A stretch of 60,457 bases of DNA from Candidatus Nanoarchaeia archaeon (lineage in GTDB: Archaea; Nanobdellota; Nanobdellia; Woesearchaeales; UBA10216), in the NCBI GenBank assembly GCA_028279045.1, contig JANQSZ010000027.1, positions 1 through 60,457 of the forward strand. The letters are read 5' to 3'. Below, one piece after another: positions 1 through 60,457 of the stretch. The stretch's first letter is position 1, and each line of letters opens with the position of its first letter. The notes beneath the pieces were generated by a model. The model did no database searches, was not told the DNA's origin, and saw only the letters and a program-made list of their open reading frames with translations. A program made the position numbers and the translations under genes.

Positions 1-156
1 ATATTATTTTACCTTTATATTATTTATTTTCAATATTGAAAATAAGAAAGAAAGAAAAGAAAAACAAAACAACCATCATTCCATATGAAATCAAGGGGAT
101 GCACTCATTCCACTCGAAAATAAGGGTTAATTCATCACTCTTCGATAACAAAAAAG

Positions 157-164
157 TTTATATA
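157..164 (+). promoter_or_regulatory. Candidate archaeal TATA box (TTTATATA) with an A-rich BRE-like tract upstream, about 26 nt before the ATG at 190
   Basis: aaaaagTTTATATAcg read directly. The spacing to the start codon implies a leaderless or near-leaderless mRNA. Confidence 0.4.
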
Positions 165-189
165 CGCTGTTACGTCACCGTACACCACG

Positions 190-972
190 ATGTTAGTGAA
201 GACGCAATTGCTCAATGAACTCAAAGATTTGGGCATGAACCTTTATGAATCAAAGTTGTGGACTGCCTTGCTGTCCCGTGGCGTCGCTACTGCTGGCGAA
301 TTATCTGATATAGCAAATGTTCCTCGTTCTCGTACCTATGATGTTCTTGAATCACTAGAAAGAAAGGGTTTTATCATGACGAAGCTAGGAAAACCTATTC
401 GCTACATCGCACTTTCTCCAGAACAAGTTATTGATCGCGTTCACAAGAATATTGTTGAGGAAACCAAGCAGAAAGAAGAAAATATCAAGCGCTTGGAGGA
501 CAGCGACGTTCTAGGAGAACTCACAAAACTTCATACTCAAGGAATCACAAAAGTTGATTCATTTGATCTTTCTGGCACGTTGAAGGGCCGAAAAAACATC
601 TATAATCACCTTAATTATCTCATCAAGAACGCAAAGAAGACAATTGTTCTCGCTACTACTGAGGATGGCCTCAAGAGAAAGCACGAATCCTTCAGCACTG
701 CCTTGAAAGGCGCTGCTTCTCGTGGCGTTGACATTACAATCGCTGTTCCAAAGAACAAAAACACAAAGAAATACACTGATGAGCTTGCAAAAATTGCTAC
801 CATTAACCATTCTGACACCACAACGCGGTTGTGTGTTGTTGATAGCAAGGATGCAGTCCTCATGCTAACAAACGATACTGACGTAAACCCAATCTACGAT
901 AACGCAGTATGGATCAGCTCAGAATTCTTGGCAAACGCACTGAATATTTTCCTTTCCACATCTAAGGAATAA
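190..972 (+). CDS. TrmB-family winged-helix transcriptional regulator (paralogue 1)
   Basis: 260-aa ORF. The N-terminal wHTH LYESKLWTALLSRGVATAGELSDIANVPRSRTYDVLESLERKGF is typical of TrmB-type regulators. A close paralogue lies at 21143-21955. Confidence 0.85.
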   Translation: MLVKTQLLNELKDLGMNLYESKLWTALLSRGVATAGELSDIANVPRSRTYDVLESLERKGFIMTKLGKPIRYIALSPEQVIDRVHKNIVEETKQKEENIKRLEDSDVLGELTKLHTQGITKVDSFDLSGTLKGRKNIYNHLNYLIKNAKKTIVLATTEDGLKRKHESFSTALKGAASRGVDITIAVPKNKNTKKYTDELAKIATINHSDTTTRLCVVDSKDAVLMLTNDTDVNPIYDNAVWISSEFLANALNIFLSTSKE

Positions 973-1023
973 CCCAAACCTTTTTATATACCCAATCTCC
1001 TTATAAGCGCAAGAGGTGTATTA

Positions 1024-1257
1024 ATGGCAACAGACGTCGAAGTGGTTATTCTTTCCATCATTGTTGGTACGTTAGCAGCTATTGTGTATTCCCTCCGTAT
1101 TCTTGTATTAATGGAACGTCGCCTCGCGCGCATGGATGAGAACTTACTTGTTATCACCAGGCGTATTGCCGCAGAGGAAGTTCGCATTGAGCAAGAAGAG
1201 CGCAGAATTGAAGCAGCATTAAAGATCAAGAAGCCAGCAAAGCGCAAGAAAAAGTAA
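1024..1257 (+). CDS. Small single-pass membrane protein with a charged helical tail
   Basis: 77-aa ORF. A hydrophobic helix (VVILSIIVGTLAAIVYSLRILVL) is followed by an R/E-rich helix and a KKPAKRKKK tail. GAGGTG Shine-Dalgarno at 1013-1018 and TTTTTATATA at 981-990. Confidence 0.5.
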   Translation: MATDVEVVILSIIVGTLAAIVYSLRILVLMERRLARMDENLLVITRRIAAEEVRIEQEERRIEAALKIKKPAKRKKK

Positions 1258-1644
1258 TTATTCTATCAGTTCTTCAAACAGCACGCCTTTCAGCTTAGCC
1301 CGCGCTAATGATATCACATAACGCGAATCTGTCTGATCAAGGTCTTCTACAGAAACAAATAACCACGGTTGCCCGTTAAACCGCACGCCAACCCACGGTT
1401 CCGCAAGCAACGATCGCGCAAATTCTTTCAACTCACTTATTTGTTTAACATCAAGATATTGATTTGTGCTTTTGGTTGTTTTACATTCAACCACAATCCT
1501 TCGCGACCCTTTCGACGCAATGACATCCGGCGCAGGGTACTTCGTACTTCCTGATCCAGCAACGCGTACAGCACGCCAATCTTTCTCATTAAATAACCGC
1601 ACAAGCTCGCGCTCTGCGTTCAACCCCTTTGCTTTCAACTTCAT
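1258..1644 (-). CDS. hjc: Holliday junction resolvase Hjc
   Basis: 128 aa. KGLNAERELVRLF, VAGSGS, PDVIA and VVECKTTK give the PD-(D/E)xK pattern of archaeal Hjc. Confidence 0.85.
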   Translation of the reverse strand: MKLKAKGLNAERELVRLFNEKDWRAVRVAGSGSTKYPAPDVIASKGSRRIVVECKTTKSTNQYLDVKQISELKEFARSLLAEPWVGVRFNGQPWLFVSVEDLDQTDSRYVISLARAKLKGVLFEELIE

Positions 1645-1698
1645 ACAATTTCCATAGATTGGTGTTTTATATGTTTTCTCTTCTCAGAACCAAAAACC

Positions 1699-1706
1699 TT
1701 TAAATA
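1699..1706 (+). promoter_or_regulatory. Candidate TATA box (TTTAAATA) for the histone gene
   Basis: It ends 24 nt before the ATG at 1730 and there is no SD, which is consistent with a leaderless transcript. Confidence 0.4.
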
Positions 1707-1729
1707 CACCACACTCAACGTAATCCAAT

Positions 1730-1942
1730 ATGCCGACGAAAAAACTCTTGCCTTTGGCAGCAATGGAGAAGCTGATGAAAGAAGCAGGTGGTGACATCCG
1801 TGTTTCTGACAAAGCAAAGATTGCTCTCAAGAATGTTCTGGAAGAAGAAGCAGAACGCATTGCAGAAAACGCCGTTAAACTTGCAAATCACGCAGGAAGA
1901 AAAACAATAAAGGCAGAAGACATTAAACTCGCTTCTAAATAA
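1730..1942 (+). CDS. Archaeal histone (HMf-type histone fold)
   Basis: 70 aa. LPLAAMEKLMKEAG...RVSDKAKIALKNVLEEEAERIAENAVKLANHAGRKTIKAEDIKLA matches the archaeal histone fold in length and sequence pattern. Confidence 0.9.
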   Translation: MPTKKLLPLAAMEKLMKEAGGDIRVSDKAKIALKNVLEEEAERIAENAVKLANHAGRKTIKAEDIKLASK

Positions 1943-2825
1943 GTTCGGTCATAAAATCTTCAGCACACGTTACATTATCAAAAACAGTGCGAGCATCTTC
2001 TTCAATTTGCTGTGTATTTTTGTATCGCTGAGAGAAATGTGTCAAGATTAATTTCTTCACGCCCGCTTTATTCGCAATCAATCCTGCTTGCGAAGCAGTC
2101 ATATGTTTATACAAATTAGCTTTTTCTTCCAAATCATCAGCATATGTTGATTCACTAATCAAAACATCTGCATCTTCTGCAAGTTTGAAACAATTTTCAG
2201 TGAGTGCAGTATCAGGAATGAATGTAATCTTTTTCCCAGGTTCTTTGTATGTAACATCTCCCGGCTTAATCACTTTTCCGCCGACAGTAATACTCTTTCC
2301 ATCCTGCAAATCTCCAATTTCTGGCCCTTCCTTAAGTCCCAGCGCCTTCATTTTGTTTGGATTAACACGAATCTTTTCATGCTCAATCAAAGAATATCCA
2401 TTACTCAGCGTTGTATGATCTAAAGGCAATGTTTCCAAGTTAAACAACTTAGATTCAAAGAACACACCAGAATCTACTTCGTGAACTTCCAGCGCTACAG
2501 AATCTTCCATCTTGAATGCAGCCTGCATGTGTGCAAAATGTTTCTTTGTTCCGATAGGCCCATAAATTTGTACTGTTCCTTCGTAATCCATCGAACCCAT
2601 TGTCATTAACAACCCAGGCAAACCCAAAACATGATCCCCGTGCCAGTGCGAAATAAGAATTCTTGTTATCTTTGATGCAGGAATTCCAGCAAGTCTGAGC
2701 TGTCGCTGTGTACCTTCTCCACAATCCATCAGTATTCCTTCTTTGCCAAATCGCAAGAATGCTGCGCTGTGGTTCCGTTCCTTTGTCGGCACCATACTTC
2801 CAGTACCCAAAAACGTGAGTTCCAT
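1935..2825 (-). CDS. rnz: Ribonuclease Z (tRNA 3-prime endonuclease, metallo-beta-lactamase fold)
   Basis: 296 aa. MELTFLGTGS start, HxHxDH motif ISHWHGDHVLGLPGLL, and C-terminal LTHFSQRY. Confidence 0.9.
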   Translation of the reverse strand: MELTFLGTGSMVPTKERNHSAAFLRFGKEGILMDCGEGTQRQLRLAGIPASKITRILISHWHGDHVLGLPGLLMTMGSMDYEGTVQIYGPIGTKKHFAHMQAAFKMEDSVALEVHEVDSGVFFESKLFNLETLPLDHTTLSNGYSLIEHEKIRVNPNKMKALGLKEGPEIGDLQDGKSITVGGKVIKPGDVTYKEPGKKITFIPDTALTENCFKLAEDADVLISESTYADDLEEKANLYKHMTASQAGLIANKAGVKKLILTHFSQRYKNTQQIEEDARTVFDNVTCAEDFMTELI

Positions 2826-2934
2826 GATCCAAGTCCACGCCGCGAGTTATATAAAGCTTTACTCTTTTATTTTCAATATAGAAAATAATTACCAAAACCA
2901 AACCCTTATAACCCCTATTCCATCCCCCAAAACC

Positions 2935-3456
2935 ATGATTACTGCGCAGCTCATCGATAAAAATATTATTACTGAAAACACCGATGCAGCTCGTGCTCTC
3001 TATGATCAAGCACGTCTTGGTACTAAACTCCGCAACGGCAGAATTCAATTATCATTAACAGAAGCAATTTATCTTGTTGAAGACAAGAAGCTTAATGTTG
3101 TAGATGCCCGAAATAGGACAATTAGCGACGATCTTTTGATTCGCAAAGCAACAAAACAAGAAACAGATTTTCTTACGCGCTACGCTGTTTTCGCTGATTT
3201 ACGTGACCGAGGATACATTGTTAAGACCGCGCTAAAGTTTGGAGCAGATTTCCGTGTCTACGATCGCGGTATTAAACCTGGTCAGGATCACGCAAAGTGG
3301 GTTGTCTTCCCTGTAAAAGAAACCGACAAAACAAAATGGTCTGATTTCTCTGGGAAAAACAGAATCGCACATTCTACAAAGAAAAATCTCCTTATCGGCG
3401 TTGTGGATGAGGAAAACGCTGTCAGCTATTGGGAAGTCTCCTGGGTAAAGCCATAG
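2935..3456 (+). CDS. endA: tRNA-splicing endonuclease, short homotetramer-type subunit
   Basis: I trimmed the ORF 2743-3456 to the ATG at 2935, because the upstream part overlaps rnz and looks non-coding. RYAVFADLRDRGYIVKTALKFGADFRVYDRG...HAKWVVFPV is the EndA catalytic-domain pattern. Confidence 0.85.
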   Translation: MITAQLIDKNIITENTDAARALYDQARLGTKLRNGRIQLSLTEAIYLVEDKKLNVVDARNRTISDDLLIRKATKQETDFLTRYAVFADLRDRGYIVKTALKFGADFRVYDRGIKPGQDHAKWVVFPVKETDKTKWSDFSGKNRIAHSTKKNLLIGVVDEENAVSYWEVSWVKP

Positions 3457-3493
3457 CACAAAACTCTTAAACATTCTTCCTCTCATATACCTT

Positions 3494-4381
3494 ATGGATG
3501 TCCGAGAGCAAGTGCTAGCGTTAGTAAAGGAAAAAGGACCAATTATTCCAAACGATGTATATCAATCAATAGGAAAAGACCTCCTCACCACGTCTGCTGT
3601 TCTTTCAGAGCTCTCCTCTAACAAGCAAGTGCGCATTTCTAACGTAAAAAAAGGCGGCTCTCCGCTCTATTTCATAACCGGACAAGAGGACAAACTTCAA
3701 GATTTCGCTTCCCTTCTCCAAGAAAAGGATCGCATAGCATTTGATATGCTGAAAGAAAACAAAGTTCTCCGCGATAAAACACAAACACCAGTCATCCGCG
3801 TCGCACTACGCCAAATCAAAGACTTTGCCATTCCTGTTAATGTTCAGAACGGTCCAGAAGTAGAACTTTTCTGGAAGTGGTATCTCGAATCAAACGAATC
3901 TGTCGAGCCAGTAATTAGGAAAGCACTCGGCATCCTCGAGGAACCAGAGCAAATTCCAGAACCAATACAAGAAAAAACCCCAGAACCAATTCCCAAAAAG
4001 ATAGAACCAAAACCAGTACAAAAAGAACCAGAGCAACAAACATTAACCCAGCCAAAAAAGAAAACAGTGTCGCAAACAGAATTCCTCTCTACAGTATTAG
4101 ATTTCTTCAACGAAAACGACATTAAAGTGCACGATCAAGAAATCATCAAGAAGAACGAAATCGATTTCGTTATCGAACTCCCAAGCCAACTCGGCAATAT
4201 CAAGTTCTACTGCAAAGCCAAAAGCAAGAAACGATCTGGCGATGCAGATCTGAGCTCGGCATTCATGCAAGGTCAGTTCAAGAAACTCCCTGTTCTCTAC
4301 TTGTCTGACGGCGAGTTAACCAAAAAAGCTAAAGAGATGCTCGATTCTCAGTTTGCAGGTATTACTGTGAGGCGCATGTAA
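3494..4381 (+). CDS. Hypothetical protein with tandem winged-helix N-terminus, a P/E-rich linker and a restriction-endonuclease-like (Mrr-cat-like) C-terminal domain
   Basis: 295 aa. The wHTH-like segment is VLALVKEKGPIIPNDVYQSIGKDLLTTSAVLSELSSNKQVRISNVKKGGSPLYF. The linker is EPEQIPEPIQEKTPEPIPKKIEPKPVQKEPEQQ. The C-terminus EIDFVIEL...NIKFYCKAKSKK...PVLYLSDGELTKKAKE resembles the Mrr catalytic-domain layout. The stop overlaps the fen1 start (TAATG). Confidence 0.6.
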   Translation: MDVREQVLALVKEKGPIIPNDVYQSIGKDLLTTSAVLSELSSNKQVRISNVKKGGSPLYFITGQEDKLQDFASLLQEKDRIAFDMLKENKVLRDKTQTPVIRVALRQIKDFAIPVNVQNGPEVELFWKWYLESNESVEPVIRKALGILEEPEQIPEPIQEKTPEPIPKKIEPKPVQKEPEQQTLTQPKKKTVSQTEFLSTVLDFFNENDIKVHDQEIIKKNEIDFVIELPSQLGNIKFYCKAKSKKRSGDADLSSAFMQGQFKKLPVLYLSDGELTKKAKEMLDSQFAGITVRRM

Positions 4382-5409
4382 TGGGAGTAAAAATAGCTGA
4401 TTTGTTTCAACCAAAAGAAATTGATTTTCCGAGTTTGACAGGCAAAGTAATCGCTGTTGATGCCTCAAACCATCTCTATCAGTTTCTCACCACAATTCGT
4501 GGCCCAACAGGTGAACTCCTAACAGATAATGACGGCAATGTTACCAGCCATCTGATAGGATTGTTGGCAAGAACATCCAACATGCTCAAGCACAACATGA
4601 AAATTGTTTACGTGTTTGATGGCAAGCCACCAGAACTCAAACGCGCAGAAACTCGCCGCCGTTCTGAAGCAAAGAAAGAAGCATCTGCTCAATACGAAGC
4701 AGCAAAAGCAGAAGAAGACGTAGAAGAAATGCGCAAATACGCTTCCCGAACAACACGATTAACAAAAGAAATGGTTGAAGAAGCAAAAACACTTCTCCAC
4801 GCACTCGGCATTCCTATTTTGGAAGCACCGTCAGAAGCAGAAGCCCAAGCAGCATTTCTTTGTAAGCAAAAAGATGCGCACGCCGTCGCTTCACAAGACG
4901 CAGACGCCTTGTTATTCGGCAGCCCACGTTTAATCCGTAATCTTTCTGTTTCCGGTAAAAAGAAAAAAACCAACACGTTAACATATCAATCCAATAAACC
5001 AGAACTCATCCTTCTTGATGATCTACTCAACTCACTCAATCTAAACCAAGAACAACTCATTTCCCTATCCATGCTCGTCGGTACTGATTACAACATGGGA
5101 GGCATCAAAGGATTAGGCCCACAAAAAGCACTCAAGCTTGTAAAAGAACACAAAACACCAGATGCAATATTCTCCGCAGCAAAATGGGACGAACATTTTG
5201 AAGTTTCTTGGCAAGAAGTGCAAGACCTTTTCACAAATCCCCAAATCACCAAAGACTACTCTCTTGACTGGCACAAGCCAGATCCTGACAAAATCAAAAA
5301 CTTTCTGTGCGGAGAGCGTGGATTCTCAGAACAACGTGTTGATTCCGCAATTACCACAATGTTCGGCACCAAAGAAGAACAATCTCAAACAAGTTTGGGT
5401 GATTTCTAA
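4381..5409 (+). CDS. fen: Flap endonuclease 1
   Basis: 342 aa. MGVKIADL start, VFDGKPPELK, SQDADALLFG, and the H3TH motif LVGTDYNMGGIKGLGPKA-like. Confidence 0.95.
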   Translation: MGVKIADLFQPKEIDFPSLTGKVIAVDASNHLYQFLTTIRGPTGELLTDNDGNVTSHLIGLLARTSNMLKHNMKIVYVFDGKPPELKRAETRRRSEAKKEASAQYEAAKAEEDVEEMRKYASRTTRLTKEMVEEAKTLLHALGIPILEAPSEAEAQAAFLCKQKDAHAVASQDADALLFGSPRLIRNLSVSGKKKKTNTLTYQSNKPELILLDDLLNSLNLNQEQLISLSMLVGTDYNMGGIKGLGPQKALKLVKEHKTPDAIFSAAKWDEHFEVSWQEVQDLFTNPQITKDYSLDWHKPDPDKIKNFLCGERGFSEQRVDSAITTMFGTKEEQSQTSLGDF

Positions 5410-6230
5410 TGTCGCTCAAGGAACTTCTCAAGGGAAAACTTACAAAAACCGAATTAGAACACCTCCGTCGAGCATACGATACTATAGGTACCATTGCAGT
5501 GATAGAGATACCACCAGAACTCGTTAAAAAACAAAAAATCATTGCAAACACAATCATCGACAACAACAAACACATCGAGTCTGTTTACAAAAAAACCGGA
5601 AAGCGCACGCAAATTTGCCGCATCCCACGCCTGATCCACATCGCTGGCAAGAAAAACACCGAAACGATTTGTATCGAGAACGGTATCCGTCTCAAAACAG
5701 ACATTGCAAAAGCATATTTCTCTCATCGTATGGCTACCGAACGAAAAAGACTATTCCAACAAGTAAAAAAGAATGAACGCGTTCTTGTAATGTTCTCCGG
5801 CGTCGGCCCGTACACGTTATCCATAGCCAAAAATACCAGTGCAAAAGAAATTATCGGCGTTGAAAAGAATCCAACTGCAGTCAAACTCGCAGAATACAAC
5901 AAAAAGCTCAACAAAGTCTCTAACGTTATCAATTACAAAGGCGACGCGAAGAAACTCGTTCCCGAACTCGGCAAATTTGACAGGATTATCATGCCACTCC
6001 CGAAAGGAGCAGAACCGTTTCTAGAAACAGCACTCAAAGCAACAAAGAAAGGAACCACAATCCACTTCTACGACTTCCTACACGAAAACGACATCCCAAA
6101 AGTCGGTGTTGAGAAAGTAAAAACAGCCTGTACAGCAGCAAAGAAGAAATGCCGTATCCTAAAAACAGTCAAATGCGGTCAGTTAGGCCCTAGACAGTAC
6201 CGTGTTAGTGTAGATTTCCGAATTCTTTAA
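5409..6230 (+). CDS. trm5: tRNA (guanine37-N1)-methyltransferase, Trm5/Taw22 (Met-10+) family
   Basis: 273 aa. AYDTIGTIAVIEIP, SAM motif VLVMFSGVGPYTLSIAK, and RIIMPLPKGA. Confidence 0.8.
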   Translation: MSLKELLKGKLTKTELEHLRRAYDTIGTIAVIEIPPELVKKQKIIANTIIDNNKHIESVYKKTGKRTQICRIPRLIHIAGKKNTETICIENGIRLKTDIAKAYFSHRMATERKRLFQQVKKNERVLVMFSGVGPYTLSIAKNTSAKEIIGVEKNPTAVKLAEYNKKLNKVSNVINYKGDAKKLVPELGKFDRIIMPLPKGAEPFLETALKATKKGTTIHFYDFLHENDIPKVGVEKVKTACTAAKKKCRILKTVKCGQLGPRQYRVSVDFRIL

Positions 6231-6328
6231 ATAAACAAGCACATCTTTTAAACCTGCGTGCGATGAGGACGTGAACACCCATCTAGCTTCGTGCAATGAT
6301 GATCAGGTAGTAACTGCCGAGCACGTGT

Positions 6329-7504
6329 TTATCCAAACATCTCAAGATATTGGCTATCTTGATTCATGCCTTTCTCTCGTACTTTCTTGGCAGCATCTAA
6401 GAAGTCTTTTGTCCATATTTCCTTCCTGCCATCTCTAATTGCAAAGTATCCCGCTTCAGTGCAGACTGATTTGATGTCTGCACCTGACATTTCTTCCAAC
6501 GAGGTCAGTATTGTTTCTGTATTCACTCCCTTGATATTCATCTTTTTACAATGAATGTTGAATATTTCTCTTCGCTCATCCATATCTGGTAACGGCATGC
6601 TAATCTTTCGTTCTAACCGCCCAGGTCGAATAATTGCAGGATCTAGAATCTCAATCCGATTCGTACATCCAATAATCTTAACATTTCCTAAATTCTTGAA
6701 CCCGTCAATCTCAGCAAGTAGTTGCATGAATGTTCTCTGCACTTCTCTCTCGCCAGAAGTTCCAATCTCAACTCTCTTGCTCGCAAGAGCATCAATTTCA
6801 TCAATAAACACAATGCTCGGTGCTTTTTCCCGTGCAAGCTGAAATATTTCCTTCACTAACTTCGCTCCTTCACCAATAAATTTCTGCACAAGTTCAGAAG
6901 CAACTATTTCGATAAAAGTAGCATTAGTTTCCGTTGCAATCGCCTTAGCCAATAACGTTTTTCCAGTTCCTGGCTCGCCATGCAACAACACTCCTTTCGG
7001 CGGGGTTATTCCAATTTGTTCGAACACTTCAGGTTGCTTCAAAGGCAACTCAACAACTTCCCGCAATTCCTCAATTTGATCTTTCAATCCGCCAATTTCC
7101 GCCCAGGAAACTTTTGGTTTCTCAATAATCACAAATTTCTCGACGTTGAATTTCTTGTTGAAGTTTGCTTTCTTAACAATAGTCAAATTCTTCTGTTCAA
7201 CATATACGCTTTCGCCAGCACTTAATTCTTCACAATCGCCGGCAATATCAACCAAGAATTGATTTCCATTTGGAATTTTGATAACAGCATGCTCACCAAC
7301 AAGTTCACGAACTTCACACACCATTAATGGAGCTCTCCGGTATCGTTCAAGTTCGTTGCGTAGTTGGTTTACCGTTGACCGTAGAACTTCGTTTTCTTCT
7401 TCTAATTGAAGAATATCAGCATTGTAATCATATGCATTACTTACCTTTTCGCCCGCTTTTATGGTAACCACTCCGCCTCGTTTCCTTTTTCGTAAAAAAT
7501 GCAC
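6329..7504 (-). CDS. pan: Proteasome-activating nucleotidase (AAA+ ATPase)
   Basis: 391 aa. N-terminal coiled coil (LQLEEENEVLRSTVNQLRNELERY), OB segment, Walker A GEPGTGKT and Walker B IVFIDEID. Confidence 0.9.
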   Translation of the reverse strand: MHFLRKRKRGGVVTIKAGEKVSNAYDYNADILQLEEENEVLRSTVNQLRNELERYRRAPLMVCEVRELVGEHAVIKIPNGNQFLVDIAGDCEELSAGESVYVEQKNLTIVKKANFNKKFNVEKFVIIEKPKVSWAEIGGLKDQIEELREVVELPLKQPEVFEQIGITPPKGVLLHGEPGTGKTLLAKAIATETNATFIEIVASELVQKFIGEGAKLVKEIFQLAREKAPSIVFIDEIDALASKRVEIGTSGEREVQRTFMQLLAEIDGFKNLGNVKIIGCTNRIEILDPAIIRPGRLERKISMPLPDMDERREIFNIHCKKMNIKGVNTETILTSLEEMSGADIKSVCTEAGYFAIRDGRKEIWTKDFLDAAKKVREKGMNQDSQYLEMFG

Positions 7505-7579
7505 TTGAAGCAGGGTTGTAAGACATCTAACCCCTTTTTAATGCTGGCAAGTCAACCTTGTTTATTAAGATTTCTTTTT

Positions 7580-8608
7580 TTAACGAACAATTACTAAGTT
7601 TTTTGTAGCTTTTGACAAAACTTTTGCAGGTCCGTCTTGTACAACAACGTCATCTTCAATCCGTATCCCATATTTCCCTCGGAAATACAGTCCTGGTTCA
7701 ACAGTAACAACCATATTTTTCTCTAAAGTTCCTTTACTGTTGCGTGACAAAGAAATATCACTGCCTTCATGGACATCAACACCAACTTGATGTCCTAATC
7801 CATGAATAAAATATTTATTCAATTTCCCTAAATCATATCGCACTGCAGCGTCGACACTCGCCGCTTCTACACCAGCTCGTACTGCATCAATTCCAATCTG
7901 CTGCGCTCTTCTCACTGCATCATACATTTCTTTTTCCTTTTTTGACGGCTTCCCAAGATAAATCGTCCGTGTCACATCAGAACAATATCCTTTGTAGAAC
8001 ACTCCATAATCAATCACACAAAATCCTTTCCGTAATTTCTCATTTCCTTGATAGTGCGGCAACGCTCCGTTCTTTCCAGATCCAACAATCGTTGGAAATG
8101 ATGTCCCGCCTGTTTCCCTTGCCAAATTTTCCATGAAAATCTTAGCATCTTGCTCTCTCTTGAAAGTCTTAAATCGCCGAAACGTCTTTTCAAAGATTTC
8201 ATCAGTTAATTTGCATGCTTCCTGGATGATCCGCAGCTCTTTTGCAGTTTTAACCCGGCGCAGTTCCAACATAATCTTCGAAATATCTTTCCGTTTGATT
8301 CCTTTCACCGGTTTCCATTTAGAATTCGCTATCGTGAAGTATTCATTCACAATACCAAGCGTCTTCACCCCGCGAAACATCCCTTCTTTCGGCTCTTTAA
8401 CAGCAATTGAAGTCATTTTCCTGAATCGTGGTGCTTCAAATCCAGGAATGTAGATAACAGGGCCCCTCCGAGCATGCACAATCAGCCAGCCATACTCAGG
8501 ATTCTCGTTAACTTCGGCAAGATAGCGAAAGTGCGGGTCATTTCCCATAAAAACAGCAGCATCGATCTTCTCAGCACGTAATCGTTTCTGCAATTCTGGT
8601 ATTTTCAT
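7580..8608 (-). CDS. M24-family Xaa-Pro aminopeptidase/dipeptidase
   Basis: 342 aa. Metal-ligand motifs VIDYGVFYKGYCSDVTRT, HGLGHQVGVDVHE, TVEPGLY and IRIEDDV. Confidence 0.85.
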   Translation of the reverse strand: MKIPELQKRLRAEKIDAAVFMGNDPHFRYLAEVNENPEYGWLIVHARRGPVIYIPGFEAPRFRKMTSIAVKEPKEGMFRGVKTLGIVNEYFTIANSKWKPVKGIKRKDISKIMLELRRVKTAKELRIIQEACKLTDEIFEKTFRRFKTFKREQDAKIFMENLARETGGTSFPTIVGSGKNGALPHYQGNEKLRKGFCVIDYGVFYKGYCSDVTRTIYLGKPSKKEKEMYDAVRRAQQIGIDAVRAGVEAASVDAAVRYDLGKLNKYFIHGLGHQVGVDVHEGSDISLSRNSKGTLEKNMVVTVEPGLYFRGKYGIRIEDDVVVQDGPAKVLSKATKNLVIVR

Positions 8609-9675
8609 CGAGTTACCTTGTAGCTAGAAATAGTTTCCAAGAGTTTTTTCGGCTTTCCAGAGCTAAAATGCTTCCGTACAGGCTCAAGTTGCTCATTCAG
8701 TGCAGTTCCAACACCTTTTTTCAAATCTGCAGGGTGTATATCGCCGTTAACATATGCTTTTTCCAACTCTGCATAGTTTTCAAACGCTACATCTCCTCCA
8801 AATTTATCAGGCCGTTCGATTGTGAATTTCTTTGTCCGTTCAAACACAATATGCTTTGCATATTCCAGTACAGGGTTTCCTTCAACCTGTTTCTCCGGAC
8901 AATACGCTTTGTTCATCTTCCGAAGTACAGCATCACTATCATCAGTCATGAATATCGCTGTTTCTGGTTTCGATTTGGACATCTTCAACTCTAGTACCTT
9001 GTCTTCTATTGCAATTTCTGCAGGTGGCTTAGCCAATCCTAACAACATATGATGACTCACCACAATTGGTTTCCAATAGCCAAGTTTTGGCCCGACTTCC
9101 CGTGCCAATACGTTAACTTTACGTTGATCCATTCCCAGTTGTGCAATATCTGCTTCTAACCAGAAAATATCTGCAGCTTGCATGCACGGATACAGTATTT
9201 GTGATGCCTGTTGCACATCACTTTCCTTTCTACCCATGATTTGCCCAGTCCGCACAATTCTCTTTACCGTAGTATTTCTGGATATCTCAACAACTTTCTT
9301 CCAGTATTCAGGATCGTTAACCATATCGCTTGCTCGGACAAACTCAACGTTTTTCATGTCCATCCCGCATGCTTTCCACACTTCAATCATGTAATCCCCG
9401 CAGGTCTGAATCTTTTCCAGATCTCCACCGAGTTTATTATTAGCCCATGCATGCCAATCTGCTGCAAATAACTTGAACAACACACCAGCCTGCGTCATCT
9501 TATTCACATTAATCGCACGTAGTAATCCTTGCGCAATGTGTATTTTCCCAGAAGGTTCAAACCCATCATAAGCGATAGGTCTCTTTTTTGTTTCCAGTAG
9601 TTCTCTCAGCTCTTGTTCTGTGAGGACTTCCTCCCCTACTTCTTTGATCAGTTCGATTCGTTTATCAATATCCAT
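8605..9675 (-). CDS. tyrS: Tyrosyl-tRNA synthetase (archaeal/eukaryotic type)
   Basis: 356 aa. It appears collinear with my recollection of M. jannaschii TyrRS: AYDGFEPSGKIHIAQG (HIGH region), GMDQRKVNVLARE, KMSKSKP, KAYCP...VEGNPVLEYAK. Confidence 0.85.
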   Translation of the reverse strand: MDIDKRIELIKEVGEEVLTEQELRELLETKKRPIAYDGFEPSGKIHIAQGLLRAINVNKMTQAGVLFKLFAADWHAWANNKLGGDLEKIQTCGDYMIEVWKACGMDMKNVEFVRASDMVNDPEYWKKVVEISRNTTVKRIVRTGQIMGRKESDVQQASQILYPCMQAADIFWLEADIAQLGMDQRKVNVLAREVGPKLGYWKPIVVSHHMLLGLAKPPAEIAIEDKVLELKMSKSKPETAIFMTDDSDAVLRKMNKAYCPEKQVEGNPVLEYAKHIVFERTKKFTIERPDKFGGDVAFENYAELEKAYVNGDIHPADLKKGVGTALNEQLEPVRKHFSSGKPKKLLETISSYKVTR

Positions 9676-9768
9676 TCTTCAAACTATCCTCAGGAGATTT
9701 AAAAAGGTTGTTGCTCTTCCGCCAGAAAACCAGGAAATTATTTAAACACGCGAAAAGCTCAGTATGTC

Positions 9769-10578
9769 ATGCTTATCTCTGCAACTGATTTATCATCGTA
9801 TTTGTATTGCCCTCGCAAGCTCTACTTAGCGAAAGTGCTCAAGATCCGCGAGCCTGTAAAGGATGTCATGATTCGCGGTACAGTCATGCACGAAACATTT
9901 GATGGCATCGCATTGCAAGAACAAGCATTAATCGAAGCAATTTCACCATCAACAACCCAGCAAGATTTGTTTGAATCCTACAAAACAACGTATTCGAAAA
10001 TCTTACGAGATGCAATCCTCAAAAACAAAAAAACATTGATGGATGTCAACTTAATTCCTGGCGAATTATTTGTTGATCTCTGGCCGTACGTGCACGGCGA
10101 AGCAGAAACCCGCGTCCAAGACGTTTTCTCGTTTGCAAAAACAAAATCAATCTTCGGACAAGAATTGTGGCAAAAATTAGAACCAAAAGTTCTTTCAGAA
10201 CTCCGCATCGAATCTGAAAACTTGCAATTGAAAGGTATTGTCGATCAGATCCATGTCTTCGAAGACAAACATGTTCCTATCGAACTCAAAACAGGCCGTA
10301 CTCCAATGGAAGGCGTCTGGCCATCCCACAGAATTCAAGTTGGTGTTTACGCTTTGCTTGTCGGCGAAAAGTTCGACACACCAGTGCCGCATGGCATCGT
10401 CCGCTATTTAGAAACCAAACAAGACCGTCCTGTTGCCATGAATCCATTCCTCGAGATGGAAATCAAAGAACTTGTCCAGCAAGTCCAGAACCTTCTAGAG
10501 TCATCAGAGATCCCTGACTGCCAGGAAAAGAACAAAGCATGCATGAAACTCTTCCCTCCAGAAACACTACCGACATAG
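9769..10578 (+). CDS. Cas4-like / RecB-family PD-(D/E)xK exonuclease, stand-alone
   Basis: 269 aa. N-terminal LSSYLYCPRKLYL, nuclease core GIVDQIHV...PIELKTGR, QVGVYALLV, and C-terminal Cys pair DCQEKNKAC. No CRISPR array or other cas genes occur in the window. Confidence 0.75.
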   Translation: MLISATDLSSYLYCPRKLYLAKVLKIREPVKDVMIRGTVMHETFDGIALQEQALIEAISPSTTQQDLFESYKTTYSKILRDAILKNKKTLMDVNLIPGELFVDLWPYVHGEAETRVQDVFSFAKTKSIFGQELWQKLEPKVLSELRIESENLQLKGIVDQIHVFEDKHVPIELKTGRTPMEGVWPSHRIQVGVYALLVGEKFDTPVPHGIVRYLETKQDRPVAMNPFLEMEIKELVQQVQNLLESSEIPDCQEKNKACMKLFPPETLPT

Positions 10579-10618
10579 GGTGAATAAAGTATAAGTACTT
10601 CTGAACTTCAACAGTTTC

Positions 10619-10939
10619 ATGGAAGTAAATGATGTTTTGGCAATCGAGCACTTGGCAACACAGGGTAAAGTAACATATTCTGCGGCGTTGTATAATGATT
10701 CATTGCATACTCCTTTTTATGATCACAATGATGATGTTCGAGGTATACTGCACCATGAGGAGTTTGACAATTTGCTTGAATTGTTATCTGGAACAACTTT
10801 TGTAGGGAGACTTTCTTCGAGGGTACTTCCGAATCTTTCAGGAAATAGGTTCCATCGCCCTCTCAACAGGGAGGAGTGGGGCGAAATATTAAGCACTTAC
10901 CCATATCATGATACCTTACCTAGGTCCAGACATGAGTAG
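10619..10939 (+). CDS. Hypothetical protein (ORFan)
   Basis: 106-aa ORF in an otherwise empty 437-nt gap. An AT-rich TATA-like tract (aataaagtataagtac) lies about 25 nt upstream. I recognise no motif. Confidence 0.35.
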   Translation: MEVNDVLAIEHLATQGKVTYSAALYNDSLHTPFYDHNDDVRGILHHEEFDNLLELLSGTTFVGRLSSRVLPNLSGNRFHRPLNREEWGEILSTYPYHDTLPRSRHE

Positions 10940-11015
10940 CCATCATTCACACAACATTTATATACTAGGATGGTACATCATTCACTAATAATTGAGGATT
11001 ATATCGTGGTGAATC

Positions 11016-11279
11016 ATGCCAGAAGACGACAAGAAATTTTCTAAACAACTCATCGGCAAAACAGTAGTAACAAAGACTGGTAAGCGCTTCGGCGATGTCG
11101 GTGACATTATCTTCGAAACCAATTCTGGCGAACTTATTCACCTCGTATTAGGCAGCCCTACTCCATATATTGAGAAGCTCGAGCTCGAAAAGGACAAGGA
11201 TGGCCGCATTTTGATCCCCTTCTCTGCTGTTATAGCAATGGGTGACTTCCTCGTCGTTTCTGAAGAAGACATTGTATAG
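11016..11279 (+). CDS. PRC-barrel domain protein
   Basis: 87 aa. LIGKTVVTKTGKRFGDVGDIIFETNSGELIHLVL is a typical PRC-barrel core. GGTGA SD upstream. Confidence 0.75.
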   Translation: MPEDDKKFSKQLIGKTVVTKTGKRFGDVGDIIFETNSGELIHLVLGSPTPYIEKLELEKDKDGRILIPFSAVIAMGDFLVVSEEDIV

Positions 11280-11314
11280 GAATCTTTATATCTCAATCTT
11301 GAATCGCAAACAGT

Positions 11315-12271
11315 ATGAGCTCTACTCTATGGACTGAAAAGCACAGGCCAACTAATTTTGATGATATTCGCGGCCAAAAAGAGATTATTAGCCGTATTTC
11401 TGCTTTTGTAGAGAAGCAAAACATTCCTCATTTGATGTTTGCAGGACCGCCAGGTGTTGGCAAAACCTCAACTGCTTTAGTCATCGCAAAACAAATGTTC
11501 GGAGAAAACTGGCGCCAAAACGTTCTAGAGTTAAACGCTTCTGATGAGCGGGGTATTGACGTTGTGCGTACAAAAGTGAAAGACTTTGCCCGTACAAGAG
11601 CAATCGGTAACGTTCCCTTCCGTATATGTATTCTCGACGAGTGTGACTCATTAACCAAAGAAGCACAGCAAGCGTTACGAAGAACAATGGAAAACTACAC
11701 GCAAACGTGCCGTTTCATCCTACTCGCTAATTATTCTTCCAAAATTATCGATCCAATTCAAAGCCGGTGCGCAGTTTTCCGCTTCAAGCCGTTATCAAAA
11801 GAGGAAATCTTCAATATTGTTGACATGATTGCTCAGAAAGAGAACGTCAAGGTCTCTCCTGATGGCAAAGAAGCTCTCTATGAAGTAAGCGGTGGCGATT
11901 GCCGCAAGCTAGAGAACATCATGCAATCTGTAGCCGCGATCAACAATGAAGTCACAAATGAGTCTGTTTACTACGTAGCAAGTGCTGCCAAACCAAAAGA
12001 AATAAAAGAAATACTCACACAGTCATTACAGAACAATTTCGAAGGGGCTCGGGGAAAGCTGCTGGAGACCATGTTGAGCCAAGGCCTTTCAGGCTTGGAT
12101 GTCATCCGTCAAATGCAGCAAGAAGTCCTCTCGTTAGACATCGATTCCCGCAAAAAGCTCAAGATGATTGAGAAATGCGGTGATATCGAGTTCAGAATGG
12201 TTGAAGGTGCGGACGAGTTCATTCAACTCGAAGCGCTCCTTAGTCAATTTGCACTATTAGCAGATGCCTAA
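11315..12271 (+). CDS. rfcS: Replication factor C small subunit
   Basis: 318 aa. WTEKHRP, Walker A GPPGVGKT, DEAD-like ILDECD, SRC motif PIQSRCAVFRF. No intein. Confidence 0.95.
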   Translation: MSSTLWTEKHRPTNFDDIRGQKEIISRISAFVEKQNIPHLMFAGPPGVGKTSTALVIAKQMFGENWRQNVLELNASDERGIDVVRTKVKDFARTRAIGNVPFRICILDECDSLTKEAQQALRRTMENYTQTCRFILLANYSSKIIDPIQSRCAVFRFKPLSKEEIFNIVDMIAQKENVKVSPDGKEALYEVSGGDCRKLENIMQSVAAINNEVTNESVYYVASAAKPKEIKEILTQSLQNNFEGARGKLLETMLSQGLSGLDVIRQMQQEVLSLDIDSRKKLKMIEKCGDIEFRMVEGADEFIQLEALLSQFALLADA

Positions 12272-14345
12272 AAACGAGGTGACAAAAAAGAGAAGTGAAG
12301 ACGTTCTAGATACGTTCACCCCTCAAGAGCTTGATCGCCTACAACGCCGTTCTTTAATGAAAGACGATCAAATTGTCAAGCTTCAACGCGAGCTCGACAC
12401 CATCAATTCTTCTCATCGTCATATCGAACAAGAACTTCGCAGCCAGCTCACCGAAAAAAGCAATGAGGTTGCTCAACTTTCTCGTTTATTTACGCAAGCA
12501 GACAAACGTTCGCGCGAAGCTGAAAAGCAATTAGAGTCTCAACTCCGTCGAGAACGTCAACTAATGCGTACTCTACAATCGCAACCAAAGAAAAAGGAAA
12601 CATCTGCACATGAAAAAGTTCTCCAACAAACAGTTGATGAACTTCGGCAACACGTCAAAGATCGAACAGGCGAAATCGAACACCTGGAAACACTTGTAGC
12701 ACGAAAAGAACATATTCTTCTCGAGTTACAAAAGAACGCCGATACCCAAATCGCTCAAAAGGACGAGCAAATCAAAGTTCTCCAGCGTGAAGTTGAGAAA
12801 CGTGATAAGTTTGCTGATCAGCGAGAGGAACTTATTGCATTACGGCAGCAATTCGTCGCCAAGGAAGCGTCCACAAAGGAGCTCGTCAAGGATTTATCTT
12901 CTCTTAAGAAAATAAACGCACAGTACAACGCGCAAATTCAACAAAAACAAACAGAAATCGAAAAAATACGTTCTCAGTTGAAAGATTCCAAAACAAAAGG
13001 CGTTGTCAGCGAAACGCGATCGTTATCAGCAGAGTTTGACACGCTTTCCAAGCAACTCGAGCAGCGCGATCAAGAAATCGCACGATTAAACAAGCTCGGA
13101 TTAACCGATCAACAAGCATACGATGCAACGATACGTCAGATGGATGAGCAAATGAAATCTCGTCTCTCAGAAATAGACCGTCTTACTCAGCTTGTCAACA
13201 CCCGCGACAAAATGTTGCAAGATTTAACCCATAGTTTTGAAACGCAGCTCAATGAAAAGGACAAGCTCGTCGAGAAGATCAAGAGTCAGCTAACCAAGCG
13301 TGCAATTCCAACAGCTCATCAGGAGCAGGAAATTCATCGTCTTGAAGAAGAAATCGCACTCAAAGAAGCTTCAACCAAGTCATTATTGGAAGATTTCGCT
13401 TCCGTGAAGAAGCTTAACACCACACTCACAAAAGAACTCAAGGAATCTGTTGAGAAAATAGAAGCGCTTGAAGCGCAGTACGGCGAACTTCTTAACACAA
13501 CCCGCGTCTCCCGCGAGAAACACATTAAGGATGTTACCGAGAACTACGCACGACGCGAACTCCAGCACAGAAATGAGTTGGAAAAGATGCGCATCAAGAT
13601 CGCTACACAAGAATCTATTCTCAAAGAGAAGCAGCAAGCAATTGATGACATGCTGACTCAATTTTCTACTGTTACCAAGCAACTTCTCGGTATGAGAGGC
13701 AGCGAAGCTCCTGTATTCAAGCAGCCTGCCGTCTCTCAAGATGAAGAACGTTTAGCAAAAGAACTCAAAGAAGAAGCAGAAGAGCTTATGCTGCAAGCAA
13801 AGCAGCGCGAAGAAACAGTGCAGCGTCAAGAGCAACTTCTTCACAAGGAGCAAGAAACCCTCCAGGGAGAGATCGAAGTTCTCAAGCAAGCAGGTATGGA
13901 GCTACGAAGAACAAAAGACTATCTCAAAGATAAGCTTTCAGAAGTTCCTGATTCTATAGAAAAACGTGTAGAACCAAAGGAGCCAGAACCGGTCGAAGAG
14001 CCAGCTCCAGAATTACCAGAGCCTCCTGTGATGGAAGCACCAATTGCAACTCCTGCCATCGAGCCACCTTCTGAAGAGCCGAAGCAAGTTGAAGCTCTCC
14101 CATTACCGAAGGCAGAAGACATCATGTCTCCCCCTCCTCCCCCTAAGATCACTTCTCTTCCACAATCAGCTCACCCTGCTGACGAACCCTCTGTTTTCGG
14201 TCCGTATAGCGAAGAAAACGAAATACATCACATGGTGAATGTTGCATTACAGCACGGCGAAGAACCAAAGCATATCAAGCATTCTCTATTGCAATCTGGC
14301 TACGCAGAAAAAGTCATCGATAAAATTCTTAAGAAGATAAAGTAA
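12264..14345 (+). CDS. Large coiled-coil protein with a Pro/Glu-rich segment and a small C-terminal globular domain
   Basis: 693 aa. It is almost entirely heptad-like E/K/Q/L-rich sequence with an internal duplication, then EPKEPEPVEEPAPELPEPPV...SPPPPPK. No Walker motifs. The start overlaps rfcS by 8 nt. Confidence 0.8.
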   Translation: MPKNEVTKKRSEDVLDTFTPQELDRLQRRSLMKDDQIVKLQRELDTINSSHRHIEQELRSQLTEKSNEVAQLSRLFTQADKRSREAEKQLESQLRRERQLMRTLQSQPKKKETSAHEKVLQQTVDELRQHVKDRTGEIEHLETLVARKEHILLELQKNADTQIAQKDEQIKVLQREVEKRDKFADQREELIALRQQFVAKEASTKELVKDLSSLKKINAQYNAQIQQKQTEIEKIRSQLKDSKTKGVVSETRSLSAEFDTLSKQLEQRDQEIARLNKLGLTDQQAYDATIRQMDEQMKSRLSEIDRLTQLVNTRDKMLQDLTHSFETQLNEKDKLVEKIKSQLTKRAIPTAHQEQEIHRLEEEIALKEASTKSLLEDFASVKKLNTTLTKELKESVEKIEALEAQYGELLNTTRVSREKHIKDVTENYARRELQHRNELEKMRIKIATQESILKEKQQAIDDMLTQFSTVTKQLLGMRGSEAPVFKQPAVSQDEERLAKELKEEAEELMLQAKQREETVQRQEQLLHKEQETLQGEIEVLKQAGMELRRTKDYLKDKLSEVPDSIEKRVEPKEPEPVEEPAPELPEPPVMEAPIATPAIEPPSEEPKQVEALPLPKAEDIMSPPPPPKITSLPQSAHPADEPSVFGPYSEENEIHHMVNVALQHGEEPKHIKHSLLQSGYAEKVIDKILKKIK
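12669..12923 (+). repeat. Internal protein repeat, copy 1 (within the coiled-coil gene)
   Basis: GEIEHLETLVARKEHILLELQ...LIALRQQFVAKEASTKELVKDLSSLKKIN aligns with copy 2 at an offset of about 166 residues. Confidence 0.7.
13167..13424 (+). repeat. Internal protein repeat, copy 2 (within the coiled-coil gene)
   Basis: SEIDRLTQLVNTRDKMLQDLT...IHRLEEEIALKEASTKSLLEDFASVKKLN. It is diverged at nucleotide level, so this is an old duplication. Confidence 0.7.
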
Positions 14346-15299
14346 TTATTGTGATAAGTGTTTTACAATGAGTTCTGTTGACTTAATTTCCTCGTATTCA
14401 TAATCCATGATAACTCGAACAGTCTTTTCTGCGTCAACATCTTCTACCTCTTGCGTACACGTAAAGGTTGCATCTCCGTTTGTTAGGAGTACATATCCTT
14501 CATGATCATCTAGTCCGTCTCTATCAAACAATCCAAGGCATTTTATTGGGTTCGATCCTAGCCCTGTCTGTACAGAGACAAAAACTTTGTTCTCGTCAAC
14601 AAACGAACTTGAATCACAGGAAACACCACTTGTGCTGGTGTCTGATTTGAATATGTTCCCATTACCTCTCTGCGATACCGTAAACGTCAACAAGATCGTA
14701 TCTGTTCCCGCAACGCTTTGCTTGAAACTGGTAATTTGAACTGGAGCTCCGGAATTGTGAATTGTTTTTGTACCGCTTACTTCACATACCCCTTCATCCG
14801 TGTCGAGTAAGTTTTCTCTCATACAGTATTGTCCATTGGCAATAGTTTGATATTGGTAACAGACTTCTGCCCGAACAGGAAACTTAACATTTCCATCAAG
14901 ATTGCCCTTATAGTTCAATCCATCGATGTGAACTTGTGTTTGTGTTCCCGGAATTTCATTTCCTTCTGGATCTTTTCGTACTGGTTCTAAATCATCAACA
15001 GGCGGCTGTCTTTGCAACTCACCTAGCCCTTTGTCAAAATCCGCTGGGAAAAGTCCACTAATTGTGACGTGTGCTTGACTTCTCAGCACCTTGTGTTCTC
15101 CTTCATTTGTCAACTTAACAATGATATCAAACGGAAACTGCCCATTGTCTGCCACTTCTTTTGGCGGAGCATTTTCCAAGAACTCTATAATTAGCCCATT
15201 GGTACCGCCAATAAACGGCGTATCATTACCAGGAGCAGTCTCTGTAGTACATGCTGCTATGAAAACAACAAGTCCTAGGAGAAGGTACCCTCTTTTCAT
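14346..15299 (-). CDS. Secreted Cys-rich lipoprotein, paralogue A (envelope operon)
   Basis: 317 aa. Signal peptide plus lipobox-like MKRGYLLLGLVVFIAAC. It is collinear with the paralogue at 15335-16267 (IEFL, NEG, CYQY, GAPV, Y.Y...s..iv. C-terminus). A TTTAAATA-like element lies about 23 nt upstream. Confidence 0.75.
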   Translation of the reverse strand: MKRGYLLLGLVVFIAACTTETAPGNDTPFIGGTNGLIIEFLENAPPKEVADNGQFPFDIIVKLTNEGEHKVLRSQAHVTISGLFPADFDKGLGELQRQPPVDDLEPVRKDPEGNEIPGTQTQVHIDGLNYKGNLDGNVKFPVRAEVCYQYQTIANGQYCMRENLLDTDEGVCEVSGTKTIHNSGAPVQITSFKQSVAGTDTILLTFTVSQRGNGNIFKSDTSTSGVSCDSSSFVDENKVFVSVQTGLGSNPIKCLGLFDRDGLDDHEGYVLLTNGDATFTCTQEVEDVDAEKTVRVIMDYEYEEIKSTELIVKHLSQ

Positions 15300-15334
15300 G
15301 AGTGAAAATCCGTATTTTACGTATTTAAAGCTTT

Positions 15335-16267
15335 CTATTCGATAGTAACAATCTTTGACTCCGTCACTCTGTATCCATAATTCAAAATAACGCGTAAGTT
15401 CCTAGTAAATTCTGGGTCATTCACACTAAATCGCTGTCCTGATCTACACGTTACAAAATTCTCCTTATCAGTTCTACTAAAGCTCAGCGTTTCATCGCAA
15501 TCCAGAACATCATTTCCAAACATAGCACTTACCCGTACCTTGTTCAAGTATTCAGGCTCAATAGAGATATCATTACATCCAGTGCGGTAATGGTTTTCAT
15601 CAAGAATATCTCCATCTCCAACATTCTTCAGGAATATTCTGAAAGTAGGTCGTACATGCGTGATTCCAGTACTTCCTTCTGCTTCCAATAATGGCGAAAC
15701 TTTTGTAACAGCTACTGGCGCTCCCTGACTCTTCAACCGTATGTCTTTTGTCTCACATGTCGATTCAATGTCTGTAATCGCAAATTCGTTTGTGTTAACA
15801 CAAATAGGGGTTCCTGCTCGTGTTTCATATTGATAGCACGCAGAAACCTCAACTATGGTGTTCCATCGGTTGCTTGGCGGCAGTTCAACACGATGCATTA
15901 AAGCGTCGAAATCAAGAAGTTCTCTCCCTCCCACCTTTGCGTTAGGGATTCGTTCTCTTCCAAACAAGGTAAATACTCTTTCAGTGCCTCTTGGATCGTT
16001 CGGTTCAATGACTTCTTTTACTGTTGTAAGCGTAAGAAACACATCTTTTGCTTCAACAGCACCTTCGTTTATTACTTCAACACCAATTTTCATTGGGCGA
16101 GGTTGATTTATCGGATTGACGTACGTATCTGGAAAGAGTTTATCAAGAAATTCTATAGTAACACCATCATTTCCAGAGTATGCATGTGCAGTACTCGGCA
16201 GACTACCGTCTCCACTAGTACACGCTGCCAAAAACACCAACAGCCCAACAATCAACCAGAGTTTCAT
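15335..16267 (-). CDS. Secreted Cys-rich lipoprotein, paralogue B (envelope operon)
   Basis: 310 aa. MKLWLIVGLLVFLAAC lipobox-like signal. Its ATG overlaps the stop of the upstream gene (ATGA). Confidence 0.75.
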   Translation of the reverse strand: MKLWLIVGLLVFLAACTSGDGSLPSTAHAYSGNDGVTIEFLDKLFPDTYVNPINQPRPMKIGVEVINEGAVEAKDVFLTLTTVKEVIEPNDPRGTERVFTLFGRERIPNAKVGGRELLDFDALMHRVELPPSNRWNTIVEVSACYQYETRAGTPICVNTNEFAITDIESTCETKDIRLKSQGAPVAVTKVSPLLEAEGSTGITHVRPTFRIFLKNVGDGDILDENHYRTGCNDISIEPEYLNKVRVSAMFGNDVLDCDETLSFSRTDKENFVTCRSGQRFSVNDPEFTRNLRVILNYGYRVTESKIVTIE

Positions 16268-18732
16268 ATCTCATCCTCCGAGATAAACTCACTCACCGGC
16301 GCACAAAATTCTTCTTCCCCATCCCAACGAGATTCAAATTCATCAACGTAATTATTCGCTTTATCCGGACAGGCCCCTGCACCATTATAACCGCGCGCTG
16401 CAGCATACCAACCACTTAGTCCACCTTCACAATTCAATCCAGTTTTTTCATAAGCTTCAAACTGTTCTCTGAAATGATTCGCTCCAGCAAAAATATTGCA
16501 TCTCATATCAAATGCTGTTTCCCCGTCGCATTCAGGAATGTCACAAATTCCTCGATCTTCAGCATCCAAATCATAGCAGCCAGGGTGAGCGCGAGAGGCG
16601 CTATTGATTTGCATTGCTCCATAAGAATTTTCAGGGTCTTTTGATTTACGTGCTGTTTCACCATCTACGCTATGTAAAAAGTCGTGCCCCGTTTCAATGT
16701 CTACTATTGCCAAGAGCGCAGTTGCAGGTACGTCATATCGGCACGCAGCTTGGCGAACAAGCTCCAGAACTTGCGATTGCTGCTCAGATGGGTTTTCAGG
16801 AACAACAACTCTGTTTCCAGTAGGCGCATCAGTATTAGAGGTGGTAATTCCTGTGTAGACAACATCAACTTCCGTCGACACGCGATAATCAATATTTGCA
16901 GTTGTAATTATGTTGATCTTTCGTCTTCCATTTGTATCCGCAAGGATCTTACTTGCATCTTTCAAATTAATAGGACATTCATATCGTTTAATGATGTCAG
17001 GATCAATTATTTTTTCTGTTTCTGAACTTCGCAAGCGATAAGTTTTCCTTCCATTACTATCTGAGACCTGATCGAAATCACAATTATCGCCAGTGGTCAA
17101 TTCAATATCTTTTGGCATAGTAAATTCTAAACTATTCACCTTCAACAAGGATCCATCCCATAATTTGTGATTCTCAAACGCAACTGAATATTCATTAACT
17201 TCAGATTCCGGGCCTACAGGAATGAAGAAACCAAACATTTCTACATTATACAATCCAAATATGACTGGCCCTGCCGTCGAGACTGCTTGTGGTGTAACCT
17301 GGGCAAGTTGATCTCTTGACAGTGGCGGGTGCGGTTCTTCTGTTTCAATTTCTAATTGCCTAAAGGCCTCTATTTCATTCTCATGTATCAAATACACTTC
17401 GTACCAATTCTGAACATCCATGCTGTAATCAACACTAAACGTCACTACGCCACCGCTATCTTCCAACTCACCAGCCTCAACGCGACAGCTCAGTTCCTTT
17501 GGCCCGCGATAAGGGAAGGGTACTTTAATAAATTCATTTTCTTGAATCTGCCCTCGTTCCCCAGGCTCGGTCTGGCACATTACTCCTTCTACCATAATCT
17601 CCTTATTCACCAAATTAGAACCAGGTATTTCTGACAAAATAACCGAAGGCGTAATATCGTTCGGATCGTCAAAGTAATTATTAATAGGGCGCTGTGCCCC
17701 TCCGGCGACCGTCCAATAGTCCCGCAGGACTAGCCCAGTTCGCTCCCCAGTTTGTTGATTGTAATAATCAACTCCCTGTGCTTGTTCTAATCGTTTATCC
17801 CACGACAACCTAAAATCTGTCCACAGTTCATCAAATCCTTCTGGTATGCTCCGCGTCAGTTCTTCAGCACGTTGTCGTTGTTCAGCATCAATAGCCTGAC
17901 TAAATTCGTTGGATGCTCCGCCTGCAACTGTATAAATAATTGGCATGTAGATGAAAATAACAAGTGCTATTGCTGCAATGTATTTCCATACTCTTCCTCT
18001 ATACAAGAAGAACCCATACAAGTACATGATCGGCACAAACTGTGCAGGCGGCAGAGAAAAGCCAGCCACGCCTACGCCCGATAGTCCACCTAAGCCTGGT
18101 AAAAATGAGAGTGAACCAATCGTAATATTTGCAAAGTAAGGGTAGAACCAAACAAGCAATGTCAATTTAATGTATGTCTTCAATCGATTTCCTTGAACTT
18201 CAAACACTGCCCACGCTACAAAGATAGAAAACAAGTACAAGAACATGATAGGACCAAACTTAATCCCGCCTTCTATAATCGCAATTCCCAATCCTGGTCG
18301 AACAAACCCTGTTGCAAGATCCATCCAGTGCAGTATACCAAAGAAGAGAAAATAGGCAAAAGGTAATTGTGCGAATGCTTTTGGTAAAGAATCTCCTGTG
18401 ATCGGGGCCGCAGATATTCCCGGCATCTTCTTCTTCCCAGCCCGAACTTTCGCTCTACTAAATTTGGCAAATTGCTTTCCTTGCCGCACAAACCCACTGT
18501 AGAATCGATCACGATCTTTGTTCGCTTCTTTAGCAGCATCTTTATTCTGCTTCAGCGCCTTTTCATCTTCTCCGATTTCGTCATAGGCAAAAGCAGATTG
18601 TTTTTGTTGCTCTGATGAAAGCATGTCATGTACTTGGTCATCATCGCGACTTACTCTAAAGGGACCTATCTTAAATCCTCTTTTTCCCATGTCTTGGAGT
18701 CGTTTCACTATGTTATCACTACCCGTAAACAC
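16264..18732 (-). CDS. Polytopic membrane protein with a beta-rich ectodomain and a C-terminal SLT-type lytic transglycosylase domain
   Basis: 822 aa with a GTG start on the ORF track. The N-terminal region of about 125 aa is charged. About 5-6 hydrophobic helices occupy residues ~125-290. The ectodomain has modules ending like the lipoproteins (TFSVDYSMDVQNWYEVYLI; INIITTANIDYRVSTEVDVVY). The C-terminus carries all three SLT motifs: VDIETG, YGAMQIN and ARGYNGAG. Confidence 0.8.
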   Translation of the reverse strand: MFTGSDNIVKRLQDMGKRGFKIGPFRVSRDDDQVHDMLSSEQQKQSAFAYDEIGEDEKALKQNKDAAKEANKDRDRFYSGFVRQGKQFAKFSRAKVRAGKKKMPGISAAPITGDSLPKAFAQLPFAYFLFFGILHWMDLATGFVRPGLGIAIIEGGIKFGPIMFLYLFSIFVAWAVFEVQGNRLKTYIKLTLLVWFYPYFANITIGSLSFLPGLGGLSGVGVAGFSLPPAQFVPIMYLYGFFLYRGRVWKYIAAIALVIFIYMPIIYTVAGGASNEFSQAIDAEQRQRAEELTRSIPEGFDELWTDFRLSWDKRLEQAQGVDYYNQQTGERTGLVLRDYWTVAGGAQRPINNYFDDPNDITPSVILSEIPGSNLVNKEIMVEGVMCQTEPGERGQIQENEFIKVPFPYRGPKELSCRVEAGELEDSGGVVTFSVDYSMDVQNWYEVYLIHENEIEAFRQLEIETEEPHPPLSRDQLAQVTPQAVSTAGPVIFGLYNVEMFGFFIPVGPESEVNEYSVAFENHKLWDGSLLKVNSLEFTMPKDIELTTGDNCDFDQVSDSNGRKTYRLRSSETEKIIDPDIIKRYECPINLKDASKILADTNGRRKINIITTANIDYRVSTEVDVVYTGITTSNTDAPTGNRVVVPENPSEQQSQVLELVRQAACRYDVPATALLAIVDIETGHDFLHSVDGETARKSKDPENSYGAMQINSASRAHPGCYDLDAEDRGICDIPECDGETAFDMRCNIFAGANHFREQFEAYEKTGLNCEGGLSGWYAAARGYNGAGACPDKANNYVDEFESRWDGEEEFCAPVSEFISEDEI

Positions 18733-18764
18733 GATTCTTAAAGGTTTGCCTTTTTAAAGAGAAG

Positions 18765-19946
18765 TTAATCTTTTAGTAATTCTACTTCTAAATCTACGAT
18801 ATGCAGCGTAGTCCGCGGCTCAATTCGGACAAAATTATTCCCATCTTCAATGAACCGCGTGATATCTTTAGTATAGTTGAAATCCCTCTGATCAAACGAA
18901 GTGCGTCTATTATTAATATTCAAATTAGCAGCCTTTCGCTCATCATCATCTACCATGTGGATTCGCAGTTCAGCTTTCATCGAACCATTCTCAATCCGGT
19001 CAAATTGTGTTTCGTTCACATCAAAGAAATAAATAGGGAAAATCGGTTTCTCAAGTTCTGTATTCACCGACACTTGATCAATCAAGTACTTTCCACTTTC
19101 AGCACTAAACCGAACAGTGTTCCTTCCTTCCACAATATCATCAGGGTCAACATTCAAGCGTACTGGTGATCCGCAATCAGGTACGCTAGATGACAACAAC
19201 ACTTCATTTAACGTAATGCGCAATCGTCCAACATCTCGAATTGTACACTCTACGAAGTAAATTAAATGTGCTTCCTCAATGTTTCCTGCTTCTTCCCGGC
19301 TCACTAAGAAATTATTCTCAGCGTCGCTGTTATCAGCATTCTCAACCGTTCCTGTAATCTTTACGTTCCGCAAATCATAGAAGTTTGAACTAAAAAAGTT
19401 TAAAGGACCAACAGGGCTTGCCCGAAATTCAAGCACATTTTCTTCCTGCAGTATTCCCAAATTAATTGGTGCAAATACATCAGTTACTTCTCCATTAAAC
19501 AATTCATCATCATTCAACATGATGATAAGCCGCCCTTTGTGATCGTTAACTGTCAAGCTCAACTGCGCATTTTCTGTGCTAGGATCTGTAATCAAAGCCA
19601 TAGTCTTTGTTGTCTGCTCAGATCTGCTAGTCTCAACAAATACAGACTGTAATTCTTTCAGCACTTTGTCCTCTTTTGACTTGAAGAGGTTCACACTAGG
19701 CAGTTTATGTTGGAATTCTCGATCAGTCTCCTTGAAGATAGTGCCCGGACTCTCATCCAGTACAACCTCTTCATCATCCTCTACGTCTTCGTCATCATCA
19801 GAATCTGTATCTTCATCTAGTAGGTCTGCCCGGTCTTCAGGGGGCAAGAAGAGAATATAGAGTATTATGAACGCTGCAATAACCATTACGAGAATAGCAG
19901 CACTACTACCACCTTGTCCTTTTTTTCGACGCACAGTAGTCTTCAC
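18765..19946 (-). CDS. Membrane-anchored extracellular protein with a pilin-like N-terminus and a poly-acidic tract (first gene of the envelope operon)
   Basis: 393 aa on the ORF track, starting at GTG 19946. The N-terminus is (MKTTV)RRKKGQGGSSAAILVMVIAAFIILYILFL followed by DEDTDSDDDEDVEDDEE. Promoter geometry favours the in-frame GTG at 19934 as the true start. Confidence 0.7.
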   Translation of the reverse strand: MKTTVRRKKGQGGSSAAILVMVIAAFIILYILFLPPEDRADLLDEDTDSDDDEDVEDDEEVVLDESPGTIFKETDREFQHKLPSVNLFKSKEDKVLKELQSVFVETSRSEQTTKTMALITDPSTENAQLSLTVNDHKGRLIIMLNDDELFNGEVTDVFAPINLGILQEENVLEFRASPVGPLNFFSSNFYDLRNVKITGTVENADNSDAENNFLVSREEAGNIEEAHLIYFVECTIRDVGRLRITLNEVLLSSSVPDCGSPVRLNVDPDDIVEGRNTVRFSAESGKYLIDQVSVNTELEKPIFPIYFFDVNETQFDRIENGSMKAELRIHMVDDDERKAANLNINNRRTSFDQRDFNYTKDITRFIEDGNNFVRIEPRTTLHIVDLEVELLKD

Positions 19947-19957
19947 TCTATAGTTAG

Positions 19958-19967
19958 ATATTTAAAT
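19958..19967. promoter_or_regulatory. Palindromic TATA element (ATATTTAAAT), probably shared by the divergent pelota gene and the envelope operon
   Basis: The TTTAAA centre at about 19963.5 is 26-27 nt from the pelota ATG at 19990, and about 29 nt from GTG 19934 on the other strand. Confidence 0.45.
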
Positions 19968-19989
19968 GTTTTTCCCCCGCTTTCGCTTT

Positions 19990-21033
19990 ATGAAAGTGAT
20001 CAAGAAGGCTCTCAAGCAGGGCACAGTAGTGGTGAAGATAGAAAACATGGATGATCTCTGGCATCTGAGCCAGCTAGTGGAAGCGTCAGATCAGGTGCGT
20101 GGCAAGACTTCTCGGAAGCTCAAGCTCGGAAGCGATTCCGAAACAACCAGAAAGACCATGACCCTCACGATAAAAGTAGAGTCCACTGAGCTTACCGATC
20201 ATTCGCTTCGAATTCACGGAACGACAACAGAATCTACTGATGATGTTCCAGCTGCTTCACATCACACCATTACCGCAGAAACAAATTACGATCTTACAAT
20301 AATCAAAAAAGAATGGCCGCAGTTTCATTTGCAACGTTTGGATGAAGCGTCAAAAGAAAAAAACGCACCAGTTCTTATCACAGTGTTTGATCGCGAGCAA
20401 GCAGTTTTTGCATCGCTAAAGAGCAACGGTTACAAAGTTCTTTCAACGTTAACCGGAAACGTTACGAAAAAATTCGATCCTGCAATTAAGGGTGAAAATT
20501 TCTACAATCACATTATCAAAACAATGCAGGAATACGCAGATCGTTTGAAAGTACAACATATTATTCTCGCTTCTCCTTCCTTTTGGAAAGAAGAGTTGAT
20601 GAAAGAACTCAAAGATGACACGTTAAAGAAAAAAATTATTCAAGCAACGTGTTCATCCGCCGATCAAGGCGCATTGGACGAATTACTGAAGCGCCCTGAG
20701 CTCGCTCAAGTTCTCGCCGACGAGCGCGCAGCAAAAGAAGCTGCCCTCGTGGAACGTCTCCTCGAGCAAATTGCAAAAGACGGCCTCGCAGTTTACGGTC
20801 CTGAACAAGTTCAACAAGCCATCGACGCTGGCGCAGTCGAAACTCTGCTTGTCTCCTCGGACAAAATAAAAGAAACACGCGAAGACGACGTTTTCGAGCA
20901 ACTAAACGCCAAAATGAAAGCAGTAGATTCTCAATCAGGCCAGGTATCCTTCATTACATCCAGCACCGATGCAGGCAAAAAGCTCGACGGTCTGGGTGGT
21001 TTAGCTGCACTCTTACGCTACCAAATTAACTAG
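19990..21033 (+). CDS. pelA: Pelota (Dom34) mRNA-surveillance / ribosome-rescue factor
   Basis: I trimmed the ORF 19966-21033 to ATG 19990, because the first ATG lies inside the TATA box. MKVIKKALKQGTVVVKIENMDDLWHLSQLV, plus an eRF1-like C-terminal domain ending GGLAALLRY. Confidence 0.9.
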   Translation: MKVIKKALKQGTVVVKIENMDDLWHLSQLVEASDQVRGKTSRKLKLGSDSETTRKTMTLTIKVESTELTDHSLRIHGTTTESTDDVPAASHHTITAETNYDLTIIKKEWPQFHLQRLDEASKEKNAPVLITVFDREQAVFASLKSNGYKVLSTLTGNVTKKFDPAIKGENFYNHIIKTMQEYADRLKVQHIILASPSFWKEELMKELKDDTLKKKIIQATCSSADQGALDELLKRPELAQVLADERAAKEAALVERLLEQIAKDGLAVYGPEQVQQAIDAGAVETLLVSSDKIKETREDDVFEQLNAKMKAVDSQSGQVSFITSSTDAGKKLDGLGGLAALLRYQIN

Positions 21034-21142
21034 TCATCGAGGACAGGTGGTAATTCATTTCTGAGAGGTAAAAAACCGCAATGTATTAATAGTAGTACAC
21101 TTACTTCACTATTTGTTGGTGTCTATACAGGGTGGTCAATGA

Positions 21143-21955
21143 ATGATAGTAAAAGAAGAGTTTCTCAGCAAACTGCGGACGTACTTCAGCTTGAACCTCT
21201 ATGAGGTCAAGATCTGGACAGCTTTATTGTCACGTGGTGTTGCAACCGCTGGTGAACTCTCTGACATTGCTAACGTTCCTCGATCCCGTTCATATGACGT
21301 TCTTGAATCTCTAGAAAAGAAAGGTTTTGTCGTAATGAAGTTCGGCAAGCCGATCAAGTATCTTGCCGTTCCTCCAAATGAAGTGGTAGAACGCGTTAAG
21401 AAATACATGCGTGAAGAAGCAGACCGAAAAATTACTCGTTTGGATGAGATGCGTCAAACTGAAATTGTTGATGAACTCAAACAACTCCATGATCAAGGTA
21501 TCGAACTTGTAGAACCTACTGATCTTTCTGGCAGCTTACGCGGCCGCCACAATCTGTACAATCATCTTGAAATGATGATCAAGAGTGCAGAATCAACGGT
21601 TACAATCATGTCAACCTCAACCGGTTTGATTAGAAAACTTGAAGGTCTCAAAGGCGCAATGCAACGCGCAAAGAAGCGCGGGGTTGCAATCCGTATCGCA
21701 GGCCCAATTTCTAAAGAAGCACAGGCTGTTGTTGATGAAATGAAAGATGTTGCAGATATCCGCCATACTGATGCTCGTGCTCGTTTCTGCATTGTTGATG
21801 GCAAAGAATTAATGTTTATGGTGACAGATGATGAAGAAATTCACCCAACGTATGATGTGGGTATCTGGGTAAACACACCATTCTTCGCTAACGCTCTAGA
21901 GTCCCTGTTTGAAGAAACATGGGGTACTATGAAGCCTATTGCAGCGTCGAAATAG
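21143..21955 (+). CDS. TrmB-family winged-helix transcriptional regulator (paralogue 2)
   Basis: 270 aa. LYEVKIWTALLSRGVATAGELSDIANVPRSRSYDVLESLEKKGF is almost identical to paralogue 1 across the wHTH. GGTGG SD at 21131-21135. Confidence 0.85.
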   Translation: MIVKEEFLSKLRTYFSLNLYEVKIWTALLSRGVATAGELSDIANVPRSRSYDVLESLEKKGFVVMKFGKPIKYLAVPPNEVVERVKKYMREEADRKITRLDEMRQTEIVDELKQLHDQGIELVEPTDLSGSLRGRHNLYNHLEMMIKSAESTVTIMSTSTGLIRKLEGLKGAMQRAKKRGVAIRIAGPISKEAQAVVDEMKDVADIRHTDARARFCIVDGKELMFMVTDDEEIHPTYDVGIWVNTPFFANALESLFEETWGTMKPIAASK

Positions 21956-21996
21956 TTCTCAAAACCTTTATAAATCAATCCTAGGTAGCGTATAGT

Positions 21997-23514
21997 ATGA
22001 GTATTTCCGATATAGCTGCATCCCTCCACCCTTTGGAGCGTGCAGTTCTGCCGCATCTGAACGAGCAAGACTTCGACAAAATAGTCAGCGCTTCAAAGCT
22101 CAAGGATGTTGAAGTCATGCGTGCATTGCAGTGGCTTGAAAATAAGGATGTTCTCAAACTCAAGGAAACCCTTACCGAAATCGTTGATCTTGACAAGAAC
22201 GGCAAGGAATACGCTAATTCCGGCTTGCCAGAGTTCCGCTTTCTCAACGCATTAACAGAAGATCCGCAATCAGTAGATGCTATTTCGAAGAAAGCTAAGC
22301 TGTCTCATGAAGAAGCACAAAAATCCATTGGTGTTCTCAAGCAACGCAGCCTAATCGAGCTCACAAAGTCCAAAGGTTTGCAGTGCCATATTACCAGTGC
22401 AGGCAAGAAATTCCAAAACAAGAAGTCTCCTGAAGACGCTTTCCTCAAGTCTCTTCCTCGCGAAATGTCTTCGCTTTCAAAAGATGATCAGGAACTTCTT
22501 CATCAGTTTCGAAAACGCAAAAGCATCATCACTGTTTCCGTTAAGAAACACAGAGCAATCACCATAACAAGTACAGGAAAAAAACTCTTGGAGCAAAAAT
22601 CATCCATTGACAACATCAAAGATCATCTAACTCCTGAAATGCTTCGTACAAAATCCTGGGAGAAAAATTCATTCCGTCGCTACGATGTTTCTGCTCCTGT
22701 TCCACGTTTCTTTTCCGGTAAAAAACAGCCTTACCGCGAGTTCCTTGAAGAAGTACGCACTCATTTCCTCGCCCTCGGTTTTACTGAGATGACAGGCCCT
22801 GTTGTCGAGACAGAATTCTGGAATATGGATTCTCTCTTCATGCCTCAAGATCATTCTGCGAGAGACATCCACGATGCGTATTACATCAAAGAGCCAACCC
22901 ACGCTACTTCCCTACCAGAAGACATGGTCAAGAAAGTGCAGGCAGCCCACGAGAACGGGTACACTACCGGAAGCCGAGGATGGCGCTACAAGTTTGACGT
23001 AAAGCGTACTCATCGTCATATTTTACGTACTCATGATACTGCTATCTCTCCTCGTATATTATCATCAAAAGAACTCACTGTTCCTGGAAAGTATTTCCAG
23101 CTCGTCAGGTGTTTCCGTTACGATGTTATCGACGCAACCCACCTTCCTGATTTCAATCAGATTGGCGGATTTGTTGTTGAAGAAGGATTAACCCTTCGTC
23201 ATCTTTCAGGATTGCTAAAAATGTTCGCAAAGGAATTTTGCAATACAGATCAAGTGCGTGTTGTTCCTGCATATTTTCCATTTACAGAACCATCTGCCTC
23301 ATTATACGCTAAACACCCTGAAATGGGCTGGATCGAATTAGCAGGTGCAGGTATGTTCCGTCCTGAAATGAATGCACCTCTTGGCGTAAAAGACCCGGTT
23401 ATTGCGTGGGGTATCGGCCTTGATCGTGTTGCGATGTTCAATCTCGGTTTCAAAGATATTAGACAACTATTCAGCCATGATCTTGACTTTTTGCGTCAAG
23501 CACGAGGAATATAA
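21997..23514 (+). CDS. pheS: Phenylalanyl-tRNA synthetase alpha subunit
   Basis: 505 aa. N-terminal wHTH repeats followed by a class II core: HPYREFLEE-like, FQLVRCFRYD, GFVVEEG and GAGMFRPE. Confidence 0.95.
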   Translation: MSISDIAASLHPLERAVLPHLNEQDFDKIVSASKLKDVEVMRALQWLENKDVLKLKETLTEIVDLDKNGKEYANSGLPEFRFLNALTEDPQSVDAISKKAKLSHEEAQKSIGVLKQRSLIELTKSKGLQCHITSAGKKFQNKKSPEDAFLKSLPREMSSLSKDDQELLHQFRKRKSIITVSVKKHRAITITSTGKKLLEQKSSIDNIKDHLTPEMLRTKSWEKNSFRRYDVSAPVPRFFSGKKQPYREFLEEVRTHFLALGFTEMTGPVVETEFWNMDSLFMPQDHSARDIHDAYYIKEPTHATSLPEDMVKKVQAAHENGYTTGSRGWRYKFDVKRTHRHILRTHDTAISPRILSSKELTVPGKYFQLVRCFRYDVIDATHLPDFNQIGGFVVEEGLTLRHLSGLLKMFAKEFCNTDQVRVVPAYFPFTEPSASLYAKHPEMGWIELAGAGMFRPEMNAPLGVKDPVIAWGIGLDRVAMFNLGFKDIRQLFSHDLDFLRQARGI

Positions 23515-25151
23515 TGCCAACAATTAACTTTGCACTTGCGGACATGGAAGCGTTGATCGGCAAACGTCTTACAGAGGACGACCTCGATCTCTTAATGACG
23601 TACGCAAAGGGCGAGTTTGAAAATTACGATAAGAAAACAAACGAAGTAACTGTTTCGCTAGACGACACAAATCTACCATACTTGTGGAGCGCTGAAGGTC
23701 TCGCACGTTTGTTCAAAGGTGTTCTCAAGCTTGAAAAAGGACACCCGAAATTGGAAATCAAGAAGTCTGACTACACGCTAGAAGTCGACAAATCTGTCAA
23801 AGAAGTTCGTCCGCACATCGCAGCGTTCGTCGCAAAAGGCAAGAAAATTGACGATTATCTCCTCAAGCAACTCGTGCAGTTGCAAGAAAAGTTCTGCGAA
23901 AGTTACGGCCGTCGCCGTCAAAAAGTTTCCATCGGTCTCTATTCTTACAAGCGCATTACGTTCCCAGTAAAATACACAACTGTAGCCCCAGAAAAAATGT
24001 CTTTTGTTCCTTTGGAGATGACCGACAAGCTTACTCTCAAAGAAATTCTGGAGGAGAATCCAAAAGGAAAAGAATACGGTTGGATTCTCAAAGACGCAAA
24101 GAAATATCCAATCCTCCTCGACAGCAAGGATGAAGTATTAAGCTTCCCTCCTATTATTAATTCAAATTTCACCGGTCGTGTAGAAGCAGACGACACCGAT
24201 GTATTTTTCGAAGTTACTGGTACAGATGAAGAATCCATTTTGCTCGCAACAAATATTTTTGCTCAAGCATTGTATGACCGCGGCTTTGATATTTTCGAAT
24301 GTAAGATTAAAGCAGAGAAGCCATTCTCCTCTCCAAAACCATTCAACGACAGCATCGTAATCCCTGAAGATCTTGCACAGTCTATGCTCGGTCTTGATCT
24401 ATCGAAACAAGACTTGCTCGATTTACTCAAACGCGCACGCTATGACATTTCAGGAAACAAAGTGATGATCCCTGATTATCGTCGGGACATTCTTCATCCT
24501 GTTGATGTTGTTGAAGACATCGCCGTCATGTTCGGGTACGAAAACATTCCTGATGCTCCATTATCGAGCTACACTATTGGCAAGCGTCAACCAATGACCT
24601 TGCAAGTAAATAAAACACGCGATATGGTTGCCGGTGCAGGCTATCTTGAAGTCATGAGCCCTATTTTATCCAACAAATCTCTTCTTTACGAGAAGATGCA
24701 TACGAAAGACTTCGGCACAGTAGAAATTTCTGAGTATATGTCAGAAACCTATTCCGTCGTCCGTTCCTGGCTAACTCCTATTTTGATGGATGTTCTCTCG
24801 AAGAACACCCATGTCGAATATCCACAAAGAATTTTCGAGCAAGGATTAACTACTCAACGCACAGGCTCAAAAATCACCGACTCAGAACGCATAGCATTGG
24901 CAACTGCTCATTCCGATGCAGGCTTCACAGAAATTAAGCAAGCGCTCGATGTAGTCATGAAAGCAAAAGGAGTGCTCTATACGCTAGAACCAAAAACAAA
25001 TGTTCAATGTTTTATTCCAGGAAGAGAAGCATCAATTATTGTTAATAAGAAGCAAGTAGGAATTATTGGGGAGATTTCTCCTCAGGTGCTTTCGACTTTT
25101 GGGGTTGAGGTGCCGGTTTCGACTTTGGAGCTGGATCTTTCGCTTTTCTAG
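23514..25151 (+). CDS. pheT: Phenylalanyl-tRNA synthetase beta subunit
   Basis: 545 aa. Archaeal B3/4 and B5 domain layout. The start overlaps the pheS stop (TAATG). The typical C-terminus is GEISPQVLSTFGVEVPVSTLELDLSLF. Confidence 0.95.
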   Translation: MPTINFALADMEALIGKRLTEDDLDLLMTYAKGEFENYDKKTNEVTVSLDDTNLPYLWSAEGLARLFKGVLKLEKGHPKLEIKKSDYTLEVDKSVKEVRPHIAAFVAKGKKIDDYLLKQLVQLQEKFCESYGRRRQKVSIGLYSYKRITFPVKYTTVAPEKMSFVPLEMTDKLTLKEILEENPKGKEYGWILKDAKKYPILLDSKDEVLSFPPIINSNFTGRVEADDTDVFFEVTGTDEESILLATNIFAQALYDRGFDIFECKIKAEKPFSSPKPFNDSIVIPEDLAQSMLGLDLSKQDLLDLLKRARYDISGNKVMIPDYRRDILHPVDVVEDIAVMFGYENIPDAPLSSYTIGKRQPMTLQVNKTRDMVAGAGYLEVMSPILSNKSLLYEKMHTKDFGTVEISEYMSETYSVVRSWLTPILMDVLSKNTHVEYPQRIFEQGLTTQRTGSKITDSERIALATAHSDAGFTEIKQALDVVMKAKGVLYTLEPKTNVQCFIPGREASIIVNKKQVGIIGEISPQVLSTFGVEVPVSTLELDLSLF

Positions 25152-25422
25152 CCTTTTTCTTTGGCTTTTCTGCTGCTTGTTTTGGTTTTGTTTCCTTAAC
25201 ATCAGCAAGGTCTTTTAGCGCTGATTTCACAGCACTCGTATCGGCATTATCTTGAATATCAACTGTTTTGCTTGTTGGTTCTAGGTGTGCAACGTTCACT
25301 TTTCTGCGGCGTGTTTCGCCATCGATAAGTACGCGGTTCTTGTCTTCTACATGAACAACAACGCAAATACCGCCAGCATCTCTGCCAGCTGTTTTAACAC
25401 AAACTCTCCCAACTTGCATCAT
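25063..25422 (-). CDS. rpl14e: Ribosomal protein eL14 with a Lys/Pro-rich C-terminal tail
   Basis: MMQVGRVCVKTAGRDAGGICVVVHVEDKNRVLIDGETRRRKVNVAHLEPT (KOW). The ATG at 25422 overlaps the eL34 stop (ATGA). The tail ...KPKQAAEKPKKKARKAKDPAPKSKPAPQPQKSKAPEEKSPQ runs antisense into pheT. Confidence 0.85.
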   Translation of the reverse strand: MMQVGRVCVKTAGRDAGGICVVVHVEDKNRVLIDGETRRRKVNVAHLEPTSKTVDIQDNADTSAVKSALKDLADVKETKPKQAAEKPKKKARKAKDPAPKSKPAPQPQKSKAPEEKSPQ

Positions 25423-25688
25423 AGTGATCGTCCTTTTTCTTTCATGATGTTCCGTGTACATCCACTACACAGCTTTCCGCCTTGAGGCCGTTCTGGTCTC
25501 CGTTGGGATTTGTTTATCTTTCGAAGTTTGTTGGGCCGCGCTCGTGCAACGCCAGCAAGCTCTTTAGAACAGTTTGCGCAGTGTGCCTTCTTAGGTCTCC
25601 CTAGTGTAAAGACGCGCTTCAAAACACCGCCTGGTGTTCTCACTGTACTGCGCTTGAATGTGCGTGACTTGAATTTTCCTGCAACCAT
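25419..25688 (-). CDS. rpl34e: Ribosomal protein eL34
   Basis: 89 aa. RTFKRSTVRTPGG...CANCSKELAGV...GGKLCSGC zinc-ribbon pattern. Confidence 0.9.
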   Translation of the reverse strand: MVAGKFKSRTFKRSTVRTPGGVLKRVFTLGRPKKAHCANCSKELAGVARARPNKLRKINKSQRRPERPQGGKLCSGCTRNIMKEKGRSL

Positions 25689-25724
25689 AGTTCTCGTGAA
25701 TCGAGGGGCCTTTTTAAAGGTTTC

Positions 25725-26480
25725 TTAGTGTACGTTCAGCAATTTCCTCAGTAATGCTGAAGCAATGATCGTGAATACTATATAGGCAGTAAGTACTCCT
25801 GGCATCCAGCCAAATACAGCAAATCCGCCAAATGGGTGTACTCGCTCAAGGTCAATATCTATTCTATTAATAGCGCTCTCTCCCGGGATGGTCTCCCTAA
25901 ATGATAAGAATCCTCCTTTCCTGAAGTCTGCATCCATGTACCGATGTGGGTCTCCCAGCAGCACTTCCATGGCATATACTTCATTTCCATAGATGTACTC
26001 CAGCGTATATTCGCCTGGTGGCCCTTCGAGTTTCCATTGCACTTCGTCTGCCACAGCTTGGGTAGCTTCACTTAACAGCGTCAACTCTCCCGAATCCAGC
26101 TGAATCGTTCCTGTAGCTCCGTTTTCAAACGTAACTGTTGTCGTAAATTCTCCAGCTTCTAATCCAAAATACGTCAAGTTGGCATTCAGCCAGCCAAACA
26201 AGAAGATTAGTGGAATGAACGTAACAAAAATTGATCGCATGGACTGCTGCATTTGTTTGAATGATTTGTCCATGACTTGCTTATTCAGTGTAGCAGCGTG
26301 ATCTTTATCATCAGTACTCTTTATCTGCTCCCGCAATTCCTTCATTTCATCTTTTATTGCTTTCAGCAGTTTCTGATTGGTAAAGAATTTCTGGGCTAAC
26401 GTAGTAAACAACGCGACTACAAAACCCAGGATTGCCAAAGAAAGTATTCTGGGTATTTCGATAAGTATGCCCAATACCAT
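25725..26480 (-). CDS. DUF106 / EMC3-TMCO1-like (archaeal YidC-like) membrane protein with an inserted loop domain
   Basis: 251 aa. TM1, then a K/E-rich coiled coil (LLKAIKDEMKELREQIK), TM2 (IFVTFIPLIFLFGWL), an insert of about 115 aa, then FGWMPGVLTAYIVFTIIASALL. Its position directly after secY is the usual one in archaea. Confidence 0.7.
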   Translation of the reverse strand: MVLGILIEIPRILSLAILGFVVALFTTLAQKFFTNQKLLKAIKDEMKELREQIKSTDDKDHAATLNKQVMDKSFKQMQQSMRSIFVTFIPLIFLFGWLNANLTYFGLEAGEFTTTVTFENGATGTIQLDSGELTLLSEATQAVADEVQWKLEGPPGEYTLEYIYGNEVYAMEVLLGDPHRYMDADFRKGGFLSFRETIPGESAINRIDIDLERVHPFGGFAVFGWMPGVLTAYIVFTIIASALLRKLLNVH

Positions 26481-27868
26481 TATTGTTCAATGAATTTTCT
26501 CAGCATTGGATTCATATCCATTGCGTGTTGTTGTGCGATTTCTTCGTACAGTTTGAAGATAATCATCACCGTCAACAGCAGCCCAGTTCCGCTCGTAAGA
26601 GCTCCTGAAATATCTGCTACCGCTGCCAGTAGTCCAACTGCTGCACCACCCATGATGGTAAGTGCAGGAATATATCTGTTAAGAAGTGATTCCATTACGC
26701 GTGGATCTTTTCTGAATCCTGGAATCTGCAATCCTGATCGCATCATTTGTTGTGCTTGTGATCGTGCGTCCATTCCTGCAGTCTTTACCCAGAATACAGA
26801 GAATACAGTTGCTCCTATGACAAGCACAATAGTATACGTCAATGCTCGATAAATGTCCGTCGGCACAAATAACCCTCGTAACAAGTTACCTACTAAGTTA
26901 GGTGGCGTCACATACGCTACCAATCCAGTACTCTGCCCGCTTAAGTGCCCTCCAAAAGTTCCGAGGATGTTAATTCCTCTACTCGACAACAAGGAAGCAC
27001 CAAGTTGAATGTTAGCAAGCAATGCCGCTACCAAGATAACTGGAATATTGCTTGTGTACAAGAAAGACAATGGCCATCGAATTCCCTGTCCCCGAACTCT
27101 TCCAAAAGACAATGGAATTTCTACTTTCATTGCTTGGAAGTACACTACCAATCCAAACACCGCTACTGTTGTTATGATAGCAATCAAATTCACCAGTACT
27201 TCTCTCAAGTCATTCTGCGGTAGGAAGTGCAGTATAGCAAGAATAGCGCCCACTGGTGGTTGCCCTGTATTAAACGACAACCCTGCGGACGCATCTAGTG
27301 GACTCAATAGTCGAATAACTAATCCTTTACTTACTCCTGCTGCAATAAACAAACTAATTCCTGATCCAAAGCCCCATTTGGTGATGACTTCGTCCATGAA
27401 TAAAATCAGTATTCCTCCCAGTATAAGCTGGAAAATAAGTGTAATGTTAGATATCCCCGGCGCTGGTTGTAATCCACCAAGTGCCACGTAGATAAACGCT
27501 TCAAACACAATAAAGAACAGCGCAAGTAATTTTTGAATTCCTTGGAATGTTCTTTTTCCTTCTGGACTTTGCAAATCAAACTGTAGTAATCCAGATCCGT
27601 TCATTAACTGTAGCAAAATGGATGCAGTGACGATCGGTCCAATACCTAATGAAATGATAGAACCGAACTCTGCTCCCAAAATAACAGCTAAGAATTCGAA
27701 TTGTGCAAGTGAGTTAGGTCCCAATCCATATAACGGAATTAGTCCCAGTACAAAGAATAGTACTAATATGATAGCAGTCCATTTTAGTTTCTGGTTAAAT
27801 GAAAGCTTCTTCTCTTCTGGACGTGTAACTTCCGGAAGATTATACAGAATCGTTCGAATTATCGACAT
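26480..27868 (-). CDS. secY: Preprotein translocase subunit SecY
   Basis: 462 aa with ten hydrophobic segments. It follows uL15 at the end of the spc-like operon. Confidence 0.95.
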   Translation of the reverse strand: MSIIRTILYNLPEVTRPEEKKLSFNQKLKWTAIILVLFFVLGLIPLYGLGPNSLAQFEFLAVILGAEFGSIISLGIGPIVTASILLQLMNGSGLLQFDLQSPEGKRTFQGIQKLLALFFIVFEAFIYVALGGLQPAPGISNITLIFQLILGGILILFMDEVITKWGFGSGISLFIAAGVSKGLVIRLLSPLDASAGLSFNTGQPPVGAILAILHFLPQNDLREVLVNLIAIITTVAVFGLVVYFQAMKVEIPLSFGRVRGQGIRWPLSFLYTSNIPVILVAALLANIQLGASLLSSRGINILGTFGGHLSGQSTGLVAYVTPPNLVGNLLRGLFVPTDIYRALTYTIVLVIGATVFSVFWVKTAGMDARSQAQQMMRSGLQIPGFRKDPRVMESLLNRYIPALTIMGGAAVGLLAAVADISGALTSGTGLLLTVMIIFKLYEEIAQQHAMDMNPMLRKFIEQ

Positions 27869-28319
27869 TGTCAGCCTGATCAGGTAGTACTATTGTCCCA
27901 CCCGCACCAGAAATCACCTCTTGTGCTTTTGGACTCGCTTTATTTACGGTAATCTTGAATTTCTTGCTTACACTTCCCTTTCCAATGACTTTTGTAATTC
28001 CTAGTGCAGTAGCATCAACAACAATAACGCCATTTTCTTCACTAGCTTTTTTCTCTTTCAACATCAAGTCTGCGTTTTGCTCAAAATATTCAACATTCAC
28101 CGCATTTTCTGGCGATGCATTGTGCTTTGTAAAGCCATGCTTACCAAAATACTTGGTGTTTTTCCAATAATTAGGCTTCTTGACGTCCGCACGCTTTCCA
28201 CTACCTGCGTTTCCGCGTCCGCCTCTGCTACCTGCTCCACGGTGCTTCTTCATGCTTCCCCAGCCGTGAGTATGTGAACCACGTGCTCTGGAAGTTTTCG
28301 CTCGTTTTGCTGTAGTCAT
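27840..28319 (-). CDS. rpl15: Ribosomal protein uL15
   Basis: GSHTHGWGSMKKHRGAGSRGGRGNAGSGKR glycine-rich N-terminus, plus operon position. Confidence 0.9.
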   Translation of the reverse strand: MTTAKRAKTSRARGSHTHGWGSMKKHRGAGSRGGRGNAGSGKRADVKKPNYWKNTKYFGKHGFTKHNASPENAVNVEYFEQNADLMLKEKKASEENGVIVVDATALGITKVIGKGSVSKKFKITVNKASPKAQEVISGAGGTIVLPDQADNVDNSNDSV

Positions 28320-28660
28320 AGCATTTGCCTCAATAGATCGTTAATGTGCTCTTTTCTGTCTCCAAGTGCGCCGCCAACATTGTAGTGTTTCTTGATTCCT
28401 TTTCTGCGGTGGCCGCCTCGTGGAGGGTGTAGCCGAACAAACTGCTTCCCTTTCTTTGCAAGTTCAGCTTTGTTTTCTTCGTTTATTTCTCCCCATGTGA
28501 CAAAGTCCTTAACTTTGCCGATCATCCCTCTACTTGTAGGATTATCGGGAATAACAGTAGCGTAATTTACTCTGTGAAGCTTCAAAACTTCGAGAGCGCG
28601 TTCTGCACGAACGTCTGCTTGTACAGCTCCTCGAATCCGAATTACTACAAGATCACTCAT
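28316..28660 (-). CDS. rpl30: Ribosomal protein uL30
   Basis: VVIRIRG...ALEVLKLHRVNYATV, plus operon position. Confidence 0.85.
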   Translation of the reverse strand: MSDLVVIRIRGAVQADVRAERALEVLKLHRVNYATVIPDNPTSRGMIGKVKDFVTWGEINEENKAELAKKGKQFVRLHPPRGGHRRKGIKKHYNVGGALGDRKEHINDLLRQML

Positions 28661-29405
28661 TCTTCTTTACCTTTGATCCTTCTACGATTGCTAACTGTTC
28701 TGTGTGTTCAGGGCGAATCTTGACTTCACTTAACTGCTGTAAAGCAAGGAAACATGCTTTTACCAAGTTACTCTTTGTTTTGGTATGCCCTTGTGTTTGT
28801 GACCAAACGTCTTTTACACCAGCTAGTTTCAAAATTTTCTGACACTCTGGTTCTATCTTTAGTCCAGTACCTGGTGGTGCTGGAAGTAATTTGATTTTGA
28901 CAGATCCCATTTTTCCTTCTACAGCAAATGGAATACTATTGCTATCCGGAGCAGATTCCCATGATCCGCCTCCACGTCGAATACGAATGATGTTTCGCTT
29001 TGCGTTTCGCAATGCTTTTTCTCTTGCAGGTACAGTTTCACGTGCTTTTCCACCGCCCATACCAACAAATCCGTCTCCGTTTCCTACAATTGCAATTGTT
29101 GAGAAACTCGGCTTGTTACCTTCGTTGGTCTTCTTTTGCGTTTGCTTGAAAACACGTCTCTGTCCGCCTCCGAACTTACCTTTTGCTTGTCCGATCATCA
29201 GAAGATCAGTTTGCAAATTCGGAATGAGAGCATCAACAATTTCTGATTCTAAGATTTTAATTCCAGATTCAATAGCTTCATCTATTGTGGTGATTTTTCC
29301 GCTCTTCACCATTTTACCAAGACCAGTTCGTGGTGTCCATGCTTCAATATCGAAGACTGTTTCTTCAGGCTTTCTCACTTGAACCACCCAACTTCTTCTT
29401 GACAC
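28653..29405 (-). CDS. rps5: Ribosomal protein uS5
   Basis: FKQTQKKT...FSTIAIVGNGDGFVGMGGGKARETVPA. The ORF-track start at 29405 is GTG. An in-frame GTG at 29378 preceded by GGGTGG may be the real start. Confidence 0.85.
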   Translation of the reverse strand: MSRRSWVVQVRKPEETVFDIEAWTPRTGLGKMVKSGKITTIDEAIESGIKILESEIVDALIPNLQTDLLMIGQAKGKFGGGQRRVFKQTQKKTNEGNKPSFSTIAIVGNGDGFVGMGGGKARETVPAREKALRNAKRNIIRIRRGGGSWESAPDSNSIPFAVEGKMGSVKIKLLPAPPGTGLKIEPECQKILKLAGVKDVWSQTQGHTKTKSNLVKACFLALQQLSEVKIRPEHTEQLAIVEGSKVKKNE

Positions 29406-29874
29406 TTTCTACTGCTTGTTTTACTTCTGGTTTCATGTGAACTCCGTAAATGCGATCATCTCCTGGCAACATATCATCAGCACATGCAATGTCGAGGCCT
29501 GCTTCTTTTGCTCCTCGTACAACTGCGTACAGCCGTGATCCTCGAATGCTAATTGCCATTCCCAAATCTACATTAATAGTATCTTTTGTCTTTCCTTTTG
29601 CTGCCACTCCCAGCATGTATCCTGTTAAGTAGGCAGCTGGTAAGTTTCCTGTCCCTAAGTTCCATCCTTGCTTCTTCAGCATGTTGGAGTGCGCTGTAGC
29701 AAGAACACTGTCCCCGTTCTCAGCATATACGACAATTTGAGCAATCGTGTGCTTCAAACTTTTTCGTATAACCAAGCGAGGTTTCTTACCTAAGAGGAGT
29801 TGGAGACGTGTTTTGTAGTTCGTCTTTCCTTCTCTTTTGCGCTTGAACGCAAGTGAAACGTTTTTTGTTTTCAT
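29365..29874 (-). CDS. rpl18: Ribosomal protein uL18
   Basis: KRKREGKTNYKTRLQLL, AAYLTGYMLG, plus operon position. Confidence 0.9.
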   Translation of the reverse strand: MKTKNVSLAFKRKREGKTNYKTRLQLLLGKKPRLVIRKSLKHTIAQIVVYAENGDSVLATAHSNMLKKQGWNLGTGNLPAAYLTGYMLGVAAKGKTKDTINVDLGMAISIRGSRLYAVVRGAKEAGLDIACADDMLPGDDRIYGVHMKPEVKQAVESVKKKLGGSSEKA

Positions 29875-30320
29875 TTTTTCAGGAGTTTGTTTTCTTCGAT
29901 ATATCCTTTCAAGTGTCTTTTACTTCTAAAAAAGCCACCGTTTGATCGTGCATACAACATTCTGTATGTTTTGTTATCAAGGTACTCTTTGTCCTTAAGT
30001 TCCCTAAGGAATGTTCTTTGGATTCTAATCGTCTTGATCCATCGATCTTTCTTAGACAATCGTGATGTAGGCTTTCCTTTTCTGCTACCGTGTCCTTTCT
30101 GTCGTCTTTTTCGACGCTGTTCTGCTCGAGCTCTAATACGACCCTTTGAAGGCGTCCGTGCGCTCTTCTTCACTACAAACTTGTCAATAACAAGTCCACG
30201 AATGTCTGCTTTCGTAATAGCTTCTTTGATTTCAGCAAGCTTGGTGCTATCAAATTGCACGCGCTTTGGCGAGCATTTCATAACTTGTGCAGCGAGTCGT
30301 TTTTGTGCGGTGAGTCTCAT
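29871..30320 (-). CDS. rpl19e: Ribosomal protein eL19
   Basis: RLAAQVMKCSPKRVQFD... and the basic RRKRRQKGHGSRKG segment. Confidence 0.9.
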   Translation of the reverse strand: MRLTAQKRLAAQVMKCSPKRVQFDSTKLAEIKEAITKADIRGLVIDKFVVKKSARTPSKGRIRARAEQRRKRRQKGHGSRKGKPTSRLSKKDRWIKTIRIQRTFLRELKDKEYLDNKTYRMLYARSNGGFFRSKRHLKGYIEENKLLKK

Positions 30321-30856
30321 TTTTGTGTAAGGACTTTATCGAGTTCCTTTTTCTCGGCTTCTTTCTTTACGTCATCAGCAACGTCAGCTTTTTCTTCTTT
30401 AGCTTCTTCTTTTTCATCCTTCTTCGCCTTTGCTTCAGCCGCCTTCTTCTTCGCTACGCGTTTTTCTACTTTCTTCTTCCGCGTTGCGAGTGTATCAGCA
30501 ACTTTCTTCTTATACGCTTCAGGATCTTTGATGTTGATGATTGTGAGTTTCTTTTCCTGCGCAGCACTAATGATTTCAGTGCGCTTTTTCATTCCTACGC
30601 GTCCACTAATAATAACACCGTGCTTCTCCGGCACACTTGCCAGTTCAGCAACAGTTTGAACCGTTGTCGTTAGCATTCCTTTTGTTTGATCGCGTTCAGC
30701 AACAGCAGTTCGATACCCAGTCATGACTTTCTTAGGGTGTCCCTTCTTCGCAAGTCGTAGCTTCGACTGCAGACCTTTCGGTCGTCGCCATCGTGCCTTC
30801 ACTTCTTTGCGTTTTCCTCGCCCACCTTGAGCGATGAATTTTGGTCTTGTCGTCAT
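30317..30856 (-). CDS. rpl32e: Ribosomal protein eL32 with a Lys/Glu/Ala-rich C-terminal tail
   Basis: WRRPKGLQSKLRLAKKGHPK core followed by ...KKKVEKRVAKKKAAEAKAKKDEKEEAKEEKADVADDVKKEAEKKELDKVLTQK. Confidence 0.85.
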   Translation of the reverse strand: MTTRPKFIAQGGRGKRKEVKARWRRPKGLQSKLRLAKKGHPKKVMTGYRTAVAERDQTKGMLTTTVQTVAELASVPEKHGVIISGRVGMKKRTEIISAAQEKKLTIINIKDPEAYKKKVADTLATRKKKVEKRVAKKKAAEAKAKKDEKEEAKEEKADVADDVKKEAEKKELDKVLTQK

Positions 30857-31404
30857 GCTATTGCCTTTCCGTCTTTTGATGTAATGTAAATTCCGTCTTG
30901 GAATATGCGTCGATCATATTCAACGCGTTCGGTCATTTTTTCAAGAGCAGTCGCCATGTTTCCTGCAAGTTCTTTGTTTGCACTCTCAATGGTGATGTCT
31001 TGCCCCTCAACCTTTACACTTACACCCTCGAAGATGTTTGTCTCCCGAGCTACTTTCTCTCCCATGAAATTTTTAACTGTGATTTTTCCTTTGTCTGCCG
31101 TTACGGTCATTGGGAAGTGGCTTGAACAAATTTTCAACGTGTACACATGCCCTTCTTTCACACCTTTCATCATGTTTCGAACGTGTGCGTTCCAAGTCCC
31201 AACGATTGCTTTTCCTTTCTTTCCCTTAACTTTAGCAATCATATGAACTGCATTGTCCTTTACTTCCATCTTTACTTGTGGATGTACATTTCTCTGTACT
31301 TCCCCTTTCTCTCCTTTAATTGTAATGGAACTGCCTTGGATATCAACCTGTACACCTTCCAGTATGTCGATCTTTACAGATTTGTATCGGGCTTCTTGTT
31401 CCAT
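30853..31404 (-). CDS. rpl6: Ribosomal protein uL6
   Basis: Two L6 repeats (ITIKGEKGEV; VEGQDITIES), plus operon position. Confidence 0.9.
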   Translation of the reverse strand: MEQEARYKSVKIDILEGVQVDIQGSSITIKGEKGEVQRNVHPQVKMEVKDNAVHMIAKVKGKKGKAIVGTWNAHVRNMMKGVKEGHVYTLKICSSHFPMTVTADKGKITVKNFMGEKVARETNIFEGVSVKVEGQDITIESANKELAGNMATALEKMTERVEYDRRIFQDGIYITSKDGKAIA

Positions 31405-31793
31405 CAGTAACAGTACGCGAGCAAGCGTCCTCCGATGCCTTTCTTCTTTGCTTCAGCGTGTGTCATAATACCTTGCGGCGTACTTACAATCAACACTCCG
31501 AAGTCTTTTGCTGGTAAGAATCGCTTTTCGAATTTCTCAAAGCCTTCTTTTCCAACTGCGTGACGTGGTTTAATAGCACCACACTTGTTAATATTACCAA
31601 TAAGGTTAATGTTCAAGATGCCGCCTCGTTGATCTTCTTCAACACTAACTTCTCCAAGGTAGTGTAGAGCGGTCATTTTCTTGAGCACTTCTTGTATAGT
31701 TTTGGAAACAGGCTTTGCTCGCACAACTCGCTTGCCAGTCTGTTCACTATTAAGCACGTTGCTCAATACCGATGCTAATGGGTCGTTCATCAT
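31404..31793 (-). CDS. rps8: Ribosomal protein uS8
   Basis: I trimmed the ORF 31404-31925 (TTG start) to the Met of [18 protein letters not shown] just after the uS14 stop. C-terminus GGRLLAYCY. Confidence 0.85.
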
Positions 31794-31794
31794 T

Positions 31795-32025
31795 TTAACT
31801 GAATTTTGTAAAGCCAATCTTTGTTGCGATCTGTCGGAAACATCTCCTGCAAAGACTGAGGGAATATTTCCCGATGTGTCCTCGCAAGTTTCCGCATCTC
31901 TGGCACGGTTTACTATCTTTACCAAAGCTACGTGCCTTTGGCTTGTTGTGTTTCTTGTACTTCTTCAACTTCAACGGTTTGGATTGAAGTTGTTTGAACA
32001 TCTTTGTATAGGAGCTTGTAGTCAT
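31795..32025 (-). CDS. rps14: Ribosomal protein uS14 (zinc-ribbon type)
   Basis: [24 protein letters not shown]. Confidence 0.85.
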
Positions 32026-32540
32026 GTTTGCGCCTCAACGTCAACTTTGTATTGTTCTTTCATGTAACTTATTGCATCATCTTTACTGATGTTGTGTGTC
32101 TTTGGAATTTGTTTCTTCAACATCTTCCGCTTCTTAATTCTGAATCCAGGTCTTTCAAGTGTTACACACACCTGCAAACCAAGTAATCCAATATCTGGAT
32201 CATAGTTTACGTCTGGAATCTCGATATATTCGTGAATTCCAAATGCAACATTACCTTGATCGTCAAATTGGCCAGGCTTCAACTTGCCTTCCTTGGCACT
32301 CAATAGTCGCGGCAAGAGCTTAACAGCTTCGTCTCGTCGCAAAGTGATCTTACATCCGATTGGAAGTCCAGGTCTCAATCCCCATCCAGGAATTCTCTTC
32401 TTTGTGAAGGTCTTCACTGGTGGTTTTCCAGCTAGCGTAGTCAACAACTTGACTCCTCGTTCTAGCTTTTGAGTGTCCTTACCCGCACCTATGTTGAGGG
32501 TAATTTTCTCAATCCGAATGTCTCGCATCTTATTTGTCAT
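32022..32540 (-). CDS. rpl5: Ribosomal protein uL5
   Basis: IRIEKITLNIGAGKD..., plus operon position. Confidence 0.9.
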   Translation of the reverse strand: MTNKMRDIRIEKITLNIGAGKDTQKLERGVKLLTTLAGKPPVKTFTKKRIPGWGLRPGLPIGCKITLRRDEAVKLLPRLLSAKEGKLKPGQFDDQGNVAFGIHEYIEIPDVNYDPDIGLLGLQVCVTLERPGFRIKKRKMLKKQIPKTHNISKDDAISYMKEQYKVDVEAQT

Positions 32541-33216
32541 TTGTTTGGATCACCGGTTTACCTTTGCCGATAACAAAAGCAAACTTTCGTGGTGTTTCGA
32601 TTAAGTCTTTGTCTAGTTTAGCAACAATCTTTTCTCCAGCAATGCTCTCAATAGTTACATTCTGAGCGATGTGTCGTCCACCAGTCAAGTAAATCAAAGC
32701 TCCTTTCTCAAGCGGAAGGTGCTCTTTTACTTCTTTTCCAGGTAGTTTCAATACAAGTGTGTCGCCAACTTTGTAGTCATTCTTGTCGGTAACAAACGTG
32801 GTACCGTCATGCAATCCAATTTGCAGTTTCTTTCCTTTAACTGCTGTCTTGCTTATGATTCTGCACGGTTTAACTTGTTCGCCTGCTTTTACAAGTACAA
32901 GTTTCCCTCGAGAGTTAAGCACCATGCGGTGGTCTTCCTTAATGTCTGGTAAACTCAAGACATCCATCAGACCAACTAGTCTGCGCGCTTCTCTGGTTTG
33001 TTTTCCGTCAATAAGCACTTTCTTGTTAAGCAAAATGTGTGTAACATCTCTGCTTGTTTCAGCGTGTCCCAAGTACTCTTTCATAACGACGTTAAGCGGG
33101 ATACCAAACTCAAAGGAATGTCCTGATGGGAATGGTCTCGAAATAAACTTCGTCGCTTTACGTGCGATGTTCCATGTTCCTGGCGCTGCAATGCGCTTAA
33201 GATGTTTTCTTGGCAT
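32530..33216 (-). CDS. rps4e: Ribosomal protein eS4
   Basis: MPRKHLKRIAAPGTWNIARK, with S4 and KOW segments. Confidence 0.9.
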   Translation of the reverse strand: MPRKHLKRIAAPGTWNIARKATKFISRPFPSGHSFEFGIPLNVVMKEYLGHAETSRDVTHILLNKKVLIDGKQTREARRLVGLMDVLSLPDIKEDHRMVLNSRGKLVLVKAGEQVKPCRIISKTAVKGKKLQIGLHDGTTFVTDKNDYKVGDTLVLKLPGKEVKEHLPLEKGALIYLTGGRHIAQNVTIESIAGEKIVAKLDKDLIETPRKFAFVIGKGKPVIQTNDK

Positions 33217-33586
33217 TTTGTAGTGATTGTACTCGTTTTTTATCGTCTGTATCTAGTTCTGTGATCATCACGTTACTCGGATCCAATGGATAAAATGTCT
33301 TGGATCCTTCTCTTCGTACGCGTTCTGCTCCGTCAACGTAGATCTTACTATTCTTCATATCCACTCTGTTTACTAGTCCAGTTTTTCCGCGGTATTGCCC
33401 ACGCAATACTTTGACTGTGTCATTCTTTCGAATGCCTGTGCTTCGTCTTCCGTACTTCTTTTGAAGTTCTTTTGACAAGTGCACATTTAGGAACTTTCTC
33501 TTAACATGGTAAGGAGCTTCGAATCTAAACTTACGCTGCTTACGAGTTTGTGTACTCTTGTTCCATAACAGTGAAAAGGTTTTCAT
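33197..33586 (-). CDS. rpl24: Ribosomal protein uL24
   Basis: KOW motif KNDTVKVLRGQYRGKTGLVNRV. Confidence 0.9.
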   Translation of the reverse strand: MKTFSLLWNKSTQTRKQRKFRFEAPYHVKRKFLNVHLSKELQKKYGRRSTGIRKNDTVKVLRGQYRGKTGLVNRVDMKNSKIYVDGAERVRREGSKTFYPLDPSNVMITELDTDDKKRVQSLQNAKKTS

Positions 33587-33984
33587 GCGATTATACTAGC
33601 CACTTTTGAAATTGCTGGCCAGCGCTCCGTTGCTTCTTTTGCTATTGCTCCTTTGAAGATTGTTCCTTTCGGATTACCTTTGTCGTCTTTCAATACAACA
33701 ATTGCGTTATCTTCAAATCGAACACGTTCTCCTGCTGCTCTTCGGTACGGCATTTTTTGTCGTACGATCACGCCGAAGACTACCTGTTTTCTCATTTCTG
33801 GAGTTCCTTTCTTTACCGAGCAAAGTACAAGGTCACCGACGCCAGCACTAGGCTTTCGTCCTTTTCTTGTTTTCAGATTCTTTACAGAGATAACTCGAAC
33901 AATCTTAGCTCCGCTATTGTCGCACGTACTAACCGTGCTTCCATGGCTAAGTCCTCTAGTTACTCTTCCCTTTTGTGCCTTCAT
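33583..33984 (-). CDS. rpl14: Ribosomal protein uL14
   Basis: MKAQKGRVTRGLSHGSTVSTCDNSGAKIVRVISV. The start is taken at the second Met of ORF 33583-33999. It still overlaps the uS17 3-prime end by about 29 nt. Confidence 0.85.
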   Translation of the reverse strand: MKAQKGRVTRGLSHGSTVSTCDNSGAKIVRVISVKNLKTRKGRKPSAGVGDLVLCSVKKGTPEMRKQVVFGVIVRQKMPYRRAAGERVRFEDNAIVVLKDDKGNPKGTIFKGAIAKEATERWPAISKVASIIA

Positions 33985-34243
33985 CGACTTTCTCCACAAT
34001 AATGAATTTCTTGGTCTTGCTTATTGGTCGGCATTCCCGAACAACAACCAAGTCTCCTTCTTGAGCGTTAATACTTTCAGGGTTGTGTACCTTCAAGCGA
34101 GTTCGTCTTTTTTCGTAACGTTCATACTTTTTGATGTAGTGACGTCTCTCCAACTCGCCTACTGCTGTCTTTCTCATCTTTGCTGAGATGATTCGCAGCG
34201 TGAATGTTCTCCCTCTCACCGGGATGTTTGGTTCGTCTGTCAT
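33956..34243 (-). CDS. rps17: Ribosomal protein uS17
   Basis: RGRTFTLRIISAKMRKTAV...EGDLVVVRECRPISKTK. Confidence 0.9.
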   Translation of the reverse strand: MTDEPNIPVRGRTFTLRIISAKMRKTAVGELERRHYIKKYERYEKRRTRLKVHNPESINAQEGDLVVVRECRPISKTKKFIIVEKVDEGTKGKSN

Positions 34244-34458
34244 TTTTTTATCCGTTCTTCTGTGCGTCCAAGGATGTCTTTTCCCTGAACTTCTTTACCG
34301 TCGATCTCGAAAACCGCATGATCCTTGATCAGCGTCTTCCCATCAACCACAAATGTGTTCTTGGTTTCATCAACAATTGTTCCTTCCATGCCGATTTGTT
34401 CAGCATTTGTTGATTGAACAACTTTGATGTGTTTTCCTATGAACACGTCGCGGTTCAT
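34240..34458 (-). CDS. rnp1: RNase P protein component 1 (Rpp29/Pop4)
   Basis: 72 aa. FIGKHIKVVQSTNAEQIGMEGTIVDETKNTFVV. It sits in the conserved slot between uL29/SUI1 and uS17. Confidence 0.8.
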   Translation of the reverse strand: MNRDVFIGKHIKVVQSTNAEQIGMEGTIVDETKNTFVVDGKTLIKDHAVFEIDGKEVQGKDILGRTEERIKK

Positions 34459-34763
34459 TTGACCTCAACGGTGTTTTCCGGAAATCCTTTTTTCACGAGG
34501 ATCTCCTTGGCTCGTTGGCGGTGATCGCCTTGGAGCTCAATGACACCACCTTTGCTGGTGCCACCACACGCAAGCGCGGTCTTCATCTCTTTTCCGAGTT
34601 CTTTGACGTTGATATCTTTGGTATCAAAGCCTGCGATGACCGTGTTGACCTTGCCGAATTTTTTCTTGATTGTGTGAATCTTGATTTGTTGGTTTTCCTT
34701 TGCGATTGCGTCACAAACGCAAAGTTCTTTTGGTAAGCCACAAGTTGAGCATATTTCGTTCAT
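34455..34763 (-). CDS. Translation initiation factor SUI1 (aIF1)
   Basis: 102 aa. CSTCGLPKELCVC zinc knuckle, plus KKKFGKVNTVIAGF...ACGGTSKGGVIELQGDHR. Confidence 0.9.
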   Translation of the reverse strand: MNEICSTCGLPKELCVCDAIAKENQQIKIHTIKKKFGKVNTVIAGFDTKDINVKELGKEMKTALACGGTSKGGVIELQGDHRQRAKEILVKKGFPENTVEVK

Positions 34764-34972
34764 GCTTTTGTCTTTTGTTTCCTCCGTTGATTTAGGATTG
34801 TCAAGATGCGCGCGATTGTGCGCTTTGATCGTCTGATTTGTCCAGGGTTCTTTGGGATTGTTCCCGTTGCAACCTGGGCGTAGTCTTTCATTAACTCCTT
34901 TTGAAGTTCTGCCAGTTTCCCTTGCAATCCTTCATCATTCAGATTGCTTAGTTCCTTCATCGTTTTCGACAT
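34760..34972 (-). CDS. rpl29: Ribosomal protein uL29
   Basis: 70 aa. LQGKLAELQKELMKD...GQIRRSKRTIARILT. Confidence 0.85.
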   Translation of the reverse strand: MSKTMKELSNLNDEGLQGKLAELQKELMKDYAQVATGTIPKNPGQIRRSKRTIARILTILNQRRKQKTKA

Positions 34973-35708
34973 TTGGTTCCTCTGGTTTTTCTTCAGTCTT
35001 TTCTTCTGCTTTCTCAGCTGCTTTAGGAGCCTTCGCAGTCTTCTTTGCCTTTGGTTTTTCTTCAGTCTTTTCTTCCTTCTCGACTTGCTTTTCTGCTTCT
35101 TCTACTTCGTCTTTATTCATAGTAGGCATGCTTGCAAGCAAGCGAGGGTCTTTTGTCATGATACTTACTTGAACTCCAATAGTTCCTGATCGTAAGTGTG
35201 CAGATACTTTTGAACGTTGTACCGCAATTTCAGATAAGTTTCCGCACTTCTTTAGATAGCCATCAAATACTCGCCATCGTCTTGCACGAGAACTAGGAAT
35301 TTTTCCTGAAAGCAAGATTTCTACGCCGAGCGCACCTGCTTTCATGACATCTTCCATTGCGCGGTGCATTGCACCCTTAAATCGTTGTGATCCAAACCGT
35401 TCTAAAGACGAAGCAATTCGCTCTGCAACTATTTGTGCATCCAAATTAATGTTTTCTACTTCACTAATTTCGATTTGTGGATTGTCAAACTTGAATTCTT
35501 TCTTCAAAGTCTCTGTCAACTTACTGATGTTTTGACCTTTCTTTCCTACAATCAATCCAGGTCGTGCTGTGTAGATAATGATCTTCTCTCCCAAAGGAGT
35601 CTTCTGTAACTTAGTGTGGCTGTGTCCCACATTCTTCAGAGTACTTGAGATGAATTCCTGACTCTGGTATTCCTTCTTTCTCTGTTCCACGAATTCTCGT
35701 TCAATCAT
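34935..35708 (-). CDS. rps3: Ribosomal protein uS3 with a Glu/Lys/Ala-rich C-terminal tail
   Basis: KH domain (PGLIVGKKGQNISKL) and S3 C-domain, then a ~60-aa tail NKDEVEEAEKQVEKEEKTEEKPKAKKTAKAPKAAEKAEEKTEEKPEEP... Confidence 0.9.
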   Translation of the reverse strand: MIEREFVEQRKKEYQSQEFISSTLKNVGHSHTKLQKTPLGEKIIIYTARPGLIVGKKGQNISKLTETLKKEFKFDNPQIEISEVENINLDAQIVAERIASSLERFGSQRFKGAMHRAMEDVMKAGALGVEILLSGKIPSSRARRWRVFDGYLKKCGNLSEIAVQRSKVSAHLRSGTIGVQVSIMTKDPRLLASMPTMNKDEVEEAEKQVEKEEKTEEKPKAKKTAKAPKAAEKAEEKTEEKPEEPNVENDEGTKQSE

Positions 35709-36400
35709 TGTTTATCGTCCTTTGGAGCTTGTTTGTTTTCAGCTGCTTTCTCAGCCTTAGGTTTTTGTGCCTTTGCTGGTGCTTCCTTTGCAGGTTCTGC
35801 AGCTTTTGGCTTAACTTCCTTCTTTGGTTCTGCTTTTGGTGTTTCTGCTTTCTTAGCAGGAGTTTCTTTTTTCTCAACTGGTTTAGGAGCTTCTTTCTTC
35901 ACTTCTGGTTTTGCAGCTTTTACTTCTGCCGCCTTTGGTTTCTCTTCAACCTTCGGTACTTCTTTCTTTGGAGTTGCCTTCTTTTCTACTTCTTCAACAA
36001 CAATATCGATGTTTGTTCGCTTCATTTTTCGTCTTCGTTGTCGTCCAAAGTGGAATTGCTGTGATGCTTTGTTAGCAACAGCATATGTGATGATGAGTTC
36101 GCCTTCTGTCAATCCTTTTTGGCGTGCGTTTGCTTCTGCGTTTTTCAAAACGTCAATGATTTCATTGCATGCTTTAACAGGATATCGTCCAGGTCCCATT
36201 CCAACTTTATGTCCAGTTCCGCCTTTGTTGAATCGCTTGTGCGGTAGCGCTTTCTTCATGTCTGCAATGTCTTCGAGCATAACAATAGCTTTCAAGAGTG
36301 GCTTTTGTCTGATAGCTGTACAAACTTCTACCGACTTCTTGAATGAGATTGGCAAGTTATTGCCTTTCGCCCGTGCTGTTGTTTTCTCGTCGAATTTCAT
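35705..36400 (-). CDS. rpl22: Ribosomal protein uL22 with a ~95-aa Lys/Pro/Ala/Glu-rich C-terminal tail
   Basis: AKGNNLPISFKKSVEVCTAIR core, then KKATPKKEVPKVEEKPKAAEVKAAKPEVKKEAPKPVEKKETPAKKAETPKAEPKKEVKPKAAEPAKEAPAKAQKPKAEKAAENKQAPKDDKQ. Confidence 0.9.
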   Translation of the reverse strand: MKFDEKTTARAKGNNLPISFKKSVEVCTAIRQKPLLKAIVMLEDIADMKKALPHKRFNKGGTGHKVGMGPGRYPVKACNEIIDVLKNAEANARQKGLTEGELIITYAVANKASQQFHFGRQRRRKMKRTNIDIVVEEVEKKATPKKEVPKVEEKPKAAEVKAAKPEVKKEAPKPVEKKETPAKKAETPKAEPKKEVKPKAAEPAKEAPAKAQKPKAEKAAENKQAPKDDKQ

Positions 36401-36401
36401 T

Positions 36402-36782
36402 TTACTTCACTGATCGGTGTGCGCTTGATCTACTTGCGCCGACACCTGGAGCAGTATGTCCTACTCTGTTTCTTGTTAATGCAAACTCTCCCAGGTAATG
36501 CCCTAGCATTTCTGGTTCTACACGTACTGGCAAGAATGCCTTGCCGTTGTGAACGTTAATCGTTTTTCCGACCATTGCAGGCACAATGATCATGTCTCGA
36601 CAGTGTGTCTCAACATTCTTTCCTTTCTTCACTTTCTCAAGCAAATCTTTCTGCTTGTCACTCAACCCTCTTAGCAAGGTACGTCGTGATCTTGACGGGA
36701 TGAGTTCTGCGAACTCTTTCAAACTCAACTCCTCGAGTTCTGCTACTGTTTTTCCGCGTAGTGTGAATTCTTTCTTTGCCAT
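36402..36782 (-). CDS. rps19: Ribosomal protein uS19
   Basis: [25 protein letters not shown]. Confidence 0.9.
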
Positions 36783-37495
36783 TATCGTCCCTTCCTTCTA
36801 CCCGTTCTCTTAGCACGGATCTTTCCAACTTTTCTTCCTGGAGAAGCAAAGCGTGGTGAAATTGTTACAACACCCTTGTGCGAGCTTGACGATCCACCGT
36901 ATGGGTGGTCTACTGCGTTCATTGCAACTGCACTTGTTCGCGGGTACAATGTGTTCTTTGCCTTGGATTTGTGGTATTTGTTTCCTGCTTTCAACAGTGG
37001 CTTCTCCAATCGTCCGCCACCAGCAATAATACCAATAGTCGCACGGCAGTTTTTCTTGAATACCTTCTTTTTCTTTGAAGGCAACTGTACAATAACACCG
37101 TCCTTCGTTTTTGTCAGTACACGAGCATACGTTCCACCAGCACGGACGAATTTTCCGCCGTCTCCTGGCTTGCTTTCAATGTTGTAAATAAGCTGTCCTT
37201 CCTCAATACTGTCAAGAGGAAGTGTGTTACCCACTTTCATTTCAGCATCTTTGCTTGTTTGTACTGTATCGCCTACCTTTACACCGTGAGGCGCAATACT
37301 CAATTGCGTTTTCTTGCCATGAGCTACCACGATAAGTGGTGCACTATGGCCTTGACTGTGAATAATATCTGTGATCTTTCCCTCGGATTCCTTGTCAACT
37401 GGGATGTTACCAGCACGTCCTGCATACCTAAAACTAGGTGCGCGGTATGTTGTGGTGCCTCGTCCTCGTTTTTGTGATATAATTCGTTTTCCCAT
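36782..37495 (-). CDS. rpl2: Ribosomal protein uL2
   Basis: [17 protein letters not shown]...[16 protein letters not shown]. Confidence 0.95.
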
Positions 37496-37496
37496 T

Positions 37497-37754
37497 TTAC
37501 ATCAATCCTAGTTGCGTTGCAATTTCAATTGCTGGCATATCTTGAGTAAGTGTAATGTATGCATACTTCTTCTTGCCACGAACCAACGTGTTTACTGCTG
37601 CAGGTGTTGTATTGAACATCTCCTTGAATGCAGCTTTAACGTCATTTTTTGTAGCAGCGGAATCTACCACAAACAAGAGCTTGTTCTCTTGTTCCATCAA
37701 CCGGATTGTTTTTTCCGTTGATATTGGGTATTTGAGTGTCTTGAATTGTTCCAT
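37497..37754 (-). CDS. rpl23: Ribosomal protein uL23
   Basis: MEQFKTLKYPISTEKTIRLMEQENKLLFVVD. The ATG at 37754 lies 1 nt after the uL4 stop. The ORF-track start at 37763 is TTG. Confidence 0.85.
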   Translation of the reverse strand: MEQFKTLKYPISTEKTIRLMEQENKLLFVVDSAATKNDVKAAFKEMFNTTPAAVNTLVRGKKKYAYITLTQDMPAIEIATQLGLM

Positions 37755-37755
37755 T

Positions 37756-38559
37756 TTACACAAACAATGATTCTTTCCCTATTCTTGTGATTGCATCTTC
37801 TGTGAAGATTGTTAATCGTCCTGGTTCTCGTCCAGGCGCGAGTAGTTGTGCGTTCAAGCTATCAACCACAGTAACTTCCACGCCAGGAATGTTTCGTGCA
37901 GCCTTTGTTAGCGGACTTTCCTTCGAAACAACAAGCAAAGGACCTGTCTTGGTTCTGTACCGTCGACTTCGCATGGTTCCTTTTCCTGCGCGGATTGTTC
38001 TTTTACTAACTCTTGCCAATTCTTCACTCAAGTTGAATTTCTCAAGTGCTGCTTTGACATCTTTCGTCTTTGATAATGATTCAAACTTACCGTCAACAAC
38101 AAACGGATAGTTCTTTGGAACTTTGTGGTGTTCAGAAACAAGTTCAGAATCAACCGTAGCAGCAAGTGCTGATCGAATTGCTTTTCTTCGTTCTTTCTTG
38201 TTGATCTTTTGTTCCCAGTTCTTTGTTGCCTTTGGTGGATGCGCCCTTCTACCGCCTTTTGTTCCTGGCGCTTCTGCTCCTTCCCAGTTCATTTGTGTAC
38301 CGCGTCGGGACATAACCTTTCTTGGAACACGACTTACTCCCAATCCATACGCACCACGATAATCATGTCTTCGTCGTGATACGTTAGCTGAGTGTTGTAA
38401 TCCTGCGCGAGGATCTGCACCATACGCTTGGCGTTCTCCTGCTTGTAATGCAAGTACTGCTCTCTTAATCAAGGGAGCGGAAACAGGTTCTTCGAATTGC
38501 TTTGGCAACTCGATGTCCTTTGTTGTTTCGCTGCTTGCAGAGAGTACTTTTAATTTCAT
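37756..38559 (-). CDS. rpl4: Ribosomal protein uL4
   Basis: 267 aa. AYGADPRAGLQHSA...GGRRAHPPK. Confidence 0.9.
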   Translation of the reverse strand: MKLKVLSASSETTKDIELPKQFEEPVSAPLIKRAVLALQAGERQAYGADPRAGLQHSANVSRRRHDYRGAYGLGVSRVPRKVMSRRGTQMNWEGAEAPGTKGGRRAHPPKATKNWEQKINKKERRKAIRSALAATVDSELVSEHHKVPKNYPFVVDGKFESLSKTKDVKAALEKFNLSEELARVSKRTIRAGKGTMRSRRYRTKTGPLLVVSKESPLTKAARNIPGVEVTVVDSLNAQLLAPGREPGRLTIFTEDAITRIGKESLFV

Positions 38560-39539
38560 TGTCCTTGTTGTGAGGTCTTGCTCACGTAGTTTATTGCCGG
38601 TGCATCTTTAGCAAATCTCTTTGCTGGTCGATGACTGTTTTGGAACTTAACTAATCGCTTAGGAGCTCCCATGACAGAACCTTTAACCAAAATATAAGTC
38701 GATTTCACATTTCCGTAATGCTTGAATCCACTCGTTGCATTGATGTCTTCAGGTTTGTCGTCGATCTTGAGAATAATTTTGTTCAAATCGTTTCTGTTGT
38801 GATATCCCATCTGTCCTGCATGTGCAACAGTCCAGCTTCGGTTTCCTGCCCATGGACCAAGGTTTGCTGGTCCTCGAACACCTTTTTCAGATTTATGTGA
38901 TCTAAAAGAAACTCCAAATCTCTTTACAGGACCTTGGAATCCTTTTCCTTTGGTAACACCGTAAACAATAACCTGTGCTCCTTCTTGGAAAACGTCTCCA
39001 ACACTAATTTCCTTACCAAGATTTTCTTTTGCATATGCAAATTGATCTTCAACACTTCCTCCAAGAGCAAGTTCGAATACTTCTGGTTTCTTTTTTCCAA
39101 AGCCTGCCTTTTCTGGTTGTGTAGCAACGTTAACACGTACTTCCACAACATCATCAAGTTTAACGTTTGCAAGTTCCTTTGCAGGATCTTTCTTAGTAAT
39201 ACGCAATTTGCGTGCAAGAGATTTAGCACCTTTGTGCATAATTTCAGTCTTCAACCGAAGACCTTCAGATTTTTTTTCATATAAGCGAACAGAAATGAGA
39301 GAAAGAGGAGGACATTCAAGAATCGTGACCGGCATCCGGACATCTTGACCCTTGTTTGGGCTGTGTTTCCGATTTTCGGTTACGACAACGTGTGTCATCC
39401 CAACTTTATAGCCTGCAAACCCAGAAAGTTTCGCATCTTTACCAGTATGGTGCGTTCTAATGCGACTATACGCCCGCTTCGCGCGCTTTCGTGGCGCGTA
39501 CTGTAGGCTTCCACTTCTTGGTTGTCTCGTTGTAGGCAT
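38556..39539 (-). CDS. rpl3: Ribosomal protein uL3 (first gene of the cluster)
   Basis: 327 aa. FAGYKVGMTHV...GKGFQGPVKRFG. Strong SD GAGGGTGAT at about 39553-39561. Confidence 0.95.
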   Translation of the reverse strand: MPTTRQPRSGSLQYAPRKRAKRAYSRIRTHHTGKDAKLSGFAGYKVGMTHVVVTENRKHSPNKGQDVRMPVTILECPPLSLISVRLYEKKSEGLRLKTEIMHKGAKSLARKLRITKKDPAKELANVKLDDVVEVRVNVATQPEKAGFGKKKPEVFELALGGSVEDQFAYAKENLGKEISVGDVFQEGAQVIVYGVTKGKGFQGPVKRFGVSFRSHKSEKGVRGPANLGPWAGNRSWTVAHAGQMGYHNRNDLNKIILKIDDKPEDINATSGFKHYGNVKSTYILVKGSVMGAPKRLVKFQNSHRPAKRFAKDAPAINYVSKTSQQGQ

Positions 39540-39717
39540 TGTTTGTCTCTAATCACCCTCTTTAGTATAGGATGGAAGTTTGCTGTAAGATGCCTCTTCG
39601 TGAGAACCCACTATAGAACCAGAGCCGAAACTCAGTACTGAAAAGGTCCTCTTTTCAGGCATTTGGTGATCTGCAGTACCCCCTGGTACTAGCATCTTCA
39701 GAAGGAAACGAGGTCTC

Positions 39718-39725
39718 TTTATAAA
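39718..39725 (-). promoter_or_regulatory. Candidate TATA box (TTTATAAA, palindromic) for the ribosomal-protein operon
   Basis: It lies about 25 nt downstream of the primase stop and about 180 nt upstream of the uL3 ATG. This predicts a leader of about 150 nt. Confidence 0.4.
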
Positions 39726-39749
39726 GCTTACGAGTGTGGAGCCCTATTT

Positions 39750-41228
39750 TCAGCTCTTCTGGGCAGTCCTCTTGGCCGCGATCACAGGATTTTTGCACCT
39801 ACTGCAGATATCCTCAGCACACTTGACTCCCAAGTCTTTATAATAGGCATCATTGGCACAGTTCGGTGGAGCCTTCCCTTTGCCCTGCCTCTTGTGGTAG
39901 CTCAGCTGGCTCTTTATATAGACCTCTCGCAGTGGCTCCTTATTCACCTTGTTCCACTCCTCTACTCGAGCCTCTATAGCATCGGGTTCCCAGCCCACGC
40001 TACCCAGAAAATTCGTCAATATGAATAATCCCCGTTTTTTCCCATCATCCATTCCAGCCAGAATCTTCTTGATACACTCTGGAAAGTACTTCTCTTCTAT
40101 AGCCTCATCCGGAATCTCGTATTCCTGCGGCTTCTCTTCTTCTACTTCTGGAGCCACAAAGCTGTAGTCCAGTGCATGCTGCAGCAAATCCTCAGCATCT
40201 CCTTGTGCTTGCCGATCCAGCCAGCCATGCTTCGGCCCTGCAAACTGGCTGCCTTCAGCTGTCTTTTCATCAAACTCCGGAATGCGATCAGGATCGATCG
40301 GCAACGAAATCCTACTTGATTTCTCATGCAGCGAGTACGCCATCCGGTACATGTGTCTGCTACTAAACAATAACGCATCCAAACTCAAAATTTTCTTTAC
40401 ATTCAGTATCGGTTTGAAATTTATTGCAGGACATCCGCAGTGCGCTGCTTCTTTTACTTCATGAATTTCCTCTTTGATAAATTTCCCACCGCAATTGATA
40501 CATTCTTCAACAGGGTTTCCAAATTGTTTTGTGCAACTTTTACAAACATAAACTTTTTTCTCTTCACTTTTCCCTTCTAATCGAATGTGATGCACCATGC
40601 ATTCTTGTTGCAACAATTCTTTCTCACTTACCCCAACCATTTCCGCTACTTTGGAACGTTCTATTTTCGTTCCTGCAAAACTTATGGCTGTTCCCTCGAC
40701 GGAAACCACATGCAATTCCACAATTCTAATTAAGTATTCAATAATCCTTTTGGGATACTCAGGGAATTCTTTTGCAACATCTTTCTCTCCCATATAATCC
40801 GGAAACGCTTGCCACGGCACTCCAATATGAAATCCTTTATTGCCAGAATATTTCGCAGAAATACTTTTTACTCCTTCTCTACGCAATGCAGCAACCAAAC
40901 TCGCTGCAATGTGCTTAGATAACGCCAATGATGGACAATCAACATCCAGGATTAAATCCCATCCCATCCGCAGTTCATCTAAATCTTGCCGCCGCATGCC
41001 AGTTTGCAATTGCAACGGATTACTCCACAATTCTTCAGATGCATGAAAACTCGTCGCTCCTTGTTTCGCAAGTTCCAGCACATCTTGCTCATAACTTAAC
41101 ACGTCCGGCCGCTTCCCAAAGTGCGTGTCGAACCGCACTGCTACTTCCTTGCGCTGCCCCTCCTCAACCATGCACTTCTGCACGTCGGGGCGTTTATAAT
41201 GATTTAATCGGATGGAAGGATGGATCAT
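39750..41228 (-). CDS. priS: DNA primase: PriS catalytic domain fused to a PriL-CTD-like Fe-S domain
   Basis: 492 aa. AEP motifs DLILDVDC, SGNKGFHI and YRMAYSLHEKS. Zn knuckle CKSC...CINC. The C-terminal ~110 aa has FPECIKKIL...KRGLFILTNFL...QLSYHKR...PPNC...KCAEDICSRC, which resembles the 4-Cys PriL C-terminal domain. Confidence 0.85.
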   Translation of the reverse strand: MIHPSIRLNHYKRPDVQKCMVEEGQRKEVAVRFDTHFGKRPDVLSYEQDVLELAKQGATSFHASEELWSNPLQLQTGMRRQDLDELRMGWDLILDVDCPSLALSKHIAASLVAALRREGVKSISAKYSGNKGFHIGVPWQAFPDYMGEKDVAKEFPEYPKRIIEYLIRIVELHVVSVEGTAISFAGTKIERSKVAEMVGVSEKELLQQECMVHHIRLEGKSEEKKVYVCKSCTKQFGNPVEECINCGGKFIKEEIHEVKEAAHCGCPAINFKPILNVKKILSLDALLFSSRHMYRMAYSLHEKSSRISLPIDPDRIPEFDEKTAEGSQFAGPKHGWLDRQAQGDAEDLLQHALDYSFVAPEVEEEKPQEYEIPDEAIEEKYFPECIKKILAGMDDGKKRGLFILTNFLGSVGWEPDAIEARVEEWNKVNKEPLREVYIKSQLSYHKRQGKGKAPPNCANDAYYKDLGVKCAEDICSRCKNPVIAAKRTAQKS

Positions 41229-41271
41229 CTAGTGCGGAAGATTTTTAGTGATTATATGGTTTCCGCATTGC

Positions 41272-42327
41272 ATGAGTGATCTCATAGAATCAAAAGTTGA
41301 TCTAGAAGACCTGGCTGACGAGCTTGCTGCCGAATTAGGACTATCTCCAAGCGAGGATCACTCTTTACCACTTTTGCTCAACGGAGAGCAAATCAGCGAA
41401 ATTTCTGTTTATTCCCAATCAGTACATGTCGACAACTACTATGTGGCGCAAAAAATCCTTGTGCATTTAGCAGGAGGCGATCCTCGGAAATTTAGGTGGG
41501 GGAGCGGTTCGGTGTATGGTGATTTAGGGGCAAAGGTCGGAGGACTAATTGCACCCACCTTTCCTGACACAGAAGACATGCCTCTTAATGATCGCACAGC
41601 TGCCGCTAGAAGATTACGGGAAATATACCAACAGTCACAACTTGCACTAAAAAAATGGGAAGACAAAGATGTTGCAAACGCATTCAAAGGATTAATTGAT
41701 GTCATGCGTGAAACAGAAAAAACAATGTATGATTTCGTGATGTCCTATGGAGTACCAACTCCTCCAACGCTTATTTCTGACGAGCCAACGCCAGAGCATG
41801 TATCTGAAGTGTACGATGTCCTTGATCGTATGTTTGATGAAGAGCTAGTTAGAGATCGTGTGAAACGAATTGATGATGTGGGTATTCGTCCTGCAAACAC
41901 ACCTGATATTTGGGTGAACATCACAGATAACAGATACATGCCGTCAAGAATACTAGAATTAGGAATCCTAGATCCAGGGAGAGCGCATCTCAGTATAGAA
42001 CTCCCAAGAGCTGAGCAATACAACAATTTCATCAGAAACTCTGCACAAGAAGGGGTGCAAAATGCTCTTCGTGAAAGAATTCCGTGGGAAGGAGTAACCG
42101 TTAGTGAACGATTCTATGAACCAATCTTTGTAGGCATTCCTTTGCCAAGAAATGACGAAGCAGATCCTACCTTGCAGGATTGGTTAGATCCAGCTACATA
42201 TCTTTCTGCGTTTATGATAGCAATAGGAAACGACCTGCGTAAGATGTTCGACGACACAGTAACAAAAGCTTCAGCTAAAGTACAACCTTTCGAAAAATTC
42301 TATCAAGAACCTAAAAAACTAGAATAA
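41272..42327 (+). CDS. Hypothetical protein (no recognisable domain)
   Basis: I trimmed the ORF 41248-42327 (GTG start) to ATG 41272, which is 15-25 nt after an AT-rich TATA-like tract. About 351 aa, acidic, Arg-rich rather than Lys-rich. Confidence 0.6.
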   Translation: MSDLIESKVDLEDLADELAAELGLSPSEDHSLPLLLNGEQISEISVYSQSVHVDNYYVAQKILVHLAGGDPRKFRWGSGSVYGDLGAKVGGLIAPTFPDTEDMPLNDRTAAARRLREIYQQSQLALKKWEDKDVANAFKGLIDVMRETEKTMYDFVMSYGVPTPPTLISDEPTPEHVSEVYDVLDRMFDEELVRDRVKRIDDVGIRPANTPDIWVNITDNRYMPSRILELGILDPGRAHLSIELPRAEQYNNFIRNSAQEGVQNALRERIPWEGVTVSERFYEPIFVGIPLPRNDEADPTLQDWLDPATYLSAFMIAIGNDLRKMFDDTVTKASAKVQPFEKFYQEPKKLE

Positions 42328-42338
42328 AAAAACAAGCG

Positions 42339-42851
42339 CTATGCAGCGCTTTCCATTTCTTTAATTTGCTTGCGCAAGAACTCAATCGTCTTACTGTTAT
42401 CTTGTTGATTCAACAAGCTGCCGCATTCCGGACATCGGAAGTTGAAGCTCGATGCGTTGTTGAAATCAATACGAGCACAAGCATTCGGACACAAAAAGAA
42501 ACAGTTTTGATTGTCTTCTTCTGTTTCCAATCGCTGTTTAAACTTAGCAAGTCTGTCCCGCTGCATTTTTCCCATTAATGCTTTGACTTCCGCTCTCTTA
42601 AACGTCCAGTAGCTGACGTACCAGCCTTTAACACGGTCTTTCTTGCGATTATAGCTTACAAGATTTTCATTGTGCAACCGATAAAGAATATTACGAACCT
42701 GCTGAATATCAGCGTCTGTCTTCGTAGCAAGTGTGAATTCAGAAACGTCCTTCTTTCCTTTCAAATGTGTAACTATCTCAACCGCATCAGGTCCAATTGC
42801 TTGGCCGATAACGTCTTCGATTTTTTTGTCTGTTAGTCTTATAGCAGTCAT
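42339..42851 (-). CDS. tfe: Transcription factor E (TFE alpha, TFIIE-alpha homologue)
   Basis: wHTH (EFTLATKTDADIQQVRNILYRLHNENLVSY...WYVSYW) plus zinc ribbon CPNAC...CPECG. The ATG at 42851 is preceded by a GGGGGG..AGGGAA SD-like tract. The ORF-track start at 42872 is GTG. Confidence 0.9.
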   Translation of the reverse strand: MTAIRLTDKKIEDVIGQAIGPDAVEIVTHLKGKKDVSEFTLATKTDADIQQVRNILYRLHNENLVSYNRKKDRVKGWYVSYWTFKRAEVKALMGKMQRDRLAKFKQRLETEEDNQNCFFLCPNACARIDFNNASSFNFRCPECGSLLNQQDNSKTIEFLRKQIKEMESAA

Positions 42852-42993
42852 TTCCCTTAACCCCCCAAACACTAGGAATGTGATAGTCAGGATGTAATCC
42901 CCCGGACTATGATTCTGGGAAGTCCGTTATAAAAACATTATGCCACTGGAGTATATATATTTAAGAACCACCATAGTCATTTCCCGACGGGGA

Positions 42994-45198
42994 CTAAAGA
43001 CGTCGCTTATCAACATTCGCATAATCTGCATCCAAAACGCGCCTGATTTCTCGAGCCTTTTTTTCGCCAATTAACCGTGCTTTTTGCAGCTCTTCTTCGC
43101 TCGCAGCCATGACCTTAGCCACGCTTCCAAACTCTTTCAGTAGCGATTCTGCCAGCGTCCGCTCAATTCCTGGCAATCCTGAAACAATATACTCTTGCTG
43201 CTCAGCTAACGTAAGCTGTTTCTTCTCTCCGTGCACAGCCCAGTCTTTGTCTCCGGTCTGTTCCCGCTTAGCAATCGTCAACAACAGCTCAGCTGCATCA
43301 TTACTGTCTTGTGCATACAAGATAGGCACGCCATATCCTATAGCAATCGCCGCTAACATCCCTCTAATTGCGTTAGGATGCACATTTCGTACGGTATAGA
43401 TACTCCGCTGCCCTTCAACAAGCAGTAACGGTCGATCATGCCCGTATTTCATAGCCCGCATCTGCTCCAACAATCGCCCATCAATAAGCGAATTAACAAA
43501 ATCTTCTACAGTTTTGAATTCAACCGCAACTCTATTACTACAAAGAAAATCCCCGATAGGCAATGTTTGCAAAGAAACGTCCGCTCCTAGCTCAACAAGT
43601 TTCTTCACAACATTATTTCCTTTCTCTCTATTATCAACAATAATCTTAACCTTGTCTTTCTTCTCATACGACGCTAATGTTTTCTGCGGTTTGCTTTGCA
43701 ACTGCATTTTAGATTTCAAATCATGCAACAATCGATGCATTTTCCTTTCCCGGTTTTGCGAAACGTATTGAAACGTTTCATCCCGCGTGTTTCTTGTTAT
43801 CAAGATCACGACTTTTCCTTTGCCTGCCCGCCCTGTTCGTCCTCGTCGCTGGATCTGTCGAATTCCAGATGGTACAGGTTCATAAAACAGCACCAAATCA
43901 ACTTTAGGGATATCCAATCCTTCTTCTCCGATAGACGTCGCTATCAGCACATTAAAACCACCTGCCCTAAAATCGTCAAGCATAGCTTTCTGTTCTTTCT
44001 GACTCAAACCAGATGTTCCGCGTTTCGCCTGCCCAACAAAAACACTCGATGTATATCCTGCTTCATTCAACGCATTATGAATGCTCGCCGCTGAATCTCT
44101 ATATTGCGTAAAGATCAACGCTTTACTATCCCCTTTCAACTGTTCTTTCAACAGTTCAACTACTTTTGCAATCTTCGGATGTTCAACTTTGTCTTCATAC
44201 AACCGCGTCGTGATAATCCGCGCACTTCGAAATTCAGGATCATTCATCAAATTCTTAACAGCTTTCGACGTGCCAGCTTCTGCATCGCTTTCCAGTTTTT
44301 GCATGTACGCATACAACGCTGCTATCCCTTGTGTTTCCACCAATTCCAGCGCATGATACACTTTCATAACTTCTGCAACTAAGGATATGCTCTTCAATAT
44401 CGGAAAATCTTTCTCTCCCTTAGCAAGTTTTGCTTGCAGTTGCCCTTGCAACCGCAAGAGTTCAGTTCTCGTCAACAAAACACCGCGAACATATCCAAAT
44501 TTCTTCACTTGAACAAGTTTGCTTTTGATCGATCGTTCTAAAAATTGCTTAACCCGCACAAAATCATCAGGTAAATCAACCTTAACGTGCTCAATGTCCA
44601 CTTCCTGCACGTACGGTTTTACATCAGGATCTTCTGCACTTCTAAATTCTATTTCTTCAATAGCAAGGTTCTTACAAACCTCAGTAATCCGTTCAAGTTC
44701 GCTTCCAGGGCTTGCAGTTAACGCAATAATATGCGGAAATTTCGCCATTTGGTGATATTGTTTAGCAATCCAAACATAGCTATAATCCCCGACAGCGCGA
44801 TGAGCTTCATCAATTCCCAACAAACTCACATCTTCCAATGAAATTCGCTTACTAATAATATCATTCTCCAATCCTTGCGGTGTACTAAAGAATATTTGTG
44901 CAGTTTTCCACATCTGTGCTCTTTTCACCGGCGAAACAAGCCCAGTAAACACTGCCAATTTGTCTTTGTCAATTTCAAAATGTTCAACAAACACTTTGTA
45001 GTATTGATCAATCAAAGGTTTTGTTGGTCCGATAAAAAGAATTTTTGAGTTTGGAAATCGTTGTAATCGTATCGCAGCAAGCATCAAGAAAATGTTTGTC
45101 TTGCCCATTCCTGTTGGTAACACAACAAGCGTATTTTTCTCTGCTGCCGTCGCTAAGATCTTTTCTTGATAAAGCCTCGGCGTAAAACCAGTAATCAT
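42994..45198 (-). CDS. hef: Hef / FANCM-like helicase-nuclease (SF2 helicase + ERCC4 nuclease + HhH2)
   Basis: 734 aa. PTGMGKT, DEAH (IDEAHRAVG), QRRGRTGR, ERCC4 segment IIVDNRE...GDF...VAVEFKTVEDF, and C-terminal (HhH)2. Confidence 0.9.
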   Translation of the reverse strand: MITGFTPRLYQEKILATAAEKNTLVVLPTGMGKTNIFLMLAAIRLQRFPNSKILFIGPTKPLIDQYYKVFVEHFEIDKDKLAVFTGLVSPVKRAQMWKTAQIFFSTPQGLENDIISKRISLEDVSLLGIDEAHRAVGDYSYVWIAKQYHQMAKFPHIIALTASPGSELERITEVCKNLAIEEIEFRSAEDPDVKPYVQEVDIEHVKVDLPDDFVRVKQFLERSIKSKLVQVKKFGYVRGVLLTRTELLRLQGQLQAKLAKGEKDFPILKSISLVAEVMKVYHALELVETQGIAALYAYMQKLESDAEAGTSKAVKNLMNDPEFRSARIITTRLYEDKVEHPKIAKVVELLKEQLKGDSKALIFTQYRDSAASIHNALNEAGYTSSVFVGQAKRGTSGLSQKEQKAMLDDFRAGGFNVLIATSIGEEGLDIPKVDLVLFYEPVPSGIRQIQRRGRTGRAGKGKVVILITRNTRDETFQYVSQNRERKMHRLLHDLKSKMQLQSKPQKTLASYEKKDKVKIIVDNREKGNNVVKKLVELGADVSLQTLPIGDFLCSNRVAVEFKTVEDFVNSLIDGRLLEQMRAMKYGHDRPLLLVEGQRSIYTVRNVHPNAIRGMLAAIAIGYGVPILYAQDSNDAAELLLTIAKREQTGDKDWAVHGEKKQLTLAEQQEYIVSGLPGIERTLAESLLKEFGSVAKVMAASEEELQKARLIGEKKAREIRRVLDADYANVDKRRL

Positions 45199-45228
45199 GC
45201 CGACACAAAGCTCGCGACTTATTTAAAT

Positions 45229-45993
45229 CTAGTGTCCGCCACTTGCTTTCTTAAAAGTGCCTTCTAAAAAGTAGAGCATCATCAGCCAAAACATAACAGC
45301 CGAAACTAATGTTCCGATCACAATAATGACCCAGTGAATGCCCGGAACAAGTAACAGCAGTCCGAGTGATATCACCGCTCCCACTGCAAACGCATAGATT
45401 ATTCTGCTTGAATAAATCAGTTGCCCGCCATCAAGTGGGGGTATTGGTAAGGAGTTTGTAATCGCAAACAACACATTAACCAACACAAATTGATTCCGTA
45501 TTCCTTCCGGTAAAAAGAACATTGATTTGAAAATCAAAGCTAAAACCAAATTTGAAAAAATACTAAACAACGCAATTTTTCCTTGAGTAAAATATCCCAA
45601 TCCGTAACGAAAGTATCCGAGTCGGTGGGAGTCCATCATGTGCATTCGCATTCCGCTGTACGCCAAGAATACTATGTGTCCATACGACATTACAGTAAGC
45701 ACCAATCCTCCAAGAAGCCCATACACAAACGGTTTGAATTCAATTCGATACCCTTGTTCCAATCCCACAACACGCTTCACACTTTCCCGTACAATAACCG
45801 CAATCGCGATAGCAATCATTCCAGTAAGCAGATTAACAACCCAGGGCACAAGCTCAAATGTTTCATTTCCATCGTTATACCCCAGCATGAACGCCATGAC
45901 AACAGTAGAAATCCCCATCCATTGCCATTCCTTACGACTAAAGGGGTGATATCTCCGAATCTTATCTACCCAGTTGAAAAAGCCGTAAGCCAT
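45229..45993 (-). CDS. M50 (site-2 protease)-like membrane protein with a degenerate HExxH motif
   Basis: 254 aa, polytopic. NSLPIPPLDGGQL (the second M50 motif) is present. The position of HExxH reads RESVK. Confidence 0.65.
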   Translation of the reverse strand: MAYGFFNWVDKIRRYHPFSRKEWQWMGISTVVMAFMLGYNDGNETFELVPWVVNLLTGMIAIAIAVIVRESVKRVVGLEQGYRIEFKPFVYGLLGGLVLTVMSYGHIVFLAYSGMRMHMMDSHRLGYFRYGLGYFTQGKIALFSIFSNLVLALIFKSMFFLPEGIRNQFVLVNVLFAITNSLPIPPLDGGQLIYSSRIIYAFAVGAVISLGLLLLVPGIHWVIIVIGTLVSAVMFWLMMLYFLEGTFKKASGGH

Positions 45994-46030
45994 ACCCGAA
46001 TTCTACCAAATTCGCTTTATATATGTTTCT

Positions 46031-46774
46031 TTAAAAGAACAGGCTCGCTGCCATTACCACTACGGCTCCTGCAAAGAAGTATTTGATCCAGGTGTTCCCT
46101 GCTTTGATTCCATAGGTCGTTCCCACAATACCCCCTAGGAAAGCACCTGCCATAAATGCTAGCGCAAAAGGCCAAACAACAACCCCTGCAAGTACAAATA
46201 CAATAGTGGCTGCAACTGTCATTGTGAAACCCACAATTTTTCGTGTTCCTGCGCTTTGCAAGAACGTTTCTCCAAACACAAAGATGAGCAAGTAGGTCAT
46301 GAATGTTCCAAATCCTGCTCCGTAGAATCCGCCATAGATTCCTAGTACAAACGCAATAGCTGCTCCCACACCCCAAACAAGCGGAGTTCGTTTCACTTTT
46401 CTATTCTTTATTCCAAAGTCATGTTTCAAAAGAAGAAATACCAGCATAACAACCGTAATGACAGCAACAATTTTCTGTATAAGGTCCTGAGATAATTCCA
46501 AGACAAGTCGCGCTCCAAAAAAGGAACCAACAATTGCAAAACTTGCAAGAAACGCTCCAAGCTTCCAATCAACAAGGTGATGTTTGTTCATCACAAACAA
46601 TCCTCCTGGTGCCATGCCCAATAATCCGGCACGGTTTGTTGCTATCGCCTGCACGGGTGGCAATCCTAAAAGAATCAACAAAGGAACTGTTATTAGGCTA
46701 ATTCCCCCGACAATAGTTGTTATGGCTCCAAGAAAGAAAGTAACAACAAAAACAAGAACGAGTTGTTCAATCAT
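46031..46774 (-). CDS. TauE/SafE-family (DUF81) anion exporter membrane protein
   Basis: 247 aa with about 7-8 TM segments. FFLGAITTIVGGISLITVPLLILLGLPPVQAIATN is the family N-terminal pattern. Confidence 0.75.
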   Translation of the reverse strand: MIEQLVLVFVVTFFLGAITTIVGGISLITVPLLILLGLPPVQAIATNRAGLLGMAPGGLFVMNKHHLVDWKLGAFLASFAIVGSFFGARLVLELSQDLIQKIVAVITVVMLVFLLLKHDFGIKNRKVKRTPLVWGVGAAIAFVLGIYGGFYGAGFGTFMTYLLIFVFGETFLQSAGTRKIVGFTMTVAATIVFVLAGVVVWPFALAFMAGAFLGGIVGTTYGIKAGNTWIKYFFAGAVVVMAASLFF

Positions 46775-47493
46775 GAACTCACCGAGTAATTGTATGTGGT
46801 TGTTTCTTTTTTCTCCTTCAACAATCGCTCAATTTCTGCTTGATGTCCTGCTCCCACGACTGCAACGATAGTGCTGCCTTCATTCTGCTCAATCAACCTC
46901 TTAATATTAGCAGCCATGATTCTGTTGCGCTCATCTACCAGCACAAGGTGCGCATTTGGATATCTTTTTTTCATGATTTCCATCATTTTTACAATAATTT
47001 TCTCTGACGGCACTTTAGTAATATCAAAATCTTTGGCAAGCTCTCTCATCTCTCCTCTACCAACAAGCCCTTGAAATATGTCAAGTAAAAATCGCCAACG
47101 TTCCTTCCACGTCAATTTCTTAGAGAACCGCTGCATTGTTTTCACAATGTCTCTATCTATAAGCGCTACTTTTGCACCATGCTTACGTGCCGCAACTATG
47201 CCCGCTTTCATTTCTGAACCAGGCGCAACGCCAACATACTTTCCCAACTTCCGCTGGATGAATCCGCCCAGTATCATGAACAAGAATCCGTTCAATCCCA
47301 GTTGTCGAACCGCACCCAGATTGTTACTCTGCCGCTTTCCATCCATGATTGCATGAAATCTGCGATGGTCCAGCTCAACAGCCACAATATCTGGCTCATA
47401 ATCCGCTATCGTCTTCTTAACAGTAGTAATGCTCTGTCGAGAAATGTGCGATGTTCCGACGACAACAACTTTCGATGTCATACTATAACTCAT
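46771..47493 (-). CDS. TraB/PrgY (GumN-like) family protein
   Basis: 240 aa. VVVVGTSHISRQS...IVAVELDHRRF...VAVVGAGH. Confidence 0.75.
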   Translation of the reverse strand: MSYSMTSKVVVVGTSHISRQSITTVKKTIADYEPDIVAVELDHRRFHAIMDGKRQSNNLGAVRQLGLNGFLFMILGGFIQRKLGKYVGVAPGSEMKAGIVAARKHGAKVALIDRDIVKTMQRFSKKLTWKERWRFLLDIFQGLVGRGEMRELAKDFDITKVPSEKIIVKMMEIMKKRYPNAHLVLVDERNRIMAANIKRLIEQNEGSTIVAVVGAGHQAEIERLLKEKKETTTYNYSVSS

Positions 47494-47574
47494 ATACTCC
47501 TGTTAATAAAGCTTATCACAAAGTTTAAATATCTTGATTTCACTGTAGAGGAGAGAATACGGAGGTTGAGTCGC

Positions 47575-47853
47575 ATGTTAAAGATGAAGCGTATCACAGA
47601 GGCGTACGATATGAAAGTATTTACAGACTCTGGTGAATATTTCGGTGATGTTGAAGAAGCAATCCTTACTGCTACTAAAGTATCTGGCTGGCGAGTCCGA
47701 GCAACAAGAAATTCTTTTCTAAACAAAATTTTAGGAAGCGCTAAAGGGGTTATTGTACCACACCAGCTCGTAAAGAGTATTGGTGATGTCATGATAATTT
47801 CGAAGTCCGCCGTCCCTAATTACGGACCAGACGACGAAGAACCAGAAGCTTAA
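47575..47853 (+). CDS. PRC-barrel domain protein (second copy)
   Basis: I trimmed the ORF 47302-47853 to ATG 47575, which is preceded by GGAGGT at 47561-47566. AYDMKVFTDSGEYFGDVEEAIL...VIVPHQLVKSIGDVMIIS. Confidence 0.7.
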   Translation: MLKMKRITEAYDMKVFTDSGEYFGDVEEAILTATKVSGWRVRATRNSFLNKILGSAKGVIVPHQLVKSIGDVMIISKSAVPNYGPDDEEPEA

Positions 47854-48998
47854 GCTACGTTACTCAGTTCGTTGTCGCGTGCAACACGATTGTGCAGCAT
47901 TGCTTCAACGAACATATTGTAGTTTCCAATTGGAACCATTTCCGTTTCTATCTTCATCTGTTCTGGTAGCACAACAACATTTGGTGCATCATCCAGAGAA
48001 ATTCCTCTTGGACTTTCAAAGGCAACTTGCCTAATTGTTTTCATAAAAAATTCAACTTTATCTTCAGTAGCATCCGGGAATAGATTTGGAATACGCCATC
48101 CTGGATTCTGCCGAAGCAATTCTCTGCGAGCTTGTCGGTATGCTATCATAGTATGATGGTCCAACAACGTTTCGGGTGTGTTCCGACTTTGCTCTTCTGA
48201 TTCTGAACGCTCTCGTCGGTAGACAACTTCATACCAATCTTTTCTATCACATTGGTGTGGATCATGAAATGCATAACTCGCTTCTATTGCTTTTGGTGTT
48301 ATCTCCTCCCCTTGAAATACTGGAACGTGATTCAAAACAACTTGATACCCGTTCCCTCCTGATAGGCTCGGCACATTCCGTGTAACGACTTGCGCTCCTT
48401 TTTCAAAAACATCGTCAGTATCTGTATAGCTCAAAACATCAACAACATCTGGTAACTGTGTATCGACAACAGTTGCTCGCATAAGATCATACAATGTGAA
48501 CGCGCGCAGTCTCCTATCAGCCCAATTGGAACCATCCACGTCGTATCCAGAACGAAGATCTCCCAATTTTTCTCTTGATGCTGCATCACGAAATGCATCA
48601 ACAGAAGAAACAGGCGCGTCTTGATTAGCATATCTCCGAATCGTTACTAGCGGTCCGCGTTTCTGCAATCGTCTTCCTTCCATGAACGGAACAATCCCTA
48701 AAGAAAGTGGAATAATAAGCCGCTGATCAGTTTCCAATCCTTCAGCAATCGTAACAATCTCTCGCCACTTATCTTCATGACTTGCTAGTTTCAGGTAATC
48801 AGGATAAATCACTGCTTCATCTGCAATCAATTGCTCAAGAATGTCATCTCTCTTGTAGTTGTACTGCCCAACAGTAAATCCAGCTTGCTCTAGCCCAGGC
48901 CGCAACATCTCACGTATCTTCGGCGGATCAAATTGATTCCCTAGTGTTTCTTGTACCATGCCAATGACGAATGCAATTTCGTTTTTAAAGCCTCCCAA
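47850..48998 (-). CDS. Hypothetical protein (no recognisable domain)
   Basis: 382-aa ORF with a TTG start on the track. The first in-frame ATG is at 48959. Arg/Asp/Glu-rich and cytoplasmic-looking. Divergent from 49055-49699. Confidence 0.6.
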   Translation of the reverse strand: MGGFKNEIAFVIGMVQETLGNQFDPPKIREMLRPGLEQAGFTVGQYNYKRDDILEQLIADEAVIYPDYLKLASHEDKWREIVTIAEGLETDQRLIIPLSLGIVPFMEGRRLQKRGPLVTIRRYANQDAPVSSVDAFRDAASREKLGDLRSGYDVDGSNWADRRLRAFTLYDLMRATVVDTQLPDVVDVLSYTDTDDVFEKGAQVVTRNVPSLSGGNGYQVVLNHVPVFQGEEITPKAIEASYAFHDPHQCDRKDWYEVVYRRERSESEEQSRNTPETLLDHHTMIAYRQARRELLRQNPGWRIPNLFPDATEDKVEFFMKTIRQVAFESPRGISLDDAPNVVVLPEQMKIETEMVPIGNYNMFVEAMLHNRVARDNELSNVA

Positions 48999-49054
48999 TT
49001 TTCTGAATAAAACTTAAAAATCGAAACTCATCACCCTTTCTTGGTGTTGTCCAA

Positions 49055-49699
49055 ATGAATCCACTAGAAAATTATGCAGATAGAAATGTTGACCCGGCTG
49101 TAGGGTATGCAGTAAACGTTCTTGATTTCGCTGTAGGCGATGAACGGTTTAGACATCTCGCAGGGAGAAATCCAGAGAGCGCAATTGACTACTTTGTCAG
49201 ACATCACAAAATCACAGGAGAAGATGCAGATGCTGCCCGTGAAATTCTCGGCTTAGCTTTAGATTCCCCAGAATTCCTTGGCAGTGAAGCAAAAGGACCT
49301 GCAATTCAGACAGTTCTGTATTCTGAGCAGAGACAGGCACTCATTGATGCAGTTCCTGCACGAGTAGGAGGAGTTCGGCAAGTTATGTCCTTTGACTACG
49401 CTGATGATGTGGAAGCAGAACAACGCGAAGAACTCGAGCATGTTGAATATATTCTTGCGCAGTTGACAGCTGAAGATTTCGCACATGAAGCAAAGATGCA
49501 CGGGTGGAGATACGACTCCCGCAACCACGGTAGCGCTCTTCCAGCAGCTCAAGACCCTGCTATCGAACCAGCAGCTGTAAACATGCTAGCTCACGTAGAT
49601 CGTCGAGAAGCAGCGATCAGAAACCGTGATGCTGAACTTGGGTGGCAATCACTTCTTTCTCCGAGCAGACTTGCAAACCAGAAGAAGAACGGCAATTAA
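49055..49699 (+). CDS. Hypothetical protein (no recognisable domain)
   Basis: 214 aa, acidic, Ala/Arg-rich. GGTG SD-like at 49044-49047. Confidence 0.6.
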   Translation: MNPLENYADRNVDPAVGYAVNVLDFAVGDERFRHLAGRNPESAIDYFVRHHKITGEDADAAREILGLALDSPEFLGSEAKGPAIQTVLYSEQRQALIDAVPARVGGVRQVMSFDYADDVEAEQREELEHVEYILAQLTAEDFAHEAKMHGWRYDSRNHGSALPAAQDPAIEPAAVNMLAHVDRREAAIRNRDAELGWQSLLSPSRLANQKKNGN

Positions 49700-49738
49700 A
49701 CGATACTGTTTTAAACTCTCTTTCTTTTTTCTTTATCT

Positions 49739-50038
49739 ATGCCAACGCCAGATGACGTCAAAAATGCATTAAAGCAAGTCATAGATCCAGAACTCAATCT
49801 GGACATTATCACGCTCTCGTTAGTCTACGATGTCAAAGTCGATGAAGATAAAGTCATCATCGACATGACGTTAACGACGCCAATGTGCCCGTACGGTCCG
49901 CAATTAATCGAAGACGTCAAGCAAACAACCGGTAAACTTGATGGTGTAAAGAATGTCATTGTAAATTTGGTCTGGGATCCGCCGTGGGGACCAGATGTTC
50001 TTTCTGAAGAAGCCAAGATGGCATTAGGCATTAACTAA
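49739..50038 (+). CDS. DUF59 / MIP18-SufT-like Fe-S assembly protein
   Basis: 99 aa. VKNALKQVIDPELNLDIITLSLVYDV...TTPMCPYGP. Confidence 0.85.
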   Translation: MPTPDDVKNALKQVIDPELNLDIITLSLVYDVKVDEDKVIIDMTLTTPMCPYGPQLIEDVKQTTGKLDGVKNVIVNLVWDPPWGPDVLSEEAKMALGIN

Positions 50039-50888
50039 GTCGCAGCACAAGCAGCGCACCATTCATATCAAAAATAGTTTGCACAATAAATTTCAATCGA
50101 GGATAGTCAGCAACCTTTTTCTTCAACAATTTGTATTGAACACCAAGTTCCTCTATATTTGTATGGTTACTCTTGTAATAGGTTTCATAATATTGGCGCA
50201 AGAACGCATTCACATCTCCAAGCAACTTAATCTCTTTTTCGTCATGCAGCGTCGGAGCTAGCTCTGCATACAAATCTCCTATCCGTTCAATCTGTTCACT
50301 CAAATAATACAGCGGACCGCTCAACGTGTGGTGTTGTTTGTTCAACAATCTTCGACAAAAATCAGTATACCGATTAACAGTAGAATCCATTAACGGTATC
50401 GCATCCAATCCTGCTTGATCTTTTTTCTTTGCAGCATCGAGCGTATCATCTGCCATGCTTAGCACAAACATGAATGCTTGCCGCAGCACTTTATCAAATT
50501 CGCCAGCTTCTGCTTTAGAAATTTCCTTTGCAACTACCCGTGTTCTACTCTGTTCAACAATTTCAAACCCAATGCATGTTCTGCGCAGCACTTCTTGAAT
50601 AGAATCCAGCTGCGCTTTTTCTTCAAACTGCACTTCGATCTCATCAAACCCAGCCTTATACAATGCACCGATCGCTCTGCCAAGCATAACTTTCAACGCA
50701 CCAGCCTGCAACACTTTCTTCCGTTCTCCTGATGCTTTATCAGCAGCAATCACCAGCCCCTGCTCCTGTTCTTGCACTTCAACACTATCTCCTTTCTTCA
50801 ATCCTTGCTGGTGGGCCCATTTGCTAGGAAGCGATACCACTAGTGTATTCGTAGCCAGCTGAATCACACTGCGTTTCATGATAGGCAC
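50031..50888 (-). CDS. AbrB/SpoVT-domain + PhoU-like regulator
   Basis: 285 aa. The N-terminus VIQLATNTLVVSLPSKWAHQQGLKKGDSVEV is an AbrB-like swapped hairpin. The C-terminal helical repeats are of PhoU type (ERIGDLY). Confidence 0.75.
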   Translation of the reverse strand: MPIMKRSVIQLATNTLVVSLPSKWAHQQGLKKGDSVEVQEQEQGLVIAADKASGERKKVLQAGALKVMLGRAIGALYKAGFDEIEVQFEEKAQLDSIQEVLRRTCIGFEIVEQSRTRVVAKEISKAEAGEFDKVLRQAFMFVLSMADDTLDAAKKKDQAGLDAIPLMDSTVNRYTDFCRRLLNKQHHTLSGPLYYLSEQIERIGDLYAELAPTLHDEKEIKLLGDVNAFLRQYYETYYKSNHTNIEELGVQYKLLKKKVADYPRLKFIVQTIFDMNGALLVLRLS

Positions 50889-51016
50889 CAGGTAGTGAAT
50901 ACCATATATAAGTATTTCCTTCTTATATACGTATAAGATGCTATATAAGGTCTAAGAATTAACTATATACCTTTCTTCCGTATAAGTCGGAATACAACCG
51001 TTTAAGGTGATTCCCC

Positions 51017-51475
51017 ATGCTAAACAAGAAAGATCGAGTGATTATGTCGTGTCTCCGCAACAATGCCCGCGAGACCCTTACCAGAATGAGTAAATTAACC
51101 CACATACCAGTTTCCACCATATACGACCGCCTCCGCGCTCATGAAGAAAGCATCATCCAGAAGCACACAACTCTGATTGACTTCTCCAAGCTCGGCTATA
51201 ACGCCCGCGCAAACGTCTTTCTCAAAGTAGAGCGGTCAAACCGCGACAATCTCGTAAGCCATCTCAAAGCATCAGAACACACAAATTCCTTATTCAAAAT
51301 AAACAACGGCTACGACTTGTTAGTAGAATTCATTTTTCCTGACATCAAAGAACTGGAGGATTATCTTGACGAACTCGATGGACAATTCAACATCAAAGAT
51401 CGTCAAATGTTCTTTGTCATAGAAGATATCAAGCGCGAAGGCTTCCTTGCTGACCTGCAGCTTGCCCTCCTTTAG
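51017..51475 (+). CDS. Lrp/AsnC-family transcriptional regulator
   Basis: 152 aa. The HTH is LNKKDRVIMSCLRNNARETLTRMSKLTHIPVSTIYDRLRAHEE, followed by a RAM-like C-terminal domain. Confidence 0.85.
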   Translation: MLNKKDRVIMSCLRNNARETLTRMSKLTHIPVSTIYDRLRAHEESIIQKHTTLIDFSKLGYNARANVFLKVERSNRDNLVSHLKASEHTNSLFKINNGYDLLVEFIFPDIKELEDYLDELDGQFNIKDRQMFFVIEDIKREGFLADLQLALL

Positions 51476-52941
51476 TAACTTTTCCGCGTTTTCCGCGCAA
51501 AGATCAGTATTACTACGACAACAAGCAACACAAACGCCCCGAAAAAGAGAACTTGGTTTCCTTTTTCTCCGACTATTTTGCTTGCAGCTTCCGCAATAAA
51601 AGAATCCTCTTTCTCAGCTGCAGGTTTTTCTTCTTCTTGTTGCACAGGTTCTTCCTCTACAAACTCCCCCACAACTAAGAAGTTTACCTGAGTTTCTATT
51701 TCCCTTGTTTCCCCATACACTGTTTCATACCACAGCGTAACATCGACCGTATGATTTCCTTCTGGCAAATTCTGCGGGACACGTACTTCTGCATGACTGT
51801 TAAACGGTACAGATCCAAACGTCCCCTCTCCAGTGATAATGTCATCAACCTTGATCGTTCCCCATTGTACTGGAATTCTCTCCGGATTTACAACAAGCAA
51901 TCGCACTTCTTGTCCAGGCCCGTACGCAGACTGCACACTTCGCACATACGGCGTATTTCCATCTACTGTCACATTCAAGTCACCTTCGATCATAAACTGC
52001 TTACCCGATTCCAGTACATGCAGTTCCCAATCAAACGATAACTCTCCGAGCGCGCGCGGCTGGATAATAAAGGTCATGTTCTGCGTATCATCTTTCTTGA
52101 ACGATCGAGAAAACGTTGCTTTCTGCGGATTCTGTATGTTCGCTGTCTCCGCCTCGACAAATTCCAATCCATCAGGCAGCAAAACAACAAACTCATCCAT
52201 GTTTGTATCTTCTATTGCTTCCAAATCAAACACAAGTCGAATCTGGTCTGTAATTTCTACTGATTCGTTGTGTTCTGTTTCAATTTCTATTGGAAACGGC
52301 ATAACATTCACTGTCTGCGTTCCTGTTTCTGTCTTGAAACTCTTACCATTGTCATACGTTACCTTTGCCGAAACAACAATATCCTTCCCAGTCTTAGCTC
52401 TCAATATCATTGGACATTGTTGTTTAATTGATTGTTCAATTTCTCCGTGCCAGTACACCGAATCTCCTTTTATCGTACATTCAGAAGAGCTTATGTCCGC
52501 GTTGGTCCACGTCAAATTGATGCTGACATTCTCTGCTTCTTTCGACCCTGTATTCTGAATTACAGGTGTAATCGTCGCCTGTTCATTTATCTCCAAATCA
52601 TCTTTCGAAAGCAAGAACGTTATCTCCATGTCTGCAATCTGTTGTGTTATCTTAACCGTAGCTTTATACATAATCCTATCAGGATGACTAATATTATAAT
52701 GAGAAAACAACACATTCTCCGCACAAACCGTACGGTGTTCTTCAAATTCGCAACTATTATTCTCCAGAATGTAACTGTTGTCTCCCCAATCTATAGAGAC
52801 ATCTTCCCCAACAATACTCACAGTAAGAAAATCATCCCCTGCCTTATACGGCACAAACTCGACTGCTGTTCCTGAGAAAACGCTCTCTTCCAGCGCATAG
52901 GCGCTCGGAAGTAAGAATAAAAAAAGAAGGAGGTACTTCAT
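51472..52941 (-). CDS. Cell-surface protein with a signal peptide, CARDB-like beta-sandwich repeats and a C-terminal TM anchor
   Basis: I trimmed the ORF 51472-53001 to ATG 52941 (ATGA overlap with the dut stop). MKYLLLFLFLLPSAYA signal, IQNTGSKEAENVSINL (CARDB-like), and C-terminus VLFFGAFVLLVVVVILIFARKTRK. Confidence 0.75.
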   Translation of the reverse strand: MKYLLLFLFLLPSAYALEESVFSGTAVEFVPYKAGDDFLTVSIVGEDVSIDWGDNSYILENNSCEFEEHRTVCAENVLFSHYNISHPDRIMYKATVKITQQIADMEITFLLSKDDLEINEQATITPVIQNTGSKEAENVSINLTWTNADISSSECTIKGDSVYWHGEIEQSIKQQCPMILRAKTGKDIVVSAKVTYDNGKSFKTETGTQTVNVMPFPIEIETEHNESVEITDQIRLVFDLEAIEDTNMDEFVVLLPDGLEFVEAETANIQNPQKATFSRSFKKDDTQNMTFIIQPRALGELSFDWELHVLESGKQFMIEGDLNVTVDGNTPYVRSVQSAYGPGQEVRLLVVNPERIPVQWGTIKVDDIITGEGTFGSVPFNSHAEVRVPQNLPEGNHTVDVTLWYETVYGETREIETQVNFLVVGEFVEEEPVQQEEEKPAAEKEDSFIAEAASKIVGEKGNQVLFFGAFVLLVVVVILIFARKTRKSY

Positions 52942-53363
52942 CCGGTGCTCCCAAATCCTCCTCTGCTTTCGCCCATCTGGTCTTTCTCTTCCCATGCGCA
53001 TGTTTCGATCTTGACAAATATTCCTTGTGCAATGCGCTCTCCGCGTTCTACAAGCACATCTCCATCGGTGATGTTGTACACTTGCACACCAATTTCGTCT
53101 TCTTCTCCACTATAATCTTGATCAATAACCCCTATACCGTGCGGCTTTATCAATCCTTTCTTCTTTGGTGTCGAACTACGCAATGCAAGCAGCAGCATAT
53201 AGCCTGGCGGAGTACGAACAATAATATTGCCCGGTACTAACCCAATCTTCCCTGCTGGAATTGTAGTATCTTGTCTGCAGTGGATATCAAATCCTACAGA
53301 GCCCGCTGTTTTGTATTCCGGTAGCGGAATTTCTTTATCAATTCGCTTGATTTCAATGTTCAT
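52938..53363 (-). CDS. dut: dUTP diphosphatase (trimeric dUTPase)
   Basis: 141 aa. AGSVGFDI, RSSTPKKKGL and GVIDQDYSGE motifs. Confidence 0.9.
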   Translation of the reverse strand: MNIEIKRIDKEIPLPEYKTAGSVGFDIHCRQDTTIPAGKIGLVPGNIIVRTPPGYMLLLALRSSTPKKKGLIKPHGIGVIDQDYSGEEDEIGVQVYNITDGDVLVERGERIAQGIFVKIETCAWEEKDQMGESRGGFGSTG

Positions 53364-53610
53364 CGTTCAAAACTCTGTCTACTTGCTTAATACTCTGCGC
53401 CATATGCAGTACATTACCGTCATCGTCTAAGAAAAGCACGGTAGGCACGCTCGTAATTCCATATTGCCCTATTTGTTCCCTGTTTTCCGGTTGGCTCGCA
53501 TCGATAAGTTCTCCTTTGAGTTCTTGTTTCGACATATGGTCTTTAACCGCAGGACAACTTGGACAAGTGGGCGTTGTAAACAGTTTGTATTTCGCTATCA
53601 TCGCTTTCAC
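53353..53610 (-). CDS. Small thioredoxin-fold redoxin (glutaredoxin/NrdH-like, CPSC active site)
   Basis: 85 aa. KLFTTPTCPSCPAVK...ITSVPTVLF. Confidence 0.8.
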   Translation of the reverse strand: MKAMIAKYKLFTTPTCPSCPAVKDHMSKQELKGELIDASQPENREQIGQYGITSVPTVLFLDDDGNVLHMAQSIKQVDRVLNDEH

Positions 53611-54047
53611 CTAACTAGTTTCTTGAGCTCTTGCTCAAACATTTTCACGTCTTCAAATTCGCGGTATACAGAAGTGAATCGTAAGTATGCTACTTTGTCT
53701 ATGCTCTTGAGTCGTTTGACAACCATATCTCCAATTTTCTTGCTGGACACTTCACAAATATCTTTTTTGCGCAGTTCTTGTTCAATACTGTCGGCAATTC
53801 CATCAAGTTGTTCAGTTGACAATCTCTTCTCGCATGCTTTCGATAGCCCCTCAACAATTTTCTCTCTATTGAACGGCTCTGTTGCACCGCCTTTTTTCAT
53901 GACCGTAATCTCTACTTCAAGTCGCTCGTACGTTGTAAAACGTCGTGCACATTTCAAGCATTCTCTGCGCCGGCGTGTAGAATTTACATCAGTTGTCTCT
54001 CGTTTGTCCACAACTTTCGTATCCTTCTTACAATAGGGGCATTTCAT
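53607..54047 (-). CDS. nrdR: NrdR transcriptional repressor (zinc ribbon + ATP-cone)
   Basis: 146 aa. MKCPYCKKDTKVVDKRET...RRRRECLKCARRFTTYERLE is the NrdR signature. It is followed by an ATP-cone (VMKKGGATEPFNREKI...AYLRFTSVYREF). Confidence 0.9.
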   Translation of the reverse strand: MKCPYCKKDTKVVDKRETTDVNSTRRRRECLKCARRFTTYERLEVEITVMKKGGATEPFNREKIVEGLSKACEKRLSTEQLDGIADSIEQELRKKDICEVSSKKIGDMVVKRLKSIDKVAYLRFTSVYREFEDVKMFEQELKKLVR

Positions 54048-54601
54048 TCTTCTTCGTTCAAGTACCGGTAAATTGGTTGTTGCTCCTTTACTTGTTCATT
54101 ATTTGCAAGCCTCGCAAGCAAGTACAGTGCATCTGATAATCTATTCAAGTATTGCAGTAATTCTCCTCGGATTTCAACATTCTTACTGAGCCGCACAACA
54201 TGCCGTTCTGCTCTCCGAGCGATAGTTCGTGCATAATCAAGATACGCACTCTCTTTTGTTCCGCCAGGAACTACAAAGCTCTTCGGCAGTACAATAGTGT
54301 TCATGATGTCATCACTCAATTGTTCAATCTCTGCAACATGCTTTTTCGTGATAATCGGAATGTTCTGATTCTCTTTTGTTCCTTGCGCAAGCTCTGCGCA
54401 AACAGTAAACAGATCATTTTGCAATTTTGAAACAATTTCTTGAACTTTTTTATCGTTCATATGGCTCTTGGCAACGCCAAGAATAGAATTAACTTCGTCA
54501 TAGGTCCCGTACGCCTCGATCCGCAGGTCGTCTTTACCAACAACCTCTCCGCTGATGAACCGAGTGGTACCTTTATCACCGCCTTTTGTATAAATGTGCA
54601 T
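54044..54601 (-). CDS. pduO: ATP:cob(I)alamin adenosyltransferase, PduO type
   Basis: 185 aa. MHIYTKGGDKGTT...DDLRIEAYGTYDEVNS...RTIARRAER. Confidence 0.9.
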   Translation of the reverse strand: MHIYTKGGDKGTTRFISGEVVGKDDLRIEAYGTYDEVNSILGVAKSHMNDKKVQEIVSKLQNDLFTVCAELAQGTKENQNIPIITKKHVAEIEQLSDDIMNTIVLPKSFVVPGGTKESAYLDYARTIARRAERHVVRLSKNVEIRGELLQYLNRLSDALYLLARLANNEQVKEQQPIYRYLNEEE

Positions 54602-56743
54602 TTAGTCGCATGAAGTGTAACCGCAGGATTCGCAGGTTCCACATCCCTCCTTATCGATCAGCTGTGTATCGCACTCTGGACAAAGATCAGGTTGGTGTTC
54701 GTCTCCGATAGTAACCACTTGATCACTCATACTTTGATCTCGATAAATCGTAATTCCTTTACATCCCAATTTGTACGCTTGTAAATAGGCGTTCTCCACG
54801 TCATCAATAGTTGCACTACTTGGGAAGTTAATCGTCTTGGATATTGCACCGTCAACATATTTTTGGAATGCAGCTTGCATCCGCACGTGCGATTCCGGAG
54901 AAATGTCCATTCCCGTTACAAACACGCGTTTGATTGCATCTGGAATGTCTGCAATCCTCTGCACACTCCCTCCTTGTGCAATTCTTCTCATTAAATCAAG
55001 ACTGTAAAACTCTTCTTCTTTTGCAGCACGTTCAAATAACGGATTGCTGTACACCATTTCTGTTCCCATAACCGTCTTGATATACGACAATGCGAAGTTT
55101 GGTTCGCATCCGCTCGATACATCTGCCAATAAACTGATAGTTCCTGTCGGCGATATCGCCGTTACACCAGAATTTCGCATCTGACGGCCTTGCTGTTGGT
55201 GAATAGATCCTTCCCATCGAGGATATGCTCCTCGCTTCTTTGCAAGATCTTGTGAAGCGTTATGTGCAGTTTTCTGAATAAAGCTCATCACTTTCTCTGC
55301 AGTTTCAAACCCAGATTCACTGTCATAGGATATACGCAGCGCATACAACATGTCTGCAAAGCCCATAATTCCCAGTCCGATCTTTCGGGTTGCTTTACAA
55401 ACAGCTTCCATTTCTTCTAGTGGATATGAAGTAGCGTCAACAGCATTGTCCAAGAAGTGAACAGCTCCCTTAACAGCTTCCTCCAACCCTTTCCAGTCAA
55501 TCTTCTGGTCTTCCTTAACAAAAGACTTCAAATTAATTGATCCGAAAGGGCTGCTTTCATACGGAAGCATCGGTTGTTCTCCACAAGGGCTTGTACTTTC
55601 CACGTCTCCCAAGTGTCGTCCGCCGTGGAGATCATTCATTCTGTCAATAAATACTATGCCGGGATCTCCTGTTTTCCACGCGTTCTGCAATAGCACGTTA
55701 AACACATTTCGTGCCTTAAGCCGCTTTACTGATTTTCCAGTCCGTGGATTAATTAAATCGTAATGTTCATCAGCCAGCACTGCTTCCATGAACGCATTTG
55801 TAGCCGCTACTGAAATGTTGAAGTTCTGCAGTGTCTGTTTGTCTTCTTTCAAATGTATGAATGATAAAATATCAGGGTGATCTATGCGTAAAATGCCCAT
55901 ATTTGCTCCGCTTCTCTTTCCGCCTTGCAGTACTGCTTCCGCAGAACTATCAAACACTTTCATGAATGATATTGGTCCGCCTGCAACACCTTGTTTTCGA
56001 TGCACAGTATCTCCTGCAGGACGCAAGCGTGAGAAATTAAACCCTGTTCCGCCACCGCGTTGTTGAATAATCGCAGCATGCTTTATCGCATCATAGATAC
56101 TTTCCATGCTGTCGTAAATCGGCAGCACGTAACAACTGCTGAGCTGCGGCACATCTGTTCCAGCATTCATCAGCGTCGGTGATGTTGGCAAGAATTGCAA
56201 TTCTGTCATCATCGAATAGAACTTATCTGCAGACTGTTGCACTTCTTGGTCGCTTCCACCATATTGTCGATCAACTTCTGCAAGTGATTGTGAAACTCTC
56301 CGCAGCATATCCTCGGGAGTTTCATTAAGTGTTCCATCTGCGCTCTTCCGCAGATAACGTTGTTCTAGAATCTTCAATGCGTTATGTGAAAAATTAAGTT
56401 CTTTGATCTTGGCAGCTTTTTCTTCTCCAAGAATCAAGCTTCTTTTCTCTCTATCTGATGTTCGTTCGTGTCGATACAAAATGTACGCTTTTGCTGTCTT
56501 CGCATGCGCACTCCGTATCAATACTTCTTCCGTTATGTCTTGAATGTCTTCGACATGCGGCATTCCTTCTGTGAATCGTTGGCGTACGACTTCTTCTACT
56601 TTCTGAGCAAGTTCTTTAGAAGTTTTCTTATCCTTTCCACCTACGGATTGTGCAGCTTTGAAAATAGCATCTGCTATTTTTTCCACTTCAAATTCCGCAA
56701 TGCTTCCATCACGTTTCTTTACGTGAAATCGTGTAGGGAGCAT
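54602..56743 (-). CDS. Class II (adenosylcobalamin) ribonucleotide reductase paralogue with substituted active-site Asn and Cys
   Basis: I trimmed the ORF 54602-56767 to ATG 56743, which has a GAGGGG SD 5 nt upstream and lies 11 nt after the upstream stop. N-terminal ATP-cone, LSSCYV, STSPCGEQPMLPYESSPFGSINL, and a C-terminal Cys-rich finger CPEC...CGTCESCG. Confidence 0.85.
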   Translation of the reverse strand: MLPTRFHVKKRDGSIAEFEVEKIADAIFKAAQSVGGKDKKTSKELAQKVEEVVRQRFTEGMPHVEDIQDITEEVLIRSAHAKTAKAYILYRHERTSDREKRSLILGEEKAAKIKELNFSHNALKILEQRYLRKSADGTLNETPEDMLRRVSQSLAEVDRQYGGSDQEVQQSADKFYSMMTELQFLPTSPTLMNAGTDVPQLSSCYVLPIYDSMESIYDAIKHAAIIQQRGGGTGFNFSRLRPAGDTVHRKQGVAGGPISFMKVFDSSAEAVLQGGKRSGANMGILRIDHPDILSFIHLKEDKQTLQNFNISVAATNAFMEAVLADEHYDLINPRTGKSVKRLKARNVFNVLLQNAWKTGDPGIVFIDRMNDLHGGRHLGDVESTSPCGEQPMLPYESSPFGSINLKSFVKEDQKIDWKGLEEAVKGAVHFLDNAVDATSYPLEEMEAVCKATRKIGLGIMGFADMLYALRISYDSESGFETAEKVMSFIQKTAHNASQDLAKKRGAYPRWEGSIHQQQGRQMRNSGVTAISPTGTISLLADVSSGCEPNFALSYIKTVMGTEMVYSNPLFERAAKEEEFYSLDLMRRIAQGGSVQRIADIPDAIKRVFVTGMDISPESHVRMQAAFQKYVDGAISKTINFPSSATIDDVENAYLQAYKLGCKGITIYRDQSMSDQVVTIGDEHQPDLCPECDTQLIDKEGCGTCESCGYTSCD

Positions 56744-56754
56744 GTGTTCCCCTC

Positions 56755-59700
56755 TCATATATCGCACTTACTAAATCCACAATTCTCGTCCATGCACGTA
56801 TGGCAACCATTCTCAAGTTTTAAGGTTTGCTTTCCGCATTCAGGGCAGGCGCTCAGCTGCATTCCTGCAGCTTCAATATCTGCTTCTTGAACAGCTTCCT
56901 TCTCCTGCTTCTGCATGTTCAGCATTCCTGCCTGTTCACTCACCACGCCATTCTTAATAGCGTGATACACCGTTGTCAACGATCCGTCTGGCATGGTCAA
57001 CACACTATCTCCGTGCACTTCCATGGTTTCTCCATTCATTTCAATAGTAAACGTCTTATCTTTCAATTCTTGGAATTGTGTTTTCTTTCCTTCAACGCTC
57101 AGGATTGGGTATCGGGATCCATCTCTATAGATAGTAATTCCTTTCAACCCTTTCTTCCACGCTTCCAAATAAATCTTCGAAATAACTTCTGGTTCAATAT
57201 CTTCTGCCATATTGACTGTAGATGAAATACTGTGGTCTACATACTTTTGACAGACACCTTGAATCTCCACGCGTCTTTCAGGATCAACGTGGTGTGCTGT
57301 TCTGAAAAAGTGCGCAGGCAAAATTTCTCTCAATTCATCTTCGTTTTCACACTTTTCAACAGCGTCTTTCAATCCTTTTTCTTCTATGTACGCATTTACA
57401 GTATTGTGGAACACCTTAAACAATTTGTTTCCAAACGATTCTGATCTCCGCGTATAATACAGTGAGAAAATAGGCTCAACACCACCACTCACACCAACAT
57501 AATATTTGTTTCCGCTCACGTATCCCAAAATAATGTTTGAGATTGTTCCCGTCGGTGCAATCGAAAGAACTGCAATATTTCTCAATCCTTTCTGTTTAAT
57601 TTGTTCTTTTGTTTCATCGCTTAGCGATTCTACAAAGAACGCACCTTCTTTATATTTATCATAATCAAAAATTGGCGAACTCCCTTTTTCCGCTGCCAAA
57701 TCAGCGCTTGCCTGATAACTGCTATCTGCGATTTCTTTCATGACACGCCCGATAACTTCCATCCCTTCATCACTATCATATCCTTTTCCGATCTGGTTCA
57801 ACATGTCTGCGATTCCCATCACACCAAGACCTAATCTTCGAGTTTCACCCGCGGCTACGCGTTGTTTGTCCAACGCATTTAACGTTTCATTCCAAATAAC
57901 AACATTATCCAAGAACCGCGTTAAGATTCGTGCAGACTCATCAAGTCCTTGCCAGTCTACTTGCGCGTTTTCTCCGTATCCATTCTTCACAAACCGCGAC
58001 AAGTTTAACGAACCAAGGTTGCACGCTCCTCCGTCTTCTAGTGGAACTTCTCCGCACGGATTCGTACTTGCAATAGGTCGACCAACATAGTTAGATGGTG
58101 AGTACTTTGTCATCGTACTCCAGAAGATTAATCCAGGTTCTGCAGTTTGGTAGTTTCCCTCGACAAAGTCATTCCATAGTGTTCGTGCTTTCACCATTTG
58201 TCGGATTTCTCCGGTGTTGCTTGTGTTGTAATACAGCATGTAGTCTCCTGCACGCCGTACAGCATATTCTGCATCTCCAGAAACAACATAGTCAGCAAAA
58301 ATATCTCGCTTTGCCTCTTTGTCAAACTCTTCTTCTGCGATAGTTTGCGCATTATGTGATGTTAAGAATGCATTTGCAGCTTGCAATGAATCAAACACGC
58401 CCACTTCTTCATACTTATCAATTGGACGTTCTGGAATTCCGTATGAGTAATGAACGTTGCCTGTTTGCGGCGCACTTAACGTGTTTACTTCAGGATCTTT
58501 CTTGTACACCAAAATCTTATCCGCTCCATGTCTGACTTGCTCTTCAACAGCTTGCATGAATTCATCAGTTACCTTCAAACTAATGTTCGCAAATCGAACT
58601 TGTGTGTTTTCCCGAACTTGTTTCTCAATAATCCGCAACTGATTCTCATTAAATTCTCCAGACCAGCTGCATTGTTCCTTAATCTGGCTTGTAACCCAGT
58701 TAGAATCTTTCTTTGCTTTCATGAACAGCGGACTATCTGGGTGTTTAACATCTACCGTCAACATAAGCGCTCCTCGTCGGCCAGATTGCCCAATTAGCCC
58801 AGTAGTCAACGAGTAGATTTCCATAAACGAAACAGCACCGGTACTATTGTCTGCTGCATTATGCACAATCGATCCTTTTGGTCGCAGTGAGGAGATATCA
58901 ACTCCGATTCCTCCTCCGTAGCTGTATGTTCGCGCACATTCATATGCAGCTTTGTAAATAGATTCAATATCATCATTCGCTATGACTGATACAAAGCAGT
59001 TAGCAAGTGTTTTCAACCGGTACAGATCTCCTGCTCCCGCAATAACCCGTCCGCCTGGCAAGAAGTGCCCTTGAAACAGTTCAGTGTAAAATTTCTCTGC
59101 CCATTCTTTCTGCTTTTCTTCTGTGGTTTCAACCGCAGCCACAAAAGCAGCCAGTCGAGTGAACATTTGTTCAGGCTGCGTCTCAATCAGTTCATTTGTC
59201 AAGTCTTTCAAGAAGTACTTCTTCTTGTAAATGTTCGTTGCAAGTTCATTTCCTTGCAAGTAGTTCCCTTCAGGATGAACAGGGAGTTTTCCAGCTTTCT
59301 GTTGCTCTTTCAGGTAGAACAGCATATTCTTGTACGCTTCAATTCTGTCATACCCCATCAAGCTGGCAAGCTTACTCTTGTGAGCAAACATGTTCATGAG
59401 CGCAGCAGTCTCTTTGTCGTCTTCCCGGGAAGACTTCGCAGCTTGCTCCCGGAGCTCAGCTCGCTTTGCTCTATACAGAATAAAGGATTTGGCAGTCTTA
59501 TCATGCCCATTTTTGATCAGAATTTCTTCCACAAGGTCTTGGATGTCTTCTACAGTTGGAGCAGCATTTGCAAATTTCTCACTGGCTCGCGCTACTACTT
59601 GCCCTGCAAGTTGATCAGCTAATTCGCGGTTTGTACCTCCGCTTGCCATGGCTGCTTTGAAAATTACAGCAGAAATCTTTGCAGTGTCAAAATCTACTTC

Positions 59701-59760
59701 ATCACCGCTTCTCTTCCGTATGCGGGTTACTCTATTTGTCTCTACTTCTGTATATGCCAT
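56755..59760 (-). CDS. nrdJ: Class II (adenosylcobalamin) ribonucleotide reductase, long form with the full catalytic signature
   Basis: 1001 aa. ATP-cone (VTRIRKRSGDEVDFDTAKI), LANCFV, STNPCGEVPLEDGGACNLGSLNL, and a C-terminal finger CPECG...CHTC...C. Confidence 0.9.
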   Translation of the reverse strand: MAYTEVETNRVTRIRKRSGDEVDFDTAKISAVIFKAAMASGGTNRELADQLAGQVVARASEKFANAAPTVEDIQDLVEEILIKNGHDKTAKSFILYRAKRAELREQAAKSSREDDKETAALMNMFAHKSKLASLMGYDRIEAYKNMLFYLKEQQKAGKLPVHPEGNYLQGNELATNIYKKKYFLKDLTNELIETQPEQMFTRLAAFVAAVETTEEKQKEWAEKFYTELFQGHFLPGGRVIAGAGDLYRLKTLANCFVSVIANDDIESIYKAAYECARTYSYGGGIGVDISSLRPKGSIVHNAADNSTGAVSFMEIYSLTTGLIGQSGRRGALMLTVDVKHPDSPLFMKAKKDSNWVTSQIKEQCSWSGEFNENQLRIIEKQVRENTQVRFANISLKVTDEFMQAVEEQVRHGADKILVYKKDPEVNTLSAPQTGNVHYSYGIPERPIDKYEEVGVFDSLQAANAFLTSHNAQTIAEEEFDKEAKRDIFADYVVSGDAEYAVRRAGDYMLYYNTSNTGEIRQMVKARTLWNDFVEGNYQTAEPGLIFWSTMTKYSPSNYVGRPIASTNPCGEVPLEDGGACNLGSLNLSRFVKNGYGENAQVDWQGLDESARILTRFLDNVVIWNETLNALDKQRVAAGETRRLGLGVMGIADMLNQIGKGYDSDEGMEVIGRVMKEIADSSYQASADLAAEKGSSPIFDYDKYKEGAFFVESLSDETKEQIKQKGLRNIAVLSIAPTGTISNIILGYVSGNKYYVGVSGGVEPIFSLYYTRRSESFGNKLFKVFHNTVNAYIEEKGLKDAVEKCENEDELREILPAHFFRTAHHVDPERRVEIQGVCQKYVDHSISSTVNMAEDIEPEVISKIYLEAWKKGLKGITIYRDGSRYPILSVEGKKTQFQELKDKTFTIEMNGETMEVHGDSVLTMPDGSLTTVYHAIKNGVVSEQAGMLNMQKQEKEAVQEADIEAAGMQLSACPECGKQTLKLENGCHTCMDENCGFSKCDI

Positions 59761-59851
59761 TCCGTTTCATCCCTCTTATTCATTTGCTCACCGCAGAAGA
59801 ATCCAATGTCGCTTGCAGTGAAAATCATAGTAAACCTCGGTTGGTAGCAAT

Positions 59852-59867
59852 CTACCATATCTTGTGC
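59852..59867. promoter_or_regulatory. NrdR-box-like palindrome A (CTACCATATCTTGTGC)
   Basis: It matches the bacterial NrdR-box consensus acaCwAnATnTwGtgt in the whole right half and most of the left half. It lies 32 bp centre-to-centre from box B. Confidence 0.55.
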
Positions 59868-59883
59868 CTAGCGATTTAAGCCA

Positions 59884-59899
59884 GCACAACATCTTGTGT
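59884..59899. promoter_or_regulatory. NrdR-box-like palindrome B (GCACAACATCTTGTGT)
   Basis: It matches every conserved position of the consensus acaCwAnATnTwGtgt. It sits about 20-30 nt downstream (minus strand) of the TATA at 59917-59926, over the predicted transcription start of the nrd operon. Confidence 0.65.
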
Positions 59900-59916
59900 T
59901 TTCCAGGATTTCCTGC

Positions 59917-59926
59917 TATATAAATA
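59917..59926. promoter_or_regulatory. TATA element (TATATAAATA) in the divergent nrdJ / response-regulator intergenic region
   Basis: This is the only strong TATA-like tract between 59761 and 59973, and it could fire in either direction. Confidence 0.4.
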
Positions 59927-60018
59927 TTATGGCACTTTAACATATCAATTTAATCTTCAATGTTCCACAAGCTATGCCAATCACAATGTTTTTAATGCTG
60001 AAAATAGTCACGCCTTCT

Positions 60019-60387
60019 ATGACAAAAAAGCGGGTGCTTATTGTTGAAGATGAAGAGAACATAGCCAAGGCTGAAGGCATTATTTTGGGTACCGACTTTG
60101 ACATCCACTATGCCAAAGATGGCAACGAAGCTATCGACAAAGCCAAGGAGATCACTCCCCACCTTGTAATCCTGGATCTCATGCTTCCAGAGCGAGGCGG
60201 CTATGATGTGTGCTTCCATCTTCGCCAGAACCAACAGTTCAAGGACACCAAGATTATCATGGTGACCGCAAAGAACACTAAGTTGGATGAGGACAAAGGC
60301 ATGTTCATTGGCGCGGACGATTATCTGACCAAGCCATTCGAGCCATCAGAGCTCCGCTATATCGTGCAGCAGAACATGGGTGGCTAG
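60019..60387 (+). CDS. Stand-alone response-regulator receiver domain (CheY-like)
   Basis: MTKKRVLIVEDEE...LVILDLMLP...IIMVTAK...DDYLTKPF. The start is taken at the Met just before the receiver fold, though the ORF-track ATG at 59974 is also possible. Confidence 0.85.
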   Translation: MTKKRVLIVEDEENIAKAEGIILGTDFDIHYAKDGNEAIDKAKEITPHLVILDLMLPERGGYDVCFHLRQNQQFKDTKIIMVTAKNTKLDEDKGMFIGADDYLTKPFEPSELRYIVQQNMGG

Positions 60388-60457
60388 TATGCTCCCTTCA
60401 TTTGTGCACAATTTCTTCTTTTTTCTTGGAACCGGCCAGGGAGAGTTCTTCAAGATA

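Follow-up and report, generated by a model that had tools for sequence, protein, structure and literature searches.

A candidate bacterial-type NrdR operator at the TATA promoter of an archaeal ribonucleotide reductase operon

Whether the control circuit of the repressor NrdR can be laid out on an archaeal promoter is the question raised by a 48-bp element at positions 59852-59899 of the window, as we call the whole stretch of 60,457 bp of DNA that was analyzed. An earlier sequence-only reading had taken this element for a tandem pair of NrdR boxes between a TATA box and the start codon of nrdJ, a gene for ribonucleotide reductase (RNR), and had seen in it a bacterial-style circuit on a promoter served by TBP and TFB. 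NrdR has been studied as a bacteria-specific antibacterial target, and a 2025 preprint has it without archaeal orthologues; other recent papers call it "rare in archaea", place it in "some archaea", or have it control "a few archaeal RNRs", and a 2026 paper reports it from 22% of archaeal genomes. The published surveys of NrdR boxes that we consulted targeted bacterial genomes or were limited to them. The novelty implied by the sequence-only reading holds in part: our literature search found no paper tying NrdR to DPANN archaea or NrdR boxes to TATA promoters, but NrdR in archaea is already known. What the locus adds is a canonical operator at an archaeal TATA promoter.

The operon, its host, and its promoter

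The DNA of the window is archaeal. Among its marker genes are those for SecY with a Sec61 plug, a Hef-type helicase-ERCC4 nuclease, an eukaryotic/archaeal-type primase large subunit, and a PAN-like AAA ATPase, and the named homologues among the best 120 matches to its NrdR protein all come from Woesearchaeota, Nanoarchaeia, Aenigmarchaeota, or Micrarchaeia. A chimeric assembly was rejected, as G+C content is uniform across the window and the same operon lies amid archaeal genes in independent MAGs.

Six open reading frames on the minus strand make up the cluster. The first, nrdJ1 (56755..59760), encodes a class II RNR of 1001 residues whose N terminus carries an ATP-cone and whose active-site motif, STNPCGE...ACNLGS, is intact; the second, nrdJ2 (54602..56767), encodes a class II paralogue of 721 residues, also with an ATP-cone, in which Ser replaces both Asn320 and Cys333 (T. 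maritima numbering). Both were assigned by Pfam. They are followed by the gene for a PduO-type ATP:cob(I)alamin adenosyltransferase (54044..54601; PF01923, E=1.5e-53), which makes the NrdJ cofactor, and then by nrdR (53607..54047), encoding a Zn-ribbon and ATP-cone repressor of 146 residues. A gene for a glutaredoxin/NrdH-like redoxin (53353..53610; PF00462) and one for a dUTPase (52938..53363; PF00692) complete the cluster. All junctions overlap or abut, with overlaps of at most 13 nt, and the start of nrdR overlaps the preceding stop codon by 4 nt. Of the related loci described below, L104 has the identical six-gene order. The sequence-only reading had named nrdR as the fourth gene of the same operon, and the gene in that place does encode a full-length NrdR having both domains and intact DNA-reading residues. 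We strongly infer from these sequences that the six genes are co-transcribed, and hence that nrdR, lying within the operon, is under negative autoregulation.

The sequence TTTAWATA occurs 14 times in the window, and 11 of these copies fall in intergenic DNA, which makes up just 9% of the whole. Its first base lies 29-33 nt before the ATG in four genes of the window, which appear to be leaderless; this spacing points to canonical archaeal TATA promoters and leaderless transcripts. The host, judged by its sequence, uses TTTAWATA promoters, and these together with its archaeal genes bear out the archaeal promoter described earlier. Upstream of nrdJ1, the TATA box TTTATATA is found at 59917..59924 on the minus strand. 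It is directly preceded by the A-rich hexamer ATAATA (59930-59925), which we take, from the textbook consensus, to be a BRE-like element.

On the nrdJ sense (minus) strand, the order of elements is TTTATATA, 17 bp, box 1, a 16-bp linker, box 2, and the ATG at 59760. When the spacing of 29-33 nt is counted from 59924, the predicted transcription start falls at about 59895-59891, inside box 1, on the calibration from these four genes. The boxes thus lie between the TATA box and the nrdJ ATG with the promoter-proximal one over the predicted start, as the sequence-only reading had them. Box 2 would occupy about +28 to +43. A leader of about 134 nt, as predicted, is unusual for this window, whose four genes with a canonical TATA box look leaderless. 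The remainder of the leader (59761..59851, minus strand) carries a Shine-Dalgarno-like AGAGGG at 59776-59771, which ends ten bases before the nrdJ ATG, and no further element was detected there. No sigma-70-like promoter was found in 59700-60100, and the boxes of this locus do not overlap sigma-70 -35/-10 hexamers as they do in the bacterial mode of NrdR control.

The boxes lie in a gap of 213 bp between the minus-strand 1001-codon frame and a divergent response-regulator frame. We considered whether the TATA box is shared with this divergent gene and rejected the idea; the gene has a TATA-like element of its own, TTTTTAAT, located 30 nt upstream of an in-frame ATG (60019), and sharing would presumably be unneeded.

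The box pair in the window and in related loci

Box 1, the promoter-proximal box (59884..59899, minus strand), reads ACACAAGATGTTGTGC, and the promoter-distal box 2 (59852..59867, minus strand) reads GCACAAGATATGGTAG; the corresponding plus-strand letters are GCACAACATCTTGTGT and CTACCATATCTTGTGC. Between them is a linker of 16 bp (59868..59883), whose sequence is not conserved. The box centers are 32 bp apart, and nrdJ1 starts some 91-92 nt downstream of the pair. Coordinates, box sequences, and center spacing had all been given in the sequence-only reading and proved correct when the sequence was read again.

NrdRs bind heterologous boxes, so the bacterial consensus is a fair test for archaeal ones. 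The highly conserved positions of the NrdR box are C4, A6, A8, T9, T11, and G13 (Shahid et al. 2026), and all six are present in both boxes of the window. The published minimum for A+T between C4 and G13, a composition that allows a sharp bend, is 63%; each box, with its C4-to-G13 spacing of 8 bp, has 75% (six of eight bases). The linker fits the published length of 15-16 bp (26-27 bp is also described). The identification of the two sequences as NrdR boxes was therefore upheld, and the element agrees with every published sequence-level criterion for membership in an NrdR regulon.

Against the strict consensus ACACWANATNTWGTGT, box 1 has a single mismatch and is the sole match in the window with one mismatch or fewer (0.08 expected by chance). 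Box 2 has four mismatches, at positions 1, 12, 15, and 16, which are confined to weakly conserved positions; a G at position 12 has been found to weaken NrdR binding when it is combined with other changes in both boxes. At three mismatches the strict consensus is uninformative, with seven matches in the window where ten are expected, and we therefore used a weight matrix built from only ten E. coli and S. coelicolor boxes, all of which NrdR had bound in microscale thermophoresis experiments (Table 1 of Shahid et al. 2026), which makes the test independent of archaeal data. A published loose regular expression was tried as the detector and was replaced by the matrix, because most of the six pairs that it returned in the window lay within coding regions and it missed the pair of locus L006, which has a central AG.

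By this matrix, no 16-mer of the 60,457-bp window scores higher than box 1, at 16.5 bits, and box 2 comes next, at 13.0 bits. Both fall within the range of the bound bacterial boxes scored on their own matrix (11.4-17.8 bits). The pair as a whole scores 29.6 bits. When the window was shuffled 200 times with dinucleotides preserved, the top pair per shuffle averaged 10.7 bits (sd 2.3) and reached 18.5 at most.

A total of 106 related loci was collected by a protein search of a genome collection, exact-protein look-ups, and an alignment-based metagenome scan; the genome-collection search, made with a single NrdR protein, gave at least five loci, four of them bacterial. The first 104 loci and the window, 1.13 Mb together, were scanned jointly for pairs of at least 19 bits, a threshold above the shuffle maximum. 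No locus has more than one such pair; 28 sequences have one, each time directly upstream of nrdR or an RNR gene, and none was found elsewhere in the 1.13 Mb. Loci L105 and L106 were scanned afterwards, and in each the best pair is just upstream of nrdR-nrdJ. The sequence-only reading had proposed as checks a matrix scan of this kind and a search for the pair at orthologous promoters; the former found nothing comparable elsewhere in the window, and the latter found the pair in ten other archaeal loci, so that both outcomes favor that reading.

These ten and the window are the loci that include the RNR upstream region and whose archaeal status was confirmed by MAG taxonomy or by archaeal neighbor genes. 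They come from Woesearchaeota, Aenigmarchaeota, Micrarchaeota, and Nanoarchaeia, and the pair is present in 11 of the 11, at 18.9-30.0 bits. Its score is 30.0 bits in L008 (Aenigmarchaeota), 29.3 in both L104, which has the same operon as the window, and L014 (Nanoarchaeia), and 29.2, 28.4, and 19.5 in the Woesearchaeotal loci L006, L106, and L105. Two loci assigned by their neighbor genes, L011 and L100, score 27.1 and 25.0 bits, and L001 (Micrarchaeota) scores 22.7. The lowest value, 18.9 bits, is that of L013 (Micrarchaeia), where a perfect box 2 and a degenerate box 1 that overlaps the TATA box lie upstream of a class III nrdD. In two further Woesearchaeotal loci, nrdR has genes for a kinase and a dCMP deaminase as neighbors, RNR genes are absent from the vicinity, and no pair lies upstream of nrdR. 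Many bacteria are alike in this, with autoregulation of nrdR confined to cases of linkage to an RNR gene.

The archaeal pairs share a promoter context. A TATA-like element is found upstream of box 1 in all ten of the other archaeal loci, starting 17-34 nt before it in nine and overlapping it in L013, and the commonest start of TTTAWATA is 24-25 nt before box 1. In six metagenome loci of the same TATA type, the element starts 12-33 nt before box 1; these loci were left out of the 11, since Pfam scans of neighbor genes (L019, L020, L023, and L073) left their domain undecided. Loci of bacterial type (e.g., L079, L092, and L102) have TTGACA adjoining box 1. P0056 (L102/L103) was assigned to bacteria on the strength of a neighboring GreA gene.

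Given the box sequences, their spacing, and their recurrence, we consider it likely that 59852-59899 is a functional two-box NrdR operator and that it governs all six genes of this dNTP-supply operon, in an archaeon of DPANN type.

The NrdR protein and a proposed mode of repression

The NrdR encoded in the window matches PF22811 over residues 1-41 (E=5e-16) and PF03477 over residues 48-133 (E=6e-22), and it aligns over its full length with the NrdRs of solved structure from E. coli (E=3e-35, the best such match) and S. coelicolor (E=1.5e-31). The S. coelicolor residue numbers used below are presumed correct, being based in part on our own alignment. In the S. coelicolor protein, D15 and R17 make the base-specific contacts, to the conserved G-C pairs, and R12, R26-29, and R37 hold the DNA backbone. 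Their counterparts in the window NrdR are all kept, as D14 and R16 and as K11, R25-28 (RRRR), and R36, with K replacing R at position 11. Nucleotides are bound in S. coelicolor by K50, R51, E56, and K62, and the 2'-OH is sensed by F124, V127, and Y128; the window NrdR has K51, K52, E57, K63, F124, V127, and Y128, the change from R51 to K52 being conservative. K53 of the E. coli protein aligns with K51.

An alignment of 33 DPANN NrdRs showed the Zn-ribbon cysteines C3, C6, C30, and C33 (two CxxC motifs) to be invariant, as are D14, R16, R25-28, R36, K51, K52, K63, F124, V127, and Y128, and E57 is conserved in at least 90%. From this conservation, the window NrdR should recognize bacterial-type boxes and sense the same nucleotides as its bacterial relatives.

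A close parallel is the S. coelicolor NrdR (cryo-EM structures 7P37, 7P3F, and 7P3Q; Rozman Grinberg et al. 2022) with the nrdRJ operator. Both systems have a Zn-ribbon and ATP-cone repressor with a conserved D/R DNA-reading pair, RRRR motif, and ATP-cone lysines, and both have two 16-bp boxes 15-16 bp apart. The S. coelicolor nrdR shares a transcript with a class II (B12-dependent) RNR gene and is thereby autoregulated, a co-transcription that we predict for the archaeon as well. The two differ in that the S. coelicolor nrdR comes first and its boxes overlap a sigma-factor promoter, whereas the archaeal nrdR is fourth and its boxes lie downstream of the TATA box of a TBP/TFB promoter. The archaeal operon also has a second nrdJ and genes for the cofactor adenosyltransferase, the redoxin, and the dUTPase in addition. 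The E. coli NrdR, which acts at the nrdAB, nrdHIEF, and nrdDG operators (9GEX, 9FXK, and others), follows the same box rules as the archaeal pair. It differs in being encoded away from RNR genes, in controlling three operons, and in its bacterial promoter context.

Structures of bacterial complexes provide a basis for a mechanism. ATP-loaded bacterial NrdR forms large oligomers that are unable to bind DNA, and dATP in the outer site gives a tetramer. Its two pairs of Zn-ribbons are spaced by about 80 Å and engage two boxes that lie three helical turns from each other. Each bound box is kinked by about 90 degrees, and the DNA is turned by about 180 degrees overall.

The binding, nucleotide response, transcription start, and blocked step that we infer for the archaeal operator would combine as follows. 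ATP-loaded NrdR, by analogy with the solved bacterial complexes, would exist as large oligomers without DNA binding. As dATP rises, it would displace ATP from the outer ATP-cone site and yield the tetramer, whose two Zn-ribbon pairs would bind and sharply kink both boxes. The bound repressor would span about -5 to +43 and leave the BRE and TATA box free for TBP and TFB, while the DNA needed by RNA polymerase would be occupied, so that recruitment of the polymerase or promoter opening would be blocked. The presence of nrdR in the operon would make the repressor limit its own synthesis.

Two archaeal regulators set a precedent for this placement. LrpA of P. furiosus and MDR1 of A. fulgidus join TBP and TFB on the promoter, binding right after the TATA box, and prevent the recruitment of RNA polymerase. 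Like the NrdR pair, their operators border the TATA box on its downstream side and cover the start site, which in the present archaeon is a predicted one, and LrpA regulates its own gene, as we propose for archaeal nrdR. They differ from NrdR in being helix-turn-helix proteins with other effectors (metal, for MDR1) and in having an unrelated fold and operator sequence, and the analogy is one of function only. By that analogy, dATP/ATP-loaded NrdR over the transcription start most likely blocks the recruitment of RNA polymerase. We hold the exact step with less confidence than the functional operator itself.

Alternative readings and implications

NrdR might bind the boxes and act at another step or with another sign: by bending the DNA so as to exclude TBP and TFB, as a roadblock to polymerase that has already initiated, or, were the promoter downstream, as an upstream activator. 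The turn of about 180 degrees could affect an adjacent TATA box bent by TBP, the transcription start is a predicted position, and the distance from TATA box to box 1 ranges from overlap in L013 to 34 nt in L008, the widest. This variation leaves room for exclusion of TBP and TFB or for a roadblock in some lineages, and the blocked step may differ between them. Box 1 nonetheless sits on the predicted start in the modal arrangement, and NrdR is a repressor in every system studied. An activator is further opposed by the space available, as box 2 ends merely 2-16 nt before the start codon in several loci, where the promoter must then be upstream of the boxes; in most loci the stretch after box 2 is too short to hold a promoter, and the window has no TTTAWATA between box 2 and the nrdJ ATG. 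We regard action at another step or with another sign as unlikely.

The boxes might instead be a non-functional relic of the transfer of a bacterial nrdJ-nrdR cluster. NrdR is mainly bacterial, and the archaeal NrdRs are 55-60% alike among themselves, only slightly above the value of about 50% to some bacterial ones. There are also documented transfers, the haloarchaeal nrdR-nrdAB/nrdBA clusters described, without operator analysis, by Lundin et al. (2010). In these, as here, nrdR stands beside RNR genes in an archaeon; they differ in having class I RNRs, in belonging to another archaeal phylum, and in being recent acquisitions from bacteria. A rough neighbor-joining tree of NrdR placed the archaeal and TATA-type sequences together near the base, mixed with a few bacterial-type loci. 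This tree does not separate one transfer from several. Of the circuit "grafted" onto a TBP/TFB promoter that the sequence-only reading had described, the boxes, the NrdR, and the TATA context stand, and the grafting itself, a horizontal origin, is conjectural.

Against a relic, the pair has been retained across archaeal lineages with different gene orders (nrdJ...nrdR, nrdR-nrdJ, and an unlinked nrdD), while the sequence around it has drifted. In nine archaeal loci, mean pairwise identity is 0.65-0.72 for the boxes, compared with 0.35 for the linkers and 0.31-0.32 for the flanks, values at background. The archaeal pairs always lie downstream of an archaeal TATA box and never beside a -35 hexamer, no residual sigma-70-like promoter accompanies the pair of the window, and the DNA-reading and nucleotide-binding residues of the 33 DPANN proteins have stayed invariant. 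We therefore consider a relic very improbable.

The palindromes could in principle act as RNA hairpins in the 5' leader, in stability or translation, or be the target of an unrelated factor. From the predicted start, the transcript would include box 2 and part of box 1, and the fold predicted for the leader allows base pairing between boxes 1 and 2. The leader, however, folds no better than its shuffles (z = -1.24), and no Rfam match was found in a gathering scan of the window or in a permissive scan of the region (up to E=1). The pattern of conservation points to protein as well. In the 18 boxes of the same nine loci, A6, T11, and G13 are present in 18 of 18, C4 in 17, A8 in 16, and T9 in 15; positions 4/13 are held as C/G and 6/11 as A/T, with no compensatory change to another complementary pair, which argues for base-specific recognition by protein rather than an RNA helix. 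The conserved positions match the NrdR logo exactly, and we give an RNA element or an unrelated factor hardly any credence.

A chance match in an A+T-rich intergenic region, suggested by the commonness of loose cores of the form C.W.WW.W.G (299 in the window, with six loosely spaced pairs), is effectively refuted by the matrix score relative to the shuffle maximum and by the scan of related loci, given also that the pair stands upstream of the very RNR operon that encodes NrdR and recurs in ten other archaeal loci.

With a functional NrdR operator as the preferred reading, the sequences indicate that the bacterial NrdR control circuit probably also works on the archaeal transcription machinery. 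Bacteria-like regulators acting on archaeal basal machinery are a general rule. We give slightly better than even weight to a broader claim, that the NrdR repressor works across domains with the same tetramer and two-box geometry throughout DPANN, box 1 preferably starting 24-25 nt past the first base of the TATA box, centered on the transcription start, and blocking TBP/TFB-dependent polymerase. If this is so, NrdR would, as far as we know, be the first transcription factor sensing dATP/ATP to be described at archaeal promoters. Its repression would be independent of contact with bacterial RNA polymerase or a sigma factor, and the cluster would constitute a complete self-regulating module of dNTP supply in very reduced genomes.

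The known mechanism of NrdR is left unchanged by the archaeal operator. Across the 11 archaeal loci, the canonical operator is intact and has been repositioned relative to a different basal promoter, and these operators thus offer a natural experiment on whether occupancy and bending of the DNA are all that repression by NrdR requires. They also supply a search rule for archaeal NrdR sites, a pair starting about 10-35 nt after the TATA box, and a first handle on control of the dNTP pool in genome-reduced DPANN archaea. The locus is valuable as a clear-cut case, open to experiment, in which a single repressor-operator geometry would serve two different transcription machineries.

Promoters and leaders in the window

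Examination of the whole window for the motif TTTAWATA revealed that 11 of its 14 occurrences are intergenic, while intergenic DNA makes up 9% of the sequence. In four genes, those with starts at 190, 2825, 15299, and 45198, the motif begins 29-33 nt ahead of the start codon, and this spacing suggests that transcripts in the window are mostly leaderless. The exception is nrdJ, whose predicted leader is approximately 134 nt.

The response-regulator ORF divergent from the nrdJ operon occupies 59974-60387 on the plus strand, but the receiver domain of its product begins only at residue 21. Within the stretch 59989-60021, an in-frame ATG is found at 60019, and TTTTTAAT begins exactly 30 nt upstream, a gap matching the spacing of the leaderless genes in the window. 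Because the receiver begins so far into the ORF and the spacing of TTTTTAAT to the ATG fits, the gene probably starts at 60019 and has a promoter of its own, rather than sharing the nrdJ TATA box.

A single NrdR-box-like 16-mer, ATACAGCATGTAGTCT, lies at 58231-58246 within the nrdJ1 coding sequence and scored 11.5 bits. The weight-matrix scan of the window revealed no partner for it at the operator spacing, and it is probably a chance match.

The NrdR gene and its relatives

As annotated publicly on the window contig, NrdR (P0002) has 134 residues, and the first Zn-ribbon CxxC is missing from it. The full ORF encodes 146 residues at 53607-54047 on the minus strand and begins at an ATG in a 4-nt overlap with the stop codon of the preceding gene. 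The NrdR protein P0056, from the bacterial loci L102/L103, is 56% identical to the window NrdR; some bacterial NrdRs thus match DPANN NrdRs as closely as those match one another. The contig encoding P0056 also encodes GreA, a bacterial-type PGI, and heliorhodopsin, and in L102/L103 a TTGACA hexamer directly abuts the operator.

The nrdR gene of some Woesearchaeota sits in a cluster with genes for an AAA_18-type kinase and dCMP deaminase and not with RNR, as in L016 (10001-12695) and L098 (10001-11686). No box pair was found upstream of nrdR in L016 or L098. In a further related locus, L023, a fusion of this kinase and deaminase adjoins thymidylate synthase.

Inteins and the nrdJ2 paralogue

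LAGLIDADG inteins were observed in nrdJ of several related archaeal loci, namely L006 (5335-9249), L011 (10474-14223), L014 (10453-13830), and L100 (10447-13767). Both nrdJ1 and nrdJ2 of the window are without such inteins.

The second paralogue, nrdJ2 (54602-56767, minus strand), encodes 721 residues and carries the motif STSPCGE...ESSPFGS, as compared to STNPCGE...EACNLGS in T. maritima NrdJ. Serine thus stands at the positions of both Asn320 and the redox-active Cys333 (T. maritima numbering), whereas the same motif positions are intact in nrdJ1. The orthologue in L104 (7342-9456), an archaeal locus with the same six-gene order, likewise has Ser in place of Asn and lacks Cys at the Cys333 position, indicating that the variant is conserved. 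The product of nrdJ2 may be a non-canonical or regulatory RNR subunit.
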